Numbered from the stretch's first letter, positions 1 through 64,000 are shown. The stretch: DNA of 64,000 nucleotides from Candidatus Binatia bacterium (GCA_963664015.2 CAXXLF010000001.1:672001-736000); one strand, 5' to 3'. The notes: generated from the sequence alone by a model not told the origin. Numbers and translations: made by a program.

Positions 1-1134
1 CTCAAAGAGGCTGGGGCCGTCATTGTGGGTAAGACCAATATGGATGAGTTCGCCATGGGCTCCTCCAACGAAAATTCCACCTTTGGGATCACCCGCAATC
101 CCTGGGAACTGGACTACGTCCCCGGTGGTTCTTCCGGCGGGTCGGCAGCGGCCGTGGCCGCCGACGAGTGCATCGCATCCCTGGGGACCGATACCGGTGG
201 ATCCATTCGCCAACCCGCCGCCTGCTGCGGCATCGTCGGACTCAAACCCACCTACGGACGTATCAGCCGCTACGGCATTATTGCCTATGCCTCGTCTCTG
301 GATCAGGTGGGGCCCATGACCAAAGATGTCACCGACTGTGCCCTGATGTTGGAGACAGTTGCCGGCTTTGATCCGGCGGATTCCACCTCGCTGAACGCCC
401 CTGTCCCTTCCTTTGGCTCGGAGCTTAAAAAAAAGGTGAAGGGCCTGCGTGTGGGAATCCCGAAGGAATACTTCATCCCCGGAACCCAGCCGGAGGTGGA
501 AAATGCCATTCGGGAAGGAATCCAGGTCCTTAAAAAGAGCGACGTTGAGATCCAAGAGATCTCCCTTCCCCATACGGAATATGCCACGGCTGTTTACTAT
601 ATTATCGCCACGGCCGAGGCGAGTTCGAACCTGGCGCGCTACGATGGAATGAAGTACGGATTGCGCGCCGAGGCCAAGAACCTGACCCAAACCTATATGG
701 AAAGCCGGGAGGCCGGTTTTGGGGCAGAGGTGAAGAGACGCATCATGCTGGGAACCTACGTCCTGTGCTCGGGTTACTACGACGCCTACTACCTCAAGGC
801 ACAGAAAGTCAGAAACTTGATCATGGGTGACTTTACCGAGGCGTTTAAGAATTGTGACGTGATCGTGACTCCAACGGCGCCAACCACGGCCTTCAAGATC
901 GGCGAGAAGATCGAGGACCCTCTCCAGATGTATCTCTCGGACATCTTTACCATTCCGACGAACCTGGCGGGCCTTCCCGGTCTCTCCATTCCCTGTGGTT
1001 TTGACTCCAAAGGACTACCCATTGGACTCCAGATCATCGGTAAACCCCTGGACGAGGCCACAATCCTCCGTGTCGCCTACGCCTTTGAGCAGGCCACGGA
1101 CTGGCACACAAAGAAACCCACCTTAAGAACCTAA
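1..1134 (+). CDS. gatA: Asp-tRNA(Asn)/Glu-tRNA(Gln) amidotransferase subunit A (5' end outside window)
   Basis: [43 protein letters not shown] and EVKRRIMLG motifs; frame open from base 1; gatB downstream. Confidence 0.97.
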
Positions 1135-1402
1135 CCCGTTTGTTTCTGACTTTTTCGATAACCCGCAATGATCAGGCACCAGAGACTTCTCTAATTAATG
1201 AGTGGAAAACGGCTCCAACTCAGAACAACAGCGAACTAACGGGAGCACAGTTAGCCCTAAGCCTTTTATTTAGTTAGAGAATCGCTTCAGGAACAGTTGA
1301 CACAAGATCAGATCTAGCCTAAAAGAAACCTTGGCCTTTTTGGGCCAGACCATCCAATTGGGTGGGAAGCACGACCGACGAAGGATCAAAAGGAGATCAT
1401 AT

Positions 1403-2500
1403 ATGATGAGTTACTTACGATTACTCCCTGCGTTTCTATTGGCAGTCTTAGTTTCCGTAATGGGACCCAGCATCGCCTCCGGGTTGGACGCCGAGTCCCA
1501 TTTCAAGGGGAAGACCATCCGATTCGTTACCGGTTCCCGGCCCGGCGGAGGCACGGATATCCTGCTCCGCTATTTTGCAGGAAACTGGGGAAAGTTCTTT
1601 CCGGGGAACCCCCGCTTCGTTGTCACCAACCTCCCCCCCCACGTACACGGGCTGAACTACGTATGGCGATCCAAGCCAAACGGGATGACCGTGTTCATGC
1701 ACTCCACAGCTGTCCTGAGGGAACAGGTTCTAAGCCAGGCTGAATTCAAGACCAGCCAGTTCAAGTTCATCGGAGACATCGGAGACCGAAGCTTTGTGAT
1801 GACCGGCTACAATTTGCCCATCAACAACATCAAAGAAGCCATGGGCAAAAAGGGGCCAAAACTCAAATACCTGGACGTCATCCCCAGCCCTGACGACATG
1901 GCCACTCAGGCGTTTCAGTTAATGCTGCTTGCCGATTGGCTGGACCTCCCCATGGAGTTTGGCGTCATCGCAGAGCGAGGCACCTCCGTTACGTTGCTCG
2001 AGATGGAGCGGGGAAATATGAACGTGATGGTCGGCGGTTCCGGGCGGTGGTTCGGCTTTCCCAAACTTCGACCCGGCTGGATCGCGAAAGGTAGGCTGAA
2101 GCCATTATTGGACATGACCTTCCTCGGCCAGAGAATGGGAGCCAATGCAGAATTTAAAGACGTCGACAAGGTGCCTCATGTCTACAGTCTGCTCAACAAG
2201 AAGCAGAAGGAGATTTGGGCGGCAATGATCGAGGCCACCCAGGCCATGAACAAGCCCGTGGTGCTATCGCCTAAGACACCGGACAATATCGTCAACGTAT
2301 ATCGTTCAGCCCTTGAGAAAGCGATGGCGGACGACAAGTTCCGCACAGGGATAGAAAAGGTCTCTGGTATTCCCGCCGTTTGGGTAAAAGGACCTCAGGC
2401 CCATAAGGAAGCCCAGGAAGCTGAACGGCTCTGGACCGCATACCGGAAACCAGAAGCAAAACTGCGTCGCGACATGTACAACAAATACATTCGCAAGTAG
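1403..2500 (+). CDS. Tripartite tricarboxylate transporter substrate-binding protein (TctC/Bug-like)
   Basis: Signal peptide, FKGKTIRFVTGSRPGGGTD N-terminal motif, AGGAG RBS before ATG 1403, TctA gene adjacent. Confidence 0.8.
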   Translation: MMSYLRLLPAFLLAVLVSVMGPSIASGLDAESHFKGKTIRFVTGSRPGGGTDILLRYFAGNWGKFFPGNPRFVVTNLPPHVHGLNYVWRSKPNGMTVFMHSTAVLREQVLSQAEFKTSQFKFIGDIGDRSFVMTGYNLPINNIKEAMGKKGPKLKYLDVIPSPDDMATQAFQLMLLADWLDLPMEFGVIAERGTSVTLLEMERGNMNVMVGGSGRWFGFPKLRPGWIAKGRLKPLLDMTFLGQRMGANAEFKDVDKVPHVYSLLNKKQKEIWAAMIEATQAMNKPVVLSPKTPDNIVNVYRSALEKAMADDKFRTGIEKVSGIPAVWVKGPQAHKEAQEAERLWTAYRKPEAKLRRDMYNKYIRK

Positions 2501-2583
2501 GTCACTTCCACCGCCACGACCGGTCGATCCCACCATAGAAACTGGGATGGACCGGCCCCTCGGCGGCGCGAGGGTTTCACCTA

Positions 2584-4620
2584 ATGGAAGCCATCCTCCA
2601 AGCCTCAGCTTATCTCGGCACCCTTATCTACTGGGAGGCGTTGTTCGCGGGCGTCTTCCTCTCCATCGCCATCGGTCTCGTGCCAGGGGTGGGCTCCCTC
2701 CTGGTCATGTCCATCCTCCTGCCCTTCATCGTTTTTAATATTCAGGACCCGGCCGTCGCTCTGGTCATGCTGGCGGCTATCGCTGGGACCAACAACACCC
2801 TGGATTCGATACCGGCCGTGGTAGTCGGTGTCCCGAGCGGCGCCACGCAGGTAACCTTCCTCGAAGGACACCAACTCGCCAGACAGGGTAAGGCCGCCCA
2901 TACCCTGGGCGCAATTTACGCCGTTTCTGCAATCGGTGGGGTCGTGGGCGCGGTCTGCCTGGCCATAATCATCCCGATCATCAAACCCTTTATTTTGAGC
3001 ATCGACCGCAGTGAGATCGCGGTCATCGCCATGTTCGGCGTGGCCATGGTCGCGGTCCTGAGTCGCGGCGCCATGATCAAGGGAATCGCCGCCGGCCTCC
3101 TTGGCGTCCTGATTGCAACCGCCGGCGTCGACCCGTTTACCGGTGCGAGACGGTTTACATTTGGCCAGATTGAGCTCTGGGAGGGGCTTCCATTGGTTGC
3201 AGTGGTCACGGGGATCTTCGCCATCCCCGAACTGATCGACCTCACCATGACCCGTAGCCCAGTAGCTCCCGCAGGAGCGATCATATCGCGGTCGGAAATG
3301 TTCCGCGGTGCCCTTTACGGGTTGAAGCACTGGAAGGAGACCATCCGGCAATCGGTGCTCGGTGTTTTTCTGGGGGCCATTCCGGGCGTCGGCAGCGGTG
3401 TCATCGATTGGCTGAGCTATGCGTTTGGCATTCTCTGCCGCAAGGACCGCAGTGAGTTTGGTAAAGGTTCCTTGGACGGCGTCCTGTTCGCCGAGGCGGC
3501 GCAGAACTCAAAAGAAGGAGGGCAGGCCCTGCCTACCCTGGCGCTAGGAATACCCGGGGGGACGGGTTGGGTCATGGTCCTCGCCGCTATGTTGATGTAC
3601 GGGATAAGCCCCGGGCCTCCCATGCTTGGGCAGCACGCTCACCTCACCATGATCATTGTACTCACGCTGGCCATTGGCAACCTTCTGGTTACGGCAATCG
3701 GCCTGTTCGCTTCGGCACCACTGATTCGGCTCACGGCCCTTCCCTATCCCGCGATTTCAGCCGTCGTCATCCCTCTCGTCATCCTGGCAGCCTTTTTAGA
3801 TATGCGGAGCTGGTTTGCTATTCCGATCCTCGTCATTTTTTCCATCGTCGGCCTTCTCATGAAGCACTTCGGGTGGCCCAGGCCGCCGCTCATTCTGGGA
3901 TTCATCCTGGGTCCAATCATCGATATAAACATGCAAACGGCCCTTTCCATATACGGAGTGGTAGGGGTAATAACGCGGCCTTTAACCATAGCCCTACTCG
4001 TACTACTCGTGATAACCGTAGTCTTCTTTACACGCTTCATGGCGCAAGCGGAGAAGAGCAGCACGTCTGCAGAAGACACGAATCAGGCCAAGCCTTCGAC
4101 CGATACGGCAACGCCGCAGGTGACGGTCCGGCGATTCACCTGGCATGCGGCCAACGTCGTTCCACTTCTACTCATTGGCGGGATGATCGTCAGCGCCTGG
4201 GTGTCTCTCGAATACCCAGTCAAAGCTCGCGCACTTCCCCTCACTCTCAGTGTGGGTATCATCGCTCTCGCGGTGATAGAACTACTCAGACAGTGGTTCG
4301 CCGTCCAGACCAACTCAGGCCAGATCATGGATCTTGGGATGCGAAGCACTGGCATGGAGGGTGCGACCCGGGCGGCCCTTTTGCTGGGCGAACTCGGGAT
4401 CTTTTTCCTATTTCTGGCAACGACCATCCGCCTGGACAATGCGGCGATCGCCTTCGCCGTCCTGCTACCCCTGCTGTTACTTGAGGGACGCCGTCGGTGG
4501 TATACTGCTATGATTACGGGTAGTATCTTGGCAGCATGGACCTACGGATTCATGGACTACTTCATGGCAGTCATCTGGCCGGAGCCTGTCCTCAGCCTAT
4601 GGTTGCTCGGTCGCCTCTGA
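2584..4620 (+). CDS. TctA large permease with a C-terminal TctB-like extension
   Basis: GLVPGVG, GAIPGVG, AEAAQNSKEGG..PTLALGIPG and GWPRPPLILGFILGP motifs; an extra ~170 aa hydrophobic C-terminal module (YPVKARALP...IWP). Confidence 0.88.
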   Translation: MEAILQASAYLGTLIYWEALFAGVFLSIAIGLVPGVGSLLVMSILLPFIVFNIQDPAVALVMLAAIAGTNNTLDSIPAVVVGVPSGATQVTFLEGHQLARQGKAAHTLGAIYAVSAIGGVVGAVCLAIIIPIIKPFILSIDRSEIAVIAMFGVAMVAVLSRGAMIKGIAAGLLGVLIATAGVDPFTGARRFTFGQIELWEGLPLVAVVTGIFAIPELIDLTMTRSPVAPAGAIISRSEMFRGALYGLKHWKETIRQSVLGVFLGAIPGVGSGVIDWLSYAFGILCRKDRSEFGKGSLDGVLFAEAAQNSKEGGQALPTLALGIPGGTGWVMVLAAMLMYGISPGPPMLGQHAHLTMIIVLTLAIGNLLVTAIGLFASAPLIRLTALPYPAISAVVIPLVILAAFLDMRSWFAIPILVIFSIVGLLMKHFGWPRPPLILGFILGPIIDINMQTALSIYGVVGVITRPLTIALLVLLVITVVFFTRFMAQAEKSSTSAEDTNQAKPSTDTATPQVTVRRFTWHAANVVPLLLIGGMIVSAWVSLEYPVKARALPLTLSVGIIALAVIELLRQWFAVQTNSGQIMDLGMRSTGMEGATRAALLLGELGIFFLFLATTIRLDNAAIAFAVLLPLLLLEGRRRWYTAMITGSILAAWTYGFMDYFMAVIWPEPVLSLWLLGRL

Positions 4621-4811
4621 AACACCTCCCCCCTTTCCCTTTAAGGTTCCACAAGCTGGGGTATCTTTTGAGCCGTAAACCCATTGTGATCTTGAGACAT
4701 CCCCAGGGGTCCTGACTTTTCCGGAATCGGCGCTCTCCACAATCACCTAACTAACCATCAAAGATATAGACATTGCGCTGTCAGCCGCTTCCTGATATTT
4801 TCCTAAGAAAT

Positions 4812-5585
4812 ATGCTTAAAACGAGTCTTAGCCTACTCTTCATAGGGATCCTTGTCCTCCTCGGCTCCGATGTCGGCGTAACCCAATCTAGGGACGAGTT
4901 GGAGGTGATCAAGAGGGAGGTCGAGGCACTCAAGAAAAACCAAGCAGCACTTCAAAAGGATCTAGACGCCATGAAAAATGCGGTGAGTCGGCGACGGCCT
5001 CCGAACACCTTTAAGCAGATGGTTCTCAACGTCGACGATGACCCGTTCAAAGGGGAAAAAAACGCGCCGCTCACCGTGGTTGATTTCTCCGACTACCAGT
5101 GACTCTACTGCGCCGGCCACGTCAGTGTGACGTTGCCCCAGATCAAACGAGATTACATCGACACGGGAAAGCTCAGATACGTCTTTCGTGACCTGCCCCT
5201 GGAGTCCATCCACAAGCAGGCCTTCAAGGCCCACGAGGCGGCCAATTGCGCCGGTGATCAGGGCCAGTATTGGGAAATGCACGATCAGCTCTTCGCTCAA
5301 CAACGCAAGCTTCGGCCCGCGGATCTCACTGTACAGGCCGAGACCTTGAGGTTGGAGATGAAGACCTTCCAACAGTGCCTGAACAGCAACAAATATGTGA
5401 CGGAAATCCAAAAGGACATCCAGGAGGCAGTCAAGGCGGGGATCCGGGGAACACCGACATTTTTGTTCGGATTTTCCGAGAGTAACCCATCCACAGTAAG
5501 GGCGGTGGAAATTCTCCGTGGTGCCCAGCCCTATGATCGCTTCAAGCAGGTAATCGAGAAACTACTCGCGTCCAAGAAACAATAG
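4812..5585 (+). CDS. DsbA/thioredoxin-fold oxidoreductase, probable selenoprotein (U-L-Y-C)
   Basis: ORFs 4773-5102 and 5127-5585 share one frame; TGA 5100-5102 reads FSDYQ-*-LYC, the first Cys of CxxC; cis-Pro motif GIRGTPTF; hairpin downstream. Confidence 0.85.
5115..5137 (+). promoter_or_regulatory. Candidate bacterial SECIS hairpin
   Basis: GGC-C-ACGTCA-[GTG]-TGACGT-T-GCC; apical loop starts with G, 22 nt after the TGA. Confidence 0.7.
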
Positions 5586-5590
5586 CGGCC

Positions 5591-7036
5591 ATGACCTACG
5601 AACCCATGATTGGGCTGGAAGTCCACGCCCAACTTCTTACCGAATCAAAGATATTCTGCGGCTGCACCACTCGCTTCGGAGAGAAACCCAATCAGAATAC
5701 CTGCCCGGTCTGCATGGGCTTTCCCGGCGTACTGCCGGTGCTTAACAAGAAGGTAGTGGAATTCACCATCCGCGCAGGACTCGCCACCCATTGCGAGATT
5801 GCCCACACCAGTCGCTGGGCCAGAAAAAACTATTTTTACCCGGACCTACCCAAGGGCTACCAGATCAGCCAGTATGAACTTCCCCTTTGCACCAATGGAT
5901 ACATCGACATCGGAACGAACGGCGATGGGAAAAGGGTCCGACTAACACGTATTCACATGGAAGAGGATGCGGGGAAGAATATTCACGATCAGCGGAGCGA
6001 CCACAGCCTGGTTGACCTCAACCGGGCCGGCGTACCCCTCATGGAAATCGTTAGCGAACCGGACATCACCAGCGCCGAGGAGGCGGGGCGCTACCTCAGG
6101 AGCCTGAGAGCGATCCTGCAATACCTCGAGGTATGTGACGGGAATATGGAGGAGGGAAGCTTCCGATGCGATGCCAACGTCTCCATTCGACCTAACGGGA
6201 CGAAGGAGTGGGGAACCAGGGCCGAAGTGAAGAATATGAACTCCTTCAAGGCCGTAGAAAAGGCCCTCGACTATGAAATCGCCCGGCAAGAGCAACTGCT
6301 CTCCGAAGGCGGACGCGTCGTGCAAGAAACCCGACTCTGGGACGCCGACCACGAGGTAACCCGTTCCATGCGCTCCAAAGAGCACGCCCACGATTATCGT
6401 TACTTCCCCGATCCGGACCTGCTCCCGTTGGTCGTTGACAACGCGTGGATCCAGGAGATTCGGGACCACACACCGGAGCTTCCGGAAACGCGAAAGAAGC
6501 GTTTTATAGCAGACTATGAACTCCCGACTTATGACGCGGAGCTTCTGACCAGCCGCAAAGATATAGCCAACTATTTCGAGGCCGCCGTCAAAGCCCACGG
6601 GAACCCCAAGGCCATCAGTAACTGGGTCATGGGAGACCTATTCCGCGTCATCAAGGAAAGGAAACTGGACGAAAGCCTTTGTATCACCGATTGGCCGGTG
6701 CAGCCGGAGCATATCGCCGAGATGGTTCGGCTGATCGATCAGGGCAAGATCAGCGGCAAGATCGCCAAGACTCTGTTTCAGGAAATGCTCGATAAAGAGG
6801 TGTCTCCCGAGCAGCTAGTCAAAGAAAAAGGCCTGGAGCAGGATTCGGATTCGAGCAATATTGAGAAAGAGATCGAGAGCGTACTGGCTGCGCACGCGCA
6901 ACAGGTTACCGATTACCGGTCAGGAAAAGACAAGGTCTTCGGATTTTTCGTGGGCCAGGTGATGAAAGCAACCAAGGGCAAGGCCAATCCCCAATTGGTC
7001 AACGAGATCTTGCGGAGAAAACTCGAGGTTCGATGA
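5591..7036 (+). CDS. gatB: Asp-tRNA(Asn)/Glu-tRNA(Gln) amidotransferase subunit B
   Basis: [43 protein letters not shown] motifs. Confidence 0.98.
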
Positions 7037-7055
7037 TTGAGGATGGATGATGGCA
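7021..7055 (+). repeat. 7-nt tandem repeats, left arm flanking the four-helix-bundle gene
   Basis: actcgag gttcgat gattgag gatggat gatggca. Confidence 0.6.
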
Positions 7056-7439
7056 ATTTTACAGACCTTTCGAGATCTCGAGATATATCAGCTTACTCGC
7101 GAACAGGTGAAGACAATTTTTGCAGTAACTCAGTCGTTCCCAAACGAAGAAAAGCACCTCCTGACGGATCAAATTCGTCGCTCATCTCGCGCGGTCAATG
7201 CAATGATTGCGGAGGCATGGGCAAGGAGAAGGTATCAAAAAGCATTTATAAACAAGATCGACGAGGCATTGGGTGAGGCAATCGAAACTCAGGCTTGGTT
7301 AGATCATGCGTTGGACTGCAGGTACATCGAAACCAGGCAGCACGACGAATTGAATGAGGCATGGCAGCATATTGGCGCAATGCTTAACAGAATGATTCAG
7401 CGCGCAAAAGATTTTTGCAAATCTGCAGCCAGACAGTAA
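7047..7439 (+). CDS. Four helix bundle protein (TIGR02436 / '23S rRNA IVS protein' family)
   Basis: FRDLEIYQ...FPNEEKHLLTDQIRRSSRAV..MIAEAW..RRY...F...A.GEA.ETQAWL pattern. Confidence 0.92.
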   Translation: MMAILQTFRDLEIYQLTREQVKTIFAVTQSFPNEEKHLLTDQIRRSSRAVNAMIAEAWARRRYQKAFINKIDEALGEAIETQAWLDHALDCRYIETRQHDELNEAWQHIGAMLNRMIQRAKDFCKSAARQ

Positions 7440-7452
7440 TTGAACTCCGGCA

Positions 7453-7487
7453 TTCGATCTTCTATCTTCCATTTTCGATATTCAATC
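7453..7487 (-). repeat. 7-nt tandem repeats, right (inverted) arm flanking the four-helix-bundle gene
   Basis: ttcgatc ttctatc ttccatt ttcgata ttcaatc; reverse complement resembles the left arm. Confidence 0.65.
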
Positions 7488-7489
7488 TG

Positions 7490-8674
7490 CTACGTATGAT
7501 ACGCCGAGTTAATGCGAACGTAGTCGAAGGTCAGGTCGGAGGTCCATACGGAGGCTGATTGTTTTCCCAGCCCCAGGTCTATCCGTACCTGGAAAGCTCG
7601 GCGGCGCATGACACGGGCCGCCTGACCCTGACCTTTGCCCAGAGCAACTCCTTTGCTTACCACCTTTACCCCACCCAACGAGACGGCGACCCTGTCTGGA
7701 TCGACCGCAACCCCCGCGTAACCGATGGCGGCCATAATACGGCCAAAGTTGGGATCCTCACCAAAGAAAGCGGTCTTGACTAGGTTCGAATTCGCCACCG
7801 CAAATGCCACTCTCTTGGCATCGGCGACCGAACGGGCACGTTGAACTAGGATCTCGACAACCTTGGTTCCCCCTTCAGCATCTTCCACCAGCTTAACGGC
7901 CAGCTTCTTCATGACCTTGAGGACGGTTTGTTCCAGGCTCCGTTCATCGGTACTATTTCGCTGAACCGTTCGATTACCCGCATGACCGTTGGCAAGGAAT
8001 AAAATCGTATCATTGGTGCTCATATCGCCGTCAACGGTAACCGAGTGAAAAGTTTTATCGGCGGATCGGGCCAATATGCCTCTGAGGGAAGAGGTCGATA
8101 CGGCCGCGTTGGTGACAACGTAGGCCAACATGGTTGCCATGTGAGGCGCAATCATTCCCGCCCCTTTTGCCATCCCTGCGACCATGACTTGCTTTCCTCC
8201 CACCCGGCAAACCTCCATGGCAGTCTTGGAGAAACGGTCGGTGGTCAGGATCGCTTCCGCTGCCAGGGCGAAGGATTGAGGAGACAGAAGGCCAGCGGCA
8301 CTCTCGATTCCCCTGAGCACGTTGTCCATGGGCAGCGGTTGCCCGATAACACCCGTCGAGGAAGGGAGAATTTTTTTTGGATCGACTCCCAAACAAGAGC
8401 CCAGCTTGAGGCACATGGCCTCCGCATCCCGCATCCCTCGACGGCCCGTGCACGCGTTAGCGTTGCCGCTGTTGACAACTACTGCCTGGATCTTTCCAGT
8501 CAGGATATTTTTCATACCTACGAGAACGGGAGCTGCCTTGACTCGGTTGGTAGTAAAAAGTGCGGCCGCGGTTGCCGGACGGTCTGAAACGATAAGGGCG
8601 AGGTCTTTTTTCCGGCTTTTCTTAACACCACAGGCTATGCCGGCAAAGCTAAATCCAGAAACCTTGATAATCAT
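7490..8674 (-). CDS. argJ: Glutamate N-acetyltransferase / amino-acid acetyltransferase ArgJ
   Basis: NSGNANACTG, STGVIG, KGAGMIAPHMATML, DGDMSTND, YVRINSAY motifs. Confidence 0.97.
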   Translation of the reverse strand: MIIKVSGFSFAGIACGVKKSRKKDLALIVSDRPATAAALFTTNRVKAAPVLVGMKNILTGKIQAVVVNSGNANACTGRRGMRDAEAMCLKLGSCLGVDPKKILPSSTGVIGQPLPMDNVLRGIESAAGLLSPQSFALAAEAILTTDRFSKTAMEVCRVGGKQVMVAGMAKGAGMIAPHMATMLAYVVTNAAVSTSSLRGILARSADKTFHSVTVDGDMSTNDTILFLANGHAGNRTVQRNSTDERSLEQTVLKVMKKLAVKLVEDAEGGTKVVEILVQRARSVADAKRVAFAVANSNLVKTAFFGEDPNFGRIMAAIGYAGVAVDPDRVAVSLGGVKVVSKGVALGKGQGQAARVMRRRAFQVRIDLGLGKQSASVWTSDLTFDYVRINSAYHT

Positions 8675-8835
8675 CGTTAATAGTTAATCGTCCATTCGCT
8701 TATTCGTCTACTCGTTCATACGTTGATTCGAACATCCATTTCTCGTTTAATTGCTTTCGCTTCGACTCCGATTCATCAATAATCGACAACGAGTAACGAT
8801 TAATTGTTACGAATAACCAATAACGATTAACGAGT
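8675..8835. repeat. Inverted pair of 7-nt tandem-repeat arms with no cargo gene (secA-argJ spacer)
   Basis: Left: atcgtta atagtta atcgtcc ...ctcgtt; right: aacgagt aacgatt ... aaccaat aacgatt aacgagt. Confidence 0.65.
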
Positions 8836-11800
8836 CTACCGGCCGTGGCACCTCTTGTACTTTTTGCCACTGCCACAGGGGCAGGAGTCGTTCCGCCCGA
8901 CTTTGCCCCCTTCCCGCTTCACCGTCGCTACCCGGGCAGGTTCGTCGGCCTCGCCTCCATGGCTCAAGACCATTTTCTTTGGACGCCCCTGGACCTCCAG
9001 CTGCTCTACGGCGTCTTCTTGGGCTACCTCGATGGTAAACAGCTTTTGAATCACGTCCCCCTGAATGGTCTGAATCATCTCCTCGAACATGGAGAACCCT
9101 TCCTTCTGGTATTCTTGCAAGGGATTTTTTTGGCCGTATCCCCTAAGCCCAATTCCCTCCTTTAAAGAATCCATATTCAAGAGGTGATCTTTCCACAAGG
9201 CATCAATGGTCTGGAGCATGATGATCTTTTCCAATTGGCGGAGCAGAGGAGCGCTGATTCGGTTTTCCTTGTCCGTATAGGTCTGTGTAACCCGATCCAA
9301 AACCCTCTCCTGGAGACTCTCGGGGGTCAATTCCTCCAGGTCCTCCGTCTTGAGCTGGTACCGAAAATTGAATTGATGAAATAAATTCTCACTGAGGCCG
9401 TTCAGATCCCACTCCTCAGGCGGCAGTTGGGCATCGACGCATCGGGTGACGGTGTCCTCAGCCAGACCTTCAGCCATCCCCAGCACTTGTTCCTTTAAGT
9501 CCTCTCCCTTGAGGACCTCTCGTCTTTGTTGATATATCACCTCCCGCTGCTTGTTCATGACGTCGTCATATTCCAGGAGGTGTTTTCGGATATCGAAGTT
9601 ATGAGCCTCAACCTTTTTCTGCGCGTTCTCGATAGCCCGGGTAACCAATCCGTGTTCTATGGGGATCCCCTCTTCCATCCCCAGTCGGTTCATAATTCCC
9701 TGAATTCGCTCGGCACCGAAGATACGCATCAAATCATCTTCCAGGGAGAGATAGAAGCGCGAAGAACCCGGATCGCCCTGACGACCGGAGCGGCCCCGAA
9801 GCTGATTGTCGATTCTACGACTCTCATGCCGTTCCGTGCCTATGATGTGAACCCCACCAGCGGCAATGACCTTGGACCGTTCGTCACTGGACAACGCTTG
9901 ATACTGTTCGAGAAGCTCACCAAACCTCTGCCGATATGAATCAGGGGCCTTTTCCAATTCCTCGCGGACCTTATCCACGGCCTGCGAGTACTCTTGCCTC
10001 TTGGCTTCGTACGTCTTCTGCGCCTCCTCTACGGCTGCCTCATAGGGACGGCGCACCTGGTCGCACAGCGCCTCGGCCTCTTCAAAGGCTCGGTGCGCCT
10101 CGGCATACTCGGCCACAAGGGAAGCGTGTTCCCCCTGGGACAAAAGGGCCATAACTACGACAAACTCAAACTCATCGAGCTGTTCCTCATACTTCCGTCT
10201 TGTCTCATCTACGGCCTCGACAAGCTGCTGGCGACCACCATTGGCTTTCTGCCACTGTTCCAGGTACTGCCCCAGAGCTTCACGGGCTTCCTCGAAGGCC
10301 GTCCGGGCCTCGGGCTTGTTCATCCCCGCTGATTCCAGAACCGAGCTCTCCCATTTTTCCTTAGCTTCCAGGTACCTCTCGGGAATGCTACGCAACGAAT
10401 GCAATGCCTCGATGAACTCGGTTGCGGAGACGTCCTCGTACTCCTGACGGATGCCTTCGAACGGGGAAAGCGCCCTTAGCTTTGGATGAACTTCCGTGGA
10501 TTTTTTCAATGCGGCGGCCCGGGCCTGATCGTGGAGTTGGCCGTCCTGACGGAAACGTTGTTCTGCCCGCTGAATTTCCTCCTCGTACTTCTCTTTCAGC
10601 TCTTTTAAGGCATCCTCGTAGCGGGTAGTCCCCTGAAAAGGAAGCTTCGTGGCTTTACTCATCCATTCATTTTCCATGTCGGACCGGGCCAGAAACTCGG
10701 GATTGCCGCCAAGCAGGATATCCGTACCCCGTCCGGCCATATTGGTAGCTATGGTCACCGCACCCAGTCTCCCCGCCTGGGCGATGATCGTCGCTTCCGC
10801 CTCATGGTTTACGGCGTTTAATACGTTGTGGCGGATGCTCTTTTGTTTGAGCATACGAGCCAGACGTTCCGACCGCTCGACCGAAACCGTACCAACGAGA
10901 ACCGGTTGGCCCCGGCCGTGGCAATCCTCGATCTCCTCCACCACCGCATCGAACTTTTCCCTCTCGCTGCGATAGACAACGTCTGGATGATCGGCCCTGA
11001 CCATAGGCCGGTGGGTGGGAACCACCAGCACGTCAAGTTTGTAGATCTTTTTGAACTCGGTTGCCTCCGTATCCGCCGTACCCGTCATGCCGGCCAGTTT
11101 ATTGTACATACGGAAATAGTTCTGGATCGTAATGGTTGCCAGGGTCTGATTTTCTTCCCGAATACGTACCCGCTCCTTGGCCTCGACGGCCTGATGGAGT
11201 CCGTCGGACCAGCGCCTTCCGGGCATGAGCCTTCCCGTGAACTCATCTACAATCATGACTTCGCCCTCTTTGACGACGTAATCCACGTCCCGCTTGAAGA
11301 GACTGTGTGCCTTGAGGGCCTGATTGACGTGATGAAGCGTCTCGATGTGCCTGGGATCATAGAGGTTGTGGATGCTCAACAAGCGCTCCACCTTGGCGAT
11401 GCCAGTTTCTGTAAGCGTGGAAGTACGGCTCTTTTCGTCGACCGTATAGTCTCCCTGGGCTTCGATGGCAGCGCGATTTTCCTGGGATGGATCTCCCTGG
11501 ACAACCGCTCCACGCTGCAGTTTAGGAATGATTCTGTCGATGGTGTAGTACTTGTCTGTAGATTCCTCCGCAGGACCGGAAATAATGAGAGGTGTCCTGG
11601 CCTCGTCGATGAGGATATTATCGACCTCGTCGACGACGGCGAAGTTCAGATCCCGTTGTACGTACTCGTCCAAGGAGAACTTCATATTGTCCCGCAGATA
11701 ATCGAATCCGAACTCGTTGTTGGTCCCGTAGGTGATATCAGCAGCATAGGCCTCGCGGCGTGTGACAGGGCGCAGGTTGAGGTAACGGTAGTCTTTGGTC

Positions 11801-12306
11801 ACGTGCGTAGGGTCGAAAAGATAGCTGGAATCATGCACGATGGAAGCTATGGAGAGTCCGAGCCGGTGATAGATAGGCCCCATCCATTGGACATCCCGGC
11901 GGGCAAGGTAGTCATTCACGGTAATGAGGTGGGCCCCTTTTCCCTCCAGAGTGTTCAAGTAAATGGCGAGGGTGGCAACCAGGGTTTTCCCCTCGCCGGT
12001 TTTCATCTCAGCGATCTTGCCTTCGTGGAGCACTACACCGCCGATAAGCTGGGCGTCGAAGTGGCGTAACCCCAAGCTTCGTTTCGACGATTCCCTCACG
12101 GTCGCGAAAGCTTCGGGAAGCAATTCGTCCAGAGAGGTCCCTTCGCCGAGCCGTTTCTTGAATTCTTCGGTCTTCGCCGGTAGTTCAGCATCGGTGAGCT
12201 TTTCACAGGAGGCTTCAAGAGCGTTGATGGCTTCGACGTAAGGCCGAATGCGCTTTAACTCCCGCTCGTTCTTTGTACCGACAATCTTTTTGATTAAACC
12301 CAGCAT
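8836..12306 (-). CDS. secA: Preprotein translocase ATPase SecA with a ~275-aa insertion in the variable region
   Basis: [58 protein letters not shown] and C-terminal [13 protein letters not shown]; 1156 aa. Confidence 0.98.
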
Positions 12307-12461
12307 AAGACCACTCTAAATTACACGATTCTTAAAGGAAAAACCACGGTAGGAAAGTGTTATTCAGTCATTCTCATTAGTCAATAGGGATTCACGATCC
12401 ATTGCCGGGTGGCTTGCGAGCAGTGGTCATCTTTCATCGCGCCCGAGCGTCATCTTCGACA

Positions 12462-12510
12462 ATGAAGCCTCCACGGGCTTACGCCCATGGCCATCTGCGA
12501 AGACGGATAA
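12462..12510 (+). mobile_element. Collapsed (solo) copy of dispersed hairpin MITE
   Basis: atgaagcctccacgggcttacgcccatgg joined directly to ccatctgcgaagacggataa; same ends as copies at 15076, 21921 and 30893. Confidence 0.7.
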
Positions 12511-12541
12511 GCGTCCAACCCATCGTCGATTCCAGTTAAAA

Positions 12542-13678
12542 CTACTGCGCAGCGATTATCTGCTCCCCCAACTCCTTTTCACAACTGGGGGCAAAACCGA
12601 AGACCTGTTCCCAAACCTGTTTAGACTCCATACAGAGAAAGACAAAGACCGTCGGCGAGGCTTGGCGGATCCAGTGGAGCATCTTGCGATACATACTTAC
12701 CCGTAATGGATGAAAATAGCGCATTTTGCCGTCGGGACCTAGAATCTGTTCTCCTGCGAGGAGACCGCTGGCGGGAAATCTTTGACGCATGATCCTTTTC
12801 AAACCCGGAGTGTTGCGTAGGACACCCATACTAAGCCACGCAATCCTTCGATGGTCCAGAACGGAAAAGACCCTCTCTACCATTTCCCGGTAGTCCTCTT
12901 CCCAGCCACTGTATTCAACCATGGGGTCGAAGTGAAAGCCCAATTTGTATCCCGCCTCCTGACAGCGCCGGGCCGCCTCAAGCCTCTCCTCAATTGAGGC
13001 AGTTCCATGCTCGTCCGCATCAATCACTCTTTGGGGATTCATGGACCAGGAAACCACCACTCGTCCCTTGGGATCCAAAGACACCAACCGATCCACGCAG
13101 CGACTCTTCGTTTTGAGCTCTAATAGGGCGTTGGGGTGCTCAGCGAAGCATGGAACGATCTGCTCGGAAAAGGCGATGTAGGGGTCCAATGCCAGGCTGT
13201 CCGTAATTTCCCCCGTGCCCACACGGAAAAAGAAATTCCGGTGTTTGTTGAATAGGTTATGAGCCTCACCTAGCAAGTCCTCCACGTTACTGAAGACCTT
13301 GAGGGCCGGATTCTGCGCAAGGTAGTCCTGCAAATAACAATAGCTGCATTCCATAGGGCAGTTACTGGCAAAGTTGATGACATAGTAGTTACAGCAGACA
13401 CTGCCTTCGCTGCCAGGGCATTTTTTAAGGAACTCGCCTTTATAGCGCGTCAAGAAGAGACGTTTTTTGCCTTCGCCAAAAGGATCCCCCGTGGAACGCA
13501 GCTTGGCCAGGAACTCATCCGCATTCTCTACAAGGGTGAAAGGCGTCTCGGGCAAAGTGCGCCGCAGATTCTCGTAAACTAGGCCGTGCTCCGAACCGAC
13601 CTCGACAATTACCTCTTGAGGCCGGTAGCCGCCCCCATCTACTACCATGCGGGTCTGTTCTGCTTGTGACGCGGCCAC
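12542..13678 (-). CDS. Spore photoproduct lyase (SplB)-family radical SAM protein
   Basis: KKCPGS...CCNY, CPMECSYCYLQ (CxxxCxxC), GTGEITDSL, LELKTKS, HFDP motifs. Confidence 0.88.
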   Translation of the reverse strand: MAASQAEQTRMVVDGGGYRPQEVIVEVGSEHGLVYENLRRTLPETPFTLVENADEFLAKLRSTGDPFGEGKKRLFLTRYKGEFLKKCPGSEGSVCCNYYVINFASNCPMECSYCYLQDYLAQNPALKVFSNVEDLLGEAHNLFNKHRNFFFRVGTGEITDSLALDPYIAFSEQIVPCFAEHPNALLELKTKSRCVDRLVSLDPKGRVVVSWSMNPQRVIDADEHGTASIEERLEAARRCQEAGYKLGFHFDPMVEYSGWEEDYREMVERVFSVLDHRRIAWLSMGVLRNTPGLKRIMRQRFPASGLLAGEQILGPDGKMRYFHPLRVSMYRKMLHWIRQASPTVFVFLCMESKQVWEQVFGFAPSCEKELGEQIIAAQ

Positions 13679-14212
13679 TTACACCGCCTCCCCGCTCAGA
13701 TAGTCAAAGACCTCTTTGACCTCGATCCGATCCATGAGGGTGGCGAGTTCACCTACCAGGCGTTTGAGCTCTTCGTGGCTTGTCGATTTCACCTGCAACA
13801 TGAGAAACCCACCCTCGAGAGCCAATGGTACGGATAATTGAATTTCAGACTTAAGTCCCATGGTACGAATCCGCTTCTGGATTTCCCGCTCCGCCTGAAC
13901 CAATCGGGGGAAGCGAAGCCGTCTGAGTTCCTCCTTGACCCGTCTGAGCTTGTCATTGCGACCCAGCCGGGGATCCTTCCAGATCGGTTCGATGGAGCTC
14001 GACTTGACGATATCACGGAAACTCACGACGTCCCGATGAGCCATTTCTTCCATCCAATCCAAAAACTCCCGCAAATGGTTTTCTCCGATGTTCAGCTCCC
14101 TAGCAAACTCCAGGAGAACCTCCCCATCGGATTCGGAGAGATGAAGCCATCGTTCAAGCGTTTGTCTGCGAATCGCCCGTTGGCGACCATACTCTTCAAT
14201 TGCATGATTCAT
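13679..14212 (-). CDS. Hypothetical helical protein
   Basis: 177-aa ORF overlapping the GT2 stop and abutting the radical SAM start; RRLRFPRL segment. Confidence 0.75.
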   Translation of the reverse strand: MNHAIEEYGRQRAIRRQTLERWLHLSESDGEVLLEFARELNIGENHLREFLDWMEEMAHRDVVSFRDIVKSSSIEPIWKDPRLGRNDKLRRVKEELRRLRFPRLVQAEREIQKRIRTMGLKSEIQLSVPLALEGGFLMLQVKSTSHEELKRLVGELATLMDRIEVKEVFDYLSGEAV

Positions 14213-15044
14213 GGGAAACTGCTCCTCCAGCGAACCGAGTTAGCACACGTTCATAGCCAACGGCCTCGTCCTCTTTACCCCTTTTTCTTGCACCCTGCGC
14301 GAGAATGGCCACTTTGCATTCTAAAACCTCCAAGGTCCATTCCCTTTTTTCTCCCTGCAATCCCGACGCGAGGAGTTTTTCCAGAGCTCGGATTCGAAAT
14401 CTGTCCATTCCCCAAGTCGAACGGGACAACTGATCCCGGTGGCCTCCCCGCTTAATGGTCAGTGGCTCGGGTATCAGGGGAACCTCCGTATCCACAGCGA
14501 GGCGCAACCAGAGATCGTAATCCTCACAGACCACAAGCGTCTCGTCAAATCCCCCTACCCCCTCGAACAACCCCCTAGTTATCATCACACTGGACGGGCT
14601 GACAAGGCATAGGTCAAGACTGGCACGAAATATGTTTCCAGAAGGCTTATGGTGTCTCTTCCCAGGGTTGACCCGTACGCCGTTGCGAATCCAGACTTCC
14701 TCGGTCTGACAAATCTTGACTTCCGGATTAGCCCTCATAAAGGCCATTTGAGTCTGGAGCTTACGGGGCTGCCACAGGTCATCGGAGTCCAGAAAGCAAA
14801 GGTAACGGCCCTGGGCGTGGCGAACCCCCAAGTTACGCGCCGCCGCCACCCCCTGTCTGGGCTGACGAAGTACTGTAATTTCCATACCATAGCACTCAAG
14901 CCTGTCCATTGTCCCATCATCGGAGCCATCATCAACTACTATGAGTTCGAATTCCCTGAATCTTTGCTTACGCACCGACTCGATAGCCTCAGAGACCAAT
15001 GGCCAGCGATTAAAGGTAGGAATAATGATGCTTACCAGTTCCAT
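14196..15044 (-). CDS. Glycosyltransferase family 2
   Basis: VSIIIPTFNR, VVDDGSDD, ARNLG, FLDSDD, EDYDLWLR motifs. Confidence 0.93.
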   Translation of the reverse strand: MELVSIIIPTFNRWPLVSEAIESVRKQRFREFELIVVDDGSDDGTMDRLECYGMEITVLRQPRQGVAAARNLGVRHAQGRYLCFLDSDDLWQPRKLQTQMAFMRANPEVKICQTEEVWIRNGVRVNPGKRHHKPSGNIFRASLDLCLVSPSSVMITRGLFEGVGGFDETLVVCEDYDLWLRLAVDTEVPLIPEPLTIKRGGHRDQLSRSTWGMDRFRIRALEKLLASGLQGEKREWTLEVLECKVAILAQGARKRGKEDEAVGYERVLTRFAGGAVSHESCN

Positions 15045-15075
15045 GGCACGGGTTGCTCAGCAGGCACGAGAAATC

Positions 15076-15235
15076 ATGTATCCTCCACGGGCTTACGCCC
15101 GTAGTATCCATCATTTCTTCGGCTCTTCGGCGGAATCCCCCGAAGCACCCTCCTTCGCTCGTTGAGCTTCGGAGGGTCCGACCGTCGCATTCATCCATGG
15201 GCTTACGCCCATGGCCTTCTGCGAAGGCGGATAAA
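15076..15235 (+). mobile_element. Full-length copy of dispersed hairpin MITE (IS200/IS605-end-like)
   Basis: Two ccaygggcttacgcccrt hairpins, internal cttcggcggaatcccccgaag hairpin, right end ctgcgaaggcggataaa. Confidence 0.75.
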
Positions 15236-15399
15236 CATCAATATTGTACAATGCTTACGCCGCGTTGCCCCGTGGAACACCGTCCTAATATACCGACAAT
15301 CACGGAACATCTCCGTCGAAAAAAGAATAACATATTCAGCGAATTTTTGAAGCAAATCTCCACTCAAAGGCCCACCCCGGACTAACCCCCATAAGTGTA

Positions 15400-15427
15400 T
15401 TGACTTTTTAAAATATTTGTATAAATT
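15400..15427 (+). promoter_or_regulatory. Candidate sigma70 promoter for the sigma factor gene
   Basis: TTGACT-16 nt-TAAATT in an AT-rich tract. Confidence 0.4.
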
Positions 15428-15602
15428 AACCTCTAGAGGTCACACCTCTACTTAAGCACTCAGGGGCTCCTGAAACGGGTCCCTGATCTTTTTAGGGATC
15501 ACTTCAGCCGCCCGTTACTTCCTGATCACCTAAAACCAGGACGTATCGGAAAATCGTTTTGCGCTGCATTCCGAATTGAGTGCAGCCGTACTTTTTTTAC
15601 AC

Positions 15603-17105
<1,503 letters not shown>

Positions 17106-17355
17106 CTTTCAAGCTCCGGGCGGGGGGCCAATAACCAAAAAGCCACCCGCCTTTCTGCTATCTCAGCAGAGTCCTGACAATCCTCCGCCACCCATCTCTT
17201 GTCCACGACTCCCCTGGCAACTGGCTTTCGGAACCCCCCACCAATCCTTTCCCATGGGAGGGATAGAGATTGACAGGATCGTGGAATAATGTAACTTTTT
17301 AAGGCCGGTCGTTTAATTCCTCCATATAAAATTTCAGCAGCTAGAGATAATCTTT

Positions 17356-18696
17356 GTGACTTTGGCATTACCGCAAGACAAATCTTACACCCTTCCGGCA
17401 GCGGATCTGGTTCAGGCCGTCCAAGACGCACGGCAGCGCACCCATGCCCTCGTGCAAGACCTCACGGACGAGCAGCTGGCAGTGCCGAAACTAGATATCG
17501 TCAACCCGATCATATGGGAGCTCGGGCATATCACATTCTTTTACGACGTATTTGTCTTACGGGTTCTCGGCTCCGATCGGTTTCTCTTGCCCGGCGCAGA
17601 GGATATGTACGATTCGTTCAAGATGCACCACGAGGACCGGTGGAGGCTTCCTCTGCCTTCAAATAAAGAAACCCTGTCCTACATGGATCGAGTCTTGAAT
17701 CGGGTTGTCAATCGACTGGAATCCCACGAGCCCGACCCTCGTGAAACTTACCTGTATCTTCTTTCGGTACTTCATGAAGACATGCACGACGAGGCCTTTA
17801 CCATGGTGCGGCAGACACTCAACTACCCACAGCCTCAACTGAGTTATTTGCCTTCCATTCCAGATAGCGCAAGGTCCAGCGATAATTCGTATCTGGGAGA
17901 CGTTCAGATACCGGGAGGTACTTTCCAATTGGGCGCAGGATCGGACACGCCGTTTCTATTTGATAACGAAAAGTGGTCTCACCCAGTAGAGATTCTCCCC
18001 TTCAGCATTGGGCGTGCCCCGGTGACCGGTGGTCAGTTCGCCGAATTCGTTGACGATCACGGTTACCAGCGCAAGGAGCTTTGGAGTACGGAAGGTTGGG
18101 TGTGGCGTTCCAAGGCCGCAGCGACTCAACCGGTCTATTGGAAGAAACAGGGCAATTCGTGGGTGCAACGCCAGTTTGACCAGTGGATCCCACTGGCAAC
18201 CAATGTCCCGGTGATGCACGTGAACTGGTTTGAGACAGAGGCCTATTGCCGCTGGGCAAAGAGAAGGCTTCCCACGGAGGCCGAATGGGACCTGGCGGCC
18301 AGCGCAGAGCCCACTCCCGACGGCAAAGGCATCACACAACGCAAGCGAAGGTATCCGTGGGGCAACGAACCGCCCACAACCGATCGGGCGAACCTGGATT
18401 CGCGGCACCTGGGTTGTGTGGATGTCGGGGCCTTCCCGGCGGGCGATAGCGCCTTCAGCTGCCGGCAGATGGTGGGCAATGTCTGGGAGTGGACCGAGTC
18501 GTCCTTTTATCCTTTTCCCGGATATCTAGTGGATTGGCCTTACCGAGAATACTCGGCCCCCTGGTTCGGTACCCGCAAGATACTCAAAGGAGGCGCCTGG
18601 GCCACACGATCACGCCTCGCCTGTAACTCGTATCGGAATTTCTTCGAACCCTTCCGCCGTGACGTCTTTGCAGGCTTTCGCACCTGTGCCATTTAA
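17356..18696 (+). CDS. senA: Selenoneine synthase SenA-type (EgtB-like DinB plus FGE-sulfatase domains)
   Basis: NPIIWELGH and HEDMHDE (SenA-type rather than EgtB SPxKWHLAH/HEQQHQE); RLPTEAEW, GNVWEW, FAGFRTCA. Confidence 0.72.
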   Translation: MTLALPQDKSYTLPAADLVQAVQDARQRTHALVQDLTDEQLAVPKLDIVNPIIWELGHITFFYDVFVLRVLGSDRFLLPGAEDMYDSFKMHHEDRWRLPLPSNKETLSYMDRVLNRVVNRLESHEPDPRETYLYLLSVLHEDMHDEAFTMVRQTLNYPQPQLSYLPSIPDSARSSDNSYLGDVQIPGGTFQLGAGSDTPFLFDNEKWSHPVEILPFSIGRAPVTGGQFAEFVDDHGYQRKELWSTEGWVWRSKAAATQPVYWKKQGNSWVQRQFDQWIPLATNVPVMHVNWFETEAYCRWAKRRLPTEAEWDLAASAEPTPDGKGITQRKRRYPWGNEPPTTDRANLDSRHLGCVDVGAFPAGDSAFSCRQMVGNVWEWTESSFYPFPGYLVDWPYREYSAPWFGTRKILKGGAWATRSRLACNSYRNFFEPFRRDVFAGFRTCAI

Positions 18697-18734
18697 CCGA
18701 CAAGACATTTCTTTCGTTGTCTCTAAGTCCTGAC

Positions 18735-19955
18735 CTCTCCCGAAGACAGAGTACCTTTGCCACCAAAGGATGCTTAGGTCTTCACCACCGCCTGTGATTA
18801 TTGTGTCGTAGCCTGTGGTTACAAAGCGTACCGGTGGCCTCTGGGTAAAGAGGGAGGCTTTCGGGGGAGTCAAAACGCCTTTGGTAAAGATTTTCCTACA
18901 GACATCTTGAGCGGAAAGTGGCCAAGCCCCAAACCAGCACAACGTCGTGATGGCCAATGGGAAGCCGCACCATATCATTGTCATCCCCGTGCAGACGCTA
19001 AAGCAGTGAATCTCACCGGAGACCTCAGTATCCGAGGTGGGACCATTGCGTAAAAGTGGTACAATCCGATGAACCCCACCCGAGATCGGCTTCAGCATCC
19101 GATGCTGAGGGTCGCTGGGACCTTGCAACCGATACCCTGGGAACTCGCCCTCGATATTTTTGCTGAGATCTCCCAATACGTCATTAAGAAACACGGGGTT
19201 CATGCCTGGGCTCAAAAGATGTTCTCTTACCATTATTTTGAGAATACCTATGCGCTAACCAAGCTGGCACTTCATTACATCGAAGCTCCAGCCTTTGCCG
19301 ACCACGACAATCCATCCGTTGCATCTTCGGCGCCTGGCTTTCGGGACGCGGGGTTCGACATCTTTGCTGCCTCTTACGAAGACTGGTCTTTAGCGGACTC
19401 TCTCTTTATCTCAGGGACTGACCCCTTCGAAACCAAAACCATTATCTGGAACGAATGGATTATGAAGGGAATCGCGACAGGGTTTAAGGTGATATTTGCA
19501 ATGCCACGCAAGACGACGGGCGTGGCCCACGCCGAAAAAACCGACGGGCTACATCTGTGGTTGTTTCCCGGATCCGACACGGTGCTTCCCTAGCCATCGC
19601 TCGTGTAATACTGGAGAAGGAGTGGGAAGCCAAGCAATGGATCGCGAAATACACCAATCACCAATGGGACACCAACTCTGGCTCCGGTCGAGGAACCCGT
19701 AACACCCCATTGCAGTAGCGCACGACATGGGGGCAGATACAAACCAAAGGATTCGTGGACTACAAGCAGTGGATTCTCTCGCATGAGGAATCGAAACTCG
19801 ATGTGGCTGAGAAAATCACCGGTGTTCCACGGGAAAAGATCATCCGCGCCGCGGAGCTGTTGGGCAAGCCCAGAGAAGACGGGACCCGTCCGAAGACCTC
19901 AATAGGCATCGAAAAAGGGAACTATTGGTCGAATAATTATCTCAACACGGCCTCT
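18735..19955 (+). pseudogene. Decayed IdrA/AioA-like molybdopterin oxidoreductase large subunit (N-terminal part only)
   Basis: VPLPPKDA*VFTTACDYCVVACGYKAYRWP; DRLQHPM; HAWAQKMFSYHYFENTYALTKLA; EKGNYWSNNY; in-frame stops, frameshifts, truncated. Confidence 0.85.
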
Positions 19956-20193
19956 GTTCACAATGCGCAGACCTGTACCGGGCACAATGTAAAGTTTAGG
20001 GCCTGTTGCCTCCCATCGCTTGACGCCGTTTCCCCATTTTCCCTTGTAATCCCTTAGTAAACCCGGCATGGTATTGACTGTATATTTATACTCACTTTAG
20101 TAGCTAGAAGCATATAATAGTCGAACCCCCAACGGGTTAGGCCAGGATACCTGAATACCTGGCGTAAGATGCGCGCACCATCACGGAATTTTA

Positions 20194-21924
20194 ATGTCTC
20201 GCGATAACGATAAAAAGCGCTTCCATGTCGTTCTGATCAAACCGTCCCGATATGACGACGATGGCTACGTGATCCGGTGGGCCAGAGCGGTTCTCATATC
20301 CAATTCACTCGCAGCCGTGAATGCGCTCACCGAGGATGCCATGGGCCAGCGGATACTGGGCCCCGACGTTGAAATTATACCCCACTGGTTCGATGAAACC
20401 GTCAAACGAATTCCAACGAAAAAGCTAGCTAAGCAGATTCAGACCTCGGGAGACAAGGCCATCATTTGCATGGTTGGCGTTCAATCCAATCAGTACCCCC
20501 GTGCCGTGGACCTCTGCCGTGAATTCACAGCCTACGGCCTCAAAACCATGATCGGGGGTTTCCACGTGAGCGGTTCCATAGAGATGCTTCCCGAGATACC
20601 CAAAGAAATTCAAAAGGCCATGGATGACGGCACCACCATTGTGGCCGGTGAGATAGAGCAACGTTGGAATGAACTGCTGACGGATGCCTACCATGGGACC
20701 CTGAAACCCTTGTACAATTTTTTGAAGGACAAGCCCCCATTGAACAACATTTCGCCCCCCTTCGCCCCCATTGAAAATCTCAAACATTTTTTACCGTGGC
20801 GCCAGTCTTCCTTTGACGCGGGACGGGGGTGCCCCTTTCAGTGCAGCTTTTGCACCATCATCAACGTTCAGGGTCGCACCATGCGAGCCCGTACGGCGGA
20901 CGACGTGGAGGCGCTTATCCGGAGGAACTTCTCTCAGGGCATACGCGAGTACTTTATTACGGACGACAACTTTGCCCGCAACCCCAATTGGGAGCAAATC
21001 GTCGATCGCATTATTGAATTGAAAGAGAAAGACAAGATTCGCATCTCTCTCATGATCCAGATCGACACGGTGGCACATCGCATCAAGCGGTTTACGGATA
21101 AGCTTGCTCGGGCCGGTTGCCGGCGCGTCTTTATCGGCATGGAGAGCGTCAACCCGGAGAACTTAAAGATCTCGGCAAAATATCAGAACCGTATCTCCGA
21201 ATACCGCAATATGCTCCAGGCATGGCGGGATCGGAACATCGTAACTTATGCCGGATATATTCTCGGTTTCCCTGGCGACACCTACGAATCCATCATGCGG
21301 GACGTAGAGTATCTAAAAAGAGAACTGCCCCTGGAATTTGCGGAGTTTTTCATTATGACCCCGTTGCCCGGCTCCAAGGATCACCAGCAGTTCGTAGCAA
21401 AGGGCATTCCCCTGGACGAGGACCTCAACAACTACGATACGAGCCATGCCTGCATGGACCACCCTAAAATGACCCGGGAAGAACTTCTGCGGGCCTATCG
21501 GGATGCCTGGAAATCTTTTTACAGCCGGGAACACATCGAAACGATCCTGAAACGCCGCAAGGACAAACGACGCAACAGGATGGTCTCGCACCTGCTCTGG
21601 TTCTGCAGCTCGGTTTTTATCGAGAACGTACATCCCCTTTTGGGTGGATTTTTCCGCCTAAAGGGAAGACATCAGCGCTCTCCCCGGTTTCCCCTCGAAT
21701 CGATTCCCGCCTATTACTGGCGAAGGACGCAAGACGTCTCCCTGTGGTTTGTCCGCATGGGTATGCTTATTGTTAAAATGCGCTGGATACTTCGTAAAGC
21801 AAACCGTGACGAGAATAAGGACTACACGGACGTAGCCATCAGTGAAGCTCCACCGCCCGTTCCCAACACCCAGCCTCGTCAGCCAAAGATTGAATTGGCC
21901 GATGCGGTGGAAACCCGTCAGTGA
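20194..21924 (+). CDS. Radical SAM protein with an N-terminal B12-binding-like domain
   Basis: LIKPSRYDDDGY, IGGFHVSG, GRGCPFQCSFC, ITDDNF, FIGMES motifs. Confidence 0.88.
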   Translation: MSRDNDKKRFHVVLIKPSRYDDDGYVIRWARAVLISNSLAAVNALTEDAMGQRILGPDVEIIPHWFDETVKRIPTKKLAKQIQTSGDKAIICMVGVQSNQYPRAVDLCREFTAYGLKTMIGGFHVSGSIEMLPEIPKEIQKAMDDGTTIVAGEIEQRWNELLTDAYHGTLKPLYNFLKDKPPLNNISPPFAPIENLKHFLPWRQSSFDAGRGCPFQCSFCTIINVQGRTMRARTADDVEALIRRNFSQGIREYFITDDNFARNPNWEQIVDRIIELKEKDKIRISLMIQIDTVAHRIKRFTDKLARAGCRRVFIGMESVNPENLKISAKYQNRISEYRNMLQAWRDRNIVTYAGYILGFPGDTYESIMRDVEYLKRELPLEFAEFFIMTPLPGSKDHQQFVAKGIPLDEDLNNYDTSHACMDHPKMTREELLRAYRDAWKSFYSREHIETILKRRKDKRRNRMVSHLLWFCSSVFIENVHPLLGGFFRLKGRHQRSPRFPLESIPAYYWRRTQDVSLWFVRMGMLIVKMRWILRKANRDENKDYTDVAISEAPPPVPNTQPRQPKIELADAVETRQ

Positions 21925-21990
21925 AGCCTCCACGGGCTTAGGCCCGTGGCATCCTTCCTTTCTTCGGCGCGGAATCCGCCGAAGCACCCC
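21921..21990 (+). mobile_element. Left-half copy of dispersed hairpin MITE
   Basis: gtgaagcctccacgggcttaggcccgtgg...cttcggcgcggaatccgccgaagcacc; overlaps the upstream TGA stop. Confidence 0.7.
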
Positions 21991-22043
21991 CTTTCCCTGC
22001 GATTCAAAATAATCGATCTCCCATCCTTTATTCCTTTCCCGTC

Positions 22044-22071
22044 TTGACAACCGATGCCTCGATGGGTTAAT
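22044..22071 (+). promoter_or_regulatory. Candidate promoter of the hydratase operon
   Basis: TTGACA-16 nt-GTTAAT upstream of ATG 22120. Confidence 0.35.
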
Positions 22072-22119
22072 CGGATCAAAATAGAAGTCAAACACAGATT
22101 TTTAAGGCAGTAAAAGTCA

Positions 22120-22383
22120 ATGGTGGATAAATTTTCTGTCGGCGCAATGGTCAGAATTAAGACCGATAATCCGGGAGATGTAAAAAGGGTTCCCCATTAC
22201 ATCAAGGGCAAAGTAGGAGTTGTTCAAAAGTTCCGCGGAATCATCGACAATCCCAGGGACCATCGCGATGAACGGCCTCCTCTCTACTCTGTTCTGTTCT
22301 CCCCGGCGGACATTTTCACCGAGAAGTCTGAAAATGACAAAGTCGTCGTAGATGTATTCGAAGATTGGATGATTCCCCAATAG
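22120..22383 (+). CDS. Nitrile hydratase beta C-terminal SH3-like subunit (ScnA-like)
   Basis: FSVGAMVRI...KRVPHYIKGKVGVV...PLYSVLF...DIF...D.VVVDVFEDWM; conserved Arg of RxPxY. Confidence 0.85.
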   Translation: MVDKFSVGAMVRIKTDNPGDVKRVPHYIKGKVGVVQKFRGIIDNPRDHRDERPPLYSVLFSPADIFTEKSENDKVVVDVFEDWMIPQ

Positions 22384-22394
22384 GAGATGGAACC

Positions 22395-23321
22395 ATGCCC
22401 GAACCCACATACCACCCCCATACCCATCCCCACGAGCCGATCAAGGAAATCGAGGAGCTTCCCGAGCATGTGATGAGGCTTCTCGCCCTCGGACAGTCCT
22501 TAGGAGAGAAAGGAATCACCGTGGTCCAAGACAGCCGATTTAAAGCGGACGAACTCAACGCCAAAGGGTTGACCCAGGGAGTTCCCTACTTTGAAAAAAG
22601 ATTCATGGCCATGCGAGCAGTCCTCTCGGGCAAAAAGGTCATCTCCGAGAGCGAATGGGAGGACAAAAGACAATATCTCCAAAGGGAGATCTCACAAAAA
22701 GGAGGGGCCCTCGGTTCTTTCGAGCTCGGGGTGATGGCACTGACCCGGTTGATCCTCAAAAAAGGGACCGTGACCCAGAGTACCTTGGATTTCAATTATG
22801 AGAAGATGAAAGCGCGGGTCCCCATGTCCGGCGCCAAGATCGTCGCCAAGGCCTGGGCCGACCCTGCGTTTAAGGCTCATCTTTTGAACAATGCCAAGAA
22901 AGCCATTATGGACTTTAACCCTGTGCTCCTGGAACCTAACAACGGGAAAACCATCGAGGCCTGGGATGTCACCCATCTCGAGGTTTTGGAAAACACGGAA
23001 AAGGTTCGAAACGTCGTCGTGTGCACCCTCTGCTCCTGCTATCCCATGGGCCTACTGGGACAGTCGCCCGAGTGGTACACCAAAGAAGACTACCGGACAA
23101 GAATCGTGAGGGAACCCCGAGCGGTACTGAAAGAATGGGGGACCCAAGTGGGAGCCGACGTCGAACTGAGGGTCTACGACAGCAGTGCTGACGTGCGCTA
23201 CCTGGTGGTTCCTACCCGGCCCCAGGGGACGGAAGCGCATTCGGAAGAGGAACTGGCCGATCTTGTTACGAGGGACAGCCTGATTGGCGTTGGGAACGCT
23301 TTGTCTTCTTATGGGAAATAA
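22395..23321 (+). CDS. Fused nitrile/thiocyanate hydratase: beta-N domain plus Co-type catalytic alpha (ScnB-ScnC-like fusion)
   Basis: Catalytic VCTLCSCYP, GAKIVAKAW.DP.FK, RYLVVPTRP, LVTRDSLIG; first ~100 aa resemble beta-N (PYFEKRF..M..VL..K.VISESE); His-rich N-terminus; GGAG RBS. Confidence 0.88.
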   Translation: MPEPTYHPHTHPHEPIKEIEELPEHVMRLLALGQSLGEKGITVVQDSRFKADELNAKGLTQGVPYFEKRFMAMRAVLSGKKVISESEWEDKRQYLQREISQKGGALGSFELGVMALTRLILKKGTVTQSTLDFNYEKMKARVPMSGAKIVAKAWADPAFKAHLLNNAKKAIMDFNPVLLEPNNGKTIEAWDVTHLEVLENTEKVRNVVVCTLCSCYPMGLLGQSPEWYTKEDYRTRIVREPRAVLKEWGTQVGADVELRVYDSSADVRYLVVPTRPQGTEAHSEEELADLVTRDSLIGVGNALSSYGK

Positions 23322-23336
23322 CTCTTTGGAGAATTT

Positions 23337-23522
23337 ATGGACACTCATGATGTTTCGATTGTACAACCGAAGGTGCTCCCGGTCCCATCCTGGCTCCCGG
23401 GAGTCCTCTCTTTTTTAATGGCTGGTGCGATAGTCCACCTCGCCCTTTTTTCAACCTACCCGCCTATCCACGACACGATGCACATAGTGAGGCACTCCTT
23501 GGCCATTGTTCCATGCCACTGA
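23337..23522 (+). CDS. CbtB-like cobalt transporter small subunit
   Basis: One TM helix followed by the HDTMH..RH....PCH C-terminus typical of CbtB; GGAG RBS. Confidence 0.72.
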   Translation: MDTHDVSIVQPKVLPVPSWLPGVLSFLMAGAIVHLALFSTYPPIHDTMHIVRHSLAIVPCH

Positions 23523-24448
23523 GACTTATTTTAGCATTGTTATGCCTGTCAGCCGTGGAGGTCGAGGCTTCTTCTAATCTACGACTGCTAATTGACCCGC
23601 CTTTGGAGACGGTGCGACCTAATCACGACGAGGCACATCTCACACTTCTCTCTGAGGGCAAGGGGGCCTCTTCAAAAACGGTTCGTTGGAATTTAATCGT
23701 AGAACTGCCACCGCCGGGAATTCTATTTTCAACGGATTTCCCCTGGATCGAAGGGAAAAGACTTCTTGATATCGAGTTTGTCACCGAGGGGGGGAAAGCC
23801 CAATGGAGTATGGTTTTTCCCATACGTGGGCGTTATGAAATCAGGGTTGAAACCGAAATCGAGGGTGAAGCCCCCGGACAGACCACTTTCCCACTGGTCA
23901 TCCGTGAAGACCCGGCACGCTTACTTTATCTGGTGTTATCGCTGGCCGGTGTATTTCTGCTTGGTTGTTTGATAGGCTGGGCGGTTCCTCGCTCGAGAGT
24001 TTTTCTTGCCGTATTGTTTTTTTCTCTTACAGGTGTTGCGGCTCAAGCTCAGTTGGACGTCAATCCTGAAAAAGTGGGAGAGATAACCCCAATGAACCTC
24101 GTTCTCCCCGATTCCCGCGCCACCGGGATAGACTTTTCCATAGTCAAAACGGAGGATCAGCAAAGGCTCTTTCATATCGAGGATGTCACGGTAATGGGGA
24201 AGACTACTTGGAACTATCACTTTTTTGACGGCTCGGTACACCGGATTAGAATGGCGATCCAGTACCCGGGCTTCACCGCGCGCCGAGTGGTTGAGAAGGA
24301 AACCCATGTGGAGGCGAGGCCCCCCCCCCGAACGGTGGTTCTAACGACCTATGGGATTTTTCTCTTACCCTTGATAGTCGGCTGGTTTGTGGGAAGAACG
24401 TTCAAGAAAAGTAAAAAAGGTCGGAAGATCCCCGTACCTTCTGTATAA
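23513..24448 (+). CDS. Hypothetical membrane protein (signal peptide, two beta-rich domains, TM helices)
   Basis: Overlaps the CbtB-like stop; hydrophobic segments mid-protein and at the C-terminus; FSTDFPWIEG segment. Confidence 0.75.
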   Translation: MPLRLILALLCLSAVEVEASSNLRLLIDPPLETVRPNHDEAHLTLLSEGKGASSKTVRWNLIVELPPPGILFSTDFPWIEGKRLLDIEFVTEGGKAQWSMVFPIRGRYEIRVETEIEGEAPGQTTFPLVIREDPARLLYLVLSLAGVFLLGCLIGWAVPRSRVFLAVLFFSLTGVAAQAQLDVNPEKVGEITPMNLVLPDSRATGIDFSIVKTEDQQRLFHIEDVTVMGKTTWNYHFFDGSVHRIRMAIQYPGFTARRVVEKETHVEARPPPRTVVLTTYGIFLLPLIVGWFVGRTFKKSKKGRKIPVPSV

Positions 24449-24521
24449 CCGTCTTTCTCATCTCAAATTATACAGACTTGCCCCTTCTATCTAACTAACC
24501 ACCCATACTAGCCGCGGACGG

Positions 24522-25550
24522 CTACGGCGACCCCCAAACTTTTGTGGCAACATCAACAACGAGCTTGAGCTTGCGCCACTGATTCTCCTCGGTAAGCAGG
24601 TTGCCTTCCATGACAGAGCCAAAACCACACTGAGGACTGAGGGCCAGGTTCTCTATCGGCACGTATTGGCTAGCCGCTTCAATCTGTCTTACCAGTTGAT
24701 CCTCCGATTCCAATCCCGGGACCTTGGTGCTCACCAGCCCCAAAACCACCGTTTTCCCTCTTGGCACGAACCGTAGCGGTTCAAAGGTACCGGCCCTTTC
24801 CGAATCGTATTCGAGCAGGAAGTTATAGACCTCGAGCTCGCCGAATATCTTCTCTGCTATGGCCTCGTACCCCCCTTCAGCAAACCACTGACTGTGGTTG
24901 TTGCCCCGGCACAGGTGAATAGCCGAGATAACACCTGAATCATGGAACCCATCCAAACATGCATTATCGGCGCGAACTGCCTGGTCCCATGCCTCGTCGG
25001 GATTCAAGCCCGTTTCTTGCTTCATGATGCTACGCCATTTGGGATCGATGTAATAACTGTAACGGGGTGCTTCAATTTGTATGTAACGAATATCCTCACT
25101 CACCAAAGAATGGATCTCATTCCTGATGATAGTCACGATGTCCCACAGAAGGGAGGAATGATCTGGATAAAACCAATTCGTGACACCTCTCTTGTAGTGG
25201 ATGGCGGGAAATTGATTTGGCGAGGGGAGCGTGATTTTGATGTCACCGGGGGATTGCCGTTTCATAAAGTCCAGTTCACAGTGGGTCAGTCGTCGGGTCT
25301 GTTTGATCCTACCGACAACGACCCCGGGGACGCTCCGCGCTTCCACCCCACCACTCCCATCGTCCGCCTGCCAGGAGCGGGGAACCGTTTCTTTCTCGTT
25401 AATCCCCTCAACAGAATCACTGAAGTCGCTCATAAAATTTCGGCGCCGGAACTCGCCATCGGTAAAAATTTGTAGGCCAAGCTCTTTTTGCCGCCCGAGT
25501 ACCCTAAGAATATGCCGATCTTCCAGCTCCCTCAGCTTCTGTGTAGGCAT
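24522..25550 (-). CDS. Cobalamin-independent methionine synthase II (MetE catalytic domain) family; 5' end probably truncated
   Basis: TDGEFRR, HLCRGN, LEYD, SPQCGF zinc motifs; upstream frame gives SPLRPKELLEA but lacks the usual HVG start. Confidence 0.8.
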   Translation of the reverse strand: MPTQKLRELEDRHILRVLGRQKELGLQIFTDGEFRRRNFMSDFSDSVEGINEKETVPRSWQADDGSGGVEARSVPGVVVGRIKQTRRLTHCELDFMKRQSPGDIKITLPSPNQFPAIHYKRGVTNWFYPDHSSLLWDIVTIIRNEIHSLVSEDIRYIQIEAPRYSYYIDPKWRSIMKQETGLNPDEAWDQAVRADNACLDGFHDSGVISAIHLCRGNNHSQWFAEGGYEAIAEKIFGELEVYNFLLEYDSERAGTFEPLRFVPRGKTVVLGLVSTKVPGLESEDQLVRQIEAASQYVPIENLALSPQCGFGSVMEGNLLTEENQWRKLKLVVDVATKVWGSP

Positions 25551-25619
25551 AGGGGTACCGCTGTGAGCTTCCAGCAGCTCTTTGGGTCTTAAAGGACTAT
25601 CTTGGCGACCCTTTCGGCC

Positions 25620-25770
25620 CGGGACCTGGACAGGGAATTGAACGAACCCAAGTATTAGCCGTTACCCACCGTGACCGTCAGGCTGGTCAGTGTCATTTCG
25701 GACAACATGCGCCATGCCGGCTAAATAGAATACCTAGCCGGCTTCATCCGTCACCAGGGCTGGTTCCCGG
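25620..25770 (+). pseudogene. DinB-family C-terminal remnant
   Basis: DLDRELNEPKY*PLPTVTVRLVSVISDNMRHAG*IEYLAG..GWF with two in-frame stops. Confidence 0.55.
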
Positions 25771-25811
25771 CGATGGCTCGTCGGAAACCCTAGAACAAAA
25801 GATCCCACATT

Positions 25812-26006
25812 ATGGAAACCCCAGACCGGCAATCCCTGATCCTGCTACTCAAGCAGGCCGGGATCGAACCCGATGACGATGATCTGGAGCGCTTCAGGCC
25901 GTTGATCGAGCAGTACCTGGAAGCGCTCGGGGAACTCCACTCCTTTGATGTAAGCGACGAAGAGATAGCGCCGACCTTTCGACCCCAATGGTCCGTGAAG
26001 AAATGA
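25812..26006 (+). CDS. Small GatC/AtzG-like amidase partner protein
   Basis: 64 aa, LLKQAGI...L.ELHSFDVSDEEIAPTF, directly upstream of an amidase. Confidence 0.6.
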   Translation: METPDRQSLILLLKQAGIEPDDDDLERFRPLIEQYLEALGELHSFDVSDEEIAPTFRPQWSVKK

Positions 26007-26013
26007 GGACACC

Positions 26014-27408
26014 ATGTCTCTAGCCCACAAACCAACCTTTCACTTGACCATCGACGAGGCACGGCACCTGATCAGGAGCAAGGCCCTCTCTCCCGTGGAG
26101 TTGACCCGGGGATTTCTCGACCGCATCGATTCCGTCGATGGAAAGCTCCATTCCTATCTCGCCGTCAGGGCCGAGGAAGCGCTAGCCGAGGCGCGGGTAG
26201 CGGAAGCCGAGATCCTCCAGGGCTATTATGGTGGGCCACTACATGGAATCCCAGTGGCCGTGAAAGACCAATACGACATCAGCGGCCTTCCCGCTGCCAT
26301 CAGGATGAAAGGACCCAACGAGTATAAGTCAACAGAGGACGCCACGACCGTTGCCAGGTTGAGGGGAGCGGGTGCGGTACTGTTGGGGAAGCTCATGATG
26401 AGTGGCCAACCGGGCAACCTGCCACAGACCTGTAATCCCTGGAACTTGGATTTTTCACCCGGGGGATCCCGTACCGGTCCTGGTGCGGCCACCGCCGCAG
26501 GGCTCTGTATGGCCTCGTTGGGTGAGGATACCGCCGGGTCCATTCGCAATCCGGCCTCGCTGTCAGGTCTGGTGGGATTTAAGCCCACCTACGGCCGCGT
26601 CAGCCGCCACGGGCTGGCCCCACTCAGTTGGTCTCTCGACCACTCGGGTCCCATGACATGGGTCGTTGAGGACATCGCCCACATGCTTCAGGTTATTGCG
26701 GGTTACGACCCCAAGGACCCAACCTCGATTCCAGCCCCCCTTCCCTACTACACAGCATCTCTCCGTGAGGACCTGAAGGGGTATGTTATCGGCATCCCAC
26801 TTAATTATATTGAAGAAACCAAGCCCCGCCTCGACCCGGAGATTCTCACCCTCGTGGATCGAGCCCTCATCGAGTTGGAATCTCTCGGGGCACGTTTGGA
26901 GAATGTCACCTTGCCCAGTCTCAAGGTCGCCACCCTTCCCAATGCGGTCATATACGCTAACGAGTTCTTTGCGGCTCATAGGAACGAGGTGGGCCGGCTA
27001 TTGAAGGCATCTGCAGCTTCGCGGCGAGCCAGATTGTATTTGGGCGCCCTTCCAAGCACCGCCGACTACATCCAGGCCCAACGGGTACGCAGTAGAGTCA
27101 AACGGGAATTCGCGGAGGCCTTCACAAAGATCGACATCCTGGCCCTCCCGGCTCAGCTCCAACCGGCCCCACGCCTCGAAGGAACGGACGCGCTGGCGAC
27201 TCTGTACAAGAACCTGAGACCGGACTTTGCCGGGCCTTTCAATCTGGCCAGGCTCCCGACCCTATGCCTTCCCTGCGGGTTAAACCATGCCCGGATGCCG
27301 GTGGCCCTACAGTTGGTGGCTAAACCGTTCGATAAGCCGACACTCCTCCGGGCGGGATACACCTACCAGCAGCATGCCAAACACTACGAGGAGCGCCCTC
27401 CGATCTGA
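26014..27408 (+). CDS. Amidase signature family protein
   Basis: GPLHGIPVAVKD, PGGSRTG, EDTAGSIRNPA, KPTYGRVS; Lys-Ser-Ser triad present. Confidence 0.9.
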   Translation: MSLAHKPTFHLTIDEARHLIRSKALSPVELTRGFLDRIDSVDGKLHSYLAVRAEEALAEARVAEAEILQGYYGGPLHGIPVAVKDQYDISGLPAAIRMKGPNEYKSTEDATTVARLRGAGAVLLGKLMMSGQPGNLPQTCNPWNLDFSPGGSRTGPGAATAAGLCMASLGEDTAGSIRNPASLSGLVGFKPTYGRVSRHGLAPLSWSLDHSGPMTWVVEDIAHMLQVIAGYDPKDPTSIPAPLPYYTASLREDLKGYVIGIPLNYIEETKPRLDPEILTLVDRALIELESLGARLENVTLPSLKVATLPNAVIYANEFFAAHRNEVGRLLKASAASRRARLYLGALPSTADYIQAQRVRSRVKREFAEAFTKIDILALPAQLQPAPRLEGTDALATLYKNLRPDFAGPFNLARLPTLCLPCGLNHARMPVALQLVAKPFDKPTLLRAGYTYQQHAKHYEERPPI

Positions 27409-27520
27409 GATCAAGCCATCGCCGCGGCCGAGTCCCGATCAAAACCACAGGTTCGATCTCTTGAGCCTACGCAGTACAGCTGCTAGATTAGAAATATTAG
27501 CGGTAAGGGAACGTAAAAAT

Positions 27521-27548
27521 GAGGGGGGGCCGGTGGGCCCTTTTTTTA
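27521..27548 (+). terminator. Candidate intrinsic terminator between the amidase and typA
   Basis: gagggggggcc-ggtg-ggccc followed by a T8 run. Confidence 0.4.
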
Positions 27549-27555
27549 TTCATTT

Positions 27556-29406
27556 ATGGCAGATCCAGACAATTTAAACCGACGCCAGGATATTCGTAAC
27601 ATTGCCATCATCGCTCATGTGGACCATGGCAAGACCACGCTGGTCGATGCCATGTTGCGCCAGGGGGGTATCTTCCGAGCTAACGAACAGTTGGTGGATC
27701 GAGTGATGGACTCCTCTGATCAGGAACGAGAGCGAGGGATCACCATCCTGGCCAAGAACACGGCTATCGAATACGGCAAGGTCAAGATCAATATCGTCGA
27801 CACCCCTGGTCATGCTGACTTCGGCGGCGAGGTAGAGCGAACTCTCGCCATGGTCGATGGGGTCATCCTCCTGGTCGATGCCTCCGAAGGGCCACTGCCG
27901 CAAACCCGGTTCGTTTTGAAAAAGGCCCTCGAGTTGGAACTGCCCCCCATCGTGTGCGTCAATAAAATCGACCGGCCCGACGCCCGTATCAGCGAGGTCC
28001 TGGACGAGATTTATGGTTTATTTATCGATCTGGATGCGACTGAAACCCAGCTCGATTTCCCCGTGGTCTACACCAATGCTCGTGCCGGTACCGCCACTCG
28101 GGAGCTGAAAAACAGCTCATCCAAGCTGGGACCATTGTTCGACCTGATCATTGAGGCGCTCCCAGGCCCACAGGTCAATGTTGACGCAGCCACCCAGTTC
28201 CAGGTCAATAACCTGGACTACAACGAGTACGTAGGACGCCTGGGGATTGGGCGCATCAGCAACGGTTCCCTCACCATCGGCGGGCTCTACACCCTCTGTC
28301 GCAATGACGGGTCCCAGCTCCCCATCAAGATATCTCAGCTATACGGATGGCATGGCCTGAAGCGTATCGATCTCGATAGCGCCGAGGCGGGAGATATTGT
28401 TGCCGTCGCCGGTATCGAGGACATTTATATTGGAGACACCGTCGCAGACCGGGAGCACCCAAAACCCCTTCCGGTCATTCGCGTGGAAGAGCCGACGATT
28501 GCCATGATCTTTAGCGTTAACACGTCTCCCTGGAGCGGCCGCGAGGGAGATTTCGTCACTTCCCGGAAACTACGCGAACGCCTGATGCTCGAGCAACGTC
28601 GCAATGTAAGCTTGCGCATCGAGGATACGAACTCACCGGACTCGCTGCAGGTCACGGGCCGTGGGGAGTTGCAGCTGGCAGTTGTGATCGAAACCATGCG
28701 CCGGGAGGGGTATGAGCTGGCCGTGTCCCGACCCTCCGTCGTCACACGAAAAATTAACAACGTCATGCACGAGCCAATCGAACTCTTGTTGATCGACGTC
28801 CCCGAAACCTATGTGGGCGTTGTCACCCAGCTCCTGGGAATGCGACGGGGTAAAATGACCAAGATGGTCAACTCGGGGTCTGGACGCGTCAATCTCGAGT
28901 TCACCGTCCCATCACGTGGATTAATCGGTTTTCGATCTCGCTTCGTGATGGATACGCGGGGGACGGGTATCATGAATACGCTATTTGATGGCTGGGCTCG
29001 ATGGCATGGCCCGATACCGGACCGCAGCAACGGTGCTATCGTATCGGACCGTGAGGGGAAGGCTACCTCCTATTCGGTTTTTCACTTGCAGGAACGGGGG
29101 ACCCTTTTTATTCCACCTGGAATACAGGTCTATGAGGGAATGGTTATCGGTGAGTACTCACGTGATACGGACCTCAATGTGAATATCTGCCGCGAGAAAA
29201 AACTGACGAACGTCCGGGCCTCGGGCACTGACGAGGCCGTTCTCATCACACCGCACCGGGAAATAGGACTGGAAAGTGGCATCGAATGGATCGGTGATGA
29301 CGAGTTGGTCGAGGTGACTCCCCAATCTATTCGGCTGCGTAAGACCGTCCTGAAGCAGGCTGACCGTCGCAGCAACAGAGGGGCCAATAACTCAAAACTT
29401 GATTAA
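27556..29406 (+). CDS. typA: Translational GTPase TypA/BipA
   Basis: [46 protein letters not shown] motifs. Confidence 0.98.
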
Positions 29407-29428
29407 CCGAGAGGGCGGTGACCGTTTC

Positions 29429-29881
29429 TTAGGCTTGCCCCAGTAGCTCTCTAACTAATTGGCTGATACGGGTCGCGGCTGCTCGACCGGCGAGTTGCTT
29501 AGTCAAGAGCCCCATGACCTTACCCATTTCCTTGATAGACGCTGCACCGGTCTCGGTGATGGCCTCCTGGACAGCTTGGCGCAGCTCATCATCGTCCATC
29601 TGGGCTGGTAGACAATCCTGGACAATTAGAATTTCCTCTCGCTCCTTGTCCGCGAGCTCCTGCCGACCTCCTTTGACGTATTGCTCAGCGGCCTCCTCGC
29701 GCTTCTTGACCATGGACTGGAGCAGTTTGAGGATATCCTCTTCGCCGATCTCCTTACCGTGCTCCTTATCTTTGTAAAGAATCTCGGAACGAATCATCCG
29801 GATGGTCGACAGCTTGAGTACTGCCTTTGCTCGCATCGCCGTTTTGAGATCGTCGTTCAACCGCTCTCGTATTCCCGCCAT
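29429..29881 (-). CDS. GatB/YqeY domain protein
   Basis: DLKTAMRA...KKREEA.EQY..GGR.ELA..E..E; MGKVMG. Confidence 0.93.
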   Translation of the reverse strand: MAGIRERLNDDLKTAMRAKAVLKLSTIRMIRSEILYKDKEHGKEIGEEDILKLLQSMVKKREEAAEQYVKGGRQELADKEREEILIVQDCLPAQMDDDELRQAVQEAITETGAASIKEMGKVMGLLTKQLAGRAAATRISQLVRELLGQA

Positions 29882-29910
29882 GTGCCCGCCTCAACCCTTC
29901 TCTGTCATCG

Positions 29911-30867
29911 CTACTCGTTTTGGTAGAGCCCGTCAATAAACCCCTCGTCGTCCAGTTCGCGTAGAAAATGGAGATCCCACATGGAGACGGGATTCATGTC
30001 TTCGAGCTCAGGATAGTCCTCCAGTGCCAACTGGAAGGTGTTTTTGATCGCCTCCGTACTTGGATAGGGCTTTTTCTGCATGGTGCCATTCACGTCCTCG
30101 TAGAGCCGCTCGATGGCCTCGTCGTCAAAATGGAGCTTGGCGCTGAGGGCCTCCCAGAGAAGTTCTTTAGTCCTTTCCTTCTGGGTTTTAAATAAACAGA
30201 TCGCTTCGCAGTACGCTTTGAGGAAAGCCATGGTCTCTCCGGGCTTGGACTTGATGGTTTCCGCGATGGAGTTGATGGTTACATTATGAATCTGCGGGTA
30301 CTCGGGGATATCCAGGATCTTGAGCCCATCCCTCTTGGCAATCACGTCGTAGGGCGGAGATAGCTGGGTTGCTGCCGCATCGTCGTTATTGAGAAATTGT
30401 TTATACCGTTCGACATAGTTGATATCTTTATCGTCGGTCCGAACCTCGATGATACCGTCGCGCTTGAGGTTGATTCCCGCATACGCCAGTTTACCACGGT
30501 TGGCCAGGTCCCCATGGGATCCCCGTTCCCCCTTGAAAGTGATTCCTTTGCCCTTCAGGTCTTCCACGCCATTGATCCAAGGCTTGACGATAAGCTTAGA
30601 CGGCCAGATATTGGACGGCTGGGCCAGGTAGACAAATCGCGCCCCCGTGCGTTTGCGTTCAACATAAGGGCTAATATGGTTACCAAGGAAAAAGTCCACT
30701 TCGCCCTTATAGAGCATCTGGTTTCCTGCAGTGGAGTCTGGAACGTGGAGCACCGTCGGCTCCAACCCGTACTTTTGCAACAAGCCCGAATCTCTCAAGA
30801 TGAAAGTCAAAACTTCCAGATTGTGTCGATAACCGATACGAATGGGTTTGAGTTTTTTAGCTGCCAT
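29911..30867 (-). CDS. NMT1/THI5-like ABC substrate-binding-fold protein (no obvious signal peptide)
   Basis: KYGLE, EDLKGK, SPPY...A...G and C-terminal LRELDDEGFID.LY pattern. Confidence 0.8.
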   Translation of the reverse strand: MAAKKLKPIRIGYRHNLEVLTFILRDSGLLQKYGLEPTVLHVPDSTAGNQMLYKGEVDFFLGNHISPYVERKRTGARFVYLAQPSNIWPSKLIVKPWINGVEDLKGKGITFKGERGSHGDLANRGKLAYAGINLKRDGIIEVRTDDKDINYVERYKQFLNNDDAAATQLSPPYDVIAKRDGLKILDIPEYPQIHNVTINSIAETIKSKPGETMAFLKAYCEAICLFKTQKERTKELLWEALSAKLHFDDEAIERLYEDVNGTMQKKPYPSTEAIKNTFQLALEDYPELEDMNPVSMWDLHFLRELDDEGFIDGLYQNE

Positions 30868-30892
30868 CGTTCCCCTTCTTTTGTATGGTAAT

Positions 30893-31113
30893 ATGAAGCT
30901 TCCACGGGTTTAGACCCATGGCGTTTTTCCTAATCTTCGGCGGAATCCGCCGAGGCACACTCCTTGCTTACTTCGCCGAAGCGGCCGCCTTGGCCGCGAA
31001 GGCCGGACGCTCGTTGAGCTGCGGCCCGTCGCCCGAAGGCTTTGGGGCGGAGGGCCCGACCGTCACATTCATCCATGAGCTTACGCCCATAGTCTTCTGC
31101 GAAGACGGATAAA
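30893..31113 (+). mobile_element. Expanded copy of dispersed hairpin MITE with nested extra hairpins
   Basis: atgaagcttccacgggtttagacccatgg ... cttcggcggaatccgccgagg ... ccgaccgtcacattcatccatgagcttacgcccatagtcttctgcgaagacggataaa. Confidence 0.75.
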
Positions 31114-31443
31114 GACTTAGATCCGACAAAACTTTGCGTCATCCTTGCGAGTGAATCCTACCTGCGACGGACTTCCTTTACAACCCTTCCAAGTTGAATT
31201 TTCCAAAGGGACTCGACCCCATTTGGGCCTCTCCCCCTATCGTTTTCGTGACGCGGAAGGTCCAATTAAGGAAAATCTCGGGTGCCACAGATCGCTAATA
31301 TGCCGCAAATCTGCATCCGGCGTGCCCCCAATCATCCCTACAAATCCATGAGATTTCAACAATTTCCCCATCCCGGGGCCATAATCCTCCATGGCATAGG
31401 GATTGCTTTTATAGATAAAGATTTGGTGAGCCAAAAAGAGGTA

Positions 31444-31749
31444 ATGACTATGGAAACAATAAATGAAGTCTTAGGCGGCGCAGCCGTGGCACCCTGGGAA
31501 ATTCTATTCTTCCTCGCAGCGGTCGGAATTTATACCTACTTGGGGCGCCGTAAATCGGCCCTGCAAGTCACTTTTATTTTTACCTTCTACTGAGGTTTCA
31601 AAAACCTCATGGCTTTTTTCACCGTGTCGGCCGCTGGATCCCAGTCCTTGGTTCTCCTGTACGTTGGGTGTGCCCTGGCCATATTCGGTTTGATGAGTGC
31701 CAATTATCTAATGCAGAAATCAAGTAACGTTCAGCCCGTAGAAGCTTAG
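31444..31749 (+). pseudogene. Small three-TM membrane protein interrupted by an in-frame TGA
   Basis: GAGGT RBS; hydrophobic frame continues past TGA 31591-31593 (FTFY*GF) to TAG 31749. Confidence 0.5.
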
Positions 31750-31887
31750 AGGCACCCTTGTTCGCCCCCGAATTCTTTCGATGGCTCACAAGTTTACCCA
31801 ACTCCTGCACTTTTCGGGGTTTTGTTATTGTCATCCCCCTTGATTGCTCATGGGGTTCCCAACCCCGACTCGACGGCAACTTACAGT

Positions 31888-32367
31888 TTATAACCAAATC
31901 CCACGCAGTAAATCCTTGCGCCAGGCAATATCTGCCTCTTGCTCCACCCCTTTCGTTCTGACCCCGTCGGCTATACCAAGAATGCCGCTTCCTTGTACTG
32001 TCTCCGCCACGATTACCTCGACGTGATTAGCAGTTGCGCAATAGATCCCGCAGACCTCGGGGACCGCTTTGAGGGAATTGAGAATACTGATGGGGAAATA
32101 CCCCGCACCCAGAAAAAGGATAAAGCTGTGCCCCGCCTGCAGGGCATGGGCGTTGCGCTTGGCAAGTGCGATCATGGCCTCGTCGGTTTCCGTCCAACGC
32201 ACTAGCGCCGCTCCTGACGACTCGCAAAAGGCAAGGCCGAACTTGATTCCCGGTACGGCCTGAACCAACGCCTCATGTATGTCCTCGTCGGTCTTGATAA
32301 AGTGGCTTTGGCCCAGGACAAAATTGATATCGTCAGGTTTGTCGATTCGGACCGTCAAAAGCTCCAT
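31888..32367 (-). CDS. Adenosine-specific kinase family (DUF355); last codons frameshifted
   Basis: GQSHFIKT, FGLAFCESSG, GHSF, IYCATAN motifs; the usual terminal GYKL lies in a shifted frame. Confidence 0.82.
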   Translation of the reverse strand: MELLTVRIDKPDDINFVLGQSHFIKTDEDIHEALVQAVPGIKFGLAFCESSGAALVRWTETDEAMIALAKRNAHALQAGHSFILFLGAGYFPISILNSLKAVPEVCGIYCATANHVEVIVAETVQGSGILGIADGVRTKGVEQEADIAWRKDLLRGIWL

Positions 32368-32649
32368 GGCAAACTCCCTCCGTGTTCGTTCAAATCCCCC
32401 ATGAGGGACTGGATAGGGGTTCCCAACTCAAATCGGGCACAATCGGACGAGAGTCCTTCTACGATCGCCTCTTTCCCGTGTTAATATTTCATGAAGCCTA
32501 TTCTTGACAAGATAGAGGGGGTTTGGGATATGCTTATCCTAGCTAATGCCGATCGACCACCATGGAGTTAAGCCAGTTCGATGCCTCACTTCCGTCCTAA
32601 TCGTACCCCCTTAAGACATGAGGGCGGGCGCGGAGAAAAAGGAGGAAAT

Positions 32650-33840
32650 ATGCCGACCATTGAAGAAAACGAACTCATGACCCAAGTGGGTCCCGAAACG
32701 CCGGGCGGGCAGCTGCTCCGCCACTACTGGCACCCCATTGCAGTTGCCATTGAGCTGACACACGAGAACCCCACCAAGTTTGTCAGAATTCTCTGTGAAG
32801 ACCTCGTGCTGTTCCGTGACAAGAAGGGCAATGTGGGTCTGATTGGTGACCGCTGTCCCCACCGGGGAGCCTCTCTCCTCTACGGCAGGGTTGAAGAACG
32901 GGGTATCGCCTGCGCCTATCACGGTTGGTTATATGATACAGGGGGCAACTGCCTGGAGACACCACCGGAACCGGAGGATAGCAAGTTTCGCTTGACCATA
33001 AAGCACAAGGCCTACCCGGTACAGAAGTTCGTTGGCCTTTACTGGACCTACATGGGTCGCCAACCCGCCCCAGCGATTCCCAAGTACGACATTCTAGTTC
33101 GGAAAGACGCCAGGAAAATGATCCGGGTCCATCCGGTACTGGACTGCAATTGGCTTCAGGCGATGGAGAATTCGGTAGACCCCTCCCACCTGGAGATCCT
33201 CCACCAAACCATCATTGGCCGAGGAAGAACGCCAGTGAATACCACGCGGGGATTCGTCGATGACGTGGACCATTACGAATTTCAGACCACTTCGTATGGA
33301 GTCCTGAAGATCCGTACCTATAAAAACGGGCAAGTGGATAAGCATCCACTGATATTTCCCAATATTCTCCGTCAAGCAAAGACCGCCCAATACCGTGTGC
33401 CCATTGACGACACCCACACAATGCACTGGCATATCGTATTTGAGCCCACTCCCGACGGTAGCCTTGTGGAAGATGACGAAAACCCGAAAGTGGAGTACAT
33501 CGAGCCCTATAAGGAACCTGCGAAGGCACTATATCCCGCTGCCAACTTTTCTCCAGGAATGAAAAAGGTCATCGGGCAGGACCACATGGCCTGGGAGACC
33601 CAGGGACCGATTGCGAATCGAACCAGGGAACGACTGACCACCTCCGACAGAGGGGTCATCATTTACCGAGATCTCATCACGGAAAACATCAATAAGGTTC
33701 AGCAAGGTCAGGATCCCATGGGAGTCATGCGGGATCCTAACCATGAAATGATCGATACAAAGCTGTCCGAATCGCTCAAAGGCCCTGAAGCAGGAAACCG
33801 ACCGGTGATCGCCACGAAAACAGCGGCGGCACCGGTCTGA
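32650..33840 (+). CDS. Rieske non-heme iron oxygenase alpha subunit (phthalate 4,5-dioxygenase-like)
   Basis: CPHRG...CAYHGW Rieske ligands; ENSVDPSHLEILH; QD..AWETQG; AGGAGG RBS. Confidence 0.92.
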   Translation: MPTIEENELMTQVGPETPGGQLLRHYWHPIAVAIELTHENPTKFVRILCEDLVLFRDKKGNVGLIGDRCPHRGASLLYGRVEERGIACAYHGWLYDTGGNCLETPPEPEDSKFRLTIKHKAYPVQKFVGLYWTYMGRQPAPAIPKYDILVRKDARKMIRVHPVLDCNWLQAMENSVDPSHLEILHQTIIGRGRTPVNTTRGFVDDVDHYEFQTTSYGVLKIRTYKNGQVDKHPLIFPNILRQAKTAQYRVPIDDTHTMHWHIVFEPTPDGSLVEDDENPKVEYIEPYKEPAKALYPAANFSPGMKKVIGQDHMAWETQGPIANRTRERLTTSDRGVIIYRDLITENINKVQQGQDPMGVMRDPNHEMIDTKLSESLKGPEAGNRPVIATKTAAAPV

Positions 33841-33896
33841 GCGCCCCACTCTAGCTTCTATGACATCCTGCAATCCGGTCGAGCGCTGCAGACCCG

Positions 33897-34517
33897 TTAA
33901 GGGTTTTCACCGACACCGGAATGCCGGATAAACCTCTCAAGCACCTCGTAGGGCTGCGCACCGACGATCATAGAATCGTCCATCACATAGGTCGGGACAC
34001 CGGTGATGCCCAATTTTCGGCAGCGCTCCCAATCGGCATCGACTTGCTCCTTGAAGGTTCGGCTCGCCATCGCATCCCGCGCTTCGTCCACGGGGAGCCC
34101 TGCCTGTTCCACCAGCTTGGATAAAATCTCGGGCTGGGCAATGTTCGCATTGTCCACGAAGTAGGCTCGGAATATGAGACCGTGGAGACGGTCTCCGTCG
34201 GGCTTGCCTTCCGCCCATTTCCCCAGTTCCTGAGCAAGACGGCTATTGTAAGTCATCTTTCGCTCTCCGTAGGGTAGACCCTCCTCCTCGATCATGGCCT
34301 TCAACCGGCTTCGCCTCTGCTGCATGGCGGCCCCTGAGGGTCCCGAGGGACCTCCAAAGGCCCGTCCTTCCAGCGGCGTGTCCGGGTGGAGCGGGAAATG
34401 GGTAAATTTGACCTTCAGTCCAAACTCTTTTTTTAGTTTTTCAATACGCCCGGTACTGAGGTAGCACCAGGGTCAGACGTAGTCCGAAAAGACTTCAAGC
34501 GTTTTTGGCTCGTCCAT
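33897..34517 (-). CDS. FrnE-like DsbA-family oxidoreductase, probable selenoprotein (U-P-W-C)
   Basis: AGGAGG RBS, then MDEPKTLEVFSDYV-TGA(34475-34473)-PWCY...FPLHPDTP.EG in frame with ORF 33897-34325; GITGVPT cis-Pro motif. Confidence 0.88.
34441..34459 (-). promoter_or_regulatory. Candidate bacterial SECIS hairpin
   Basis: TCAGTAC-[CGGGC]-GTATTGA; loop 20 nt after the TGA, G at loop position 2. Confidence 0.68.
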
Positions 34518-34545
34518 GATACTCCCTCCTTGGTTCTGTTTCGAC

Positions 34546-35628
34546 CTACAGGCCGTAAAGCCTGCGTGCATTCTCACCCATTATCTTGCTCATGGCTTCC
34601 GGTCCGATATCTTCTCTTTGGGTCACTGATTTGACCGTGTCCGGGAACTTACCATCGCTGTGATTATAGTCGGAGGCGAAGACGAGACGTTCTTCACCCA
34701 CGAAATCCATGACAAAACGTAACGTTTTTTCATCCGGCTCGAAGGAGTAATAGAACTGGTCACTGCGCATGTAATCGCTGGGTGGCTTGGTAAGCCAGGG
34801 CACCGTAGGTTGGAGATTCTCGTAGTGTTCATCCAGCCGCTCCATCCAGTAAGGGACCCAACCGGCCCCCGCCTCCATGCAGGCCACTTTCAAGCGGGGG
34901 AATCTGTCCAAAAGACCTCCGACGACGACACACAGGACACCGATCATCTGTTCAAAGGGGTGTGTCATGGCATGGGTATAAAAGGGGTTATCGAATCGCT
35001 CGATCCCTGCGGCGGTCCCATCACCGGCACCCACGTGTAGTGCAACTGGAACGTTGAGATGTTCCGCCTCGGCAAAGAAAGGATAGAGATCCGGGTCATC
35101 GAGATTTTTGCCCGAAGAGGAGTGAGTTGGAGCTGCAACGGCAACGAAGCCCAACTCTTCAACGCAGCGGCGCAATTCTTTTACTGCCGCGGGAGGATCC
35201 TGGATGGGGACCAGGGCTACGCCTTTAAGCCGACTTCTGTCCGCCTTGCAGTATCCCGCCAGCCAATCGTTGTAGACCTGGGCAATAGCACAGGCCAGAT
35301 CCTTATCCTCAAAGAACGGCAGGCTCAGGAATGGGCTTGAGCCAAACAAAACGGCGGTATCGATACCTTCCAGGTCCATGTCCTCAAGGCGACGAACGGG
35401 ATCCGCCATTCCGGTAGTGGCCTGGGGATTTCGGGCACGGGGAGCCCCGATAAAGCCGCAGCCCTTACCCATGGGTTTGGGACACAACTTCCCCTCCACC
35501 ATGATAAAGGGTACGCCCCGATTATCCTTCACCAGAGTCGGCGCCTTGGAACGGTAGGACTCAGGGAGGAGGTCCCGCCAGGGAATACCTGATTCTGAAA
35601 CGTGACCGTCAGCATCGATAATTCGCAT
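34546..35628 (-). CDS. Amidohydrolase_2 family protein
   Basis: IDADGH, DMDLEGID, LH, EAGAGW, FASDYNH motifs; AAGGAG RBS. Confidence 0.92.
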   Translation of the reverse strand: MRIIDADGHVSESGIPWRDLLPESYRSKAPTLVKDNRGVPFIMVEGKLCPKPMGKGCGFIGAPRARNPQATTGMADPVRRLEDMDLEGIDTAVLFGSSPFLSLPFFEDKDLACAIAQVYNDWLAGYCKADRSRLKGVALVPIQDPPAAVKELRRCVEELGFVAVAAPTHSSSGKNLDDPDLYPFFAEAEHLNVPVALHVGAGDGTAAGIERFDNPFYTHAMTHPFEQMIGVLCVVVGGLLDRFPRLKVACMEAGAGWVPYWMERLDEHYENLQPTVPWLTKPPSDYMRSDQFYYSFEPDEKTLRFVMDFVGEERLVFASDYNHSDGKFPDTVKSVTQREDIGPEAMSKIMGENARRLYGL

Positions 35629-35991
35629 AATTGTCTCCTTTAGGCCCCTTATCGCCATGACGTTATCCGAAGTCCTTCTACCTTGTCAATTGAACAAAGA
35701 GGAGCTCACTGAAACGGAGTCGCATGGAAGGATAAACCAATTTAGCCCAGCCCCGGCTGGAGCGAATGTCCACCTCTTCCCCAAAAACCAGGTTGAGGTT
35801 GACACAACAACCCCTCCTCGCATATTTTCAGCTCAGAGCACCAAGGCGCCGGGCGGTTTGTCCCTCCGGTCGTCGCTGGGAGCCCTCGACGGTGGGCACG
35901 AGCGGGCCGCTCACGGCAATATTCACTTTCTCACGACCATGCCTGAAAAGCGACTTCCTATCATATACCTTTAATCTTCACGCTAGAGATT

Positions 35992-37700
35992 ATGAGTGAT
36001 TTGATGGATTGGATGGTATCGATGAAAACAGTGGTTACGCTGTTTGTTCTGCTCACGGCTTCATGGCTGATGACTTCCGATACGCTGGCACAACTTGGCG
36101 ATCAACCCAGCGGTGTTCCGACACCGGAGAGAGTGCTGAAACGCTTTGACAAGGACCGTGACGATACGATCACGCGGGACGAGTTTTCTGGCCCTCCAAT
36201 GCGCTTTAAAACGATAGGCCGCGACGGCGACGGACAGTTGACCGCGACAGAGTTGAAGGCAGCCTTCCAGCGCCCGTCCAATGGCGGGGACGGTCCGAGG
36301 GATGGTGGCGGGCCGCAAGGCCCGCTTTTGGATTGGCACCAGAACCTGCCGATCATTCTTACTCACGCCCATATCATTCCGTTCGTCGGCAGGGCGAACA
36401 CCATCAAGGTCATGAACCAAAATATGATACGAGCGGCGCCCGTGATGTCGACACCGGTCCCCGCAGATCGATCCGATAGATCATTTTTCGGAAGCTTGGT
36501 ACATCATGCGGGCAAATACCCCCACCGGTTTAGGGTCGCCGGCGGTGGTCGGTCTCTTAATGGCACGATCAACGATATAGTGCCTGACAAGGTAAGCGAG
36601 CGTGTCCGCCGAAGATTTATCGAACAGGCGGAGGAGATTGTCAGAAAGGGAGCGGTGAGTTTCGGTGAAACCACGGCCCTTCACTTTTCGTTTCGATCGA
36701 CCCACCCGTCCGAAATGGTGCAGCCCGACCAACCGCTGTTTTTGCAGCTCGCGGATATCACCGCAAAACATGATGTCCCCCTTGATTTACACGTTGAAGC
36801 GGTAACGACAGATTGGAATTCGTCCGATTACATTAAATCGCGCAGCCATCTTATTCCGTCGCGGATCCCAGAAAATATTACCGCCCTAGAGCGTCTCATT
36901 GCTCACAATCGCAAGACCAAAATAATCTGGGGCCATCTGGGCTTGGATGTGACCGGTCAGCGGACTACCACACTAACCCGTAGAATGCTGAAGGATCCCC
37001 CCCCATGTGTTTATCAGCATCACGGACGCCTGGGCGGCGGAGGGCCGCAATGCTGGCCCGAACTGGCTGATACGGCCGGGGAAGGGCTTAAATCCGGATT
37101 GGCGGGAGGTCATACTCGAATTTCCGGATCGATTCACCATTGGTTCCGACGCCTTTTTTCAACCGGATAATCCGACCCAAAAGATTCGTAAACCGCTGCG
37201 GCCCGCGATTCAAATCATCAGAAGACCCATGTTGCTGCCGGTCGTGGCTCGCAAGGTAGCATACGAGAACGCCCAACGGATTTTCAAACTCGATATTATC
37301 AAGCCTGGTGAGTATCCCTTGCCGGCCGGCCTGGCCGCACAAAATTTTAGCGCAAAAGATCGGGTTTCCGGAGGAGCAACATCCGCCGCTGTTCGGACCA
37401 GGTTGCAGGGGACATTGTCGGAATCTCAAATCCGAAGTTTAGTCGTCGGCAACACGTTGAACTTTGATGCGCCAAGCAACGGACGCAATTTTTTCATTTA
37501 TTTCGGTGAGGATGGCGAGATTCGGCAAAAAGTCGCCGGGGGTCCTCGGGTCGTCCGAAAAACATGGTTCTTCGATGACCGATGATTATTTTGCCGGACG
37601 GCGGGCAAGCAGAATGTAAATCATTGCACGTGAGTGTGCCCAGGCGACCAGCCTGGCAGCCTGATCTTGTTCAACGAAAAATTCAAGTACGAAGCAAACA
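35992..37700 (+). pseudogene. Secreted EF-hand plus amidohydrolase-like protein, frameshifted
   Basis: Signal peptide, DKDRDDTITRDE / RDGDGQLTATE EF-hands, THAH, FGE, LHVE, WGH; IGSD lies in the next frame after a C-run near 36998-37004. Confidence 0.65.
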
Positions 37701-38241
37701 TCTCACAGGGCCAGCAACTCCCCCGTTGAGGTACAACGTTGTCTCTCCAGAACTAACGATCTTTAAACTCCCATAGGTTCCATCGTGAGGGTCAGGTCTA
37801 TGGATTCTCGATTTCTAGCTCAACTGTTTCTCAATACGCCAAGGAGGGGTCGATCCTTACTCCCGCCAAGTAGTCCTACCCATCCCTACCTCTTAACTGT
37901 CCGTGAAACCTGGGTCGATTCAACTTAACCCCTTAACCTCATCTAACCCAACATCGAGAAAACTTGAAACATGATTTTGTAGAATGTATCGCTCCGGACG
38001 CCTCAAGCCCCCTCCAGTGCATAAGCCAACCTGCTTGCTCCAACCCTTATAACAAACACCAGACAATTGAGTTACCGGATAACAAGGCGCAGGACACAGA
38101 AGCACCATTGTTTGACATGGTTCGCTTCCTTCGTGCTATGATCCCCCTGACCCAAGCACCGCACCCTATTTTTGGTGACAGCTTCGGCGTTACCTTAAGG
38201 AAACTGATCAAAGTTCCCATTGGAGGAGAGTCAACATCCGA

Positions 38242-39642
38242 GTGGAGACCCGCGTCAATTATCTGCTCCTTGCCACCGCCATGTTGGGAACTTTTTTTTC
38301 CGGCACGGCGAGCAGGATCTTTAACATTTCCATGCCTACGGTGGCCCATAGCCTGGGAACCGACCTGATTGGCATATCCTGGGCGCTGCTCGCCTACCAA
38401 CTTTCCAACATCGGGCTTTCCCTTATCTTTGGCCGGCTTGCCGATATCTGGGGGAGAGAGAAGATATTTGCCCTGGGATTTATCGTCTTTTCCGTGAGCT
38501 CCCTACTCTGCGGTCTGTCGCAAAATGTCATGCAGCTCATCGCGGCTCGTTTTTTACAGGGTATCGGCGGGGCGATGATCCAGTCGTCCAGCCGTGCCCT
38601 GGCGGCAGATGCCGTCCCCGAACAGCTGGGGGGCCGGGCCCAAGGTTATATGACCACGGCTCACCATACGGGTTTTCTATTAGGTCCCAGTATCGGTGGG
38701 CTGACTATCGATTATCTGAGCTGGCGTTGGACTTTCTTCTTTCTCGTCCCCCTTGGACTCGTCGGCTCTTTGCTGGCTTTTACGAATTTGAAACGCCAGC
38801 CCATGCCGACCCAACGCCAACCCATCGACTATATGGGGGCCGCGCTCCTGTTCGCGGCAACGACAACCCTCATCTTCCTGTTCGACCGGCGCTCGCTTGA
38901 AATCTTCGGCCCCCAATCCAAGATCGCCCTGGCCATTGTCTTTGCCGGCTGTCTTTACGGATTAATTGCATACGAGAAAAGAGTGGAGAGTCCCTTTCTC
39001 AACCTCTCCCTCTTCAAGATCCGTTTATTTTCCTTCAGTGCCGTCAGCCTCCTCATCATTTCCACCTGTTATACCATTCAATTTTTTCTTCTTCCCTTCT
39101 ACATGCAAAACGTACTTCATCTTACGCCGTCGTTCATTGGATTTTTGTTCATGGTCCCTCCCATTATGACCGTTATGCTGGCACCGCTCAGCGGTCATCT
39201 GGCTGACCGCCTGGGTCCGCGACTTCCCGCAAGCTTCGGCATCTGCTTTATGACGGGCTCGCTTCTCGTTGGCCTTTTTTTCCAACCCAATTCCCACTGG
39301 CTTCTTCCCACACTGATGATCGCCTTGGGCGCCATTACTAACGGGATTTTCAATCCTGCCAATTCTAAGGCCATGATCTCAATGATGCCCCGAGAGCACC
39401 GGGGGTTCGCAACGGCAGTCAACCATGTGCTGTTTAGCGGCGGCAGTGTGGTCGGCGTAGCGGTGGGGGGATTTATAATGACGGCCGCCTTCGAATACCA
39501 CACGGGGCTGGCCGGCATCGGCCTGACCACGGACATCCCGGCTGGTTTTGTGAGTGCCCTCAATACAACCTTCCTCTTAACCGTAGGACTCAGCCTGGTC
39601 GGTCTAGCAACCTCCATCGCCAGAGGTGGCCGGACCTCTTAA
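38242..39642 (+). CDS. MFS transporter (DHA2/EmrB-like)
   Basis: GRLADIWGRE motif A, ARFLQGIGGA, GPSIGG, SWRW; many TM helices; GGAGG RBS. Confidence 0.92.
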   Translation: METRVNYLLLATAMLGTFFSGTASRIFNISMPTVAHSLGTDLIGISWALLAYQLSNIGLSLIFGRLADIWGREKIFALGFIVFSVSSLLCGLSQNVMQLIAARFLQGIGGAMIQSSSRALAADAVPEQLGGRAQGYMTTAHHTGFLLGPSIGGLTIDYLSWRWTFFFLVPLGLVGSLLAFTNLKRQPMPTQRQPIDYMGAALLFAATTTLIFLFDRRSLEIFGPQSKIALAIVFAGCLYGLIAYEKRVESPFLNLSLFKIRLFSFSAVSLLIISTCYTIQFFLLPFYMQNVLHLTPSFIGFLFMVPPIMTVMLAPLSGHLADRLGPRLPASFGICFMTGSLLVGLFFQPNSHWLLPTLMIALGAITNGIFNPANSKAMISMMPREHRGFATAVNHVLFSGGSVVGVAVGGFIMTAAFEYHTGLAGIGLTTDIPAGFVSALNTTFLLTVGLSLVGLATSIARGGRTS

Positions 39643-39920
39643 GCCCGCACCACGGCATTTCGATCGAGTGGGTAAACTTGTGAATCAGTTCATCCACTAT
39701 GCGATCCTCTCCAACCGTGCGAGCCACCGGCACGACTTCAGTGTCTGGTGGATGACCTGGGAGGGAATAGGTGCTGTAGAAATGGCGGACTTCACTAGAG
39801 CCGACACCACCTGTCATGACGGGGACATGATTGACAAAGGGATCCGACGTCATTGTCGCCATGGTCGCATGGATACTCTTCTCCTTGAACTCGGCGGCCA
39901 TGTGCCGCTCCCACAACTCA
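39643..39920 (-). pseudogene. SnoaL-like / ester cyclase fragment
   Basis: ATMATM..DPFVNHVPVMTGGVG...ARTVGEDRIVDE..FTH..EMPW; truncated at both ends. Confidence 0.7.
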
Positions 39921-40040
39921 CCTTTGCCTGCTGTTCGGGAGTAAGGTTATGACTGTTCATGGCTTTTCGACACTCCCTTGCCTACCCCTTCTCTGGTGGC
40001 TCGACCACCATTGGAGACCTGGGGAATGGGGAGAATTCCC

Positions 40041-40952
40041 CTATAGTCCGAATTCCTTCAAGGCATTCGGATCCTGAGTCCATCCCGCATCCACTTTCAC
40101 GAAAAGTTCCAAATAGACCTTGCAACCCAAGAGGCCCTCCAGCTCCTCTCTTGCCTGCGTTCCGATCTCCTTGAGCATCGCCCCTTTCTTACCTATGAGA
40201 ATCGGTTTATGGGATTCCCGCTCCGAATGGATTGCAGCCTTGATGACCACGAGGTCCTTCTCATTCTTTTCATTAAACTCTTCAATGACAACCGCGACAC
40301 CGTGCGGAATTTCCTCCCGTGTCAATAAAATGATCTTCTCCCGAATCAACTCGGCGGCAATAAAACGCTCTGTTTGATCCGTAACTTCATCCCCCGGATA
40401 GTACCGGGGCCCCTCGGGCAGAGACTTTAAAATCAGGTCGACAAGGAGGGGCAGGTTGTCACCCGTGCGGGCGCTGATGGGAACAATTTCTCGGCCCGGC
40501 AAGAACGATGAAACCCGTTCCATCAACGGTAGGAGCTTTGATTTGGATACGAGATCGATCTTGTTCAGCAATACCAAAACAACTTTTCTCGAATCCACAA
40601 GCAGCCGGGCGATATCCTCATTTTCTCCGAAAATCCCTTCCCTGGCATCGACGAGCCAAAGGGTGAGGTCAACTTCCCGTACCGTGTTCTTGGCCACCTC
40701 CACCATCCGCTGAGTGATCAGGGAGCGTGCCCGGTGAATCCCAGGAGTATCGAGAAATACTACCTGCGAATCCGGAGTCGTCCTGATGCCCCTGATTTGA
40801 TTACGAGTGGTTTGCGCCGTGGGGGATACGATGGCAACTTTTTCACCCAGAAGCTGGTTCAGCAAGGTGGACTTTCCCACGTTGGGGCGGCCAATGATCG
40901 CGACAAAGCCCGATCGAAAAGTCTCAACCTTATTGTCCATGCTCTCTGTCAT
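40041..40952 (-). CDS. era: GTPase Era
   Basis: GRPNVGKST, QTTR, DTPG, NKID and KH domain LIGKKG. Confidence 0.97.
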   Translation of the reverse strand: MTESMDNKVETFRSGFVAIIGRPNVGKSTLLNQLLGEKVAIVSPTAQTTRNQIRGIRTTPDSQVVFLDTPGIHRARSLITQRMVEVAKNTVREVDLTLWLVDAREGIFGENEDIARLLVDSRKVVLVLLNKIDLVSKSKLLPLMERVSSFLPGREIVPISARTGDNLPLLVDLILKSLPEGPRYYPGDEVTDQTERFIAAELIREKIILLTREEIPHGVAVVIEEFNEKNEKDLVVIKAAIHSERESHKPILIGKKGAMLKEIGTQAREELEGLLGCKVYLELFVKVDAGWTQDPNALKEFGL

Positions 40953-41108
40953 CTCAGCAAAAAGTCTTCCAACGCTTTTCCCCAACGATTAATTCTGACC
41001 TCGGACCGACCAGGGGTCCGCTTGCCCTTCTCAGGGCCATGAAACGACTCCCATCCCTTGCACCGATCTCAGCGAGGTGCAGAGGTATCCGTTGGTTATT
41101 TTCTTTGG

Positions 41109-41597
41109 TTATTTTCTTTGTTTATTTCCTTTGACAAGCATCCAAAACATAACAAGGTGAGATACAAGCAGGAACGGAGCTGCAACAATCGGGATGAAAT
41201 AAGTTGCACCCATTTCAGCAGGTTGAGTGTACCTGAAACCCTGCATGATAGCGATGAGGAAGTCCATAAACCCTGCAAGATTGAACAGCCACACTGTCGC
41301 AATAGAAACTCTTAGCTTGGTCAATAAAGCCAATACAGAAACTAAAGCCAACACGGCAGCAATCAGATCCCCATAGGCCGCAGGATTCGCGAAACGCAAG
41401 TCTAATGAAGAACTCGTCACTCCAGTAAACAGAGAAGAGAGCCCCACATAACGAAAAATATGCGGGACAGTCATGAGAGCAAGCGCTTCATAAAATGGCT
41501 TCCTTTTCAGCCAAGGAATAATCCAGAATTTTACGATTATCATCCACCCGACAATGCCCATCGATATACTTATGAGTAGAAATCCAGTTTGGTTCAT
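41109..41597 (-). CDS. Hypothetical membrane protein
   Basis: Five hydrophobic helices, PHIFRYVGL and PAAYGD motifs; lower GC than neighbours. Confidence 0.8.
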   Translation of the reverse strand: MNQTGFLLISISMGIVGWMIIVKFWIIPWLKRKPFYEALALMTVPHIFRYVGLSSLFTGVTSSSLDLRFANPAAYGDLIAAVLALVSVLALLTKLRVSIATVWLFNLAGFMDFLIAIMQGFRYTQPAEMGATYFIPIVAAPFLLVSHLVMFWMLVKGNKQRK

Positions 41598-41792
41598 AGG
41601 GTCCTCTCGTCGTTCGTTCGCCAACAGGCCAATAGTAGAGTAGTGCAGGCCTAAACAATTCGCAACCGGACTACTCCAATCGGCGCTGCGTTCCGCATCC
41701 CGATCGAACTGGACGAGAGCGACCGAAATAATCGACTTCCACCCCCTTCCATCCCTTCACCGCATCATCACGCCGAAGTCCCTCTCCCGGTG

Positions 41793-42540
41793 CTAATAGT
41801 ACAGGCGCACGCCTAAGTAGTAAGTGCGTCCTATAAAAGGTCGCACCGTGAAGCTCGCGTTGGTGCCCGAACCGCTGTCATCGTCCGCCATGCTGAACTG
41901 GGGCGTGCCGTTCACGTCTTCGAATAGCGCCATCACGGTGTCGCTTTGGCCAAAGGTGCTGAACCGGTAGCTCCGCATCGCCGATGGGCGAATCACGAAG
42001 TTGAACTGCATTCCCGGGTCCAGTTGCAAGCGTTCAAAACTGGAAGGGTTCGAGCTTGCATTGATCCCGCGGTGCCAGCGGTGGATAGAAGGACTTCACC
42101 TCTCGCCGGTCCACTGGCGACAGGCCGGGTTTGGGCTCCAGCGGTTGGGTCTTGTAAATTTCGGGTTTCTCGATCACACCCGCCTCGAACGGTTAGTGCA
42201 TTATCGAATCCGCGTCCCAGGAAGATCCATGCACGTCTACGGGGTCGAGCTTGCAAATGATGTTGTGAAGCGTCGTCTCACGGGACAAGAAATTAGGCGG
42301 GCCGGCAAGTTCCGCATAAACCGCCTCCTCGTTCCACACAATACCCGCATTGGGATTCTGGTGCTCATGGGGAAACCCGAGAGTATGACGGATCTCGTGG
42401 ATTGCCGTGTCGACGTCCCAATTGTCGCCCTCGTCAAGATCCATGGTTCGATCGAACTGGGCAATCCCCAGTATGTCCCGACCAATATAAGAACAGTGGG
42501 CGGCAGGAGCGAAGTAAATCCTAACGCCTTTGCCTCCCAA
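41793..42540 (-). pseudogene. Astacin/M12 zinc metallopeptidase fragments with a C-terminal PPC-like domain
   Basis: SYIG, HEIRHTLGFPHEHQ, DSIMH* (Met-turn) and DDDSG.GTNA; stops, frameshift, no 5' end. Confidence 0.75.
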
Positions 42541-43023
42541 CTAATAAGCGCTCCCGTCCTTCCGTAGAGCTTTTCGCTTACCCTCAGGACCTACTACGAA
42601 CTGGATATCATCGTCCGGATAGTTCACCGAGTCGCCCGTGCTCCGGTCACCGATTTCCAGATAGCTCACGTGACTATCCGAACTATTGACCAGGTGATGC
42701 GCATCGCCTGTACCCGCCTTGAAGCCCGCGCACATACCGGCCTGGAGCAACGTCTCTCCCGCCTCGGTCACGAGAGTCGGAGCCCCCTCCACAACATAGA
42801 TGAACTCGTCCTGGCGCGCATGCGCGTGCCGCAGTGCTGAAGATTCCCCGGGAGCGAGGCGAGTGAGATTCACCCCGAAGTTGGTTAGGCCGAATATATC
42901 TCCAAGCGGGCGTTTCTGACGGCTTCCCATGCGCGAAGCGAATGGCTCAGGGTAATAGGCAGGCCTAATCCGTTGCGGAGCGTCCGCTGCGGTGATCGAG
43001 ACCGGGTATTTTAGCTGTTCCAT
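42541..43023 (-). CDS. Cupin domain protein
   Basis: FGVNLTRLAPG.SSALRHAH..QDEF; AHHLVN; YPDDD. Confidence 0.92.
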   Translation of the reverse strand: MEQLKYPVSITAADAPQRIRPAYYPEPFASRMGSRQKRPLGDIFGLTNFGVNLTRLAPGESSALRHAHARQDEFIYVVEGAPTLVTEAGETLLQAGMCAGFKAGTGDAHHLVNSSDSHVSYLEIGDRSTGDSVNYPDDDIQFVVGPEGKRKALRKDGSAY

Positions 43024-43167
43024 TACGATTCCTCCAAAAGCATTTTAATTTCATGGCCTCAACTGGCGTTAAGGCTTAATTATGCATGTTTTTGTATATT
43101 CCGGCGGCTTGATGCCTGGTACCGGTAACCTACCCTGTTGCCATGCGTTGGACCGACCTGCCATAAA

Positions 43168-43590
43168 TTAGACCTGGTAATCCAATTTCGCCAATTTAAT
43201 TCCTTCAAGCGCACAGGCTTCATCTTCATCACCCGTGCCGCCCGTAACACCTACCGCCCCGATAATTTCACCGCTTTGAAGAATCAGCACGCCGCCAGGC
43301 ACCGAAACCACTTTGCCGCCGGCCATATCGGACAAGGCCCCCAAGAAAGCCACCCGGTCCTTCAACCGCTCTCCCAAACGTCGGCTGGACTCCCCCATCC
43401 CAAGTGCACCCCAGGCCTTTCCCGTTGCAATCTGCGGGCGCAGGATACTCGACCCGTCTTCCCGCTTCAGCGCTTTCAAGTGACCCCCCTCATCCAGCAC
43501 CGCTACGGTCATGGGCTTGTATTTCATCTCCCTCGCCTTAGCGAGCGTCCCGTCCGCAATGATTGATGATTTTTCCAGTGTCAGTTTCAT
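43168..43590 (-). CDS. GlcG/HbpS-family heme-binding protein
   Basis: VAVLD.GG, REDG, A.GKAW.A, GGV...IGAVGVTG...DE motifs. Confidence 0.92.
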   Translation of the reverse strand: MKLTLEKSSIIADGTLAKAREMKYKPMTVAVLDEGGHLKALKREDGSSILRPQIATGKAWGALGMGESSRRLGERLKDRVAFLGALSDMAGGKVVSVPGGVLILQSGEIIGAVGVTGGTGDEDEACALEGIKLAKLDYQV

Positions 43591-43690
43591 CGAGATTCCT
43601 CCAACTACAGTTTAACAGAAGTTAAGTGATCCTCACAAATAACCGGTTATTAAAAAATAGCAAAATGCATGCCTAACCTCAGACTTATCT

Positions 43691-44000
43691 TCACCTGGCT
43701 TTTACTAGGACTCTTGCCTTGCGCCGGTTGGTTTCTGACCAGTCTATAGACAACAGCCCGCCAGGGTTGGAGTAACTCTTGGATCGCCACGCGATAGAAT
43801 AATATGAATGGCCGATAGCAGAGAGGTAAAGCCTGTGCGTGCGCTCGAAAAAGCCGACCGTATGGAAGGTATGGGGAAAGCTTAGATGAGTGACGTCCAG
43901 GTGATGCATAAACTCACGGCAAAGCGTGGATAAGGCCGTTTTGCTCGATGTTCAGCGCTTCTTCATAGCTGTACGGGTCCTGACCCTGATTCTTGCCCGC
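43691..44000 (-). pseudogene. Possible SprT-like zinc metallopeptidase remnant
   Basis: Degenerate TLCREFMHHLD...HTVGF (HExxH-like) with an upstream in-frame stop. Confidence 0.35.
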
Positions 44001-44141
44001 TGAAAGTCATCGTCGCCAAACACCCATAAGAATCAAGCGCAGACTTGCCCTCTATCCGACTTACTCATCCGACATTGCACCGTCCAACTTGAATATGTTA
44101 CTGACTGGGCCTGATGCACCACAAACAAAAGGAGTCCCGAG

Positions 44142-45572
44142 ATGCCTTATAAAGATCTGAGAGAGTTTGTTGCAGCCCTGGACCGGAACCATGAGCTTCG
44201 AGTCGTCGAAGAAGCGGATTGGGATCTGGAAATAGGCACCATTACCGAGCTCAACTATGAACGCAAGGGGCCCGCGCTCCTCTTCGATCGGATAAAGGGA
44301 TATCCCAAGGGATACCGCATCCTCACCAACCCGACTGAGACGCTGAGCCGGTCCCTTCTCTCCATTGATCTTCCGCTGGAACTGGACACGGACGCGGCGC
44401 TGGCTGCGTACGAGAAGAAGATAGCCTCCTATCAGCCCGTACCACCACGAGTGGTGACAACAGGGTCTGTTTTCGAAAACGTCTTTGAAGGCGCAGAAAT
44501 CGATCTGGAAAAGTTTCCCACCCCCAAGTGGCACGAAGACGACGGTGGCAGGTACCTTGGAACCGGCTGCGTCGTCATTATGCGCGACCCCGATCACGGC
44601 GGCATCAACTTCGGGACCTATCGGGTCATGCTCCATGATAAAAACACGGTGGGGCTCTACATCACGCCCAATCACACGGGCGCCATCATTCTCAGGAAGT
44701 ATTGGGAGAAAGGCCAGAGCTGCCCCGTGGCGATTTCCTTGGGACAAGAACCGGTCATGTTTCTCGGCGCCGCTCCCTATCTAGGCGAGAAAAGGGGAAT
44801 GTCCAAATACGACCTGGTCGGTCATTTCCGCGGTGAGCCGGTGGAAGTAGTGAACGAAGAGATCACCGGGCTTCCCATCCCCGCATCCGCCGAGGCGGTC
44901 CTCGTCGGCGAGGTCGCGCCTCCCGAAGTTGAAGCGAGGCCCGAGGGTCCCTTCGGCGAGTGGACGGGCTATTACGCCTCCGGGACACGGCCCGAACCGG
45001 TCATTCACGTAAAGAGGCTCTACCATCGCAACGATCCCATTCTATTGGGAGTGCCTCCGGTGAGGTTTCGGGGCGCCACCGCCCATTTCGGACTCCCCGT
45101 GGAGAGCAACTACATCAAGGAGAAGCTACAGAAGGCAGGCGTAGAAGACGTCATCGAGGTGTGGAACTTGGCGGTGCCCGGAGTGACAGTCGTCCAGATC
45201 CGCCAGCGTTATCCGGGGCATGCGATGAAGGCCGCCCTGGCCGCCTCCGGGGCTTATATGGGACGGTTCGTCGTGGTAGTGGACGAGGATATTAATCCCC
45301 GAGACCCTGAAGATGTGCTCTGGGCCATAGGGACCCGGTGCGATCCGGAGACGACCATCACGATCTTGAAAAGCTGCCAGTCCAGTGCCCTCGACCCCCG
45401 AATTCCACCGGATCGAAAACTGAGAAAAGACTTAACGAGCTCCCGCGCAATTATAGACGCGTGCAAGCCTTACGACTGGATTAAAAAGTTTCCCAAGACA
45501 AACATCGCAAGCCCGGAACTTCGTACCGCGGCCCTCGAAAAGTGGAAGGACCTGTTCACGCCAATAACGTAA
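44142..45572 (+). CDS. UbiD-family (prFMN-dependent) decarboxylase
   Basis: DLREF, PALLFDRIKGY, DGGRY.GT, GTYR, EGPFGEWTGYY, VVDEDI, VLWAIGTR. Confidence 0.95.
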   Translation: MPYKDLREFVAALDRNHELRVVEEADWDLEIGTITELNYERKGPALLFDRIKGYPKGYRILTNPTETLSRSLLSIDLPLELDTDAALAAYEKKIASYQPVPPRVVTTGSVFENVFEGAEIDLEKFPTPKWHEDDGGRYLGTGCVVIMRDPDHGGINFGTYRVMLHDKNTVGLYITPNHTGAIILRKYWEKGQSCPVAISLGQEPVMFLGAAPYLGEKRGMSKYDLVGHFRGEPVEVVNEEITGLPIPASAEAVLVGEVAPPEVEARPEGPFGEWTGYYASGTRPEPVIHVKRLYHRNDPILLGVPPVRFRGATAHFGLPVESNYIKEKLQKAGVEDVIEVWNLAVPGVTVVQIRQRYPGHAMKAALAASGAYMGRFVVVVDEDINPRDPEDVLWAIGTRCDPETTITILKSCQSSALDPRIPPDRKLRKDLTSSRAIIDACKPYDWIKKFPKTNIASPELRTAALEKWKDLFTPIT

Positions 45573-45774
45573 CATGCTCCGTGCTGGAGTCAGCAAGGGT
45601 AAAATGCGAGGCAGCCCGCTCCCATCTTCGGACATGTTTTACAGCAATTTGTCAACAAAAGACTTGACCCATTACGCGGAGCCTCGCTGCTCTACCTCCC
45701 TCTCGGCCGGTATCTTGCTGGCTCTGTGCCTGGGAGCGGATGGGGTCGAGGCGGATGCGGTGGCCTTTTTCTAA

Positions 45775-46320
45775 TTTTAGGGGGAATTCGGCGAGGATCT
45801 GCCAGAGACCGGTAGGCGCGTCGAGGACAAGTCCGTCTGTACAGCATGACGATCAGAGCTACCGGGAGTTGAATAGCCGGTCATCTTCGAGGATCTCGTA
45901 GGAGTCCCGCCGGCCGTGGGGGTCGTCGTAGAGAATGATGTGGGCGTCAACGGCGTCCCGTTGGATCTTCAAATGCATGACTGCTACCCCACCGTCAGGA
46001 TCGTCCACGCGGTTGTGTACGATAAAAAGCACCAGCCCTTCTCTTGTATGACCGAAAAAGATCAGCGAGGTATCGTCACGGAGCGCAGGGCCTCGCTCGC
46101 CGTACTAATACATGTACGACTCCCCGTAGGCATGGACCTCCCACGCAGTTTTACGGCTAAAGTCGGCGGCTTCGACGGTACCCAGTATGTTTGCATCGAA
46201 ATCACCGGCGCCGGGAGCAGACTCCTGGGATACACGGATCCTTGCTGCCTGGGTTACCGAGGGGACAGCAACCAGAATGATGAAAAGCAATCCAAAAAGA
46301 CTCAGCACGGTGCGCTGTTT
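45775..46320 (-). pseudogene. Secreted hypothetical protein with in-frame stops
   Basis: Signal peptide, then VSQESAPGAGDFDANILG...Y*YG...DDP...R*L*SSCCTDG in one frame. Confidence 0.5.
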
Positions 46321-46357
46321 TATCGGATTCCTTTGATCAGTTAGATAACACTCGCCT

Positions 46358-46735
46358 CTATGCCATGCGCCCGAGCGCCGCTCCGGCAAACAAGGCGATT
46401 ATCCCAATGCCGTTATGTACCGCCACATTCAGTGCCGCAACTAACCATTCGGAGGAACGGACCATCGCACCGATCTCGAAGATCATCGTTGAGAAGGTGG
46501 TAAAGGCTCCCAGGAAACCCACCAAAACCAGTATCCGCGTCTGCGGGGCAACGGGCCACCGGCCCTCGAACAGCGCCCAGAAAAGGCCAGCCAGGAAGCA
46601 CCCGGTGAGATTGACGGTAAGGGTCCCCCAGGGAAAGGAGGTGCCGTTAAACCGGTGAACGAATCCCGCCAGCCCGTAGCGGGCCACTGTTCCCAGCGCT
46701 CCCGCCAGTGCGAGCCACGCAATTCTCTGAATCAT
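46358..46735 (-). CDS. crcB: Fluoride efflux channel CrcB/FluC
   Basis: GALGTVARY, FPWGTLTVN, GFLGAFTTFST motifs. Confidence 0.95.
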   Translation of the reverse strand: MIQRIAWLALAGALGTVARYGLAGFVHRFNGTSFPWGTLTVNLTGCFLAGLFWALFEGRWPVAPQTRILVLVGFLGAFTTFSTMIFEIGAMVRSSEWLVAALNVAVHNGIGIIALFAGAALGRMA

Positions 46736-47211
46736 GGTTGGAGTTCCCCTTTCACATTGAATATTCCGGGCCACTTAGCCATGCCTAGCTCTTTACATCG
46801 CTTTACATAGTCGGGCGTAAACTTAGCCGAACAGATCTCCGGCTTTTGAACCGCTTTCCACTTGAGCCCGACGACGATCCTTTGAATGCTCTGGTGGGCA
46901 CCGTTACCGTCGTTGCCCGCACGGATGAAGATCGCGTAGGGCAATCGGTCGGTCTTGTCCAGGCAGGGATAATAGATACGGTCGAAAAAGTCCTTCAGAG
47001 CGCCGCGCATATAACTGAAGTTTTCCGTCGTCCCGAGGATCACGGCGTTGGCCCACATGACATCGTCGAGGGTAGCTGCCAACGGATTTTGAAACCGCAC
47101 CTACACTCCCTCGATATCCGGGTGGGACGCGCCCCGAAGCACCGCTTCGGTCAGCTCTCGCGCGTGGTCCGAGAGCGTATTGGTGACGATTAAAAGGTGT
47201 TTTCTAACCAT
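46732..47211 (-). pseudogene. Flavodoxin-like protein with an in-frame TAG
   Basis: MVRKHLLIV...EGV*VR...GTTENFSYM.GALKDFFDR.YYP...AGNDG. Confidence 0.75.
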
Positions 47212-47354
47212 CTCCGGTTGATTTCTTATCAGGTGATGGATCTCGCCCTTGCGAACGAATTTCCCTTCGCATAGTATCTCGTCACAAGAAACTCGTGGAA
47301 TCAAGCTTTCTTTTTTACGCCAACCGTTCGAACCGTAGCGAGAAGGGGGGGATT

Positions 47355-48152
47355 ATGCTGGCAGAAGTAACCTTCGGCAAGGGGAAAAAGGCTTATCTCG
47401 GCAAACCGGATAGCACGGAAAAACGGCCCGCCGTGGTCCAGCTCCACGAGCGCTACGGGATCGTCAAACACACCACGGACCTGACCCAGAAACTCGCCGA
47501 CGGTGGTTATGTCGGCTTCGCACCGGATCTCTTCTTCCGTTTTACCGGAAACCGAAAGGCCCTGGCCGAAGGTGACGCAGCGGCCGAGATACGGGACGAC
47601 GAGGCGCTCATCGATATAGACGAGGCGATTGCCTATCTACGGACACTGGACTTTGTCGATCCCGACCGGATCGCAGTGATGGGGGTGTGCCAGACAGGAA
47701 GGCAGCCGATTCTAGCAGCGGCGCACCGAAACGACTTGATGGCGATTCTCGTTCTTTACGGAGGTATCTACCAACGGGATTGGGTGGCTCACGAAGAACG
47801 GCCGGAAACCATCAGCGACATGATTGAACGCATGAACTGCCCGGTCCTGGGACTTTTCGGTGAAGGGGATCATATCATCTCCTGTGACGATGTCCTTCGA
47901 TTCCGCAATCATCTGGAGCAGAACAAGAAGAGCTATCACATTCGTCTATACAAGGAAGCCCCCCATGGGTGGCTCAATGACACCATGCCCGGAAGATATC
48001 GGCCGGAAGCTGCCAGGGACGCCTGGCAACTGCTGCTTTCGTTCCTTGGGAAGGTCTCCGACAATGGATGGGATCGGGACCGGGTCCTTTGGACCTTCGA
48101 TAGCGACATGTCTCCCGATTACGACTTCACCAAGAAAAAACGCTTGGCCTAG
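47355..48152 (+). CDS. Dienelactone hydrolase family protein
   Basis: HERYG, APDLF, GVCQTG nucleophile, GEGD, APHGW. Confidence 0.92.
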   Translation: MLAEVTFGKGKKAYLGKPDSTEKRPAVVQLHERYGIVKHTTDLTQKLADGGYVGFAPDLFFRFTGNRKALAEGDAAAEIRDDEALIDIDEAIAYLRTLDFVDPDRIAVMGVCQTGRQPILAAAHRNDLMAILVLYGGIYQRDWVAHEERPETISDMIERMNCPVLGLFGEGDHIISCDDVLRFRNHLEQNKKSYHIRLYKEAPHGWLNDTMPGRYRPEAARDAWQLLLSFLGKVSDNGWDRDRVLWTFDSDMSPDYDFTKKKRLA

Positions 48153-48410
48153 TCTTCCACTATGGCAGGCCCCATTCACCCCAGCGGGCCGCGATCTTAC
48201 CCATGTACTCCCGGCTCGACAAGTGTCGGGTTTTCAACGACTTATGCTCCGCTAGGGTCGTACGGAGGCGTACAATTTTTGACAGTGGACACGGGCATTG
48301 TTCGGCCAGGACGATTCCCCATATGTGCAACGTTTTCTCATCCTCCTATTGGAAAAACTCTCCTATTGCAGTATGGCGGTGTTATTTAATCGAAAAAGGA
48401 GGACTTCCCC

Positions 48411-49235
48411 ATGACTGACACCATTGGTGACGAACACCCTGGACTTGGAAACGGATTTGGAAGGCTAAAGGATAAGGTCGCTATCGTCACTGGAGCCAAT
48501 AGTGGTATTGGGCGAGCCACGGCGCGACTTTTCGCCCGCGAAGGCGCCAAGGTAGTCTGTTGCGACATTCAAGAGACCCTATCTCCCAGAGTGGACAGGC
48601 TTATCGAACAGGACGGTGGTCACGCCACATTTGCAGCCATCGATGTGACTCGTCAGACCGACTGTGACCGAATGATCCGCACGGCGTTAGAACAGTACGG
48701 TGGTCTGGATATTCTCTTCAACAACGCCGGCGGGGGAGTACGTAAGAAAATCCATGAATTTACCGACGAAGAGTGGAACTTCGTAATAGAATTGAATTTG
48801 AACGCCATTTTTCGCGGCGTGCGGGCTGCCATACCCCATTTTCTTAAATCAGGCAGAGGCAACATTGTGAATACGGCATCGACATTTGGACTCCTGGCCA
48901 CGGATCAATACCCCGCCTACTGCGCGACAAAGGCGGCGGTCGTCAACCTGACCCGGCAGATGGCCCTGGATTACGGCCCCAGTGGAATTCGCGTCAACTG
49001 CGTGTGCCCCGGTTCTACGGTTACTTCACGTTTCCGAGGGTTTCCTCCCCGCCCATCCCTGGAGCAGGCGACGAAAGAACAGTTGGAACGGATGGGAAAA
49101 AATAATCGTGCCTTGCAGCGGATGGCGAGACCCGAGGAGATCGCCTACGGTGTGCTGTTCCTGGCGTCCGACGAGGCTTCGTTTGTAACCGGACACGCAC
49201 TGGTCATCGACGGCGGCCAAACCATCGACGCGTGA
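48411..49235 (+). CDS. Short-chain dehydrogenase/reductase
   Basis: TGANSGIG, NNAG, YCATK, IRVNCVCPG, IDGG. Confidence 0.95.
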   Translation: MTDTIGDEHPGLGNGFGRLKDKVAIVTGANSGIGRATARLFAREGAKVVCCDIQETLSPRVDRLIEQDGGHATFAAIDVTRQTDCDRMIRTALEQYGGLDILFNNAGGGVRKKIHEFTDEEWNFVIELNLNAIFRGVRAAIPHFLKSGRGNIVNTASTFGLLATDQYPAYCATKAAVVNLTRQMALDYGPSGIRVNCVCPGSTVTSRFRGFPPRPSLEQATKEQLERMGKNNRALQRMARPEEIAYGVLFLASDEASFVTGHALVIDGGQTIDA

Positions 49236-49243
49236 CACTTAAA

Positions 49244-49455
49244 CTCGCAAAGCGCATAGCGCAAGATGAAAGCAAGCAGAATGCAGCAACCAGGTGGCAG
49301 TAGGCAGGAAAGACAGTGTTCAGTGAATATAGCTGTCAGCGATCAGCCTTCAGCTTTGAAATCTCTTGCTGCCAATTGCTACCTGTCTTTCTAAATTCCG
49401 TAGTCCTGTAGTCGGCAGTCAGTCGTCCCGAATCCAAGGCGACGCTTTGCGCGAG
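49244..49455. repeat. Nested inverted 7-nt tandem-repeat region between convergent genes
   Basis: Outer gcaaagc gcatagc / cgctttgc; inner caagcag aatgcag caaccag gtggcag taggcag gaaagacag / ttgctgcc..ctgtctttc; central tgtcagc gatcagc cttcagc. Confidence 0.65.
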
Positions 49456-49473
49456 GGGCCTTTTGGACGGGGG

Positions 49474-50142
49474 CTATGAATAAGCCTCATACAACCCGTC
49501 GAACTTTCCCAGTTTGATCCGCACCATAAAATGGGCGCTCTCCCGGACCAGCCGCTCATCCCGAGGTGTCTTGATATAGCCTGCTATCAATTGAGCGGAC
49601 GGCTCCGTGTGCTCCTTGTCCGCCTGCATGTGGACGGTAAAGAACTCAAGGTCGTGATCCCCCAGACCGTAGTGCTTACGCTGGTTGGTGCTGAACTCTT
49701 CCGAGTAGCAGCAGTCCATACTCTCGCTGGTAAGCGACGATGCGCGATTGACCATGGGGACCCCCAGGAGCATGTTACGTACGGTCCTGCAGGTATGGAT
49801 ATGGCACTCAAAGATCTGCGACGCGTCCACAAAGTCCGCCTCCTTTAAACCGATGGCGAGGCCGATGCGCTTGGCCATATCGGGGTGAGACTCTTCCTCA
49901 TGGAACTGGGTTAGGGATCGTTCCTAAAGCTCGGGATCGTAGGCGTTCTTTACCATGCCAAGGACGAAGCCCTTCAGTATGGCCTTATTGTAGAGGCAGT
50001 GCTGGATCGCCCATCCTTGCAGCCGACCGATGGAGAGCTTTCCCTCTCTGAACTCCGAGAAATAGCGGCTCTCCATGAGGCGCTCGACCCCCGGGTGAAT
50101 GACTTCCTTTCGTACCGAATCAACAACCGTTTTACCATCCAC
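49474..50142 (-). pseudogene. TenA/PqqC/heme-oxygenase-like diiron protein with an in-frame TAG
   Basis: Frame continues past TAG 49924-49926: FHEEESH...FFTVHMQADKEH; AGGAGG RBS. Confidence 0.75.
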
Positions 50143-50297
50143 GTGAGAGTTCCTCCTCCTTATAAGTATATGAGTCGTTTAACAAAGATGGTATGTTCTA
50201 TATGATGGTTAATGCTAAATTGGGTCTTTTAGTCTCCCATAATCCGGTGAGCCCCAGGGGAGGCTCTATCAATAAAGGGCAGCTGGATCAATGATAG

Positions 50298-50666
50298 ATG
50301 GATGAAACACGGTTGGAAACGGAGATCGGCCGGATCGTGGACCAGCTGCCCGTAGAGTTTCGGCTCCATCTGGAGAACCTGGCCATCGTGGTCGAAAAAC
50401 GGCCAACGAAGAGCCAGCTTAAGTCCCTGGGAATCGACCCAGAGCGGGGTACGCTCTACGGCCTCTACGAGGGCACGCCCCTCCCCCAACGATCGGCGGT
50501 CTATCCGCCCCTTTTGCCGGATAAGATCACGATCTATTCGGAGCCGCTGCTCAGTAATTTTCCCGACTCCGATGAGCAGCGCGAGCAGCTACGCCTCACT
50601 GTCTTACACGAGATCGCACATTATTTTGGGATGGATGAAGAAGAAATCGAAAAGTTGGGGTACTGA
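50298..50666 (+). CDS. Zincin_1 (DUF1025) minimal metallopeptidase
   Basis: LYGLYEG.P, PDKITIY, HEIAHYFG. Confidence 0.92.
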   Translation: MDETRLETEIGRIVDQLPVEFRLHLENLAIVVEKRPTKSQLKSLGIDPERGTLYGLYEGTPLPQRSAVYPPLLPDKITIYSEPLLSNFPDSDEQREQLRLTVLHEIAHYFGMDEEEIEKLGY

Positions 50667-50697
50667 GACCCACTTTCAAGCCTGCAACACGAAAAAG

Positions 50698-52398
50698 TTA
50701 AGCCTTCCACAAGCGGCGAACCTGAATAAGAATCTCCTCCGCTATTCCGGGCACCAAAGGATTCATTTGCTCTTCAACTTGGGTTTTAACGGACTCATGG
50801 CACTGCTTGCGCCCGTCTTCAACTAGCTTCTCGAACCGGGATTCCCAAAGGGACGCCCGGATTACGGCGGCCGGCAGATCAATGGTTTCCACAAAATCCG
50901 TGATTTTATCTTTTCCGAAGTGCCACGCTGCCCCCGCGGCAACCACGCCGATTACCGCCCCGATCAGGAATCCAATGGGACCGCTGCTTCCCAAAAGAGC
51001 CGAGATGATACACACGCCCAGAGTCTTACCGAACCCGCCGCTTAGGGTTCCCAGGGCGGCGGCGACCGACACGGTGAGCGCCGCCCCTATCGCGTCACCG
51101 TACCCTTGCCCAATGACATCAGCGGAATCATTGGTGCCCCAACCACCTACCCTTTCCCTCAGCTTCTCCGGGGTCTTTAAGCCGGCGATCTCTGTCCCTA
51201 TCCCTTTAAATGTTTCTTCAATGGCAAGGGATAATGTCTGTTGGAATTGGGGCGCAGCCTGTTGGGTGATGAATTCCCCGATTGCCGGAGCAAAGGATTC
51301 GGTGGCTGTATTGATGTCGGATCCTAAATCGCTTATTTTTCCACCCTCCTCACGGAAGGTGCGGAGCCGGGTGGAGATTCTTCTATCATAAAGTTCCGTG
51401 GTCACGTACGAAGCGATTTCGTCTCCCAATGTGGTTATAGATTCTCTAACCTCTCTCACAATCAGAGATCGGATGGGGGACGCTAAGATGTCGCCATAGT
51501 AGCGATTGAAAAGAAGCGGTAGACGGTCCTTTAACTTTTCAATTTTGAAACCTTGCCAGGCGGCGAGTGCGGCTCTAGGAATCACAACCACGATAACCAC
51601 CGTGATGGCGAAGAGGTGAATCCACGGGCCCGCCGGATCGCCTTCCGGACCGAGGAGCCGAGAAATTTGCACGCTAGCCTCCAGTTCCCAACCGAGCAAG
51701 CGGGAGACAAATAAGCCAGGCCCGAACACAAAGTTGATGATTGCTGAGACTCCCTGCTCTGAACGGATGTAGGTACTGGTCCAAACCACATCATAATCCT
51801 GGAACAGTCCGCGAAAATACATCCCAACGGTAGCCCCGAGAGCCAAACCAGTCGCCCCGTAATGCAAGAGCCTCCACGCACCGGGTAAAATGTAACCAAG
51901 GAAGCAAGGGATGTGTTGCGCGGCGTGGAGAGCGCCGTCCTTGCCCCCCTCCTCCTCTTCGTCTGTCCCTCCGGCTCCCTTTCTCTTGAAACGCGCCAAG
52001 CCAAATGGAAACAGCTTTTTTCGTAGCAGCCAAAGTATCAAGAAGAGGTAGACCAAGAGATTCCAAGCGACAAACAAGGCGACCGGGTTACGGACCAGGT
52101 GAATTTTCTCCACCGGCCCCAGCAGGTTGGTGGCAAAACCAAAGGCAAGGGCGATCAGAAAAACCGGAAGGGAGCAGGGTCGTGAAAATCTCGCCAGAGG
52201 CAATATGGAACGGTACCTTGCGGGCGACCGCTCCATCAGGTAGGAGGCGCGCTTCACAAACCACGCCGATCCGTTGAAATCTTTGCCAGCGTGTTGGATG
52301 GCACCGGTCAGAATCTCACCGGGGAACGCTGCGCTGTCGCACTCCTCAACGGAACGGATCAAAATGATTTGTGCAGCTTGTTCTTCGTTCAACGCCAC
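50698..52398 (-). CDS. DUF2868-like membrane protein with a Gly-rich C-terminal helical domain
   Basis: N-terminal TM helices, LH...G....GMYFRGL...Y...WTST, VVIPR; C-terminal GPIGFLIGAVIG. Confidence 0.65.
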   Translation of the reverse strand: MALNEEQAAQIILIRSVEECDSAAFPGEILTGAIQHAGKDFNGSAWFVKRASYLMERSPARYRSILPLARFSRPCSLPVFLIALAFGFATNLLGPVEKIHLVRNPVALFVAWNLLVYLFLILWLLRKKLFPFGLARFKRKGAGGTDEEEEGGKDGALHAAQHIPCFLGYILPGAWRLLHYGATGLALGATVGMYFRGLFQDYDVVWTSTYIRSEQGVSAIINFVFGPGLFVSRLLGWELEASVQISRLLGPEGDPAGPWIHLFAITVVIVVVIPRAALAAWQGFKIEKLKDRLPLLFNRYYGDILASPIRSLIVREVRESITTLGDEIASYVTTELYDRRISTRLRTFREEGGKISDLGSDINTATESFAPAIGEFITQQAAPQFQQTLSLAIEETFKGIGTEIAGLKTPEKLRERVGGWGTNDSADVIGQGYGDAIGAALTVSVAAALGTLSGGFGKTLGVCIISALLGSSGPIGFLIGAVIGVVAAGAAWHFGKDKITDFVETIDLPAAVIRASLWESRFEKLVEDGRKQCHESVKTQVEEQMNPLVPGIAEEILIQVRRLWKA

Positions 52399-52543
52399 GA
52401 TGAAAACACTTAAACGGTTCGCCCTCCAGTTACAAGCGGGGGGAACCGCAGGATTACGTTGTCCGTATGGCGCGCATACTGGAGAAAACCTTTACTGGTT
52501 TACGTCCGGGTTCTTTCACAGAGGCGAAAAATGGGTTTTGGAA

Positions 52544-53311
52544 CTACAGGGCGAGTTCGACCATAACCGGCGCATGGTCTGAAGGCCGTTCGTGGGCACG
52601 CATGTCGCGATCGACGACGAATTGCTTGCAGCTACCGGCAAGTTCCCGTGACAACAGGATGTGGTCGATGCGCATTCCCAGTTTCCGTCTGAAGGAATTC
52701 ATGCGGTAGTCCCACCAGGTAAAGCAGCCGCCCCCTTGTTCCAAGAGCCGAAGACTGTCCACTAGTCCCAATTGAATGAGCTCCGTGAAGGCCTCCCGCT
52801 CCCGTGCACTGAATAGGACCTTGCCTTCCCAAACCGCTGGATCGTACACGTCGCGTTCGTCGGGAGCGATATTGAAATCTCCGAGAACCGCAAGCTTGGG
52901 GAAGGTAACCAACTCGGCCTTGAGCCATTGGGTCAGGTGCTCCAGCCACTGAAGCTTGTATTGATACTTGTCGGACTCGACGCTCTCCCCATTGGGCACG
53001 TAAATACATATGACACGGACACCCTGGACGGTAGCGGCCACAACTCGCTTTTGCGGATCCTCGTAGCCGGGGATTCCCACAGTGACTTGGTCCGCAGTAG
53101 TGCGGCAGAGAATCGCAACACCGTTATAGGTCTTCTGGCCTACAAAGACCGGCTGGTAACCCGCAGCACCAATCGCGTCGGTTGGAAACTTGACGTCTTC
53201 CATCTTGGTCTCTTGCAGACACAAGACGTCCGGGGTACGGGTCGCCAGCCATGCCTCAACCTGGGGCAGGCGAACCTTCAGGGAGTTAACGTTCCAGGTG
53301 GCGAGTTTCAT
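52544..53311 (-). CDS. xth: Exodeoxyribonuclease III
   Basis: MKLATWNVNS, LQETK, YNGVA, YVPNG, GDFNIAP, TWWDYR, RIDH, SDH. Confidence 0.96.
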   Translation of the reverse strand: MKLATWNVNSLKVRLPQVEAWLATRTPDVLCLQETKMEDVKFPTDAIGAAGYQPVFVGQKTYNGVAILCRTTADQVTVGIPGYEDPQKRVVAATVQGVRVICIYVPNGESVESDKYQYKLQWLEHLTQWLKAELVTFPKLAVLGDFNIAPDERDVYDPAVWEGKVLFSAREREAFTELIQLGLVDSLRLLEQGGGCFTWWDYRMNSFRRKLGMRIDHILLSRELAGSCKQFVVDRDMRAHERPSDHAPVMVELAL

Positions 53312-54087
53312 TAATGAACGGGGGAATTCTCCTGCACATAGCGTTCGTACAGGACGTCGGGCCACGACGAGAACTGGCTCCCCCTGTGGGATGTTACCAA
53401 ACGCTCGACCTGCATCCTCATCCCCGCATAATCCGTTTCTTTGACGATACCCAGTGTGTATAGTTTTTGAAGCATCAGCGCGCCCTCGGGTCCGTGCTCC
53501 CGCAGGTCCGCTTCCACGTGAAGGTCGAAGTATTCAAGCATCTCGTCTGGAACGCCGTACTTGGTATGCAGGGTGTCTCGCCAGTGCTTCAGGATGTAGC
53601 CGACAAAGCCCTCCAGCATCCACCTGACCGCCGTCTGCACCGGGCTTTGAGAGCGGTAAACCTGCGCCGTGTTGAAGGCCGCCTCGGTTTCGGGAATCGG
53701 CCGCGCGCTGCGCAACGCCTCATCCGCTACGCCAAGATAACGAGTGAACTTCAGGTAGGTGCGACCGTGGCCGCCCGGGGCCGGGTCCGCCAGCTCGCTC
53801 CCCATCTTGGAGGCTACAATATCGTAAAGGTCGGGGTTCCGGCGCCACAAATCGATGTGATTGACCAGCGCCCAGGTTACGCTGGCGTTGGTCATCTGGA
53901 TAAAGATGTAATACTGCTTTACGTATTCTCTGAGGAAATCCACCGGGACTTTCCCAGCGAAAAATTCCTGGTAAAACCGTCCCAGTTTGTGCCCTGTCTT
54001 GAAAGGATGCTCTTGCGTGGTATCGTCGAACCAACCCTTGAATGACTCGAAGGTAGAGAATTTGAGCTCTGCCGATTCCATACTCAT
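53311..54087 (-). CDS. Heme-oxygenase-like diiron (PqqC/CADD/TenA-fold) redox enzyme
   Basis: Candidate ligands SEL..P..GHG, LEG, YFDLHVEADLREH; TAATG overlap with xth. Confidence 0.78.
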   Translation of the reverse strand: MSMESAELKFSTFESFKGWFDDTTQEHPFKTGHKLGRFYQEFFAGKVPVDFLREYVKQYYIFIQMTNASVTWALVNHIDLWRRNPDLYDIVASKMGSELADPAPGGHGRTYLKFTRYLGVADEALRSARPIPETEAAFNTAQVYRSQSPVQTAVRWMLEGFVGYILKHWRDTLHTKYGVPDEMLEYFDLHVEADLREHGPEGALMLQKLYTLGIVKETDYAGMRMQVERLVTSHRGSQFSSWPDVLYERYVQENSPVH

Positions 54088-54133
54088 GCTCCTTCCATGC
54101 TAAATGGATTTAAATAAGTGCCCGTTTCTGTCT

Positions 54134-54530
54134 CTACTCGGCCAATCCCGTGATAACTAGACCTGGTGGAAGAATGCCGAGTCGCTTCACGCCCTTTTCG
54201 GTCATGACCATGGTATCGCCCAAGGAACCGTTATCGGTTTTGCCGTCCACTTCAAAACTCAGGGTCCGCTTGAAGATGAAGGCCCAGCCCTTTGTAAAGA
54301 CCATATCGAGCGTCGCCTCATCCGCATGGCCGGTCACCAGCGGCCCATCGGATCCCAGACCACGGCCATGCATTAGGAACTGTCCGTTCATATTCTGGTA
54401 TCTGGACCAACCGAGCAGGAGCCGTGTCGCTTGGTATTCGCAGAGGGAGTTGACTTCACGGACCGTAAGCCCGACCCGGAGACTTTCGAAGCAACGGTGC
54501 CAATACTCGGCGTGCATGGCATAGGACCTC
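54134..54530 (-). pseudogene. M24 (Xaa-Pro peptidase-like) C-terminal fragment
   Basis: MHGRGLGSDGPL...GDTMVMTEKGVKRLG; no N-terminal part. Confidence 0.6.
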
Positions 54531-54665
54531 TTTTTCTGAATAAAGTTTCCTATTTCATCGGGGAGAACGGCGGGAGGAGCAAGTATCGGCGAGTCATATG
54601 AGCCCCCTGGACGAAACCGAGTATCCGCTAAGCCGCGGCCTCGTGTCAACGGTTTTCTCGTTGGG

Positions 54666-56903
54666 TCATTGACCCCGTTTGGCCGTGAAAACCTTTTCCG
54701 CCGTAATCGGCAACTGGAACAGTCGCACGCCGGCGGCGTTGGCAACGGCGTTGGCAATGGCTGCGGGCGCGATTACATTGGCGTGCTCCCCGATTCCCTT
54801 TGCGTCATAAGGACCGGGACCGTCTTGGGAGGGGACCAGAACGGTCTTAAGCTCGGGAATATCACGGATGTTCGGCATCTTGTATTCGCCAAGATTCTGC
54901 GCCGTAATTTTTCCATTCTCCTGCGGCAACTCTTCCATCAAGGCGGTTCCAATGGCCATCATCAGTCCACCGTCAATCTGACCTTGATGGCCCAGGGGGT
55001 TGATGATGGTTCCCACGTCGTGAGCAGTAACGAAACGATGCAATTGCACCCGACCGGTTTCAGGATCCACTTCCACTTCTGCCACCTGGGCAACGAAGGA
55101 AGTGGACGACCCACTTCTCGGAACTTCCACCTCCACGTTGACCGTGACCGATCCGCCGGTCGCTCCAACGACGTCTGACAGTTGGATCGTTTTACGCCGC
55201 TTGTTACCGGTCCAGAATTTCCCAGCCTTGTATTGAACCTCGGCCCCAGTACACTGGAGCATCTGGGCCGCTTGCGGCACTAGTTTTTCCTTCATCTCGG
55301 TGCAAGCCTGAATTACCGCATGACCACCGATGTTGGTCGAACGACTGCCACCGAAACCAATATCGACGCTGTAAGGGACCTCGGACGTGTTTCCCACCCG
55401 GCAGCTAACCCGATCTACAGGCACGTCCATCTCCGAAGCCACTGTCTGGCATAAAATATTTCTGAGACCGGTGCCCTGATCACCGCTAACGGTAAAGACC
55501 GTGAACCTCCCATCGAGCTCGACGGTAACAACGATCCAACCCTTGCCGGCCCCTGTCCCACGCTCGTACATAGCCAATCCGAGGCCATAGTTGTCCCCGC
55601 GCTTGGGTTTCTTCCAACCGGCCGCGTCCAGTGCTGCTTGGAGCGTTTCCCGCGCCTTCACGCCGCGCCAGGATTTGCCCAGGGCGTTTTCCTCTCCTTC
55701 ACCCACCAGGTTCTTCATACGGAACTCGGCCGGATCCATACCCAGCTCTTTTGCCACGAGGTCCATGTGGGACTCGACAGCAAACATGGCGTGGATCGCG
55801 CCCGGCGCCCGCCAAAATCCGCAGGGCACCGTATTCGTGTAGACCTGAAATGCCTCCATATGGGTATGGTCGATCCGGTACGGGCCGGCGGTCCCCGCAC
55901 CGCCAATGCTTCCCCGTCCCGGCTTGTAGCCCACATAGGCTCCACTGCCATGGACAGCCCGTAGAAAACGAGCCACCAGTCGGCCGTCCCGCTTTACTCC
56001 CGTGCGTACGGTGATCACCGAATCGTGATCCGGGTTGGAAGAAGTCAACTCCTCGGTGTGAGTCAATACGATTCGCACGGGCCGCCCGGCCTTTTTGGCG
56101 AGAAGATAGGCGATGGGTAAATCGCCGGCACCACTTTTACCTCCAAAGTCACCACCGACGTTGACCGCATCCACTTGGACTCGATCGGGGCTCACACCGA
56201 TGGCCCTGGCGAACTGGGCACGGGTGCCGAAGGGGGCTTTGGTGGATGCCCAAACGTGAATTCGACCGTCTTCCTCGATAGCAACTAGGAAGGCCTGAGG
56301 CTCAATGTAACCCTGATGGTGTACGGGAATACGAAACGTATGCTCGATAACCAGATCAGCCTCGTTAAATCCTTTCTCGACGTCGCCTTTACCCCAGGTC
56401 AGCCGGTTGGCCACATTGGGCATGCCTTGGATCGAGTCGTCTCCAGCCGCCCCTTCGTAGGAGGCCGGATCATCGTGCACCAGCGGCGCATTGGGCGCCA
56501 TAGCCTCGAGGGGATCGAACACCGCCGGAAGCTCTTCGTATTCTACTTCGATCAGATTCACCCCTTCCTCTGCGACCTCACGGGTATCGGCGGCAACCGC
56601 CGCGACACGGTCCCCGATAAAGCGAACCTTGTCCCAACAGAGAACCGGCGTATCCTGAACGGACTTTCCCTGGTAGCGCCCATTTGCATCCTGGCCCGTG
56701 ACAACGGCCCGGACTCCGGGAACCTTCAGGGCCTTCGAAGTGTCGACGCGAACGATGCGGGCGTGGGCATAGGGACTGCGTAGAATCTTACCCCACAGGG
56801 CACCTGCGTAGGGCACGTCTGCTGCATACCATGCCTGGCCGCTTACCTTCTCCGCCCCTTCCACTTTACCGACGCGGGCACCGATAGCATTCGATCTGGC
56901 CAT
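54666..56903 (-). CDS. Xanthine dehydrogenase family molybdopterin-binding subunit
   Basis: LRSPYAHA, HQGYIEP, GGDFGGK, WRAPG, VEVDPETG, GQIDGG, AKGIGE. Confidence 0.95.
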   Translation of the reverse strand: MARSNAIGARVGKVEGAEKVSGQAWYAADVPYAGALWGKILRSPYAHARIVRVDTSKALKVPGVRAVVTGQDANGRYQGKSVQDTPVLCWDKVRFIGDRVAAVAADTREVAEEGVNLIEVEYEELPAVFDPLEAMAPNAPLVHDDPASYEGAAGDDSIQGMPNVANRLTWGKGDVEKGFNEADLVIEHTFRIPVHHQGYIEPQAFLVAIEEDGRIHVWASTKAPFGTRAQFARAIGVSPDRVQVDAVNVGGDFGGKSGAGDLPIAYLLAKKAGRPVRIVLTHTEELTSSNPDHDSVITVRTGVKRDGRLVARFLRAVHGSGAYVGYKPGRGSIGGAGTAGPYRIDHTHMEAFQVYTNTVPCGFWRAPGAIHAMFAVESHMDLVAKELGMDPAEFRMKNLVGEGEENALGKSWRGVKARETLQAALDAAGWKKPKRGDNYGLGLAMYERGTGAGKGWIVVTVELDGRFTVFTVSGDQGTGLRNILCQTVASEMDVPVDRVSCRVGNTSEVPYSVDIGFGGSRSTNIGGHAVIQACTEMKEKLVPQAAQMLQCTGAEVQYKAGKFWTGNKRRKTIQLSDVVGATGGSVTVNVEVEVPRSGSSTSFVAQVAEVEVDPETGRVQLHRFVTAHDVGTIINPLGHQGQIDGGLMMAIGTALMEELPQENGKITAQNLGEYKMPNIRDIPELKTVLVPSQDGPGPYDAKGIGEHANVIAPAAIANAVANAAGVRLFQLPITAEKVFTAKRGQ

Positions 56904-57001
56904 AGATGTTTCTCCTCTCGTTTCTTCCCCTCGGACGGGTTCACCACTCCCCTGTGACGAAGGATTTCCCCGGACGCCTCAGGCAAGCAAAAACTTTTCG
57001 G

Positions 57002-57031
57002 ATTATATATATCTTCAAACCCCACCGACAA
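57002..57031 (-). promoter_or_regulatory. Candidate sigma70 promoter for the molybdoprotein gene
   Basis: TTGTCG-18 nt-TATAAT on the minus strand. Confidence 0.5.
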
Positions 57032-57079
57032 GCAACAACCGAACTGGGGCACATTGCCCGTATCATGCACAGCTGGGTC

Positions 57080-58426
57080 TCACCCTTGCTTCGGTGCTTG
57101 CTCAGTGGCAACGAAATCATGAATAATTTGCGCCAGCGTTGGGGCCCTGATCTCCTCCAGACGATAGGTGACCCGGCAGGTGGGCTGCTGGATTTTTACG
57201 ATGCGGTGTAAATCCACGGGGGTCGCAATCAGGACCAGGTCGCAAGGGGTCTGGCGTATAGATTTCTCCAGATCGTGAACCTGTCCCTCGTCGTATCCAA
57301 TGGCGGGAAGGAGGTTTCCCAGATGGGGATAAGCTTCGAATGTATCCCGAATGATGCCGATCGCGTAAGGGCGTGGATCAACCAACTCGGCCGCACCCTG
57401 TTGCCTCGCCGCTAAGACCCCCGCTCCGAAACCCATTCCACCATGGGTCAGAATAGGTCCATCTTCGATAACAAGAACTCGTTTGCCTCGGATGACCAGT
57501 TCGTTCTCGACCGAAAGCGGCATGCCAGCAAGAACAACCTTAGCCGCCCGGTTAAACTGCTCGATGTTGCGCCGCACCCGGCCGACCTTATCCGCATCGG
57601 CGCTGTCGATCTTGTTGTGAATGAAGACATGGGCCCGCAGAAAATTGACCGCGCCAGGGAAATAGGTCAATTCATGGCCCGGCCGCTGGGGATCCAGCAA
57701 AACGATCTCGAGATCGGACACAAAAAACGGTAGATCGTTGTTACCCCCGTCCCAGAAGATGAAATCGGCCTCTTTTTCAGCCAGCTCCAAGATCTTTTGA
57801 TAGTCGACAGCGGCATAGAAAGGTATGGCCACAGGCAAACACCGGTTCATACTCCTCCCTTTCTTCGATCGTACAATAAGCACGGCTGAGGTCCTCCAAG
57901 GTGCTAAACCCTGTGCAATTTGTTTCGAGAGGTCACCATAGGGCATGGGATGACGCACGACACCGACAGGAAGGCCCTCGGCGGTAAGCAGATTGGCAAT
58001 CTTTCTCAACGCTGGGCTCTTACCGCAGCCCGTCCTCACGGCGCACACGGAAACGACTGGTTGTTTGGACGGAAGCATCATGGTCCGGGGGCCGAGCAGC
58101 TTGAAATCTGCACCGCCGGCCATGATCTGAGAGGCCGCACGCATGACATGGCCATGGGAGACGTCACTGTAGGAGAACACCACTTGATCGATATCATGGA
58201 CCTTGATGATGGTCTCCAACTCGCGTCCCGCAAAAATCGAAATCCCTTTTGGATAGCGCTTGCCCGCGAGTTGGGGAGGGTATCTCCTCCCTTCGATCTA
58301 GGGGATCTGAGCTGCCGTAAAGGCGACCACATCATGAGCCGGATCGTCGCGAAAGGCTACATTAAAATTGTGAAAGTCTCGTCCCGCCGCCCCCATGATC
58401 AACACACTAGTCCTTTTCCGTGCCAT
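57080..58426 (-). pseudogene. Cyclic 2,3-diphosphoglycerate synthetase-like / ArcE-like P-loop protein, disrupted
   Basis: MGAAGRDFHNFN, QIP*IEGRRYPP, RTGCGKS, RHPMPYG, WDGGNND, EDGP; in-frame TAG and a locally shifted frame near 57830-57910. Confidence 0.8.
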
Positions 58427-58436
58427 GCTTCGTCCC

Positions 58437-59581
58437 TCACCTTGTGGCCGTGATCAAACGCCTTGCCTCCAACCCGATGACCTGTTCTTCGCCAACGGGT
58501 ACGACATAAACGGCAGGCTTGGACCGCGGTGGTGAAATACGGCCCTCCGTACCGATCCGAGCCTTATTGAGTTTGGGATCGACGCGAAGGCCACACCACT
58601 CCATGGCAGCACAAATGCGAGCGCGTATTTCCGGTGAGTTCTCACCGATCCCGCCGCTGAAAAGCACAGCATCGGCACCACCCAGGACGGCCAGATAGGC
58701 ACCTAGATACTTTCGCGCATATCGTTGGAATGACCGGAGATCCCCAGGAGCCCCGATTTCTTATTGAGCAGGGTCTCGACCTCCGCCACCGTAAGCTGCT
58801 CTTTCTCGGCTAGATTTCGGACAAGCGCCGGATCCAGATTTCCCGATCGTGTCCCCGTGACCAATCCCTCTAGGGGAGTAAAACCCATGGAGGCTCCCAC
58901 AGACTGTCCCTTACGAATTGCGCTTGCGGAACAGCCATTGCCGAGATGAAGTATCACAACATTGACACGCCGTTGGGGAAGGCCCCTGATCTGGGCGTAA
59001 CGAAGCACCAGAGATTAGTGGGCTAAACCATGAAAGCCATACCGTTGGATTCGGTGGCGCCGTGTAAGCTCGTGTGGGATCGCGTAGGTCGATGCGTAAT
59101 CGGGAAGGGTCCGGTGGAAGGATGTGTCGAAAACCGCAATCATAGTAACCTTGGAGCCGAGGACCCTGCGGGCTGCTCGAATTCCGCTGACAGATGCCGG
59201 ATTGTGGAGCAGGGCAAGGTCGCTCAAGGCCTCGATCGCCTTAAGGACTCGGTCATCGATCAGCACCGATGTAAGGAAACGGTCGCCTCCGTAAACCACC
59301 CGATGACCGACCCCATCTACCCGTTCAACAACGTTAGCACGATTGCTTTGGAGCCAGCCCAGCACCCGTTCGACGGCCTCTTCATGGTCCCCAACGGAGG
59401 CTGTCGCATGTTCCGGGGCGCCGCCGGGAAGAGCAAAGGCACAGCTTCCTTCGCTTCCGATACGATCGATCAGACCTCGAGCCACACAGAGGGGATTCCC
59501 TGCCACCCGACTCGATGAGGTCATATGAATCAGCTGAAACTTCAGAGTCGAGCTGCCAGAATTGAGAAGCAGGATATTCAT
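58437..59581 (-). pseudogene. ackA: Acetate kinase, disrupted
   Basis: NSGSSTLK, GHRVV, FDTSFH, YGFHG, HLGNG.S, SMGFTPLEGL, FSGGIGEN spread over three ORFs. Confidence 0.9.
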
Positions 59582-59791
59582 TGTTCAAATGGGTTTAAGC
59601 CATTGGCTATCCGACAATCAAATTAATTCGACCCCAGGGTTTGAATCCCCCTGGTCGACTAAAGGGTAGAGCACCCGCTTCTCCCCTTTAGGAATCCCAT
59701 CGGTTATGGTCCCTCAGCTTGCCGCGGGGTTTCCTAATAATCAAACTCTCCGAAGCCTCAGGTTCCATGCCTAACAACTTGGGCGATCCTT

Positions 59792-60445
59792 TCAGGTAAC
59801 CGACACAATTCGTCCATGGTCGAGTCTCATTCGGAACTGGGCCTGGGACTGGGCCCACTCGGGCTGGTGCGTACAGATCACGATCCCCCTCCCCGAACTG
59901 GCCAGTGAAGCGATCAGTTGCTGTAACCGCTCACTGTTTTCCGCATCCACACCGGCCGTCGGCTCATCGAGCAAAAGCGTCTCGGCTCCTGTGGCGAGCG
60001 CCCTGGCCAAGGCAACCCGTCTGAGCTCTCCACCGGATAGGGCGCTCGCCCCACGTTCCGCAAGGTGTTCGCATCCCATCATCTTCAACGCCTCCAGCGC
60101 CCTTGCAGCGGCTATCTCCGATTTGAACCCACGGGCGCGCACGCCGAATGCAACGTTCGCAAGCACCTTTTTTCGGAAAAGGACCGGATCCTGAGCGACC
60201 AGTGTTACTCGGCGGCGGTGGGACAACCCCTTCCTGCCATAAAACACGTCCTCACCTTTATAACGAAGTGTTCCCCGGTTGGGAGGGTGGAGGCCCGCCA
60301 ACATCCGAAGCAGGGTCGTCTTCCCCGCGCCGTTAGGCCCGGTCACAAGGGCCATCCCGTTAACGGGGATTTCGAGGTCGTCAATTTCCAACGCCTTCGA
60401 GTGTTCAAAGCTAACCTGTATGCCTTTGAGTATAAAAGTCGACAT
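59792..60445 (-). CDS. tupC: Tungstate ABC transporter ATPase
   Basis: GPNGAGKT, LSGGE, LLDEPT; downstream of tupA and tupB. Confidence 0.85.
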   Translation of the reverse strand: MSTFILKGIQVSFEHSKALEIDDLEIPVNGMALVTGPNGAGKTTLLRMLAGLHPPNRGTLRYKGEDVFYGRKGLSHRRRVTLVAQDPVLFRKKVLANVAFGVRARGFKSEIAAARALEALKMMGCEHLAERGASALSGGELRRVALARALATGAETLLLDEPTAGVDAENSERLQQLIASLASSGRGIVICTHQPEWAQSQAQFRMRLDHGRIVSVT

Positions 60446-60446
60446 C

Positions 60447-61133
60447 TCAGGATTTTTGCAGCAGCCGAACCAAAATGTTGGTGACAAGAATAACGGACAT
60501 TAAAACGACCCCAAGGGCGATACCGAAACCAAATTCACCCTTCATACTCTCCAGGGCGATGGCCGTGGTGATGGTGCGGGTGTAGCCTTCTATGTTGCCG
60601 CCGAGAATAACCGCGATGCCCACTTCCGAGGCCGCACGGCCGAAGGCGGCCAGGATGGCGGCCAAAAGACCGAAGCGTGCCTCTAACACCAAAGTCCAGG
60701 CCGAGAGTCCGGTCGAGGCACCCAAAGTCAGGGTCGTCTCTCGTATACGGTTATCAACCGAAGCCAGCGCCGTCATCGCAAAGACAATCAGGACCGGTGC
60801 GAGGAGAATGACCAATCCAATAATGATGGCCGACGGGGCGAAAAGAAGATCCATGAACCCCAGAGGTCCCCGACGCGAGAGAAAACCGTAAACGACCAAT
60901 CCGATAACCACCGTAGGCATTCCGAGAAGGGTCTGGCACAGGGCGATGACTGCCCCCTTGCCGGGGAACCGCTGTGTTGCCAGAAGGTATCCCAGGGGAA
61001 GACTGATCACCGACGCCAGGAGGGTACTGCTGAGGCTTACCTGAAGCGTCACGCGGGCAGCGCTCAAAACCTGGGGGTCACCGTAAAGAGCGCGCAGGAT
61101 CCCATCTCGAAAACCGTCCAGGAGAAATTCCAA
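60447..61133 (-). CDS. tupB: Tungstate ABC transporter permease
   Basis: P.VVIGL, LSRRGPLG, FGRA.SEVG, GGNI.GYTR.ITTAI. Confidence 0.92.
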   Translation of the reverse strand: MEFLLDGFRDGILRALYGDPQVLSAARVTLQVSLSSTLLASVISLPLGYLLATQRFPGKGAVIALCQTLLGMPTVVIGLVVYGFLSRRGPLGFMDLLFAPSAIIIGLVILLAPVLIVFAMTALASVDNRIRETTLTLGASTGLSAWTLVLEARFGLLAAILAAFGRAASEVGIAVILGGNIEGYTRTITTAIALESMKGEFGFGIALGVVLMSVILVTNILVRLLQKS

Positions 61134-61152
61134 AGCTATCTTTCTATCAAGC

Positions 61153-62022
61153 CTACGATGGCTCCCGGATCCCGTGGCCCGTTACCGGCGCGTCGCCATT
61201 TACCGGATAGAAGAGCACTTTTCCGTTCATGCGAAAGCCGGCAATCAGGAGTTGGCCTTGTTCGGAGGTGAGGAACGCTATGTATTTTTTTGCCATGGCG
61301 AACCTCACATGGGGGTGCCGCTTGGGGTTTACCGCGATCACCCCGTAGGGGTTGGAGAGTCTATTATCTCCTTCGACGAGGACTTCAAGGGAAATCTTCT
61401 TCCCGGCACTCATGGCGATGTAGGTGCCGCGGTCGGTCAACGTGTAGCCTTGCTTTTCATCCGCCGCCAGGAGGGTCTTGCCCATCCCCTGTCCCAGGGA
61501 AGCGGACCAGCGGCCCGAGGGCTCCAGTGCAGCAGCCTCCCAAAGGGCCGCCTCTTTTTTGTGTGTGCCCGAGTCATCCCCTCGGCTGAACCACCGGGAT
61601 TTTTTCTCGGCAATCCGTCGGAGCGCAGCAGCAACATCGCTTTCGCCGCGGATGCCCGCGGGATCAGCCCGCGGACCCACTATGATGAAATCGTTGGCCA
61701 TAACGTCGCGCCGGTTGACGCCGTGGCCGTCGGCGACAAACTTGTCCTCAGCGGCGCGGGCGTGAACAAGCACCGCGTCGACGTCGCCGTTTCGTCCCAG
61801 GGCCAACGCCTTGCCCGTACCTACGGCGATGGTGTGAACTTTCACGCCGGTCATCCGCTCAAAAGTTGGGTGCAGGTACTTTAATAAGCCCGAGTTGTCG
61901 GTGCTCGTCGACGTAGCGAGTTTGATGAGCGGCTGTGCCCCGAGTTTACCACTCGACGAATGCACCATAAAGGGCAAAACGAAGAAAAACGCCCAAATCC
62001 ATTTGTCGACACTACAGTGCAT
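61153..62022 (-). CDS. tupA: Tungstate ABC transporter substrate-binding protein
   Basis: ATSTSTDNSGLL, VGTGKAL, SRGDDSGTH, TDRGTY, NPY. Confidence 0.93.
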   Translation of the reverse strand: MHCSVDKWIWAFFFVLPFMVHSSSGKLGAQPLIKLATSTSTDNSGLLKYLHPTFERMTGVKVHTIAVGTGKALALGRNGDVDAVLVHARAAEDKFVADGHGVNRRDVMANDFIIVGPRADPAGIRGESDVAAALRRIAEKKSRWFSRGDDSGTHKKEAALWEAAALEPSGRWSASLGQGMGKTLLAADEKQGYTLTDRGTYIAMSAGKKISLEVLVEGDNRLSNPYGVIAVNPKRHPHVRFAMAKKYIAFLTSEQGQLLIAGFRMNGKVLFYPVNGDAPVTGHGIREPS

Positions 62023-62211
62023 GTTTCGGCCTCTTTATCTTGCGAGCCCTCGTCCGAGTCCCAACCCCCCATTGCCTTCCTAAAACAAGACAGCGGGCCT
62101 GTAGTTTAATCCGTCCCTGCGGAGAATTCAATTTTGTATCCAATGAGTCTTCGGAATATCTATTGATCCACGGCTTACGGGTCAAGGCTTCTACTGGCTG
62201 TCGTTCTCAAT

Positions 62212-63129
62212 TCACCAAAGGTCACGGAAGCCCACGGCCACCACCTGTTCATAGGGGACAGGGCTGGACAGCAAACCAACGGATTGTGCGAAGCGGTTAA
62301 GTTTAATCACGGCATCTTCCGAGATGACAGGATCGTAAAAGGAGGAGTCCCGCTCCACAAGCGTCTGAATGAGGGCCGCAGCGTCGGGAGGGAAGCGGCG
62401 TCTGCCTACCTCCGCGGCTTGCGCCGGATCTTCACGAAGTGCCCTTTGGGTCTTTACAATCGCCCGGACAACGGCCGCGATGGACGACGGATCACGCGCG
62501 ATTAATGCGTCCATTGTGGCGAGCCCGGCGAAGGTAAAGTGACGGACCTCGGCAGGGTCATCGCCCCGTCGCACGTCGAGAAGAACCTTACCAACGCCTC
62601 GCCTCACCGCAGTCTCGCTCCCCATGGCATTGGCCCAGAAACCATCAACCAGGCCTGCTTCAAGTGCATGGGCGGCAAAGACACCGAAGGAAACCTTAGC
62701 CCCATCGGTACCCGGAGGGTGCACGACTTGCACTCCCTCTCGATGGGCGTCGATTCCGGCTTCGATTAGCAACTGTTTGAACGTGAGGTCGGGCCCATGG
62801 GCCGCTGCAATTCGGAGCCCCTTCAGCACACTGATATCTCCCCGCTTCCCAGGGAGATCGCTACGAACGACGAGCAGATGGGGCGTCCCCTGGGACAGGG
62901 CAACCACCAGCTTGACCCCTTTCCAACTGGGAAACACGGTCAGGAGATCGTACACCGTGCCGGCAATCATGGCATCGGCCTTGCCATCTCTGAGCGCCGC
63001 CGTTGCCATGAGCTGGGGAAACAGCTCCACATGAGCGTCCAACCCTTCCGCTCGGTAAAATCCCAACTCCTCTGCGGCGAGGGCAGGAAAACAGGTGTTG
63101 CTTACAAGATCAACGGCGGCAATGCGCAA
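62212..63129 (-). CDS. NMT1/THI5-like ABC substrate-binding-fold protein
   Basis: PALAAEELGFY.AEGLD, LKGLRI; TTG start with GGGAG RBS. Confidence 0.8.
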   Translation of the reverse strand: MRIAAVDLVSNTCFPALAAEELGFYRAEGLDAHVELFPQLMATAALRDGKADAMIAGTVYDLLTVFPSWKGVKLVVALSQGTPHLLVVRSDLPGKRGDISVLKGLRIAAAHGPDLTFKQLLIEAGIDAHREGVQVVHPPGTDGAKVSFGVFAAHALEAGLVDGFWANAMGSETAVRRGVGKVLLDVRRGDDPAEVRHFTFAGLATMDALIARDPSSIAAVVRAIVKTQRALREDPAQAAEVGRRRFPPDAAALIQTLVERDSSFYDPVISEDAVIKLNRFAQSVGLLSSPVPYEQVVAVGFRDLW

Positions 63130-63200
63130 CGGGTACTCTCCCTTGGAATCGAATCCATGGCCCCCTTATTTCTAACGGTAGGACCCTCTCCCCTCCCAAT

Positions 63201-64000
63201 TTACTCGAAAAGTGGACGCCACTTTGCATAGACTCGGTTCCTCAACTCATCACTGGCCCTGTTGACAGGCGGAAACTCGTCACGCCACTCCCATGGCTTG
63301 CATGCGATGATCAAGGCGCGGCTGTTGGTGAACTCGTGGCGTTTCTTTCTTTCCGGTGAAATCATCGGGTCCAGCGGGCTGGCAGGACAGTCCTCCTGAA
63401 TCTGGAAGGAGGTCTTGGGATCCGAGCGCGTCGCCATCGCCCATAGAACCTGCTCCGAATTAGAGGGGTCGATGTCTTCATCGACGACAATCACCATCCG
63501 GCAGATATGGTGCAGCAGTCCCGAGGCTACCCGCCCGATTTGCCGTGCATGGCCGGCGTACTGCTGCTTTATGGAGACCACCTGGATCAGCGTCCCGCCG
63601 GTGTTGAGGGCGTAAACGCCCACGACCCCGGGCATCCCTGATTTCTCGAGGCCTTCCCACACCTCCATGCTCCCGTCGGGGGGGCACATCCAGAACAGCA
63701 CCGGCGGTTTCAGAGGAGGATCGCCGTGCAGGATCGGATCATTCCGGTGATAAAGGCTCTGGACTCGGATCACCTGGGCCATTCGTTCGCCACCTGCATA
63801 GTAACCTGTGTACTCACCAAAAGGTCATTCTATTTCCTGCTCAACGCTGGGCGATGGAACCTCCCCCCTCGAGTACGATCTCGGCGCTTGCGGGCAATGG
63901 CAGTCCGGTCCTGGGTCCGGTCATGATCTCTAAAGGCTCGCCCTTGAGAAACCCCGCGAACTCATACTCACCGGTCCCCCAAGGCACCCCATTGGCCGAT
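63201..64000 (-). pseudogene. UbiD-family decarboxylase (5' end outside window) with an in-frame TGA
   Basis: GLPLPASAEIVLEG...E*PFGEYTGYY (Gly of EGP replaced by a stop), VVDEDIDP, VLWAMATR. Confidence 0.82.

What the first reader, a model, noticed from the sequence alone, without database searches (positions are those of the whole stretch)
22120..24448. Nitrile/thiocyanate-hydratase-like operon with a rearranged two-gene architecture and its own CbtB-type cobalt module
Seen: an 87-aa free beta-C (SH3-like) gene, then a 308-aa protein fusing a beta-N-like domain to a Co-type alpha domain (VCTLCSCY), then a CbtB-like peptide (HD.MH..RH...PCH) and an overlapping unknown membrane protein. Spacing is tight (11 nt, 15 nt, overlap). 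Known: classic NHases have alpha and beta subunits; thiocyanate hydrolase and toyocamycin NHase have three subunits; Monosiga NHase is a full beta-alpha fusion. Beta-C plus [beta-N::alpha] matches none of these. GQSPEWY is SCNase-like as I recall it, but the residue after CSCYP is Met (Arg in SCNase, Trp in NHase) and beta-N has one Arg (DSRF). No P14K/P15K-type activator or CbtA gene is adjacent. Inference: a Co enzyme with a different substrate, with metal supplied by the His-rich N-terminus (HPHTHPH), CbtB and the membrane protein.
Basis: partly seen in the sequence, partly recalled or inferred. Interest (0 to 1): 0.8.

Follow-up and report, generated by a model that had tools for sequence, protein, structure and literature searches.

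The report
Split-beta cobalt nitrile hydratase with metal-uptake genes
This is a real four-gene cluster for a cobalt nitrile-hydratase-type enzyme whose beta subunit is cut in two, with one half fused to the alpha subunit, next to a small conserved membrane pair that probably brings in the metal; it is an undescribed variant of a known enzyme kind, and its substrate is unknown.

Summary
The window has four tightly packed + strand genes. These are a free 87-aa NHase beta-C protein, a 308-aa beta-N::alpha fusion with an intact Co-type CTLCSC site, a 61-aa CbtB-family peptide and an overlapping 311-aa membrane protein.

The fusion is real. It lies without indels in contigs of independent runs. 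It is also kept in about 22 protein clusters, and a beta-C gene sits beside it wherever context was seen.

It is best read as the known split-beta ("three-subunit") NHase kind (SCNase, ToyJKL, S. canus AnhDEA) with beta-N joined to alpha. A 2020 review's six gene layouts do not include this one.

CbtB and the membrane protein form an independent, widespread pair: CbtB lies directly upstream in 75 of 80 loci. Only some lineages place the pair beside NHase genes, namely the window's Met subclade and a sister-family genus.

The argument "Met instead of Arg/Trp means a new substrate" is weak, because that position is hypervariable. The substrate and the transported metal remain untested.

Verdict: new variant of a known kind, moderate interest.

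The parts
22120..22383 (+). Free beta-C subunit (87 aa), the SH3-like C-terminal half of an NHase beta subunit. Arg23 aligns with the second catalytic Arg of the beta subunit.
   Evidence: ORF. PF02211 E 5.4e-16. It aligns to residues 130-218 of P. putida Co-NHase beta and 138-222 of 1ire_B, which puts R23 at the 'hTR' Arg (138+19 = 157). K22-R23 is invariant in 14 of 14 homologues.
22395..23321 (+). beta-N::alpha fusion protein (308 aa), the catalytic subunit.
   Evidence: ORF. About 22 full-length homologue clusters. AF2 model pLDDT 84.6. Alpha chains score Z 22-23.5 and beta chains Z 5.1-7.9. No indels in independent contigs.
22413..22433 (+). His-rich N-terminal tract HPHTHPH (residues 7-13); a candidate metal-capture site (inferred).
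   Evidence: Sequence. H9 is invariant in 24 of 24 rows; H11 and H13 are kept in 18 of 19 group A rows. A profile also aligns it to the His-rich N-terminus of SCNase gamma at E 0.019, which may be compositional.
22476..22685 (+). beta-N-like domain core (residues 28-97) with Arg48, Tyr65 and Arg69.
   Evidence: PF21006 matches residues 28-97 weakly. Profile A3 against SCNase beta gives E 1.4e-6, with R48 at R91 and R69 at W112. R48 and Y65 are kept in 24 of 24 rows. R69 is kept in 19 of 19 group A rows, while 5 of 5 group B rows have W.
22722..23294 (+). NHase alpha domain (residues 110-300).
   Evidence: PF02979 E 3.5e-71. The best PDB sequences are Co-type NHase alpha at E 1e-50.
23022..23039 (+). 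Metal-binding claw C210-T-L-C213-S214-C215 (Co-type CTLCSC, followed by YPM).
   Evidence: C213, S214 and C215 are kept in 24 of 24 rows and C210 in 23 of 24. The excess contig depth at 23010-23045 comes from other NHase genes that share this motif.
23337..23522 (+). CbtB-family peptide (61 aa): one hydrophobic helix (residues 19-41) and a C-terminal H-D-x2-H-x2-R-H-x5-P-C-H motif.
   Evidence: PF09489 34.3 bits, cut-off 27. It is the only CbtB hit in the genome. Hydropathy. The motif is invariant in the alignment.
23513..24448 (+). 311-aa membrane protein of no known family. It has a signal-like N-terminus and two Ig/FnIII-like beta-sandwich domains, each followed by a membrane helix. It is the constant partner of this CbtB type.
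   Evidence: No Pfam or NCBIfam family. AF2 model pLDDT 79.7, with strands at 23-130 and 191-267 and helices at 134-157 and 273-302. Hydrophobic segments at 1-23, 134-160, 163-181 and 274-294. Foldseek gives only generic tandem-Ig matches. CbtB lies directly upstream in 75 of 80 related loci.

Best explanation
The four genes encode a cobalt-type enzyme of the nitrile hydratase family together with a probable metal-uptake pair.

Enzyme. Its beta subunit is split. The C-terminal SH3-like half is a free 87-aa protein. The N-terminal half is fused in front of the alpha subunit. By homology to solved alpha-beta NHases, the N-domain of the fusion and the free beta-C pack onto the alpha domain. The CTLCSC claw binds non-corrin Co(III), with two cysteines oxidised to sulfinate and sulfenate. 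Arg48 (from the fused beta-N) and Arg23 (from beta-C) hydrogen-bond those oxidised cysteines, as betaArg52 and betaArg157 do in the Pseudonocardia enzyme. A nitrile-type C-N triple bond is then hydrated to an amide.

Maturation. No activator gene is seen. As reported for the S. canus three-subunit enzyme, the beta-N part may itself act as the metal or swapping chaperone. The His-rich N-terminus may help to capture the metal.

Uptake pair. The CbtB peptide and the two-domain membrane protein, translated from overlapping genes, form a separate two-gene unit that most likely imports the metal.

Shown: gene structure, family membership of the parts, conservation of catalytic residues, conservation of the fusion, and gene linkage. 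Inferred: assembly, cobalt, maturation route, transport, and activity. The substrate is unknown. An invariant Arg (R69) in place of the pocket Trp hints at a small polar or anionic cyano compound rather than a bulky hydrophobic nitrile.
For: Parts and motifs:
- ORFs, HMM hits and motifs.
- beta-N identity: 23 of 24 family members hit PF21006; the N-terminal profile hits SCNase beta at E 1.4e-6; VIA Z is 5.1-7.9 to NHase beta residues 8-125, the first non-alpha rows; Foldseek's first non-alpha hits are SCNase beta chains.
- Catalytic residues: R48 and Y65 are kept in 24 of 24 rows, C213/S214/C215 in 24 of 24, and beta-C R23 in 14 of 14. R23 maps to betaArg157 of 1ire_B. PDB titles name BR52 and BR157 mutants.

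The fusion is real and kept:
- Contigs of two studies are identical, and a 95.5%-identical seawater-run contig has no indels.
- There are 22 homologue clusters.
- Group A is one clade (SH-aLRT 98).
- A beta-C gene lies directly upstream in the window, G002, G004 and L096. The X8 contig also spans beta-C and the fusion.

Precedent: the S. canus AnhD (beta-N), AnhE (beta-C), AnhA enzyme is active without an activator, and AnhD acts as a chaperone (passages of PMC7329996).

Uptake pair and linkage:
- CbtB lies upstream on the same strand in 75 of 80 loci and in 73 of 80 by HMM.
- No CbtA is in the genome.
- The pair is co-linear with the NHase genes in the window and L096.
- The pair is divergently adjacent to a beta-C plus beta-N-partial::alpha pair in L181, L182 and L183.
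- In 13 of 16 genomes of genus g5 that carry the pair, an alpha hit lies 0.8-13.8 kb away on the same contig.
Against: - The window protein's own PF21006 score is below Pfam's cut-off (16.9 against 21.5). Its NCBIfam nitrile_alph score is below the equivalog cut-off (231.4 against 249.85). It is therefore not a textbook NHase.
- No activity, metal content or assembly was measured. The complex prediction could not be run.
- The CbtB/membrane pair is mostly not next to NHase genes (1 of 80 metagenome loci). It lies elsewhere in G002 and G004.
- In 20 distant loci examined (the neighbours of 15 were scanned against Pfam), the pair sits beside VOC/glyoxalase, aldehyde dehydrogenase, enoyl-CoA hydratase or cyanase genes.
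- No cobalamin or Ni/Co riboswitch lies upstream.
- Cobalt specificity rests only on the name of the CbtB family, which is itself a prediction (passages of PMC2667541).
- The linkage in genus g5 is inherited within kin and counts as one event. An AU test did not reject a single clade of group A plus the g5 proteins (p 0.577). The two linkages therefore may not be independent.
- The amidase 1.5 kb downstream is not conserved beside homologues.
Confidence: 0.72

Rival explanations
1. It is a thiocyanate hydrolase (SCNase) in a new subunit layout. It would hydrolyse SCN- to COS and ammonia.
For: The N-domain profile's best PDB sequence is SCNase beta (E 1.4e-6), against E about 1 for NHase beta. 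Foldseek's first non-alpha hits are SCNase beta chains. SCNase also has a split beta subunit and a His-rich N-terminus on its catalytic subunit. Most group A relatives carry Arg after CSCYP, as SCNase gamma does at Arg136 (PDB title 3vyg 'R136W').
Against: The alpha domain scores higher with nitrile_alph (231.4) than with thiocyan_alph (184.6, cut-off 291.45). The same holds in all 10 relatives tested. The window protein has Met, not Arg, after CSCYP, and Ser47 where SCNase beta has Arg90. That these two arginines control SCN- selectivity is recalled from Yamanaka et al. 2013 and was not read here. Arg after CSCYP is the commonest residue among ordinary alpha homologues (161 of 258), so it is not diagnostic.
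Confidence: 0.07
2. The N-terminal domain is mainly a built-in maturation chaperone, like the activator or self-subunit-swapping proteins NhlE and P14K, rather than a structural beta half. The active enzyme would then be alpha plus beta-C only, or alpha alone as reported for ToyJ.
For: Activator proteins are reported to resemble beta subunits weakly, and S. canus AnhD (beta-N) acts as a metal and swapping chaperone (passages of PMC7329996). No separate activator was found. The N-terminus is His-rich. The g5 relatives keep only the second half of beta-N and seem to lack the Arg48 region.
Against: Arg48 (the betaArg52 equivalent) and Tyr65 are invariant in 24 of 24 fusions, which points to a catalytic-site role. 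No nitrile_acc hit on the fusion at E <= 0.1. In S. canus the same beta-N protein is both subunit and chaperone, so the two roles do not exclude each other.
Confidence: 0.1
3. The CbtB/membrane pair has nothing to do with the hydratase. It would be a general envelope or metal-homeostasis unit, possibly for another metal or not a transporter at all, that merely lies next door in this lineage.
For: NHase genes are adjacent in 1 of 80 metagenome loci. The pair lies elsewhere in G002 and G004. The closest relatives L095 and L097 have the pair beside a MetE-like gene without NHase genes. There is no riboswitch. The large protein has only generic Ig-like folds and no channel-like bundle.
Against: The pair is co-linear with 15-nt spacing in the window and L096 at 70% protein identity. 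It is directly adjacent, in divergent orientation, to NHase-type genes in three g5 genomes. In 13 of 16 g5 genomes with the pair, an alpha hit lies within 14 kb. It is the only CbtB in a genome that encodes two Co-type NHase-like enzymes.
Confidence: 0.25

Closest known systems
Three-subunit Co-NHase of Streptomyces canus (AnhD-AnhE-AnhA) and toyocamycin NHase ToyJKL of S. rimosus
   Same: The beta subunit is split into a beta-N and a beta-C polypeptide, the alpha subunit is Co-type, and there is no separate activator gene. In S. canus the beta-N acts as a chaperone (passages of PMC7329996). Three-gene split forms were also seen here in L031 and L041.
   Different: Here beta-N is covalently fused to the N-terminus of alpha, so there are two genes instead of three. 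The gene order is beta-C first. The N-terminus is His-rich, the pocket Trp is replaced by Arg69, and the alpha domain has an insertion of about 11 residues (residues 176-192). ToyJKL details are recalled and were not read here.
Thiocyanate hydrolase ScnABC of Thiobacillus thioparus (PDB 2dd4)
   Same: The beta subunit is split and the claw is Co-type CTLCSC. The SCNase beta subunit is the best solved-sequence match of the N-domain. The catalytic subunit has a His-rich N-terminus.
   Different: SCNase has three separate subunits. The window enzyme lacks Arg at the positions of betaArg90 (Ser47) and gammaArg136 (Met218). The thiocyan_alph score is far below its cut-off.
Eukaryote-type full beta-alpha fusion NHases (Monosiga brevicollis)
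   Same: Beta material is fused N-terminally to alpha, with His-rich tracts nearby (passages of PMC7193024). About 39 such long forms were among the 150 best representatives, judged by my length and motif-position rule.
   Different: Those fuse the whole beta subunit. Here only beta-N is fused, and beta-C stays a separate gene.
CbtAB predicted cobalt transporter, and NhlF (NiCoT) beside the nhl genes of Rhodococcus rhodochrous J1
   Same: A CbtB-family peptide is present. There is precedent for a cobalt importer encoded beside Co-NHase genes: NhlF is named as a NiCoT in PMC2667541, but its position beside nhl is recalled.
   Different: There is no CbtA in the genome. The partner is instead an unrelated protein with two Ig-like domains and membrane helices. 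No transport has been shown for either system's CbtB.

Membership tests
Nitrile hydratase family, Co-type (alpha subunit) | Alpha-chain domain with the metal claw C-(T/S)-L-C-S-C; the Co-type reads CTLCSCY | tested here: met
   PF02979 E 3.5e-71. VCTLCSCYP is present, with C213, S214 and C215 kept in 24 of 24 rows. The best PDB sequences are Co-type alpha chains. Z is 22-23.5.
Nitrile hydratase family, Co-type (alpha subunit) | Score above NCBIfam's equivalog cut-off for nitrile_alph (TIGR01323) | tested here: not met
   231.4 bits against a cut-off of 249.85. Group A relatives score 187.6-239.4, while the three group B fusions tested (P0035, P0056, P0089) pass.
Nitrile hydratase family (beta subunit) | beta C-terminal SH3-like domain with the Arg that contacts the oxidised cysteines (betaArg157 in P. 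thermophila numbering) | tested here: met
   PF02211 59.3 bits, cut-off 27.7. R23 aligns to residue 157 of 1ire_B and is kept in 14 of 14 rows.
Nitrile hydratase family (beta subunit) | beta N-terminal domain with the conserved Arg (betaArg52) and Tyr (betaTyr68) | tested here: met
   The window protein alone is below Pfam's cut-off (16.9 against 21.5). However, 23 of 24 relatives hit PF21006, the profile hits SCNase beta at E 1.4e-6, and VIA Z is 5.1-7.9. R48 and Y65 are kept in 24 of 24 rows. The residue equivalences come from alignment and were not checked in a structure.
Nitrile hydratase family | Non-corrin Co(III) with Cys-sulfinate and Cys-sulfenate; hydration of nitriles to amides | not testable with these tools
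   Needs protein chemistry.
Thiocyanate hydrolase (SCNase) | Score above the thiocyan_alph (TIGR03887) cut-off | tested here: not met
   184.6 bits against a cut-off of 291.45.
Thiocyanate hydrolase (SCNase) | Two pocket arginines, betaArg90 and gammaArg136 (their role in selectivity is recalled from Yamanaka et al. 2013) | tested here: not met
   Ser47 aligns with R90, and Met218 follows CSCYP where SCNase has R136 (PDB title 3vyg).
Three-subunit split-beta NHases (ScNHase, ToyJKL) | beta-N, beta-C and alpha as three separate polypeptides | tested here: not met
   The beta subunit is split, but beta-N and alpha form one 308-aa frame with no stop or indel in independent contigs.
CbtAB cobalt transporter | CbtB peptide | tested here: met
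   PF09489 34.3 bits, cut-off 27. The NCBIfam TIGR02459 score is 23.1, below its cut-off of 64.4.
CbtAB cobalt transporter | CbtA partner (PF09490) encoded beside CbtB | tested here: not met
   The neighbour has no CbtA hit. The whole genome has none, and the control genome rang.

The most novel reading that the evidence does not exclude
Group A enzymes are found in Binatia and in one Nitrosarchaeum MAG, with near-identical DNA in runs labelled seawater. They may form a distinct hydratase class whose pocket carries an invariant Arg in place of the hydrophobic Trp, on an SCNase-beta-like N-domain. Under this reading they act on a small polar or anionic cyano compound (cyanate, thiocyanate, selenocyanate, cyanamide or a cyano-acid) and release ammonia. 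In addition, CbtB plus the protein with two Ig-like domains would be a new kind of cobalt importer that works without CbtA and is spread through many soil and marine bacteria.
Probability: 0.15. Interest if true: 0.7.

Novelty: new variant of a known kind. Interest (0 to 1): 0.45.

Why it matters
NHases are industrial catalysts, and the way they receive cobalt is still debated. This is a natural enzyme in which the beta half proposed to act as a chaperone is tethered to alpha, with no activator gene, and with an uptake pair nearby. That makes it a compact test case for self-maturation.

The layout is not among the six gene organisations listed in a 2020 review (passages read). My searches found no paper that describes it.

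The CbtB/two-Ig-domain pair is common: 110 tblastn-confirmed relatives in the metagenome scan and 32 of 61 related genomes. It is uncharacterised and gives a concrete candidate for CbtA-independent metal uptake.

If the altered pocket (Arg69) means a new substrate, the enzyme could matter for the use of organic nitrogen by uncultured marine and soil bacteria.

Tried and rejected
- **Complex prediction.** It was never accepted because the queue was full. I tried the beta-C + fusion pair first and then the CbtB + membrane pair. There is no result of either kind.
- **Single-protein scan of genome contigs.** It found nothing.
- **Rfam.** No family reached the gathering score in the window or in 12 module loci.
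- **RNA evidence.** No RNA holder was listed, so expression is unknown.
- **Promoter and terminator scan.** Counts were near the shuffled expectation and gave nothing usable.
- **ESM Atlas for the membrane protein.** It returned only unnamed clusters and a weak YtkA lead carried by 14% of one cluster's members.
- **Foldseek for the membrane protein.** It gave only generic tandem Ig/FnIII matches with rmsd about 20.
- **nitrile_acc search of the genome.** There was no hit, but the control rang nowhere, so this is inconclusive.
- **Independent gain of the module link in two alpha lineages.** The free tree placed the g5 proteins apart from group A. The AU test did not reject one clade (p 0.577), so I dropped the claim of independence.
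- **The upstream radical SAM gene, the downstream MetE-like gene and the amidase as parts of the system.** None is conserved beside group A genes in G002, G004 or L096.
- **Small ORF at 25812-26006 as a GatC/AtzG-like partner of the amidase.** There was no significant Pfam hit.
- **Earlier findings of this scan.** None bear on this locus.
- **Rows dropped from the trees.** My motif regex dropped P0023 and P0144. P0144 and P0035 were dropped.
- **Supplements.** No paper's supplementary files were opened.
Full report
**Observation**

The window carries four + strand ORFs at exactly the reported places:
- 22120-22383 (87 aa)
- 22395-23321 (308 aa)
- 23337-23522 (61 aa)
- 23513-24448 (311 aa)

The gaps are 11 nt and 15 nt, and the last two genes overlap by 10 nt. 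A 195-nt gap separates the first gene from an upstream radical SAM gene. A GGAG lies 8 nt before the ATG at 22395.

Pfam calls the first protein NHase_beta_C (E 5.4e-16) and the second NHase_alpha at residues 110-300 (E 3.5e-71). The second protein also has a sub-threshold NHase_beta_N match at residues 28-97 (E 0.0068, 16.9 bits against a cut-off of 21.5). The third is CbtB (34.3 bits against 27). The fourth matches nothing.

NCBIfam gives nitrile_alph 231.4 bits (cut-off 249.85) and thiocyan_alph 184.6 bits (cut-off 291.45).

**Is the N-terminal 100 aa a beta-N?**

Four lines of evidence agree.
1. Of 24 full-length fused homologues aligned in A1, 23 hit PF21006 at E <= 0.01, the best at 3e-23.
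2. A profile of nine N-terminal parts (A3) finds the thiocyanate hydrolase beta subunit 2dd4_B as the best solved sequence. The hit has E 1.4e-6 and pairs profile positions 32-100 with chain residues 73-141. NHase beta reaches only E about 1.
3. The AF2 model of the fusion has pLDDT 84.6 and pTM 0.80. Foldseek matches alpha chains first and then, weakly, SCNase beta chains (probability 0.75).
4. VIA-align scores alpha chains at Z 21.7-23.5. The next rows are eight NHase beta chains at Z 5.1-7.9, covering model residues 3-141 against beta residues 8-125. Unrelated chains score at most 4.8. Such Z values are modest on their own.

The catalytic residues are in place.
- Arg48 aligns with SCNase beta Arg91. 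By Pfam profile position this is about betaArg52.
- Tyr65 aligns with the conserved Tyr of the YY(E)xW motif.
- Both are kept in 24 of 24 fusions.
- Arg23 of the free beta-C aligns with residue 157 of 1ire_B and is kept in 14 of 14 homologues.
- PDB titles name BR52 and BR157 mutants of that enzyme.

**Is the fusion real?**

The whole 22000-24600 stretch lies with no differences in one contig each of runs X1 and X4, which come from two studies. These may include the source sample. A 1404-nt contig of run X8, labelled seawater metagenome, spans 22070-23473 with 63 substitutions and no gap. A 95.5%-identical relative therefore keeps beta-C, the fused frame and the start of cbtB.

The word-indexed protein search returned 22 clusters (P0002-P0023) that align over 80-99% of the query at 43-71% identity. 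One of them is named as coming from a Nitrosarchaeum MAG. Five more distant fusions (P0035, P0056, P0073, P0089, P0103) start with the classical beta 'HDMGG' and have a His-rich linker.

**How rare is it?**

- Among 61 related genomes, 56 have some NHase alpha match. Only G000, G002 and G004, all of the same family, match from the N-terminus.
- The N-domain profile hit only G000 among 401 genomes sampled across the phylum at E <= 1e-6.
- In the exhaustive search of 1.84 billion 50%-identity representatives, 5683 proteins matched at E <= 0.001.
- Of the 150 best, 14 are single-stretch beta-N::alpha fusions of 283-394 aa. Two of these (P0143, P0144) belong to the window's group.
- By my length and motif-position rule, about 39 of the 150 are full beta-alpha fusions and about 21 carry other N-terminal extensions.
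- The nearest named genome records are Candidatus Binatia MAGs.

**What it is closest to**

Passages of a 2020 review list six NHase gene organisations. These include SCNase's three subunits and the eukaryotic full beta-alpha fusion. None is beta-C plus beta-N::alpha (PMC7193024).

Passages of PMC7329996 describe the S. canus enzyme AnhD-AnhE-AnhA, in which AnhD is the N-terminal and AnhE the C-terminal part of beta. No activator gene exists there, cobalt inserts directly, and AnhD doubles as a metal and self-subunit-swapping chaperone. The paper also cites the three-subunit ToyJKL.

In the loci fetched here I saw three-gene split forms and another fused form:
- L031, a Dehalococcoidia MAG: beta-N, beta-C, alpha.
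- L041, a Dongiaceae MAG: beta-C, alpha, beta-N.
- L058, a Rhodospirillales MAG: a fused form directly followed by an amidase.

The window's enzyme is thus the split-beta kind with one more fusion.

A quick IQ-TREE of 59 alpha domains makes group A one clade (SH-aLRT 98) that includes the Nitrosarchaeum protein. Its sister, with support 83, is a clade of alpha proteins with long N-terminal extensions. A FastTree of 160 rows agrees.

That sister clade holds a second locus of the same genome at G000:C2:1496446-1497829. It encodes a 353-aa protein followed by an overlapping 109-aa beta-C. The extension of that protein aligns with the His-rich/helix/DDSR part of group A's N-domain (hhalign probability 75.5%, E 2.4e-5).

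**Substrate clues**

Among 258 alpha homologues read, this position is R 161, W 18, S 12, T 12, L 10, M 8, A 7 and others. Eight carry Met there; seven of them are the window's subclade (P0001-P0005, P0011, P0020).

The enzyme is not a canonical SCNase, because Ser47 stands where SCNase beta has Arg90 and the thiocyan_alph score is far below its cut-off.

One feature does set group A apart. Arg69 stands at the position of the pocket Trp (SCNase beta Trp112; 'YYxxW' in classical beta subunits). It is Arg in 19 of 19 group A rows and Trp in 5 of 5 group B rows. The g5 relatives also read YFERR.

Group A also has an insertion of about 11 residues before the strand that leads to the claw. This is residues 176-192, which have low pLDDT at 182-189.

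That this Trp lines the hydrophobic pocket is recalled from the P. thermophila structure paper and was not read here. The hint at a polar or anionic substrate is therefore an inference only.

**The CbtB/membrane pair**

The 311-aa protein has few close relatives in the word-indexed search (9 proteins). A pattern scan of metagenome contigs, however, gave 110 tblastn-confirmed relatives, of which 80 loci were kept.

- In 75 of the 80 loci a CbtB-like ORF lies just upstream on the same strand. The end of the CbtB match lies from 6 nt inside to 99 nt before the start of the membrane match.
- In the five exceptions the membrane match starts within 92 nt of the contig end.
- An HMM of CbtB finds it in 73 of the 80 loci.
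- The genome has a single CbtB and no CbtA, and both control searches rang.
- The model (pLDDT 79.7) shows two beta-sandwich domains, each followed by a long helix. Hydropathy adds a signal-like N-terminus and a further hydrophobic segment at 163-181.
- Foldseek finds only generic tandem Ig/FnIII folds.

**Is the pair tied to the hydratase?**

Evidence against a tight tie:
- NHase alpha or beta-C genes lie in only 1 of the 80 loci, L096. This holds by tblastn and by HMM over 487,779 bases, including 20 loci of at least 9 kb.
- The two closest relatives, L095 and L097, have the pair beside a MetE-like gene without NHase genes.
- G002 and G004 carry the pair far from their NHase genes.
- In 20 more distant loci examined (the neighbours of 15 were scanned against Pfam), the pair sits tail-to-tail with a VOC/glyoxalase gene. 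Aldehyde dehydrogenase, enoyl-CoA hydratase and arylmalonate-decarboxylase-like genes are often present, and cyanase with an ABC transporter in two loci.
- No riboswitch was found.

Evidence for a tie:
- The co-linear four-gene order recurs in L096 at 70% identity of the fusion.
- In genus g5 of a sister family, 13 of 16 genomes with the pair have an NHase alpha hit on the same contig, 0.8-13.8 kb away.
- The three g5 loci I opened (L181, L182, L183) show membrane and cbtB on one strand, facing a beta-C gene and an N-extended alpha gene on the other. In the two whose proteins were scanned (L181, L183; L182 was seen by tblastn only), the extended alpha is a beta-N-partial::alpha of 308 and 283 aa, with PF21006 scores of 31.5 and 21.7 bits.

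Kin share synteny, so the g5 linkage counts as one event. The free tree puts the g5 proteins outside group A, but an AU test does not reject one clade (p 0.577). One or two origins of the linkage are both possible.

**Verdict**

This is a real, conserved and rare two-gene version of the split-beta Co-type NHase family. It is placed beside an autonomous CbtB-plus-membrane-protein unit that probably supplies the metal.

- Shown: gene structure, domain homology, residue conservation and linkage.
- Inferred: assembly, cobalt, self-maturation and transport.
- Unknown: the substrate.

My literature searches found no description of this layout or of this CbtB partner. They cover only the open-access library held here, and I opened no supplements.

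I rate it a new variant of a known kind, with interest 0.45.

Noticed in passing
G000:C2:1496446-1497829 (outside the window; L177:1446-2829): The same genome has a second NHase-like pair. It is a 353-aa protein (a long N-terminal extension with a His-rich tract, then an alpha domain with CSCYPR) followed by an overlapping 109-aa beta-C. Its alpha domain is sister to group A, and its extension aligns weakly with group A's N-domain. Many genomes of the order have alpha hits inside open frames of 330-400 aa.
   Followed up: partly
L181 (G020), L182 (G058), L183 (G014): In a sister family, cbtB and the membrane gene face a beta-C gene and an N-extended alpha gene. In L181 and L183 the fused part is only the second half of beta-N (YFERR helix) with a GHGHDHGHDD linker, and the Arg48 region seems to be missing. 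L182 was seen by tblastn only. L183 continues with an isochorismatase-family hydrolase, a possible amidase.
   Followed up: partly
window 24522-25550 (-): A 342-aa MetE C-terminal-domain-only protein (PF01717; NCBIfam PRK06520-like) lies convergent to the membrane gene. Homologues at 71-73% identity lie divergently next to cbtB in L095 and L097, so it travels with the CbtB pair more faithfully than the NHase genes do.
   Followed up: partly
window 25812-27408 (+): A 64-aa ORF lies 7 nt before a 464-aa amidase-signature enzyme (PF01425, E 1.2e-93). The layout recalls small-subunit-plus-GatA-like amidases, but the small ORF has no significant Pfam hit, and the pair is not conserved beside group A genes elsewhere.
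   Followed up: partly
window 19069-20057 (+): Short ORFs lie between larger genes, one with a partial molybdopterin oxidoreductase domain (174 aa, PF00384 positions 1-150 of 353). They look like remnants of a broken molybdoenzyme gene.
   Followed up: no
window 17356-18696 and 20194-21924 (+): An EgtB/OvoA-like protein (DinB_2 + FGE-sulfatase) and a 576-aa B12-binding-type radical SAM protein lie upstream. The radical SAM gene is 81% identical in L095, where no NHase genes lie between it and the CbtB pair.
   Followed up: partly
L098-L174 (metagenome loci), e.g. L115, L123, L143, L155, L171: Distant CbtB/membrane pairs (27-34% identity) sit tail-to-tail with a VOC/glyoxalase gene of about 266 aa. 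This is often followed by aldehyde dehydrogenase and enoyl-CoA hydratase genes. Two loci carry cyanase plus a nitrate/cyanate-type ABC transporter there. What links these genes is unexplained.
   Followed up: partly
G003:C1:1854-2858, G034:C1:1359449-1360024, G053:C364:2267-3249, G028 and G022 remnants: Several relatives have in-frame stops (2 TAG, 3 TGA, 1 TGA) or only fragments of the membrane gene. This suggests repeated decay of the pair in some genomes.
   Followed up: no
L031, L041, L058 (genome-contig loci): Other split or fused NHase layouts occur in named MAGs. Dehalococcoidia has beta-N, beta-C and a His-rich alpha as three genes. Dongiaceae has beta-C, alpha, beta-N. Rhodospirillales has a beta-N::alpha of 323 aa overlapping a downstream amidase.
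   Followed up: partly
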